Shown here piece after piece: positions 1-64,000 of a stretch of DNA of 64,000 nt (positions within the stretch are counted from its first letter, which is position 1; the number at the start of each line of letters is the position of its first letter). The position numbers and the translations under genes were made by a program. Under the pieces are notes generated by a model. It did no database searches, was not told the origin of the DNA, and saw only the letters and a program-made list of their open reading frames with translations. This DNA comes from Octopus vulgaris (taxonomy: Eukaryota): contig OX597833.1 of assembly GCA_951406725.2 (NCBI GenBank), positions 53,444,001-53,508,000 of the forward strand, in the 5' to 3' direction.

Positions 1-18
1 AGCAGCACCCTAAGGCAC

Positions 19-59
<41 letters not shown>

Positions 60-489
60 ACAGACCGTACCCTCTTCCCTCCTTTTCTACCCTCCGCCGC
101 CGATATAACTTGCTCAAACAGAAATCACTACCCCCCGATTAACCGACCCCCCCGACCCCCCGACCCCCGACCCGTCCTTCTCCTCCGCTCTACCACCCGA
201 CCATCACCCGCTAAACAACGACTATTAACAACGTGTTTGTACAAGTCCAAGTTTTTTAAGAGCAGCAGACAAAAGTATTTTTTCTGTAAGGACTTGATGT
301 ACGTCTTTTACAGCAAGTATTATGGTTACTGTTGTTGTTGTTGTCGTTATCGCTGTTGCTGTTGTTATCTAATGATGTTGTTGCTATTGCTGCTGCTGCT
401 GCTGCAGCTGCGGCTGATGCTGTTATTGCTTTTGACCTTTCGTCTTTAAAAACTATGTCAAGCTGAGAGGTAAAAAAAAAACCACGTAA

Positions 490-1090
490 CTACGACGACA
501 ACGACGACGGCGGCCCGTGGTGGTAGCAACGACGACGACGGTGACGATGGTGGTGGCGTCGTCGGTGGTGGTGGTGGTGGTGGTGGTGGTGATGGTGGTG
601 GTGGTGGTGACGGTAGTGATGGTGGTGGTGTGGTGGTGGTGGTGGTGGTGGTGGTGGTGACGGTGTGGTGGTGGGTGGTGGTGGTGGTGGTGGTGGTGGT
701 GACGGTGGTGGTGGTGGTGATGGTGGTGGTGGTGGTGGTGGTGGTGGTGTGGTGGTGGTGTGGTGGTGGTGGTGTGGTGGTGGTTGTGGTGGTGGTGGTG
801 GTGGTGGTGGTGGTGGTGTGGTGGTGGTGGTGGCGGTGGTGGTGGTGACGGTGTCGGTGCTGGTGCTGGTGCTGGTAGTGGTGCTAGTGGTGCTGGTGGT
901 CGTGGTCGTGGTGCTGGTGGTGGTGCTGGTAGTGGTGCTAGTGGTGCTAGTGGTGCTGGTGGTCGTGGTGGTATTGGTGGTGGTTTTGGTGGTGGTGGTG
1001 GTGGTGGTGGTGGTGGCGTGGTGGTGGTGGTGGTGGTGGTGGTGGCGTCGGTGGTGGTGGTGGTGGTGGTGGTGGTCGTGGTGGTCGTGG
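490..1090. repeat. (GGT)n degenerate microsatellite
   Basis: Direct inspection. Confidence 0.95.
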
Positions 1091-1749
1091 GTTTTGTAGT
1101 GCCCGGCGAAGTGGTAGAGGGGTGGTGGTAATCCAGAAGAAATACCACCGCTTGGTAACTAAGCACACACATTAAACGCGCTACATACATCTACATTACA
1201 TATTATCATACATGCATGCACGCATACATACGTACACATTACATACATGTACATGCACATCTACTCTGTAAATATGAGGCAACGGGAGGTGGTCAATTGG
1301 CCAGCTAGAAATAGCAGCCTAATTCCTCCCTCAGATCACGCATTATACACTTAAACAAAAAACAAAGGAAACAAACAAAGAATATACAAGACAATGTGTT
1401 TAGTCCATCATCATCACCGTCATCATTATCTCAGTAGGCGATGTTTTTTTTTCTGGAGGGTGGTGGCACTTTAGGGTTAGCTATTTATATGCCTGTAAAA
1501 AAACTCAACAGCTGGCCCTGGCGGCACACTCACTAACTAGCTACACCGCCGCACCTTCGTCATCATCATCATCATCATTGTCGTCGTCGCCAGCGTCTAC
1601 TTTTCTATGCTTGCATGGGTCAGACGGAATCTGGCCATATCTATTTGGCTGGATGCCCTTCCTGTCGCCAACCCCTCACCTGTTTCCAAGCTTTAGCTGT
1701 GTTTTTTTATTTATTTATTTCTTCATGGAAGACTTCAAACAAATGACAT

Positions 1750-1793
<44 letters not shown>

Positions 1794-1917
1794 TTGAATT
1801 CTATTAGAGGTTGTTGTGTTAACCTCATGAAGGGATGGTCTCATCCAAAGAAATACTGGTTCAATAATTAGTGTTTCGGAGGAATAAATTTCTTTAAAAT
1901 AATAGGTCTATATATAC

Positions 1918-2298
1918 TCTTTACTCTTTTACTTGTTTCAGTCATTTGACTGCAGCCATGCTGGAGCACCGCCTTTAGTCGAACAAATCGACCCCATGAC
2001 TTATTCTTTGGAAGCCTAGTACTTATTCTATTGGTCACTTTTACTGAACCGCTAAGTTACGGGAACATAAACACACCACCATCGGGGGGACAAACACAGA
2101 CACACAAACATATACACACACATACATATATATGTATATATATACATATAAAGATGGGCTTCTTTCAGTTTCCATCTACCAAGTCCACTCACAAGGCTTT
2201 GGTCGGCCTGAGGCTATAGTAGAAGGTGACACGCAGTGGGACTGAACCCGGAACCATGTGATTGGTAAGCAAGCTACTTACCATACAGCCACTCCTAC
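1918..2298 (-). mobile_element. tRNA-derived SINE family A
   Basis: Head taggagtggctgt(g/a)tggtaag (A box) and ggttcagtccc (B box), internal (TA/TG)n, (AGAGTAAA) tail. More than 15 copies in the window. Confidence 0.85.
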
Positions 2299-3345
2299 GT
2301 ATAATCTATATTCTTATAAAAGAAGAAAGACAAAAAGGAGATTAGGAAGTTAATAATTATTTATTATTAACAGCAAATTAATCATCAGCCCTTACAGCTG
2401 TTTCGATTGATACTCAATAAATATTAATTAGATATTAAATTTATATAACCTGAGCATAATATCTTCAGAGTGGCACCTTGGGCAAGTGTCTTCTACTATA
2501 GCCTCGGGCCAACCAAAGCCTTGTGAGTGGATTTGTTAGACGGAAACTGAAAGAAGCCCGCCGTATATATGTATATATGTATATATGTATATATATATAT
2601 ATGCGTGTGTGTGCTTGACAACCGATGCTGGTGTATTTATGTCCCCGTTACTTAGCGGTTCGGCAAAAGAGACCGATAGAATAAGTACTGGGTTTACAAA
2701 GAATAAGTCCCGGGGTCGAGTTGCTCGATTAAAGGCGGTGCTCCAGCATGGCCACAGTCAAATGACTGAAACAAGTAAGAGAGAAAGAGAGGGGAAAAAT
2801 ATACCCTTGGATGTTTTATATATGGTCATGGATTCATTATAGTAGACTGAACGAATAGATTTGTTCTGTTTTGGTTCATAAGAAATATAAGGAAGAGGAG
2901 AAGAAGAGGTAAAGAAGGCGCATGGCTCAGTGGTTTGAGTGTCAGGCTCACAATCATGGGGTAGTGAGTTCCATTCCTGGATCAGGCTGTGTGTTGTGTT
3001 CTTGAGCAAGACACTTCATTTCATGTTGCTCCATTTCACTCATCTGTAGAAATGAGTCATGACTTTACTGGTGCCAAGCTGTATCAGCCTTTGCCTTTCC
3101 CTTGGGTAACATCGTTGGCATGGGGAAGTTGTTTGGGGGGACAAACACACACACATGTATATATACATATATACGACGGGCTTCTTTCAGTTTCTGTCTA
3201 CCAAATCCACTTACAAGGCTTTGGTCAGTCTGAGGCTATAGTAGAAGACACTTGCCCAAGGTGGTATGCAGTGGGACTGAACCTGGAACCATGTGCATCA
3301 TAAGCAAGCTACTTACCACACAGCCACTCCTAGGCCTACATTATA

Positions 3346-3391
<46 letters not shown>

Positions 3392-3438
3392 TTAGAGACA
3401 AAACCACTGTAAATTTGGATTTATTCCCTAATATTTAT

Positions 3439-3482
<44 letters not shown>

Positions 3483-3953
3483 ATACATATATACATATAT
3501 ATATATACATATGTATATATTTGAAGGGCAGAGCCACTATGTGGTCGGCCGTATGCTAGAAGTAGATCACCTACGATCAAACTACAAAGAAAGGATTGTT
3601 CACATATATATATATATACACACACACAATGTTTCTTCATTTTCCTTCAAGTTCTTAAAGAATATATTTTAAAAGTATGTTTTAAAAAAAACCTGTTCAA
3701 TTTCTGATTATGACATTTCACTCTACTTTCGTCTTATTACTGCAGTCATTTCCAGTGAAATACATGCCTAGACAGGCAAGGCAGGTATTTAAAATATAAA
3801 CTAATGTTTCACAGTGAACAGAACACTTGAGAAGTTTTAGCGATAAGAGGTGATATGATAGGAGGAGATTGTAAGTTATAAAGATAACTGAATTTAATCT
3901 TGATAGTTATTTTTATGGTTATCTGTCAAGAAAACATAGCAACTTCTACATCC

Positions 3954-4040
<87 letters not shown>

Positions 4041-4278
4041 ATGTGTATATATATGTGTGTGTGTGTATATATATATATCACCAGGATCACCAGGACCGAC
4101 CAGGCTATCTGATGTTGCTACACATCGCTGGTCACGATGCGCTTCGCATTGTTTTAGCCTTCAAATGATGCCACCCCACTGGATAAGTGAGCTGGCCAAC
4201 AGAAGAAAGAGTGACCAGCGGTGTGTGGCAACATCTGATAGCCTGGTTGGTCACATGATCACGTGATATATATATATA

Positions 4279-4510
4279 AGGCGGTGAGCTGGCAGAAACG
4301 TTAGCATGCCGGGCGAAATGCTTAGCGGTATTTCGTCTGCTGCTATGTTCTGAGTTCAAATTCTGCCAAGGTCGACTTTACCTTTCATCCTTCCGGGGTC
4401 GATAAATAAAGTACCAGTTACGCACTGGGGTCGATGTAATCGACTTAATCTGTTTGTCTGTCCTTGTTTGTCCCCTCTATGTTTAGCCCCTTGTGGGCAA
4501 TAAAGAAATA
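4279..4510 (+). mobile_element. SINE family B (Nin/MESC-like core; other copies about 6966, 10190, 28950-29360 -, 34200, 47336-47583 -)
   Basis: ggcggtgagctggcagaaacgttag...gagttcaaattc...gccttt catcc...ggtcgataaa...agtaccag. Confidence 0.8.
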
Positions 4511-5889
4511 ATGTGTGTATGTGTGTGTGTATGTGTGTATTTGTGTGTGTGTGTATGTGTGTGTGTGTATGTGTGTATTTGTGTGTGTGTGTGTATGTGT
4601 GTATTTGTGTGTGTGTGTGTGTGTATTCTTATTAATATTTAGCAGTAGCAACAGAGTAACTCAAGGGCCAATATATATGTATGTCAGAGAATCCTACTTT
4701 CAAAGACATTAGAATTTTGTACTTCTTTGAAATTATTAAAAGTCTCAAAACTTCTGGAATGCACCAAGCATTGCCCATAGCAGACTGTTTCCACTACCCC
4801 ACCTCTAAAAATGTTGCTGACTCAAAACCACCACCATCACTGGATAAACATGTATGTTTGATATTTATGGCTAGTAAAAAAAATATTTCAGAATTTAAAT
4901 CTTTATTTTAACGGTGATCTTGATCTTCTGACGAGGCTTTGTTTCTTTTCAATGCCGAGAAAGAGAAAAGGTGGAAGGCAAGAGAGGTTGAGGAAATTTC
5001 AAAATTTCAGGTCAGTGCCACACAGAAATGTCAGAAAGACTAAGGTCATGGACGGGGGGGGGGAGAATTGGAGGTAGGGGACGGGGTCAAAGATTTAGGT
5101 GTACTGGGAGAGTAGGAATGATCACAGGTAGTTTGATTAGTCTAGGCCTGACCTCACTTACGTCACTTACAGGAATGCCATGTAATATGAAACTCTGAGA
5201 AAATATATATAAAAAAAAAATAAAACGTATTCTTTAATTCAATTGGTTTTGTTGCATTATACTCTTTACTCTTTTACTTGTTTCAGTCATTTGACTGTGG
5301 CCATGCTGGAGCACCACCTTTAGTTGAGCACATCGACCCCCAGGACTTATTCTTTTTAAGCCTAGTACTTATTCTATCGGTCTCTTTAGCCGAACCGCAA
5401 AGTACGAGGGACGTAAACACACCAGCATCGGTTGTCAAGCGATGCTAGGGGGACAAACACAGACACACAAACCTATACACACACACATACATATATACAT
5501 ATACATTTATACGACGGGTTTCTTTCAGTTTCTGTCTACCAAATCCACTCACAAGGCTTTGTTCTTATTCGGCCTGAGGTTATAGCAGAAGACACTTGCC
5601 CAAGGTGCCACGCAGTGGGACTGAACCTGGAACCATGTACTAGGCTTACATAGAATAAGTCCTGGGGTCGATTTGCTCGACTAAAGGCAGTGCTCCAGCA
5701 TGGTCGCAGTAAAATGACTGAAACAAGTAAAAGAGTAAAAGAGTAAGCGTTTTGCCTGGCATGCGAACAATTATGCCAGCTCACTCTCTTTTTATCAACC
5801 CCACAAAAGGATGAATGGCAAAGTCAGCCTTGCAGAATTTGAACTCAGAATGTAAAGATGGACAGAATGCCGCTATGGATTTTCCCCAA

Positions 5890-6240
5890 CATCATCATCA
5901 TCATCATCATCGTTTAATGTCCGTTTTCCGCGCTAGCACGGGTTGGACGGTTCGACCGGGGCCTGGGAAGCCAGAGGCTGCACCGGGCTCCAGTCTGATC
6001 TGGCAGTGTTTCTACAGCTGGATGCCCTTCCTAATGCCAACCACTCCGCGAGTGTAGTGGGTGCTTTTTACATGCCATGTGCACAGGTGCCAGGGGAGTC
6101 TGGCATCGGCCACGATCGGTTGGTGCTTTTAACGTGCCACCGGCACGGAAGCCAGTCAAGGCGGCGCTGGCATCGGCCACATTCGGATGGTGCTTTTTAT
6201 GTGCTACCGGCACAGAAGCCAGTCGAGGCGGTGCTGGCAA
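5890..6240 (-). mobile_element. Non-autonomous retroelement 3' end with (GAT)n tail (copies about 12700, 21708, 31790, 34430, 36543, 48740, 53755, 56190)
   Basis: Shared ggaagggcatccagc...gctagcatggaaagcggacgttaaacgatgatgat terminus, with tandem gtggcacgtaaaaagcacc subrepeats. Confidence 0.75.
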
Positions 6241-6848
6241 CATGTTAACAATTCTACCAGCTCGCCACCTTATATCTCCTATGTGTAATGCTTTGGTAGG
6301 ATTCGAAGAAGATTTGACTAGCATTGTTTCTACCAGGTCGAACAACCAGGTAGAGGTTCCTTGGGGAACAGTGAAAGTTCAATTTGACTGTGGGTTGATA
6401 AAAAGATCTTATCAAATTTATCAAATGCTGAAAAACATTTCATGGCAACCCAAACCGTAACAACTATTATGACATTTCAACTGACAATAATAATGTTAAT
6501 AACAATTTCTTTCATTGATTCAAGGTTTATTAATTTGAAGGTAAGTAGTGCAAAAGGTGAGGAGGGGGTGAGCAGTATAGTTGACCAGATTGACCCCTGG
6601 TGCTGGTACCTATCTTATCGACCTTGCAGGGACAAATGACAAAAGTCAACCCCAGCGGGATTTGAAGAGAGAATTAGGAGAAAGGGCACTTAATATTGGT
6701 AGAGACAGTCTGGTATTTTATCAATGTCTGTTACTTCACAATTTAATTATGACAATATAGGGAAAAGTTAATAACTTGGTTGGGGTGTGCCTTGTAAACT
6801 GGAAGAGGCAGTAAAGGTCAAAAGCAAACACACATGCACGTGCATGGG

Positions 6849-6903
<55 letters not shown>

Positions 6904-7243
6904 ACAACACACACATGTGAGACAACCAGTTGCTCAATCAGTTAGAAATATATACATACATATAAAGGCAGTGAGCTGGCAGAAGCGTTAGCATGCCGGC
7001 CAAAATGCTTCGTGGCATTTTGTTGGCCTTTAATGTTGAGTTCAAATTCTACTGAGGTTCGACTTTGCCTTTCATCCTGTCAGGGTCGATGAAATAAGTA
7101 CCAGTTATGCACTGGGGTTGATGTAACCGACTTAACCCCACCCTTGAAATTGCTGGCCTTGTGTCATAATTTGAAACCAATATATATACATACATATATA
7201 CATAGGTATACATACACATTAATGTATATATATGTATAATGTA

Positions 7244-7277
<34 letters not shown>

Positions 7278-7482
7278 GGGGGAGAATTCACGAAAAAAAC
7301 AAAATGTGAAGACAGGTGGTGTAGAAAACAAACAGATGTTTAATGCTCGGGAATTGAAAAAGTCTTTTACGTTTCGAGCTTACGCTCTTCCACAGAAAGG
7401 GACACAGAAAAAACAAGGAGAGAAAAAAAATGTGTAGTGGCTACCGGTCTATCATGGCGTATGCATATATATATATATATGT

Positions 7483-7812
7483 GAAGGCGCATGGCTCAGT
7501 GGTTAGAGCGTCGAGCTTACGATCGTGAGGTTGTGAGCTCGAATCCCGGACCGGGCTGCGTGTTGTGTTCTTGAGCAAAGCACTTTATTTCACGTTGCTC
7601 CAGTTCACTCAGCTGTAGAAATGAGTTGCGACGTCACTGGTGCCAAGCTGTATCGACCTTTGCCTTTCCCTTGGATAACACTGGTGGCGTGGAGAGGGGA
7701 GGCCGGTATGCATGGGCGACTGCTGGTCTTCCAAAAACAACCTTGCCCAGACTTGTGACTAGGAGGGTAACTTTCTAGGTGCAATCCCATGGTCATTCAT
7801 GACCGAAGGGGG
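7483..7812 (+). mobile_element. tRNA-derived SINE family C (copies about 2914, 31125-31372 -, 47173)
   Basis: ggcgcatggctcagtggttagagc...gagctcgaatccc...gttcttgagcaa. Confidence 0.8.
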
Positions 7813-7820
7813 GGTCTGGT

Positions 7821-7868
<48 letters not shown>

Positions 7869-7902
7869 GCAAATATCTACAGACGTGCAAATGCACCATG
7901 AC

Positions 7903-8180
7903 CTGACTTTTTGTCCGATGTCACTTTGTCCAATGTCACTTTGTCCAATATTTTTGGTCTGATGTCTTTTTGTCTGATGAATTTTTTTGTCCAATGACAT
8001 TTTGTCCAATTCTAAATAAACTCTTTAGAAAACAAGGTGAACATCAAAATCAAATAGTCGTCGAGGATCTAATAGATAGGCTTTGTCGTTGGACAAAATA
8101 ATCAAACAAAAAGACATTGGACCAAAAGATGATGGACGGAAAGATGTTTGATGAAGTGACATCAGACGAAAAGACATAGC
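7903..8180. mobile_element. Foldback-like MITE with arms of 15-bp subrepeats
   Basis: (tttgtccaatgtcac)-like units at 7905-8010 are mirrored by (ttggacaaaa/atcagacgaaaagac) units at 8089-8177. Confidence 0.6.
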
Positions 8181-8470
8181 AGCTAAATGCACATACATTA
8201 TGTTAAGTCTAAACTGTGTTATATAACTTATAGCAGTTTAGCTAGAGCATGTTCAGTCTGAGATGGCCCTTAAATTTACAGACTGTCCTCCACCTGGGCC
8301 CCAAAGCCTTTACAGACTTAAACAACAGACCCAAATGTGCTACCATCCTAAAAATGCCACCCAGGGCATCATGCCCCATAACCTTGCCCTCACCTCATCA
8401 CCCCCATTGTTCCCCCACCCACCGCCCCCGTCGTCCACAACCCCCACTGGTTCTCACCTTACCCCTACAG

Positions 8471-8632
8471 TTATGCTGCCGATGACTTTTACATTCAAGT
8501 TCTGGTACTTAAAACAGTCGTCGTGAGGGGTTTCTGTCGAAACACGAATGCTTTTAAAGCAGACAGTTTTGCACCAAGGGACCAGAAGCCACTTCAGGAA
8601 GGATTAATATCCAAGGGGCTACGCAGTAATAG
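8471..8632 (+). CDS. Possible upstream exon of the same gene (YAADDFYIQVLVLKTVVVRGFCRNTNAFKADSFAPRDQKPLQEGLISKGLRSN)
   Basis: Acceptor cccctacag, strong donor ag|gtatga, protein-like open frame in unique sequence. This donor (phase 2) does not match exon 11050 (phase 1); the weak donor a|gtaata at 8626 would. Confidence 0.5.
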
Positions 8633-9017
8633 GTATGACAATGCATATGCAACCGTTCCATGAGAATGTCAGATAGTATTCAGCTGTATGTTTGTGACAA
8701 ATTCTGGAGAAGAAACTTCCTTTCTTTCTTATATATTCTTATCATGTAAGGATACCATTCAATGCTTGTGTGTCAGTTACCACTTTACAGCATGCACTGG
8801 GTGCATGCACTGGGTGCATGTACTGAGTGCCACAGGCACTTGTGTGGTTGCCATGAAGCTTACAAGGGTGCAGACCCTGAGAGAAGTGACTTTATGCTAA
8901 GAGATGAGGAGTGGGATTAAAGTATGAGAGACAAGTCCAGGGCAGAACAGATTTCTTGCTATATAGTGGGGGCTGCAAGGCAACTCACATTTTAGAAAAT
9001 ATGTACATATGTACATA

Positions 9018-9556
9018 TAGGTGCAAGAGTGGCTGTGTGGTAAGTAGCTTCCTTACCAACCACATGGTTCCGGGTTCAGTCCCACTGCGTGGCACCCTGG
9101 GCAAGTGTCTTCTGCTATAGCCTCGGGCCGGCCATAGGCGCAGAAGTGGCTGTGTGGTAAGTAGCTTGCTTACCAGCCACATGGTTTTGGGTTCAGTCCC
9201 ACAGCGTGGCATCTTGGGCAAGTGTCTTCTGCTATAGCCTCGGGCCGACCAATGCCTTGTGAGTGGATTTGGTAGACGGAAACTGAAAGAAGCCCGTCGT
9301 ATATATGTATATATATATATGTGTATGTATGTATGTGTGTATATGTTTGTGTGTCTGTGTTTGTCCCCCTAGCATTGCTTGACAAACGATGCTGGCGTGT
9401 TTACGTCCCTGTCACTTAGCGGTTCGGCAAAAGAGACCGATATAATAAGTACTGGGCTTACAAAGAATAAGTCCCGGCGTCGATTTGCTCGACTGAATGC
9501 GGTACTCCAGCATGGCTGCAGTCAAATGACTGAAACAAGTAAAAGAGTAAAAGAGT
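9018..9556 (+). mobile_element. SINE family A with duplicated head
   Basis: Head 9018-9130 is repeated at 9136, followed by a full body. Confidence 0.85.
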
Positions 9557-9867
9557 ATATGTATGTATGTATGTATGAATGAATGACAGCAGCAATTCAT
9601 TGATTCTGATTCAGTCTAAAAGCCATGTTCCTCAAAGCTTCGAAGAGGAACCTGCAGCAATTCAATAATATTACAATAATACAATACAATACAATGTACA
9701 ATAAAATAAAAATCGGACATAACTTTCTGGACACCCTGTATATGTATATAGCCATATATACATAAATATACATATATGTATGTGTGTGTGTGTGTGTGTG
9801 TTTGTGTGTGTGAGTGTGTGTGTGAGTGTGTGTGTGTGTTTGTGTGTTTGTGCGTGTGAGTGTGTGT

Positions 9868-9956
<89 letters not shown>

Positions 9957-9958
<2 letters not shown>

Positions 9959-10163
9959 CAAGGGGGAGTACTGAAAAGTTCCTGGTTTTAAGGGTATCGT
10001 GAAAGGCCTGGCTGGAGGCCTAACGTTCTGTGTTCTTTTACAGGGCTTAGAAAAAGCTGAAAGACCATTGCAATAAGTGTGTGAATCTGAGAAGGGGATA
10101 GGTTGAATAAAATCATAATTAAATGATCCTCTTGTATTTTCTTTTACCCAAAGCCAGGAACTT
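9957..10163. mobile_element. mariner-type MITE with truncated right TIR
   Basis: tacaagggggagtactgaaaagttcctggtttt ... aaagccaggaactt. Confidence 0.6.
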
Positions 10164-10670
10164 ATATATACATATAAATACATATATAAAGGCGGTGAGC
10201 TGGCAGAAACGTTAGCATGCCGGGCGAAATGCGTAGCCGTATTTCGTCTGCGGTTACGTTCTGAGTTCAAATTCCGCCGAGGTCGACTTTGCCTTTCATC
10301 CTTTCGGGGTCGATAAATTATGCACTGGGGTCGATGTAATTGACTTAATCCGCTTGTCTGTCCTTGTTTGTCCCTCTGTGTTTAGCCCCTTGTGGGTAGT
10401 AAAAAAACATATATACATATACAACCAAACTTACACACACACATACACACACACACACTCTTTTACTTGTTTCAGTCATTTCATTGTGGCCATGCTGGAG
10501 CACTTCCTTTAGTCGAATACATTGACCCCAGTACTTATTCTTAGTAAGACTAGTACTTATACTATTGGTCACTTTTGCGGAACTGCTAAGTTACAGGGAC
10601 GTAAACACACCAGCATCAGTTGTCAAGCAATGTTGGGGGGACAAACACAGACACACACACATACATATAA

Positions 10671-10768
<98 letters not shown>

Positions 10769-11049
10769 GTATATATATTTATATATATATATATGTATAT
10801 ATATGATGGGCTTCTTTCAGTTTCTGTCTACCAAATCCACTCACTAGGCTTTGGTTGGCCCGAGGCTATAGTAGAAGACACTTGCCCAAGGTGCAAAACT
10901 GGGACTGAACCCAGAACCATGTAGTCCGTAAGCAAGCTACTTACCACACAGCCACTCCTACGCCTACATACAAACTTTTTATTTGTAAATATAATTTTGC
11001 TTATATATAATTTGTGTGTATAATTTTGCTTTTGGTCCATCTTTTACAG

Positions 11050-11214
11050 TATCTCAACTTAAAAAGAAGAAGCAAATCGACAAGGAAGTTGAATACCCTG
11101 TTGCATATGGACGCTGGATGAAACCCAAATGCCTGGTGTATGCAAAGTTTGACTTTCTGTGCATCGACGCAACAGTGTTTTCCACCAAACATCCAGACAG
11201 AGCTGAAGAACTTG
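11050..11214 (+). CDS. Internal coding exon of retropepsin-like aspartic protease gene (SQLKKKKQIDKEVEYPVAYGRWMKPKCLVYAKFDFLCIDATVFSTKHPDRAEEL)
   Basis: Acceptor ttttacag at 11042-11049, donor g|gtaagt at 11215. 165 nt, phase 1-1, open and non-repetitive. Phase matches the next exon (G+AA=Glu). Confidence 0.8.
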
Positions 11215-11335
11215 GTAAGTTAATTAGAACAGCTCACTTTGGCTTAGTACGTGGGTATGGACATGTGCGTGCATGTGTGCGTGTACATGTATTTTGTGTA
11301 TATGTGTGTATGTATATATATATATATATATATAT

Positions 11336-11536
11336 CAGTGCTTTTCAAACTTTTTGCTGGAGCGGAACCCCAAGGAAACATTCCACTGGCTCAAGGAACC
11401 CCTGTGCAATAATTTAATAGTCTTATGCACACATTTCTGCACAGGAGAATTAAAAATTACTGCCGATTTTAGCAGTTTTGTAACTTCTTGCGGAACCCCT
11501 GGACTGTACTCGCAGAACCCTGGTTGAAAAGCACTG
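11336..11536. mobile_element. Second copy of the same hAT MITE, opposite orientation
   Basis: TIR cagtgcttttcaa / ttgaaaagcactg, inserted in (TA)n. Confidence 0.85.
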
Positions 11537-11655
11537 ATATATATATATATATATATATATATAAAGGGAAAGTTTACGAAAATAAATAAAAGACGAAGGC
11601 AGGTGGTGTACAAAACAAACAGATGTATTAGTATAGCGCTCAGGAATAGAAAAAG

Positions 11656-11693
11656 TCTTTTACGTTTCGAGCCTACGCTCTTCGACAGAAAGA
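11656..11693 (-). ncRNA. Minimal hammerhead-like motif with CUGUCGA core (related copies at 7364-7399 -, 18433-18470 -, 40122-40157 +, 47674-47709 -)
   Basis: Minus strand reads UCUUU CUGUCGA A GAGC GUAG GCUC GAA ACGU A AAAGA. Confidence 0.55.
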
Positions 11694-12050
11694 TACACAG
11701 AAAAAAAAACAAGGAGAGAAACAAGGTGAGAAAAAGATATATATATATACACACACATCCCACAGTGGTGCTCCAGCAGGGCTGAAACAAATAAAAAAAT
11801 ATGCATGTATATATATATATATATATATGTATATGTGTATGTATATATATATGTATATGTGTATGTGTATGTATATATATATATATGTATATGTATATGT
11901 ATATGCCTGCTCACTTAGCCAGCGGGGTGGCATCATTTGAAGGCTAAAACAACGCAAAGCGCATTGTGACCAGCGATGTGTAACAACATCTGATAGCCTG
12001 GTCGGTCAAGGTGATATGTATTTGTATATATCTATCTATCTATCTATCTA

Positions 12051-12093
<43 letters not shown>

Positions 12094-12094
<1 letters not shown>

Positions 12095-12275
12095 GGAAAT
12101 GGGATTTGCCCACTCTATAGGAACAAGTCATGGAACACTATAGAAAGGACAAAAAAGAAAATAGGGAAGGCCAACTCTTGGTATGATAGCCATGAATACC
12201 AGAGTGTCATGTTCGTTGACACCACCCCTGGAGGTGAACTGGCGTACCACTTTAGAAGGACCCTAGATAAACTTA

Positions 12276-12279
<4 letters not shown>
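12094..12279 (+). mobile_element. Penelope-like element ORF fragment (region C-terminal to RT)
   Basis: CPLYRNKSW...NSWYDSHEYQSVMFVDTTPGGELAYHFRR resembles the PLYR..W / SVLFVPxTPGxEL segment of PLE proteins. Inserted in (TA)n. Confidence 0.65.
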
Positions 12280-12319
<40 letters not shown>

Positions 12320-13232
12320 ATATATACACACATATATACATATATATATATATATGTGTGTGTATATGTGTTGGTTTGTTTATCTGATACCCTTCCTGAT
12401 GCCAACCACTTTACAAGGTATGCAGGGTGCTATTACATGGTGTCGCAGGGGCACTTTTACATGGTGTCACACAGGTGCTTTTAACATGGTACCACACGGG
12501 CGTTTTTATGTGGCACAGCATGGGCCCTTTTGCATGGCACCAGAGGGGCCAGTCTTTACACTTCTGCTGTGGAGCATGAGTCTTCTTGGGTACAGCAAGG
12601 TGCCAAGCATCCCAGTCCTTTGTCATCTCACCTGAAAGGTTCAGCATTCCAAAGTTGTTCTTCAGTTCTACATCCAGTCATACTTTTATTTTATTTTAGG
12701 AAGGCCTCCGTGACGGTGGCACGTAAAAAGCACCATCCGAGCGTGGCTGTTTGCCAGCCTCGTCTGGCACCTGTGTCGGTGGCACGTAAAAAGCACCCAC
12801 TACACTCACGGAGTGGTTGGCGTTAGGAAGGGCATCCAGCCATAGAAGCACTGCCAGATCTGACTGGAGCCTGGTGCAACCTCCTGGCTTCCCAGACCCC
12901 AGTTGAACCGTCCAACCCATGCTAGCATGGAAAGCGGACGTTAAACGATGATGATGATGATGATGAAATTAAGGGGGTCAATAAGTTATAAATGATTCCA
13001 TGAAGGGGTTAGTAATATAAGAAGTATATTGACCCCTGCTCTTCACAGTTAGGTAACCTGCTACAAAACACCAATAAGTGTTCCAGCCAATGAAGTAGTC
13101 TCCTTACGAGACAGCTAGAAATAACTGGACACTGACCTTTTTATTTGGCTCTCACATTAACTGGACATTGACCTTATCTCTCCGCCACTGTCTTTGTTTG
13201 TCCATGTATTCTCTCTCTCTCCTCCATACATG

Positions 13233-13269
<37 letters not shown>

Positions 13270-26116: not shown

Positions 26117-28126
26117 CAGCAGCTTTCAACTGGGGTCCAAATGGCCCGTGAGAGTCCATATTGTGTGCAAGGGTCCATATAAGATTTTGGTGGGGTCCAC
26201 GCAACAAAATTGTAAATTAGGGGTCCACACAACAAAATTGTAAATCAGCAGCTTTCAACTGGGGTCCAAATGGCCCGTGAGAGTCCATATTGTGTGCAAG
26301 GGTCCATATAAGATTTCGGTGGGGTCCACGCAACAAAATTGTAAATTAAGGGTCCACACAACAAAATTGTAAATTAGGGGTCCACACAACAAAATTGTAA
26401 ATCAGCAGCTTTCAACTAGGGTCCAAATGGCCCGTGAGAGTCCATATTGTGTGCAAGGGTCCATATAAGATTTTGGTGGGGTCCACACAACAAAATTGTA
26501 AATTAGGGGTCCACACAACAAAATTGAAAATTAGGGGTCCACACAACAAAATTGTAAATTAGGTGTCCACAAAAGTATTTTAAGGGCCCCTGAAAAAATT
26601 TTGCTTTTGATTTATGTATTGGTATGTATTGCAAGAAACAGCTGGGTTTCTTTCTTTAATGTTTTACAGAGTTCAAACTACACGAGTTAATATGTGGGTC
26701 CATATAAGATTTTGGCTGGGCCCACACAACAAAATTGTAAATTAGGGGTCCACACAACAAAATTGTAAATTAGGGGTCCACACAACAAAATTGTAAATTA
26801 GGGGCCCACACGACAAAACTGTTAATTAGGGGTCCACAAAAGTATTTTAAGGGCCCCTGAAAAAATTTTGCTTTTGATTTATGTATTGGAATGTATTGCA
26901 AGAAACAGCTGGGTTTCTTTCTTTAATGTTTTACAGAGTTCAATCTACACAAGTGAATGAGTGGAAAGCAAAATAGGAATTTTTAAAGAAGTTTCTATAA
27001 AACTAGTTTTTAAACATCGAATGGTTATGATAGGGTCCACCAGAATAAAATAGTAATCAAAGGGGTCCAGAGACCAGAAATAGTTGGGAACCCCTGCTTT
27101 AGATGTATGTATTGAAAGAAACAGCTGGGGTTTTTTTTCTCTTACATTTTACATAGCTCAACCTACACAATAGAAATTTTGAAAAGAGTTTCTATAAAAC
27201 TAGTTTTTAAATGTCAAATGGCTATGAAGGGTCCACCAGAATAAAATAATAATGAAAGGGGTCCAGAGACCAGAGATAGTTGGGAACCCCTGCTTTAGAT
27301 GTATGTATTGGTATGTATTGAAAGAAACAGCTGGGGTTTTTTCTCTTACATTTTACATAGCTCAACCTACACAATAGAAATTTTGAAAGGAGTTTCTATA
27401 AAACTAGTTTTTAAATGTCAAATGGCTATGAAGGGTCTACCAGAATAAAATAATAATGAAAGGGGTTCAGAGACCAGAAATAGTTGGTAACCCCTGCTTT
27501 AGTTGTATGTATTGGTAGGTATTGAAAGAAACAGCTGGGTTTTTTCTCTTACATTTTACATAGCTCAACCTACACAATAGAAATTTTTTAAGGAGTTTCT
27601 ATAAAACTAGTTTTTAAATGTCAAATGGCTATGAAGGGTCCACCAGAATAAAATAATAATGAAAGGGGTCCAGAGACCAGAAATAGTTGGTAACCACTGC
27701 TTTAGATGTATGTATTGGTATATATAACAAGAAACAGCTGGGTTTTTTTCTCTTACATTATACATAGCTCAACCTACACAATAGAAATTTTGAAAGGAGT
27801 TTCTATAAAACTAGCTATTAACCCTTTCGTTACTGTATTTATTTTGAGATCCTCTGTATTTCTTTCAATTACTTTAAATATTACAAAGAATTTAGTAAAA
27901 TAACTTGGCTATCATTAAGCTAGTGTCAGGAACATAAATTGTGATTAAGGTTTTGTGGAAGATTTTAATTCAAAACTTATGAAGACAAGACATTTGTACT
28001 CAGAGCCAGGGCCGGTTTTAGCCAGGTTGGTAACGAAAGGGTTAAACATCAAATGGCTACGGGGGTCCACCAGAATAAAATAAAAATCAAGGGGGTCCAT
28101 ATGTAAAAAATAGTTGAGAAACACTA
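26117..28126. mobile_element. hAT-like MITE expanded by internal tandem duplications
   Basis: Start cagcagctttcaact occurs three times. ggggtccacacaacaaaattgtaaatt ~28-bp subrepeats and ~205-bp terminal repeats ending gttgggaacccctg. Confidence 0.65.
27822..28041. mobile_element. piggyBac-type MITE nested in the hAT-like repeat
   Basis: TTAA|ccctttcgttac ... gtaacgaaaggg|TTAA. Confidence 0.88.
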
Positions 28127-29375
28127 TTAGATGATCACCACTTTCAGCTATGTGTATTCAGGGAAGATAAAAAAAAAGCAGTTTTAATACATTAACACAT
28201 ATAAAATAAAAATCTAGGCCCAACTTCAGATAAGATCTAAGGTGATTTTCTGAAGCATTTTCTTTAATTTTTTTTTTTTTTTTTTGTAAAAAATGTACAT
28301 CTTATTTAACATCAAATACTCTATTTTATAGTTTATTTGAAAACATCCTCAAAATATTTTTTTCCAAAATCTGTTTTATAATTTTTTTTTTCATTTTGTT
28401 ATTCGGGAAGTTTACAAAAAGCAGCAAGAAAATTTTTTTTTTTTTTTCATCCTTCCACATTTAAATCTCACCAGAGTTGATAAATTACAAACCTATAAAA
28501 CTACAGAGCCAGTTTGATCAACATTGCTCCCCACATCACCTTCCGTATACAAATTGACACAATGTCTTATCAGTGCTGATCAAATCAATCATTTAAGTGT
28601 TCAATACTTATGTAGAACATATCTCCTATTTTCTTTTTATCAGAAAAAACTGAAATTTATGTTTCTAAAGATTTATGTTTGTTAAGATTTTTTTTTATTT
28701 TGTATTTATTTATTTATTCTTATTTATTTAGCATTTCTAAATTTTTATTAAACTTGTTAAATTCTAATATTTTATTTTCACAATGTGACCATATATGGCA
28801 GTAAAATCTTAAAATCTTGGATTTTTTTAAAGAAGTTTTATTTTATTTTCTATTTTTATTTTCATTTTTATTTTTTATTACTAAAGCACTTCATACTCCC
28901 TGCATTTTTAGGATTTCATTTATTTTATAATAATAATAATAATAATTTTCTACTATAGACACAAGGCCTGGAATTTTGAGGGAGGGGACCAGTCGACTAC
29001 ATCGACCCCAGTGTTTCACTGGTACTTAATTTATCAACTCCGAAAGGATGAAAGGCAAAGTCAACCTTGGTGGAATTTGAACTCGAAATTTAGCAACAGG
29101 CGAACTACCACTAATCGTTTTGCCCACCATGCTAACAATTCTGCCAGCTCACCATCTTCATAATAATAATAATGATAATAATAATAATAATAATAATAAT
29201 AATCCTTTCTATTATAGGCAGAAGGCCTGACATTTCTGGGGAGGGGACCAGTCAATTACATTGACCCCAGTGCATAACTGGTACTTAATTTATTGACCCC
29301 AAAAGGATGAAAGCCAAGGTCGACCTTGGTGGCATTTGAACTCAGAACATGAAGACAGACAATAATGATAATAAT

Positions 29376-29747
29376 AGCAAGAGCACTCAGAGATAACAAA
29401 CCTCCAACAAGGGGACACCAGCATCCTCTTAACAATTAGCCAGAGATGATTTTTAAAATGAGAATATCTGAAATAAACTCAACTGCTCTCACAAACGAGA
29501 ATAGTAAAAACGAACCTGACTGCTCTCAATAATTAAGTAAAAACAAAACAGAAAAATAATCCAGAATCCTTGTTTGGTACTGGATCGATGCCAAAATTTA
29601 ATCAGTTCATGTCAGTCAATAGGCCAAACATCCCTGAAAGTTTCATCTGAATCCATCAGGCGGTTCTTGAGATACCTTGTCCACAAACGAATAAACAAAC
29701 AAACACAACTGAAAACAATACCTCCACCTTCGCTAAGGTGGAGGTAA
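29376..29747 (+). mobile_element. Helentron/HINE-like non-autonomous element
   Basis: Terminal hairpin tacctccacctt-cgct-aaggtggaggta, a related subterminal acctccaacaagg near the 5' end, and (aaac)n before the hairpin. Confidence 0.5.
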
Positions 29748-30231
29748 TAATGGTGATGATGATGTATGGAAGAAATGTTGGATGAAAAAAATGGTGATGA
29801 TGATGATGAGGAGGAGGATCATGATGATGATGATGATAATGATGATGATGACCATGACGATGACAATGATGATGATGATGATCATGGTGATGATAATGAT
29901 GACTGACAGCGACAAAGAAAATGATGATGGCATCTACGACAAACATCATTGATCAATTTGCATTTCCAAGATTTCTTACAAATGGCAATTCTATAGACTC
30001 AACATCAGACAGACAACTAAAGAGTTGCTTATCCTTGCAAGTTTTATGCAAAAACCAAAAAATCTGGCAGTGAGACATCCATCAGACTTAAACCTCCATC
30101 ACCACCACCACCACCCCCTTACTTCCAACTTCAAATCAGGTCTGCAATATCTTGCTATTGTTGTAGTTGAGTTAGACTGGTCAGCGCCCCCCCCCCCCAG
30201 TATCCACTACCCTTTGACATCTTTGACACAG

Positions 30232-30406
30232 AGGCGTAGGAGTGGCTGTGTGGTAAGTAGCTTGCTTACGAAACACATGGTTCCGGGTTCAGTCCCACTG
30301 CCTGACACCTTGGGCAAGTGTCTTCTACTATAGCCTCGGGCTGACCAAAGCCACGTGAGTGGATTTGGTAGACGGAAACTGAAAGAAGCCCATCATATAT
30401 ATGTAC

Positions 30407-30444
<38 letters not shown>

Positions 30445-30451
30445 ATGTAGG

Positions 30452-30504
<53 letters not shown>

Positions 30505-30752
30505 GTATGTATATATATATATATGTGTGTGTGTGTGTATATGTTTGTGTGTCTGTGTTTGTCCCCCCAACATCGCTTGGCAACCGATGCTGGTGTGTTT
30601 ACGTCCCCGTAACCTAGCGGTTCAACAAAAGAGACCGATAGAATAAGTACTAGGCTTACAAAGAATAAGTCCTGGGGTCGATTTGTTCGACTAAAGGCGG
30701 TGCTCCAGCATGGCCACAGTCACATGACTGAAACATGTAAAAGAGTAAAAGA
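30232..30752 (+). mobile_element. SINE family A, full length (other copies about 41325-41610 -, 42378-42812 -, 46626-47036 +)
   Basis: High identity to the other copies. Confidence 0.85.
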
Positions 30753-31372
30753 GAGGTTACTGACAGGTCATGTGACCACATAGAGGCTCCTTCATTGGTT
30801 TGTAAAGAGAAAGTTTTATCAGTTAGATATATCATCTTGTCAATGTTATCAAAACAATGTATTATATAATAGTTATTTGTTAAAAAAATTTTTTTTTAAA
30901 CGGTTTCCTTTTAATCTTTTAGTGAGGAAGGAAAACAATGTGGGTGGCCCTTTACAGGGTCTCCAAAAAATGTGTTGGGAGAGAGGAAGGTATCCTAAAA
31001 CTAAAGCTATGGTCCAAAATGTTTGCAACAAAATGGACTCTGGTAGTGGCAGGAAAACTGAGGTTAAATATCTATCTATCAGTCTGTTCATAATATATAT
31101 ATATATATATATATATAATAAATAAATGCGCCCTTTTTAAAGCCTAGCCAGGCTCATGGGCTCGGTTTCCTGGTTTTTGTGGCGTATGTGTTCCCCAGCT
31201 GGACCGGACGCCAGTCCATCGCAGCGTTACTCATTTTTGCCAGCTGAGTTGACTGGAACAACGTGAAATGAAGTGTTTTGCTCAAGAACACAACGCGTCG
31301 CCCGGTCCAGGAATCGAAACCACAATCTTACAATCATGATGCTGACACCCTAACCACTAAGCCATGCGCTTC

Positions 31373-31410
<38 letters not shown>

Positions 31411-31434
31411 CACATACATACATACATACATATA

Positions 31435-31707
31435 CAGGGGTAGGTGCAAAAGTAGGTATACAGTAAACATCACGTCAATCTTTCAATATTTAATTCATTA
31501 AAATTATTAGCACATTACATTACATTACAACTAACTACATTAGTCAGCTTCATTTTCGATATTTTCTGTGCCATTAATCATAATAATATAATTATCATAA
31601 CTATAATAATACTTTTATCATAACTTTTAATTTTTTTTTTTATGAAGATAAATAAGTATTGTACATGTTTGTTTTTTTCATAACTGTATACCTACTTCTG
31701 CACCACC

Positions 31708-31710
<3 letters not shown>
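31435..31710. mobile_element. Tc1/mariner-type MITE
   Basis: TA|caggggtaggtgcaaaagtaggtatacagt ... actgtatacctacttctgcaccaccct. Confidence 0.75.
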
Positions 31711-31788
<78 letters not shown>

Positions 31789-31953
31789 AAGGGCATCCTC
31801 TTAGGCGTTACAAAGGCCATCCAACAGTAGAAACTCTGCCAGATCAAGATTGAAGCCTGGTGCAGCCACCTGGTTCGCCAGCCCTCAGTCAAATCGTCCA
31901 ACCCGTGCTAGCATGGAAAGCATACGTTAAACGATGATGATGATGATGACGAG

Positions 31954-31984
<31 letters not shown>

Positions 31985-32036
31985 TATCTATCTATCTAAA
32001 TATATGTATGTGTGTATATATATATGTATATATATA

Positions 32037-32069
<33 letters not shown>

Positions 32070-32801
32070 GTATATATATGAGAGAGAGAGATTGCTAGAT
32101 AGATGCTTAACGTCTGTTTTCTCAGTTACAGCTGAGTGCCCTGCCTGTCGTCAAACCTTTTTTTTTTTCTTAAGTAAAGGAAGTTTAATTCCAAAGAAAT
32201 TCAAAAGTTAAGAGGTCGTAGGACAATTTGTTTGACAGAAACTGTCGACAAAATGTTCCTAGTATCAACTCGGATTAAGTCATGTTGAAAGATCAAGGGA
32301 GGTAAGTTTGTAACATTTTCAGTGGGGACTCTAAAGGGCAGACAACTATCAAAACTTTACTAGCAATTTTTAAATTAAAGGTACGGCGCCTCAAATTTGA
32401 GGGAACAAAAGGGCAGTGGAGGTGGCTGAGACAGTAGAAGGGACCAAATGCTTTTATTGCGACTGGCTTAATGTCTCTTGATTCCAGATCCAAATTCAGT
32501 CAGGGTTGGCTTTAACCTTCCTCTCACGGGGACAAATAAGAGATGCTTGTATATAGGTTTAACCTTTTAAAACTAAGATTATTCTGTCAAATGATTATTT
32601 ATTCACATAATTATAAAATAATCATTCATTATCTCATAGCTTCGAGATTTCAATGATGTGATTGTTTATTTTTGCAATGACGTAATAGGATACCTGTGAG
32701 AAATTAAATCTAGCTGGTTTGAACTTATACAATAATTTCATTATTATTATTTAAAACAGGTAAAATATTTGGGACAGATATTGCTGTTTTATATGCTAAA
32801 G

Positions 32802-33020
32802 CAGTGGTTTTCAACCAGGGTTCCATGGAACCTTAGGGTTCCGCCTGTTCAGTGCAGGGGTTCCGCAAGAAGTTACAAAACTGCTAAAATCGGCAGTAAT
32901 TTTTAAGTCTCCTGTGCAGATATGTGTGCATATGACTATTAAAATATTGCACAGGGGTTCCTCGAGCCAGTGGAATGTTCCCTTGGGGTTCCGCTCCAGC
33001 AAAACGTTTGAAAAGCACTG
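32802..33020. mobile_element. hAT-type MITE with 8-bp TSD
   Basis: TIR cagtggttttcaa / ttgaaaagcactg. TSD tgctaaag at 32794-32801 and 33021-33028. Confidence 0.9.
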
Positions 33021-33741
33021 TGCTAAAGTGTTAATTCAATCATTTTTATATATTAAATTTAGTTTTATGACCAGTGAAAAAAAAAAGCATTTCCCAATAA
33101 AAGTAAGTAGGCGCTGCCCCAGCATGGCCACAGTCTAATGGCTATACTTCACAAGAGCCAATTCAATGCATTGTTTTCTAATAATTGAAATACAACCAAA
33201 GATGAATTATGGGTTAGTCAGCTCAACCTTTCAGCTATTTTAAGTGCTATTATGACATACCGAATAGACAGATGACTTCTCCCTTGAGACAAATTGAAAG
33301 AAATAATTATTTTAAACACTAATTTACACATATTTAAAATATATCTAATCGAGAGAACCAATCATCATCATCATCTTCATCATCATTATTATTATTATCG
33401 AGTGAGAGAGCAGAGCATGCCATCAAAGTAACACTGGGGTACAATTATACGAAGCCCAATATACCCATCATGACTACCCGTCTGATAAAGGTACACCAGG
33501 TGCTTATTATTTATTATCATTGTTATTATTTATGGTGGCAAGCTAGGAGAATCGTTAACTTGCCAAGAAAAATTCTTAGCAGCATTTTGTTTGTCCCTAA
33601 GTTCTGAGCAAATTCCACCGAGGTCAACTTTGCCTTTCATCCTCATGAGGTCAATAAATTAAGTACCAGTGAAACACTGGGGTCGATATAACCGACTATC
33701 CCCTCCGCACAAACTTCAGGCCCGTGCCTCCAGTAGAAAGA

Positions 33742-33791
<50 letters not shown>

Positions 33792-36700
33792 TTGGAGGCG
33801 CAGTGGTCCAGTAGTTAGGGCAGCGGAGTCGCGGTTGTAGGATCGAAGTTTCAATTCTCAGACCGGGCATTGTGAGTGTTTATTGAGCGAAAACACCTAA
33901 AGCTCCAAGAGGCTCTGCTGTATTCTTTCACCACGACTTTTTCTCACTCTTTCTTCCTGTTTCTGTTGTACCTGTATTTCAAAGGGGCCAGCTTTGTCAC
34001 ACTCTGTGTCACGCTGAATCTCCCCGAGAACTACATTAAGGGTACACGTCAAGGTCCACTTTGCCTTTCATTCTTTTGGGGTCAGTGAAATAAATACCAG
34101 TTGAGCCCTGGAATTTATGTAATCAACCTGTCTGCTCCCCATAAAATTGTTGCGACTGTATCAAAATTTGAAACCGATATTACTGTGTAGTAATTACTAA
34201 GGGGGCGAGCTGGCAGAATTGTTAACATGCTGGGTAAAATGCTTAGCTACATTTCATCCGTCCTTATGTTCTGAGTTCAAATTCCACTGCGGTCAACTTT
34301 GTCTTTTAACCTTCTGGGGGTGATAGAATAAGTACCAGTTGAACATTATAGTCGATGTCATCGTATTACTCTATCCCTGAAATTACTGGCCCTTTGTCAA
34401 CATTTGAAACTAATATTATATTTGAAATTAGACTGGCATTTGTGCTAGTGGAACGCTAAGAGCACCATCTGAGCATGATCGTTGCCAGAGCAGCTAACTG
34501 GCTTCCGTGCCGGTGGCATGTAAAAAGCACCATTTGAGCATGATCATTATCAGTATTGCTGATAGCACGTGGAAAAACATTTGCGCAAGGTCGTTGCCAG
34601 TGCTGCTGGATTGGTTCCTGTGCAGGTGGCGCGTAAAAAACACCATTTGAGCATGGCCGTTGCCAGTACCGCCTGACTGGCCCTTGTGCCGGTGGCACAT
34701 AAAAACACCCACTACACTCTCGGAGTGGTTGGTGTTAGGAAGAGCATCCAGCTGTAGAAACTCTGCCAGATCAGATTGGAGTCTGGTGCAGCCATCTGGT
34801 TCGCCAGACCTCAGTCAAATCGTCCAACCCATGGTAGCATGGAAAGCGGACGTTAAACGATGATGATGATGATGAATGAATATAACAGAGAAGATGGCAA
34901 AATGCCTAGCGGTATTCCGTCCGTCTTTACGTTCTGAGTTCAAATTCCACCGAGGTTGACTTTGCTTTTCCTCCTTTCGGGGTCGATAAATCAAGTACCA
35001 GTTACATACTGGGGTCGATCTAATCAAATGACCCCTCTCACCTCCCACCAAAAAATTTCAGGCCTTGTGCCTAGCGTAGAACATAGAAAAGAATATTACA
35101 GCATAGTACTAAGTTCAGTTCTCCTTGAGAGCATGGCAGAGAGAGGACAGGATTTCATCAATGTGACTTGCTCTAGACACGCAGCGCAAACATAAAAACC
35201 TTCAGAGGTCTCTCTACTAGCAAATAAGTTCTGCTGCACCCCACAACATAATAATACGAAATCAATACATGTATTGAAGAATGTTTCGCTGACAAACAAT
35301 ATTCTATATTCAAATTACTTAGTTCTTCAGTCAGTTTGAACCGTTGTGGTTTGAATCAAGCTGAAATACTGCCACAGTAATGGTAAATCAGTTTTGCATA
35401 ACTAACTTTATTAGTCTTGGGTTATTTCCAAATAGGTTTGTAATTAAAAGACAACCTATAACCATCAGCCGCTCTATCAATGCATCTACTATCTTTTACA
35501 TTGATTTTTTTTTTCTATTACCTTTTCAAAGTGTATCACAAAATGGGTCAAACATGTATGTATGTAGGCATGTATTATCATGTATGCATGTACGTATGAA
35601 TGTATCTGTATATGCATGTATGTATATGTGCATGTATATTATTTATGTGTATATGTATGTATGAATATATGCATGCTTACATGTATGTATGTATGTATGT
35701 ATGTACGTATGTATGTATGTATGAGTTTATTTTGTTTGTCTGCATGTATGTATATATGCATGTATGCATGTATATATGTATGTATACATGTATGTATGTA
35801 TGTATGTGTTTATTTTGTCTGTCTGCATGTATGTATATATGCATGTATGCATGTATATCATGTATGCATGTACATATGAATATATCTGTATATGCATGTA
35901 TGTATATGTGCATGTATGTATATCTGCATGTATATTATTTATGCGTATATGTATGTATGAATATATGCATGCTTACATGTATGTATGTATGTGTGTATGT
36001 ATGTATGTATGTATGAGTTTATTTTGTCTGTCTGCATGTATGTATGTATGCATGTATGTATGTATGCATGTATGCATGTATATATCTGTGTATGAAAATA
36101 TGTGTGTGTGAATATATGAATGCATACATGTATGTATGCATGTATATCATGTATGCATATATATATGTATGTATGTATGCATGTATGTATATCATGTATG
36201 TGTAAATGTGTGTATGCATATATGTCTTGCATGTATGTATGTATGTATGTATGTATGTATGTATGTATGTATGTATGTATGTATGTATGTGTGTGTGTGT
36301 GTGTATGTATGTATGAATGTATGCATGTATGTATGAATATATCTGTGTATGAATATATGCATACATACATGTATAGGCGTAGGAGTGGCTGTGTGGTAAG
36401 TAGCTTGCTTACCAGCCACATGGTTCCGGGTTCAGTCCCGCTGCATGGCACCTTGGGCAAGTGTCGTCTACTATAGCCTCGAGCCGACCAATGCCTTGTG
36501 AGTGAGTTTAGTAGACAGAAACTGAAAGAACCCCGTCATTGACGTTAGGAAGGGCAGCCAGCTGTAGAAACTCTGCCAGATCAAGATTGGAGCCTGGTGC
36601 AGCCATCTGGTTCGCCAGTGCTCAATCAAATCGTCCAACCCATGCTAGCATGAAAAGCGGATGTTAAACGATGATGATGATGATGATGATGATGACACAC

Positions 36701-37457
36701 ACACATATATATATACCTATATACACGATGGGCTTCTTTCAGTTTCCGTCTACCAAATCTTCATGAAATTAACATGCAAGTGGCTGAATGCTCCACAGAC
36801 ATGCATACCCTTAATGTAGTTCTTAGGGTGATTCAGCATAACACAAAATGTGACAAGGCTGACCCTTTTGAATTACAGGGACATTTCATTTTTGCCAATT
36901 GAGTGGAATGGAGCAACGAGTAATAAAGTGTCTTGCTCAAGGAAGTAATGCTCTGTCAGGTATTGAACTCATGTCCTTATGATCATGAGCTGCTTCCATA
37001 AACTATGAAACCAAGTGCCTTCTCACATACATGTCAGGCTATCCATCATTTACAACAAGTTGATCCGATCAATGGAACAGCCAGCTCATGAAATTAATAT
37101 GCAAGTGGCTGAATGCTCCATGGACATGTGTACCCTTAATGTAGTTCTCAGGGAGGTCCACTGTGACACAGCATGTGACAGGGCTGGCCCTTTGAATTAC
37201 GGGTTCTGTTCATTTTTGCCACCTGATTGGACTGGAGAAATTTGAAATAAAGTGTCTTGCTCAAGGACACAACATGTCACCAGGAATTGAACTCGTGAGC
37301 TTTCTGATCGTGAACCAAATGCCTTAACCACACTAAACCACAGGCCTTCTTGATTTAATGTAGAGGTGGTTCAATTAGCTGTAAAACTGAATGTTCAGTG
37401 TCAAAACCAGCTGAGATTCCATTATGAATGTATGTGTGTGTGAGTGAGAGAGGGGGG

Positions 37458-37533
<76 letters not shown>

Positions 37534-37734
37534 GTGTGTGTGTGTGTGTGTGTCTTATATGATAGTGCATGAAATCAAAATGTACCATGTAGCAGATGGT
37601 TATTTCCCATGCTCTGTGTGTGAGTGTGAATACATGTGTTTTGTGTCTGTGAGAGAGAGAGAGACGGAGGGAGTGGGAGAGAGGGAGGGAGTGGGAGAGA
37701 GGGAGGGAGAGAGGGAGAGAGAGAGAGGGAGGGA

Positions 37735-37822
<88 letters not shown>

Positions 37823-37917
37823 GTTTGTGTGTGTGTGTGTATGTGTGTTTATCTGTGAGTGCCTGTTGCTGTGTATAAAAAGTGAGAAAGAAAGGGGTAA
37901 AAAAAATGAATAAGTTG

Positions 37918-37952
<35 letters not shown>

Positions 37953-39177
37953 GCAAGCAAGAGAGAGGGAGAGACAAACAGACAGACAGACAGAGAAGAA
38001 AAATATAGAGGTTGATAGCTAGATAGAGACAGAATGAGAAAGGGAGATAGAGAGAGAGAAACAGACAGAGAGAGAGAGAAGAAAAACACAGAGGTTGATA
38101 GCTAGACAGAGACAGAATGAGAAAGAAAGAGAAAGAGAAATCGAGAGAGAGAGAGAAACAGACAGAGACCAAGACAGACAGGCAGATAGATAGACAGATA
38201 GACAGACAGATAGACGACCATAACATGCAAACGGTCAGCCAGACGGGCCGGACAAACACATATACTAAAAGATAAAGGGCAGATGTTTCTATATATCTAG
38301 TTATGAATATCAAACAGATATATAAACCGAAGCAAATATCTCTTTGAGACAGACTGACATGTGAGCTGATCTATTCCGAATCATTTGGTCGGTGTCAATC
38401 GAATGGCTCAATGTGACCTTATTGAACTTTGTTACCAACTTGAAGAGAAAGCGAACATTATTATGATTTTTTTTTTTTTTTTTTTTTTTGCTGGAAAGGA
38501 AATGAGAAGTTTAGTGGACATTAAATATAGAAGAGCTTCCTTTATTCTTATATTCTTATATTCCTTTAGTTGTTTTTGTTGTTTTGGCCATTGGATTGCA
38601 GCCATACCATACAGAGATACCATTTTGAAAGTTTTTTTGTTTTTTGTTTGTTTTTTTAAGCAATCAATCCAATGGAAATATCATTATTTTATTTATTTAT
38701 TTTTTGGGGGATTATTTTTTTCCAAATCTGGTGCACATTCTATTGGCCACTTTTTTTTTTTATGCTGCAATACTAAGTTGTAGGGATGTAACCAAACCAA
38801 CACTAGTTGTCGAGTGTTTATGAAGAGGCACAGCACAAACATACCCACACATGCATGCATGCACACACAAACACATGCGCATACAATATATCTACATACT
38901 CCCACACACATGTGTGTATATAACATATATATATATAAGAATTTTTTGCATAATGAGATAAAAACCAAGGCTGTGTAGATATTAGAACAGCTATACAGCC
39001 TTGGTTTATTATCTCATTACACAAAAAAATCTTATATACACACACTGACATAGAACCAATGTTGAACCCCTTATTCGCAAAATTACTGAATCTGGAACTT
39101 AACTATGGTCTGTCTATAGCACTTATCCAGCATTACCTGACACCTTTGGGTCTCAATGACACCATTATCTCTTATAA

Positions 39178-39223
<46 letters not shown>

Positions 39224-40018
39224 TGTGCACATATATATATACACATGCACACACACACACAAGCATATATATATATGTGCGTATATATATATATATATGT
39301 AAACATATATGAATGTGTGTGTATTTGTGTGTATGTGAGTGTGTGTGCGTGTGGCTGTGTATGCATGTACATATGTATATAGATGTACATATTTATGCCA
39401 TGGGCTTCTGAACAGTTTCCAACTGCCAAATTCATTCAGAACACTTTGGTCAACCTGAGACTGTAGTAGAAGATGCTTTCCCATAGTGCCGTGTTGCAGG
39501 ACTGAACCAAAAGCCACAATAGAATAAATACCAGACTTAGAAATAATTCTAAATACTGGAGGTCAATTTCTTCAAGACAGTGCCCCAGCATGGCCACAGT
39601 CAAAATGATTGAAACAAGTAAAACATAAAAGACAGGAAGATATTTACATATATATATATATATATATATATTTCCTGAAACTGTAAGGACATCTGGTAAC
39701 TTGACTGACGAAAGAAAGCCACAAATGACTATCCTTTTTTTCCTGTCCCTCTAAATGCTGTTTTTCCTGTTTGCCTTTGTATTGTCTATCTGTCCGGATA
39801 TTTTATTGTCCTCTATTGCGTCTTTGTTCCATTTTTTATGTGTGTGTGTGTGTGTGTGCTTGTAATAAAAAGAAAGAAATATTTAAATACCAATATACAT
39901 CAATGCAAAACTAAAGTATTTAGTTTTCACTGAACATTGGTATAAACTGGAGAACTAGGATACAAACATCCCTTAAAGGATAATAGGTTCTTGGTATGAT
40001 TAAAGTATATATATATGA

Positions 40019-40060
<42 letters not shown>

Positions 40061-41276
40061 CCATGATAGATCGGTAGCCACTACACATATTTTTTTTCTC
40101 TCCTTGTTTTTTTCTGTATCCCTTTCTGTAAAAGAGCATAGGCTTGAAACGTAAAAGACTTTTTCTATTCCTGAGCGTTATACTAATACATCTGTTTGTT
40201 TTATACACCACCTGTCTTTGTCTTTTGTTTTTTTCGTGAACTCTCCCTATATATATATATATACACACATACATATATATAGTTGTCTCTCTATCTCTCT
40301 TCTTCTTTATCTTGCTATCTATCTATCTATCTATCTATCTCTATTCGCTCACTCTTTCTAGGTAACATAGATCCAACAGATTTAAAGAATTGAAGATTTG
40401 CTAGTGAATTGTAGGAGCAAATACATTTAAAGTTTGATCTCATATCATTATGCAATTTTTTTTTTAATGCTTTTTCCAACATTAATCTTTGAATAAGCAA
40501 ATGGGAGTGTGACAACTAGCATGCCTTCTCTCAATGTGCCTTAAAACAAAACATTTGTTGAAGGTGAATTATCTGGTGGTCAGATTTATGCACCCCAAAC
40601 ATGCAATTTACAATCACTGAACAATTTCATATTTAAAAATTATTTTCATTTGAACCATTTGGCTAAATAACATTAGCATTTATACATTTACCTATTTTTT
40701 TTATTTTATCAGTTTTTATTATGATTTTTATATCTTTACTTCATTTTGATTTTTTTTTTTTTTTTTTTTTCTCACCTCATCACCCATTCTATCATAGGTG
40801 GGCTGTTTATCCACTTTTGTTTTCATAAACTTGGACGTTTTTAAAAATTGTTGATGCATGTTGGCGACTAGAAAGGTCATCGACTTGTATAAACAATTTG
40901 TCATGAAGCAAACAGCTGAAATTTTTATCAACCAGGAAGGAAGGCAGCTCAGGCTTGCTTGCATATATGGTGTCTTTATATATATATATATATATATAAT
41001 ATAAGGAATGGCCCTAATAGGCCATTTGACTCACTAGAAAGAGCAGCCAAACTCAAACAGCTAAATAGTTGTAATTCTGAAATTGAAAGAGAAATAAAAG
41101 CATTTACCAACTATTTAGCGGTTTGAGTTTGGCTGCTCTTTTCTAGTGAGTCGAATGGCCTAATAGGGCCATTCCTTATATTGTTGAATGTATATTATAT
41201 AGTCTTTGACTATCTTTTCTTTCTCACTAGACCGCTGGTAGCGGAGAATTTTTTCTAGAATTTTTTGCTACCCTTA

Positions 41277-41321
<45 letters not shown>

Positions 41322-55915: not shown

Positions 55916-57484
55916 AATAAGTTAAATACCTATTATATTTGTTTAGGAGATTGAATAGAGTGTGTTTTTTTGCTTTTGGTGTTTTATTACACATACTCTC
56001 ACACTTTCCCCTCAATCTTTCCTCTCCTTTCTTTTCCGACTGGGGTATCCTTGTATCTTTTCTACAGCAAGACATCTATCTCTCTCCCTCTATTATTCTT
56101 TTAACTTCTCATCAACTTACACAAAGTCACCTCTTTCAGTACTGCTCCCCCTCCCAGTCAAAGACTCTTTCTTTGTCTTGCAAGTTATTTGGTTACCCTA
56201 CCGATGCTGGTGCCACATGATAAAAAAGTACCCAGTACACTATGTGAAGTGAGTAGCATTAGGAAGGGCATCCAGCTGTAGAAATCATAACAAAAATAAA
56301 CAATAAAGTTTGACACTATCCTCTGGCTTGCCAGCTTTTGTCAAACTGTCCAACCCATGCCAGCATGGAAAAAGTTATTTGGTTACCCTACCGATGCTGG
56401 TGCCACAGGATAAAAAAGTACCCAGTACACCATGTAAAGTGAGTAGCATTAGGAAGGGCACCCAGCTGTAGAAATCACGTCAAAAATAAACAATAAATTT
56501 TGACACCTTCCTCTAATTTGCCAGCTTTTGTCAAACTGTCCAACCCATGCCAGCATGGAAAACAAACATTGAATGAGAATGATGATGATGATGACTGCGA
56601 CAATGACGATGATGATGATGTAATATTGTTTGTCAATTTCCAAGCCAGGAGACCTTTGCAAGTTTGCTTGTTTGGTTCGAACAAGGCAGCCACCCTGAAA
56701 CAAGGCACAATATTTTGAAAATGGAAAATTAAAATAGCAATTTGTTTTTTTGTCATATTCTTGGAATAAAAATAATATAAAAGACAAGAAATAAAGATAA
56801 AAAAAAAAAGGAAATGAAATATTCTTAGTCTGCTGGTATAATTCCATTAACATCTCAGGTACTTTATAGGAATATTAAATCAGCGATGTTGACGAGTACT
56901 TCATTTTATCGACGCCGCAAGGACGGAAATCATGAAAGTTGACATCAGCAGGATATCAACTCATAACTTTGAAAGTCCGTAATTAAATGCTACAAGGTGT
57001 TTTGTCTGTTGCTCTGTGTTGACCGAATATTAAATTGACCTAGTAATTGATTTGAAAGTTTATTTTTATCGATGCCAGAAGGATGAAAGAGCAAAATCAA
57101 CATCAGTGGGATTTGAAATTAATCTGAATTTTTTTTTAACAATAAATGATTTAGAATAAAACAAAATCTATGAAAATTATGAATTCAGAGGAAACGCAAT
57201 GTGTTTCAGCAAAAAAATTATGGTTTGTCAGCTTGGAGCTACAAGTTGTGAATTAAGCTATGATATTTTATATTTTATATTTTTGGGTTACTCGGTTTAA
57301 CATTTAATTAGTAAAGGTGAGAATCCTATTGAGAAATTATGTTCAAATATTACCAAAGTAAATTAGATCCTAACTACACACACATGCACATATAGAGATA
57401 GACACACACACAAACACATACACACACATACACACATACATACATACATACATACATACATACATACATACATACATACATACA

Positions 57485-57516
<32 letters not shown>

Positions 57517-58244
57517 AATATATATATATATATAAATTTTAAATTTTATAATTTTTAAATTTTATATATTTTGTATATTACATTAATTATTTTTATTTTT
57601 ATGTTTTGGTTTATGTTTTTCACTGATTTGCCTAATAGTGGTTTTATCTCTAATTTAATTTATATATATATATATATCATCATCATCATCATCATAGACA
57701 TAAATCCAGAGAAGAAGCACACTCTAAGATGTAGAGCAGTATATATTTTTTCCGGGGAAGGCTGGTTTATGGGATTACTCTGGGTTTCCCATCCATAAAA
57801 GGTTTAATCTTATGGTGCATCATCAGATCCCAAGACCTGTTGGCCTAGGACCTTTTGAAAAGGTCTTAACCCAACAGGTTTTGGGGTCTGACAATATGCC
57901 ATAAAGTTAAACCCTTTATAGACAGGAAACCCTGGGTAATCCCATAAACTGGCCTTCCTCAAAAAGAAAAAAATATATATATTCCTTTCTACAATAGGCA
58001 CAAGGCCTGAAATTTTGGGAGATGGGGATGGTCTACCACAGTGCTCAGCTGGTACTTAATTTATCAACCCTGAAAGGACAAAATGCAAAGTCAACTTCAG
58101 TGGAATTTGAACTCAGAACCACTAATGCCAACCACTTGTGCCTTTACTCAGTACCAGCAAGAGTGGGCCTATGCAGCTTTGGTATGGGTGCTTTTTATGT
58201 GGTACAGGCACCAGAACAGACAAACTTATAAATATATGGAACAT

Positions 58245-58500
58245 AGTGATTTTACTTAGTGCCTCTTTTCAAGTACAGTGGGGCCCAGCATTCAAAGATC
58301 CTTTCTCACCACTTTGTCTCACACCTTCATGGTCGACCCCTTCCACAGGTTCCATCCTCAATTAAAGCTCAGCACTTATTTATGCAGCTGTCCTCATCCC
58401 TACGAATCACATGACCAAACCAGCACACTCTTCTCCCTTGCACACAACATCTGATGCCTCTTCTACCCGGTTTTCCTGTTAAATCCTTTACACCCTGTCG
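58245..58500 (-). mobile_element. Probable RTE LINE 3'-region fragment
   Basis: Minus strand has a degenerate GIRCCVQGRRVCWFGHVIRRDE-like C-terminal RTE segment. Confidence 0.5.
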
Positions 58501-58502
58501 TG

Positions 58503-58533
<31 letters not shown>

Positions 58534-58534
<1 letters not shown>

Positions 58535-58850
58535 GAGGCACAATGGCCTAGTGGTTAGGGCAGCGGACTCGCGGTCGTAGGATTGCGGTTTTGATTCCCA
58601 GAACGGGTGTTGTGTGTGTTTATTGAGCAAAAACACCTAAAGCTCCACGAGGCTCCGGCAGGGGGTAGTGGCGATCCCTGCTGTACTCTTTCGCCACAAC
58701 TTTCTCTCACTCTTTCTTCTGTTGGCCTGCTCGCTTAGCCAGCGGGGTGGCGTCATTTGAAGGCTGAAACAATGCGAAGCGCATTGTGACCAGCGATGCG
58801 TAACAACATCTGATAGTCTGGTCAGTCACGGTGGTCATGGTGATATATGA
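58534..58850 (+). mobile_element. tRNA-derived SINE family D (copy about 33794-34050; 3' parts at 4080, 11905, 18210)
   Basis: ggaggcacaatggcctagtggttagggcagcggactcgcggtcg...gattccc. Confidence 0.75.
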
Positions 58851-59335
58851 TATATGTATGTATTGTTGAAAGTGAAACAGAGAGTCTGTCTCATGACTCG
58901 AGCTTCTCATGACTGTGTTCTCGCCCGAGGATCACAGCCGCGTGAAACACAAGCCACATAACAAATTTGCTCTTTCAGTCAAATGAAAGTAAAATGGCAG
59001 CAAGGTGCAAAAAAAAATGTACCGGTGCCAATAAATCTATCGCACCACGTCCACCACCACCACTTTTGGCTTTAACAAAGATATTTTGCACACTGGTTTG
59101 TATAAAAAACAATCTAAGAGATATGGTCTTTGCAAAAATAAATAAATAACATCATTTTTTACAAAAAAATATTTGTCTACACTACCACAAAGAGTTTGTA
59201 AAAACATCATCATTCCTGGTTTAATACAAGAAGATCTCTCAAAGAATATACAGTTAAAACAAAGGCGAAGCAAAACGGAATGAAGATAAAAGCGAATAAA
59301 AGATATACATCTATATATTCATATATATGTATATA

Positions 59336-59341
<6 letters not shown>

Positions 59342-59371
<30 letters not shown>

Positions 59372-60210
59372 TGTATGTATGTATGTATGTGTGTATTGTA
59401 TGTGTGTATGTATGTATGTATGTATGTATATATGTATGTATGTATGTATGTATGAATGTATTTATGTATGTATGTATGTATGTATGTATGTATGTATGTA
59501 TGTATGTATGTATGTATGTATGTATGTATGTATCTATGTATGTATGTATGCATGTTTGTATGTATGTATGTATGTATGTATGTATGTATGTATGTATGTA
59601 TGTATGTATGTATGTATGTATGTATTTATGTATGTATGTATGTATGTATGTATGTATTTATGTATGTATGTATGTATGTATGTATGTATGTATGTATGTA
59701 TGTATGTATGTATGTATGTATGTATTTATGTATGTATGTATGTATGTATGTATGTATTTATGTATGTATTTATGTATGTATGTATGTATGTATGTATGTA
59801 TGTATGTATTTATGTATGTATGTATGTATTTATGTATGTATGTATTGTATGTATGTATGTATGTATGTATGTATGTATGTATGTATGTATGTATGTATGT
59901 ATGTATGTATGTATGTATGTATGTATGTATGTATGTATGTATGTATGTATGTATGTATGTATGTATGTATTTATGTATGTATGTATGTATGTATGTATGT
60001 ATGTATGTATGTATTTATGTATGTATTTATGTATGTATGTATGTATGTATGTATGTATGTATTTATGTATGTATGTATGTATGTATTTATGTATGTATGT
60101 ATTGTATGTATGTATGTATGTATGTATGTATGTATGTATGTATGTATGTATTGTATGTATGTATGTATGTATGTATGTATGTATGTATGTATGTATGTAT
60201 TGTATGTATG
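59342..60210. repeat. (TATG)n microsatellite
   Basis: Direct inspection. Confidence 0.95.
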
Positions 60211-60379
60211 AGGTTGGCAGAAATCAAAGCAAACGCAAAATATTTAATCTGTTCTGTAAGAGATGAACTGAACTGCCATTGAGCTATGTATATTTACACT
60301 GACTAACCTGTTAATGTGATTCTAGTGGCTCCTTAGTAAACACTGAGAAAGCAGTGAGATAAACAGACATACGTAATAG

Positions 60380-60419
60380 ATGGATAGATAGATAGATAGA
60401 CAAATAGATAAGCTTCTTT

Positions 60420-60454
<35 letters not shown>

Positions 60455-60492
60455 CATACATACATACATACACACATACATAGCTAGCTAGG

Positions 60493-60576
<84 letters not shown>

Positions 60577-60599
60577 CAGACAAATAGATAAGCTTCTTT

Positions 60600-60634
<35 letters not shown>

Positions 60635-60698
60635 CATACATACACACATACATAGCTAGCTAGGTAGATAGATAGATAGATTGATAGATAGATAGATT

Positions 60699-60748
<50 letters not shown>

Positions 60749-60771
60749 CAGACAAATAGATAAGCTTCTTT

Positions 60772-60802
<31 letters not shown>

Positions 60803-60882
60803 CATACATACATACATACACACATACACACATACATAGCTAGCTAGGTAGATAGATAGATAGATTGATAGATAGATAGATT

Positions 60883-60924
<42 letters not shown>

Positions 60925-60947
60925 CAGACAAATAGATAAGCTTCTTT

Positions 60948-60978
<31 letters not shown>

Positions 60979-61034
60979 CATACATACATACATGCACACA
61001 TACATAGCTAGCTAGGTAGATAGATAGATAGATT

Positions 61035-61083
<49 letters not shown>

Positions 61084-61110
61084 GCAGACAGACAGACAGA
61101 TAGATAGAGA
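60380..61110. repeat. (GATA)n compound repeat with ~170-180-bp higher-order unit
   Basis: gacaaatagataagcttcttta recurs 4 times. Confidence 0.9.
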
Positions 61111-61642
61111 GAATATTTTTAAATATGATTTGTGCTTACTTTATATGTATGTATGTATGTGTGTGTGTATGTATGTTTATGTATGTATGTTTGTATGTAT
61201 GTTTATGTATGTATGTATGTATGTATGTATGTATGTATTTATGTATGTATGTATTTATGTATGTATGTATGTGTTTATGTATGTATGTATGTATGTATGT
61301 ATGTATGTATGTATTTATGTATGTATGTATTTATGTATGTATGTATGTGTTTATGTATGTATGTATGTATGTATTTATGTATGTATGTATTTATGTATGT
61401 ATGTATGTATGTTTATGTATGTATGTTTGTATGTATGTATGTAAATATGTATGTATGTATGTATATGTATTTATGTATGTATGTAACATGGCTGTGTGGT
61501 TAAGAAGCTCACTTTGCAACCACATGGTGTTGGGTTCAATTCCATTGAGCAGTACTTTGAGCAAGAGCCTTCTACTATAGCCCCGGGCCAACTAATGCCT
61601 TGTGAGGGAATTTGGTTTACAGAAACTGTGTGGAAGCCTTTC

Positions 61643-61700
<58 letters not shown>

Positions 61701-61812
61701 ATATATATATAGTCAATCCGAAGAAGAACAAGCAAGAAAAAACAACAACGCGAGGATGTGGAACAAGTAGTGTGTTATTGGACGCTCAGGAAAAGGAAAG
61801 AAAAGAAAGAGG

Positions 61813-61847
61813 ATTTGACGTTTCGAGCGGAGCTCTTCATCAGAAAT
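61813..61847 (-). ncRNA. Minimal (Penelope-type) type I hammerhead ribozyme
   Basis: Minus strand reads AUUU CUGAUGA A GAGC UCC GCUC GAA ACGU C AAAU. Stem III is reduced to the palindrome ACGU. Confidence 0.72.
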
Positions 61848-64000
61848 ATAGAGAAAGTCCAAAGAAGGGAAGATGAAGAAAGAAAATCGCCAACGATACT
61901 CAACGATTTCACGTTTTGAGCGGAGCTCTTCATCAGAAATATAGAGAAAGTCCAAAGAAGGGAAGACGAAGAAAGAAAATCGCCAACGATACTCAACGAT
62001 TTCACGTTTTGAGCGGAGCTCTTCATCAGAAATATAGAGAAAGTCCAAAGAAGGGAAGACGAAGAAAGAAAATCGCCAACGATACTCAACGATTTCACGT
62101 TTTGAGCGGAGCTCTTCATCAGAAATATAGAGAAAGTCCAAAGAAGGGAAGACGAAGAAAGAAAATCGCCAACGATACTCAACGATTTCACGTTTTGAGC
62201 GGAGCTCTTCATCAGAAATATAGAGAAAGTCCAAAGAAGGGAAGATGAAGAAAGAAAATCGCCAACGATACTCAACGATTTCACGTTTTGAGCGGAGCTC
62301 TTCATCAGAAATATAGAGAAAGTTCAAAGAAGGGAAGATGAAGAAAGAAAATCGCCAACGATACTCAACGATTTCACGTTTTGAGCGGAGCTCTTCATCA
62401 GAAATATAGAGAAAGTCCAAAGAAGGGAAGATGAAGAAAGAAAATCGCCAACGATACTCAACGATTTCACGTTTTGAGCGGAGCTCTTCATCAGAAATAT
62501 AGAGAAAGTCCAAAGAAGGGAAGATGAAGAAAGAAAATCGCCAACGATACTCAACGATTTCACGTTTTGAGCGGAGCTCTTCATCAGAAATATAGAGAAA
62601 GTCCAAAGAAGGGAAGACGAAGAAAGAAAATCGCCAACGATACTCAACGATTTCACGTTTTGAGCGGAGCTCTTCATCAGAAATATAGAGAAAGTCCAAA
62701 GAAGGGAAGATGAAGAAAGAAAATCGCCAACGATACTCAACGATTTCACGTTTTGAGCGGAGCTCTTCATCAGAAATATAGAGAAAGTCCAAAGAAGGGA
62801 AGATGAAGAAAGAAAATCGCCAACGATACTCAACGATTTCACGTTTTGAGCGGAGCTCTTCATCAGAAATATAGAGAAAGTCCAAAGAAGGGAAGACGAA
62901 GAAAGAAAATCGCCAACGATACTCAACGATTTCACGTTTTGAGCGGAGCTCTTCATCAGAAATATAGAGAAAGTCCAAAGAAGGGAAGACGAAGAAAGAA
63001 AATCGCCAACGATACTCAACGATTTCACGTTTTGAGCGGAGCTCTTCATCAGAAATATAGAGAAAGTCCAAAGAAGGGAAGACGAAGAAAGAAAATCGCC
63101 AACGATACTCAACGATTTCACGTTTTGAGCGGAGCTCTTCATCAGAAATATAGAGAAAGTCCAAAGAAGGGAAGATGAAGAAAGAAAATCGCCAACGATA
63201 CTCAACGATTTCACGTTTTGAGCGGAGCTCTTCATCAGAAATATAGAGAAAGTCCAAAGAAGGGAAGACGAAGAAAGAAAATCGCCAACGATACTCAACG
63301 ATTTCACGTTTTGAGCGGAGCTCTTCATCAGAAATATAGAGAAAGTCCAAAGAAGGAAGATGAAGAAAGAAAATCGCCAACGATACTCAACGATTTCACG
63401 TTTTGAGCGGAGCTCTTCATCAGAAATATAGAGAAAGTCCAAAGAAGGGAAGATGAAGAAAGAAAATCGCCTACGATACTCAACGATTTCACGTTTTGAG
63501 CGGAGCTCTTCATCAGAAATATAGAGAAAGTCCAAAGAAGGGAAGACGAAGAAAGAAAATCGCCAACGATACTCAACGATTTCACGTTTTGAGCGGAGCT
63601 CTTCATCAGAAATATAGAGAAAGTCCAAAGAAGGGAAGATGAAGAAAGAAAATCGCCAACGATACTCAACGATTTCACGTTTTGAGCGGAGCTCTTCATC
63701 AGAAATATAGAGAAAGTCCAAAGAAGGGAAGATGAAGAAAGAAAATCGCCAACGATACTCAACGATTTCACGTTTTGAGCGGAGCTCTTCATCAGAAATA
63801 TAGAGAAAGTCCAAAGAAGGGAAGATGAAGAAAGAAAATCGCCAACGATACTCAACGATTTCACGTTTTGAGCGGAGCTCTTCATCAGAAATATAGAGAA
63901 AGTCCAAAGAAGGGAAGATGAAGAAAGAAAATCGCCAACGATACTCAACGATTTCACGTTTTGAGCGGAGCTCTTCATCAGAAATATAGATAAAGTCCAA
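61818..64000. repeat. 93-bp tandem satellite (at least 23 units, runs off the window) derived from a hammerhead-containing pLTR
   Basis: cggagctcttcatcag at 61828, 61921 and onward. One 92-bp unit near 63350. Confidence 0.95.

What the first reader, a model, noticed from the sequence alone, without database searches (positions are those of the whole stretch)
61710..64000. 93-bp satellite made of hammerhead ribozyme units: many core-mutated copies ending in one intact copy
Seen: on the - strand each unit reads AUUU CUGAUGA A GAGC UCC GCUC AAAACGUG AAAU, so G12 is replaced by A and the triplet is GUG. A GU-rich hairpin (AAUCGUUGA/UUGGCGAUU) follows. The last unit in transcript order (61813-61847) keeps GAAACGUC and continues into pLTR-like sequence homologous to 16270-16440. 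Established: hammerhead-containing satellites occur in newts, schistosomes and Dolichopoda crickets; G12 is catalytic and NUG is not cleaved; minimal hammerheads dimerise through the ACGU palindrome, which is kept in all units here. Inference: an unusually short hammerhead-derived satellite caught at birth from a Penelope end. A transcript would stay multimeric and could cleave at most at the terminal site.
Basis: partly seen in the sequence, partly recalled or inferred. Interest (0 to 1): 0.8.

Follow-up and report, generated by a model that had tools for sequence, protein, structure and literature searches.

The report
Dead-ribozyme minisatellite from a Penelope end
In an octopus genome a 93-base piece carrying a broken self-cutting RNA motif, likely from the end of a Penelope-type jumping gene, is repeated head-to-tail at least 23 times, probably by ordinary DNA duplication at one spot, so it is most likely a silent fossil of a known kind and not a working RNA device.

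Summary
There are 24 hammerhead-like cores at a 93-bp period: 23 with A12 and a GUG triplet, the last intact and followed by a 105-nt tail ending in (TA)n. The window is Octopus vulgaris-like. Short-read contigs show that 88 of the 93 bases come from a very abundant repeat family with a minimal hammerhead. A 5-nt insert 5 nt past the cut site makes the junction and creates the hairpin. The junction is bridged without mismatch in two studies of one organism, at roughly 12-19 times low-copy depth. No bridging contig was listed in three other organisms. So this is probably one young array, not a genome-wide satellite. In the dimer geometry the intact G12 faces GUG and the intact GUC faces A12, so no cleavage in cis is predicted. 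GUG is also common in the parent family. PLE-end-derived hammerhead tandem repeats of 51-972 bp are published, so 93 bp is not unusual. No link to an RT ORF and no transcription were shown. The scan's index had no look-alike; similar dead-passenger and retrozyme notes exist on other octopus DNA. Verdict: new member of a known kind, low interest.

The parts
61848..64000 (-). Tandem array of 93-bp units: 23 core-mutated hammerhead copies (A12, GUG triplet) with spacers; cut by the window end
61813..61847 (-). Terminal intact minimal type-I hammerhead: stem I AUUU/AAAU, CUGAUGA, unpaired A, stem II GAGC/GCUC, G12 at 61824, ACGU palindrome, C17 at 61817
   Evidence: matches the min-HHR description in PMC4209133
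61906..61940 (-). Last internal core (unit 23): A at position 12 (61917, the G of a CpG in the intact copy), G at position 17 (61910)
61900..61904 (-). 5-nt non-parental junction insert; it completes a 7-nt direct repeat (ATCGTTG, 10 nt apart) with the parental flank
   Evidence: parent-family contigs of X4 and X8 leave the window sequence at 61897-61899 (tables 7 and 8); sequence
61883..61910 (-). Predicted 11-bp hairpin created by the junction; it would take up the 3' strand of hammerhead stem I
   Evidence: -8.7 kcal/mol, z -1.76; pairing probability 0.67-0.85 in unit23+terminal, 0.24-0.31 in unit22+unit23
61874..61874 (-). Variable site of the unit (shown for unit 23): 14 A and 9 G across 23 units, interspersed; G is the parental state in a CpG
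   Evidence: parental state from loose-end consensus
61712..61812 (-). Tail of the element, ending 105 nt downstream of the predicted cut site; likely where reverse transcription began
   Evidence: geometry compared with PMC11167929
61648..61711 (.). (TA)n/(CA)n microsatellite at the element end (likely insertion target)
16261..16436 (-). Solo, truncated relative (CCGACGA core, GUU triplet) between (TA)n runs; ends at the same tail position

Best explanation
This is a young tandem array of a 93-bp piece, 88 bp of it from an abundant octopus repeat family that carries a minimal hammerhead (likely a Penelope pseudo-LTR); it probably sits at a single locus, was likely amplified as DNA, and is predicted not to self-cleave. 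Shown: unit anatomy, parentage, junction position, core changes. Inferred step 1: a Penelope-type copy inserted in (TA)n, leaving tail, intact hammerhead and upstream terminal-repeat sequence. Inferred step 2: one microhomology-guided template switch, in repair or during reverse transcription, joined position +5 after the cut site to position -83 with a 5-nt insert, duplicating the segment. The duplicate carried or soon gained A12 and G17. Inferred step 3: slippage or unequal exchange multiplied the junction-bearing unit. The last hammerhead stays intact simply because it lies beyond the last junction. Predicted: a transcript would not be cut in cis, because each dimer core takes its G12 from one unit and its triplet from the other, and every pairing in the array includes A12 or GUG.
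For: Parent-family contigs match the unit up to 61899 and then leave with the same loose-end motif in X4 and X8. A perfect 89-nt contig bridges the junction in X2 at depth 209.5, with the next piece at 328.5, against a median 16.9 for 9 low-depth X2 contigs, a rough 12-19-fold. A perfect 100-nt contig bridges it in X4. No bridging contig is among the 8 longest listed for each of X8, X11 and X13 (longest 48, 58, 46 nt). The A/G site is interspersed with no clustering (11 runs, p 0.42), which needs exchange among units after a mutation and does not fit repeated copying of one template. Dimer assignment: A12 with GUC, G12 with GUG. G12A slows cleavage over 500-fold in minimal and about a million-fold in full-length hammerheads (PMC2553840); GUG mutants of 10 designed hammerheads did not cleave (PMC4191386). 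The cleavage-type folds lie 8.1 (one core) and 20.7 (both cores) kcal/mol above the minimum-energy fold. Local amplification of PLE ends into tandem repeats is the published model (bioRxiv 2026.07.22.740005).
Against: The far end of the array lies outside the window and no genome was available, so single-locus status rests on contig depth, which the tool says is no copy number. Absence in other organisms rests on cut tables (32 of 350 pieces shown). Two substitutions 7 nt apart, fixed in all 23 internal units but not the terminal one, need either two early mutations or a second donor copy; I cannot tell which. The junction falls only 5 nt from the cut site, which could hint at an RNA step. Octopus transposons are mostly unmethylated (PMC9476566), which weakens the CpG-decay reading of A12, though satellites there are more methylated. 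No RT/GIY-YIG ORF was linked to the family (one search found nothing). ViennaRNA does not score the non-canonical core, so the energy gaps are overstated.
Confidence: 0.72

Rival explanations
1. The array was written in one retrotransposition event: the Penelope reverse transcriptase copied the tail and intact hammerhead, then jumped onto a cleavage-dead 93-nt RNA (circle or repeat) and went round it many times. That would make it a retrozyme-like product made through RNA.
For: The unit boundary is 5 nt from the cut site. Units are 99.8% alike apart from one site. A second template would explain why A12 and G17 are in all internal units but not the last. PLE insertion does not need hammerhead cleavage in vitro (PMC11167929). 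Rolling-circle copying is the proposed route for retrozymes.
Against: One template cannot give the interspersed 14 A / 9 G site without later DNA exchange. A dead unit cannot release monomers to make circles. Depth suggests no large dispersed family of this unit.
Confidence: 0.17
2. The array is a conditional ribozyme: A-to-I editing of A12 in an internal unit, or pairing with an intact family transcript in trans, would switch on cleavage at the terminal GUC.
For: Coleoids edit transcribed repeats heavily (PMC9068888, squid data). The core that holds A12 is the one that faces the cleavable GUC, and it can form with the junction hairpin in place. The ACGU palindrome is kept in 24 of 24 cores. 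Inosine at position 12 has been studied as a G12 substitute (cited in PMC2553840; I did not see the rate).
Against: Only the last internal units could benefit, so 23 or more copies are unexplained. Stem I is four A-U pairs, and even intact minimal hammerheads cleave poorly (PMC4209133). The array is outside the one gene mapped in the window, which ends at 25976 on the other strand. It was seen in one organism only, so there is no sign of conservation.
Confidence: 0.04
3. The array is an assembly artefact.
For: It is nearly homogeneous and lies at the window edge.
Against: Short-read contigs of two different studies cross the junction without mismatch, in X2 at high depth, and the units carry an interspersed variant.
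Confidence: 0.03
4. The array is a coding repeat: 93 bp is 31 codons, and two minus-strand frames are open through the unit.
For: Open frames of 557 and 558 codons.
Against: One 92-bp unit shifts the frame. 0 of 8 Pfam hits for the two translations reach the curated cut-off. No longer homologue was found for a 62-residue translation. The sequence is non-coding element end.
Confidence: 0.02

Closest known systems
Non-LTR retrozyme tandem repeats derived from PLE pLTRs (Li, Clavereau, Pollet, bioRxiv 10.64898/2026.07.22.740005; read parts 1-3 of 5, abstract to discussion)
   Same: Tandem repeats whose unit is a PLE terminal sequence with a type-I hammerhead; unit length within their 51-972 bp range; birth by local amplification of a PLE end is their model.
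   Different: Fails their criterion for an active retrozyme (two consecutive complete hammerheads): 1 of 24 cores is complete. Their survey covered 31 vertebrates, 3 insects and a coral, no molluscs.
[quoted passage not shown]
   Same: Terminal unit has the short stem I, unpaired base before stem II, G-C closing pair and palindromic 15.2/16.2 with no loop 3; dimer-dependent by design.
   Different: Internal units carry A12 and G17; stem II is 4 bp; no ORF linked here.
Metazoan non-LTR retrozymes and hammerhead satellites of newt, schistosome, cricket, coral, mussel, axolotl (Cervera and de la Pena 2020, PMC7229834; passages read)
   Same: Hammerhead once per tandem unit, low GC.
   Different: Those units are about 220-390 nt, thousands of copies, self-cleaving and expressed as circular RNA. 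Here 93 bp, probably one locus, cores broken, expression not shown.
Poseidon element of Anolis (Frangieh et al. 2024, PMC11167929; read parts 1-2 of 4)
   Same: Insertion ends lie a fixed distance downstream of the hammerhead (about 85-92 nt from their figures, 105 nt here) in AT-rich targets; cleavage was dispensable for insertion in vitro.
   Different: That is an autonomous element with an RT/GIY-YIG ORF; this is a non-coding remnant.

Membership tests
Minimal type-I hammerhead (min-HHR) | Core CUGANGA ... GAAA ... NUH with stems I and II | tested here: met
   Terminal unit only, 1 of 24 cores
Minimal type-I hammerhead (min-HHR) | G12 and H17 in the repeated (internal) units | tested here: not met
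   23 of 23 internal units have A12 and G17
Minimal type-I hammerhead (min-HHR) | Unpaired base between 9 and 10.1, G10.1-C11.1 pair, palindromic 15.2-16.2 | tested here: met
   24 of 24 cores against the features listed in PMC4209133
Minimal type-I hammerhead (min-HHR) | Self-cleavage as a dimer | not testable with these tools
   Needs an assay; only the pairing geometry was computed
Rfam hammerhead families | Match to a covariance model | tested here: not met
   0 hammerhead families among 6 matches at E up to 10 in 61700-62050
Active non-LTR retrozyme | Tandem repeat with a hammerhead motif per unit | tested here: met
Active non-LTR retrozyme | [quoted passage not shown] | tested here: not met
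   1 of 24 complete; criterion
Active non-LTR retrozyme | The unit is dispersed at many loci | tested here: inconclusive
   Junction depth about 12-19 times low-copy depth in X2 fits one array, but depth is rough and no genome was held
Active non-LTR retrozyme | Expression as monomeric circular RNA | not testable with these tools
   Only assembled contigs were available
Penelope-like element pLTR | Hammerhead in the terminal repeat with a fixed tail ending in an AT-rich or (TA)n target | tested here: met
   Both window copies end at the same tail position in (TA)n; compare
Penelope-like element pLTR | Flanks an ORF with telomerase-like RT and GIY-YIG endonuclease | tested here: inconclusive
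   Upstream DNA lies beyond the window end; collection scans gave two chance bacterial hits; protein search gave nothing
Satellite DNA family | Long, high-copy arrays, often at several loci | tested here: inconclusive
   At least 23 units in the window; depth points to tens of units, i.e. a minisatellite

The most novel reading that the evidence does not exclude
An editing-gated ribozyme: in an animal group with massive A-to-I editing of repeats, editing of A12 in the last internal units restores a general base exactly in the dimer core that faces the only cleavable GUC, so ADAR activity would switch cleavage of the array transcript on.
Probability: 0.03. Interest if true: 0.85.

Novelty: new member of a known kind. 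Interest (0 to 1): 0.27.

Why it matters
As it most likely stands, it is a clean worked example of the published idea that a Penelope end can seed a local tandem repeat, here in a mollusc, with the junction resolved to the base and the ribozyme dead from the start. It warns that hammerhead-looking tandem repeats can grow without any ribozyme activity. The side finding is more useful: non-cleavable triplets and altered cores seem to be amplified in the parent family itself. If that holds in a full assembly, it would support in vivo the in vitro result that Penelope insertion does not need hammerhead cleavage.

Tried and rejected
No whole genome was held, so the other end of the array and other loci could not be searched. 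Rfam over the whole window gave microsatellite-driven matches in the 150 of 230 rows shown, none a hammerhead, and nothing relevant over 61700-62050. A 21-base core pattern gave 1 locus in metagenomes, 0 in viral contigs and 1 in prokaryote genomes. L001 lies in a bacterial-type reading frame and L002 in a bacterial genome, neither with family flanks: rejected as chance. No RNA holder was listed on record. X4 is only guessed to be RNA, so its junction contig (depth 27.5) is used for presence, not expression, and editing could not be read from contigs. A search for longer proteins holding a translation of the element end found none among 66 candidates. My first runs test used the wrong column and was redone. 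Lunse et al. 2017 on PLE hammerhead variants was not held; I saw only its title in a reference list, and it may bear on whether natural core variants cleave. Searches for a description of this array or of octopus PLE hammerheads listed none by title or abstract; the O. vulgaris repeat annotation has 0 mentions of 'ribozyme' in text and supplement. The library lacks most subscription papers. bioRxiv supplements were not seen. PMC3833285 mentioned Penelope only in references.

Full report
Observation. The minus strand from the window end to 61813 holds 24 hammerhead-like cores at a 93-bp period, against none in 100 shuffles. Twenty-three have A at position 12 and a GUG triplet; the last, 61813-61847, has G12 and GUC. 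Of 23 complete units, 22 are 93 bp and one is 92 bp. They differ at one A/G site (14 A, 9 G) and at singletons, 0.2% mean distance without that site. The terminal unit continues into a 105-nt tail that ends in (TA)n. Unit and tail are 79% identical to a solo copy at 16261-16436 that ends at the same position. Rfam does not recognise the motif; the terminal core does meet the published min-HHR features (PMC4209133).

Host. An exon at 25419-25973 is 100% identical to an Octopus vulgaris protein and 97% to an O. sinensis protein. That gene lies on the plus strand and ends at 25976, so the array is outside it. Penelope-like elements make up 6.83% of the O. vulgaris assembly, 190 families (PMC13282606 supplement).

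Parent family and junction. At 85% likeness, 1384-4821 contigs per run lay on 61700-61960 in 4 of 4 runs, from two organisms, so the parent family is very abundant. Its contigs follow the unit up to 61899 and then leave with the same loose-end motif in X4 and X8. On the other side the unit matches the terminal copy for 5 nt past position 17. The unit is therefore 88 parental bases (61812-61899) plus a 5-nt insert (61900-61904). The insert completes a 7-nt direct repeat with the parental flank, and the 5' arm of the hairpin is built from stem I plus this insert. The hairpin is thus a by-product of the junction. That the join was made by microhomology is inference.

Reality, copy number and age. 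A perfect 89-nt contig bridges the junction in X2 and a perfect 100-nt contig in X4, two different studies of organism A; either DNA holder X1 or X2 could be the source of the assembly. In X2 the two array contigs have depth 209.5 and 328.5, against a median 16.9 for 9 low-depth contigs that I picked from the listed pieces (8 of 8, 1 of 8): a rough 12-19-fold, the same order as the 23 or more units in the window. The tool warns that depth is no copy number. Among the 8 longest pieces listed for each of X8, X11 and X13 (organisms B, C, D) none bridges the junction (32 of 350 pieces shown, so this is weak). The copy differs from near-fixed family bases at 61757, 61770, 61771 and 61853 (84-99% other letters in X1; table 3), and the last lies inside the unit. 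The element had aged a little before it was amplified. Young, then, but not at birth.

How the core changes arose. Position 12 is the G of a CpG in the intact copy, and the variable unit site is also a G-to-A change in a parental CpG. This suggests deamination. Against it, octopus transposons are mostly unmethylated, though satellites more so (PMC9476566 passages). Position 17 is not conserved in the family: by summed contig depth G is 14.5% in X1, 3.9% in X2, 0.8% in X4 and 51% in X8, and U4-to-C is 22-50%. G17 may have come in with a donor copy. Contigs one base away from the internal core exist in organisms B-D.

Mechanism. The ACGU palindrome has no loop, so these cores can work only as dimers (PMC4209133; PMC6765202 passages). 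In a dimer each core takes G12 from one unit and its triplet from the other. For the last two units this gives A12 with GUC and G12 with GUG; any internal pair gives A12 with GUG. G12A costs over 500-fold to about a million-fold (PMC2553840 passages), and GUG mutants did not cleave (PMC4191386 passages). The hairpin also competes for stem I (probability 0.67-0.85 next to the terminal unit, 0.24-0.31 in an internal pair). So I predict no cis cleavage; the terminal site could be cut only with an intact partner in trans. The interspersed A/G site (11 runs, p 0.42) fits slippage or unequal exchange after a mutation, not one round of copying from a single template. The last core is intact because it lies beyond the last junction. 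I put this reading at 0.72, an RNA-templated origin at 0.17, a conditional ribozyme at 0.04, artefact at 0.03 and coding repeat at 0.02.

Comparison. Li et al. (bioRxiv 2026.07.22.740005) describe hammerhead tandem repeats derived from PLE pLTRs, with units of 51-972 bp, and propose local amplification of a PLE end; 8 of their 9 tested dimers did not cleave. The array works like that route but fails their test for an active retrozyme. Its tail geometry resembles the Anolis Poseidon element, where hammerhead mutants still insert in vitro (PMC11167929). The Penelope assignment here is anatomical: no RT or GIY-YIG ORF could be linked. Earlier AI notes of this scan list no look-alike sequence and none near this place, but several octopus retrozyme arrays and one dead hammerhead passenger in a satellite; I did not test them.

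Verdict. Real, and a new member of a known kind. The novel reading not excluded is an editing-gated ribozyme: coleoids edit repeats heavily (PMC9068888 passages), and A12 sits in the one core that faces GUC. Nothing shows transcription or editing, and only the last units could gain, so I give it 0.03. Interest 0.27.

Noticed in passing
window 61817, 61839, 61842 (family data from runs X1, X2, X4, X8): The parent family does not conserve the core: by summed contig depth, position 17 is G in 51% in organism B (X8) and U in 86-92% in X2 and X4; U4-to-C is 22-50%. Heavily amplified subfamilies may carry non-cleavable hammerheads. X1 and X2, same organism label, also differ strongly in these shares.
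   Followed up: partly
window 11644-11695, 18421-18472, 7356-7398 (- strand), 40111-40170 (+ strand): A second family of minimal-hammerhead remnants with the same ACGU palindrome region; two of the four have a CUGUCGA core (A6 replaced by U), the other two are more decayed.
   Followed up: no
window 15605-16231: Element between (TA)n runs with a 105-nt direct repeat 362 nt apart and a 121-nt inverted duplication, and a hammerhead-like core at about 15785-15817 on the - strand. Looks like the 356-nt retrozyme-like element noted elsewhere in this genome; not tested.
   Followed up: partly
window 48210-48262 (- strand): Another decayed hammerhead-like core with a short stem III.
   Followed up: no
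window 8263-25976 (+ strand): Gene for a SAM-domain protein with a weak aspartyl-protease-like exon at about 21507-21683 (Pfam below cut-off); exons at 8263, 11049, 21507 and 25419.
   Followed up: partly
window 61713-64000 (- strand): Two reading frames are open through the 93-bp unit (557 and 558 codons); gene predictors could call a spurious repeat protein here.
   Followed up: yes
window 26115-27821: Nested tandem repeats of 28, 129, 157 and 204 bp.
   Followed up: no
window 22759-22937 and 4067-4281: Long near-perfect inverted repeats, probably head-to-head SINE-like copies; possible substrates for RNA editing if transcribed.
   Followed up: no
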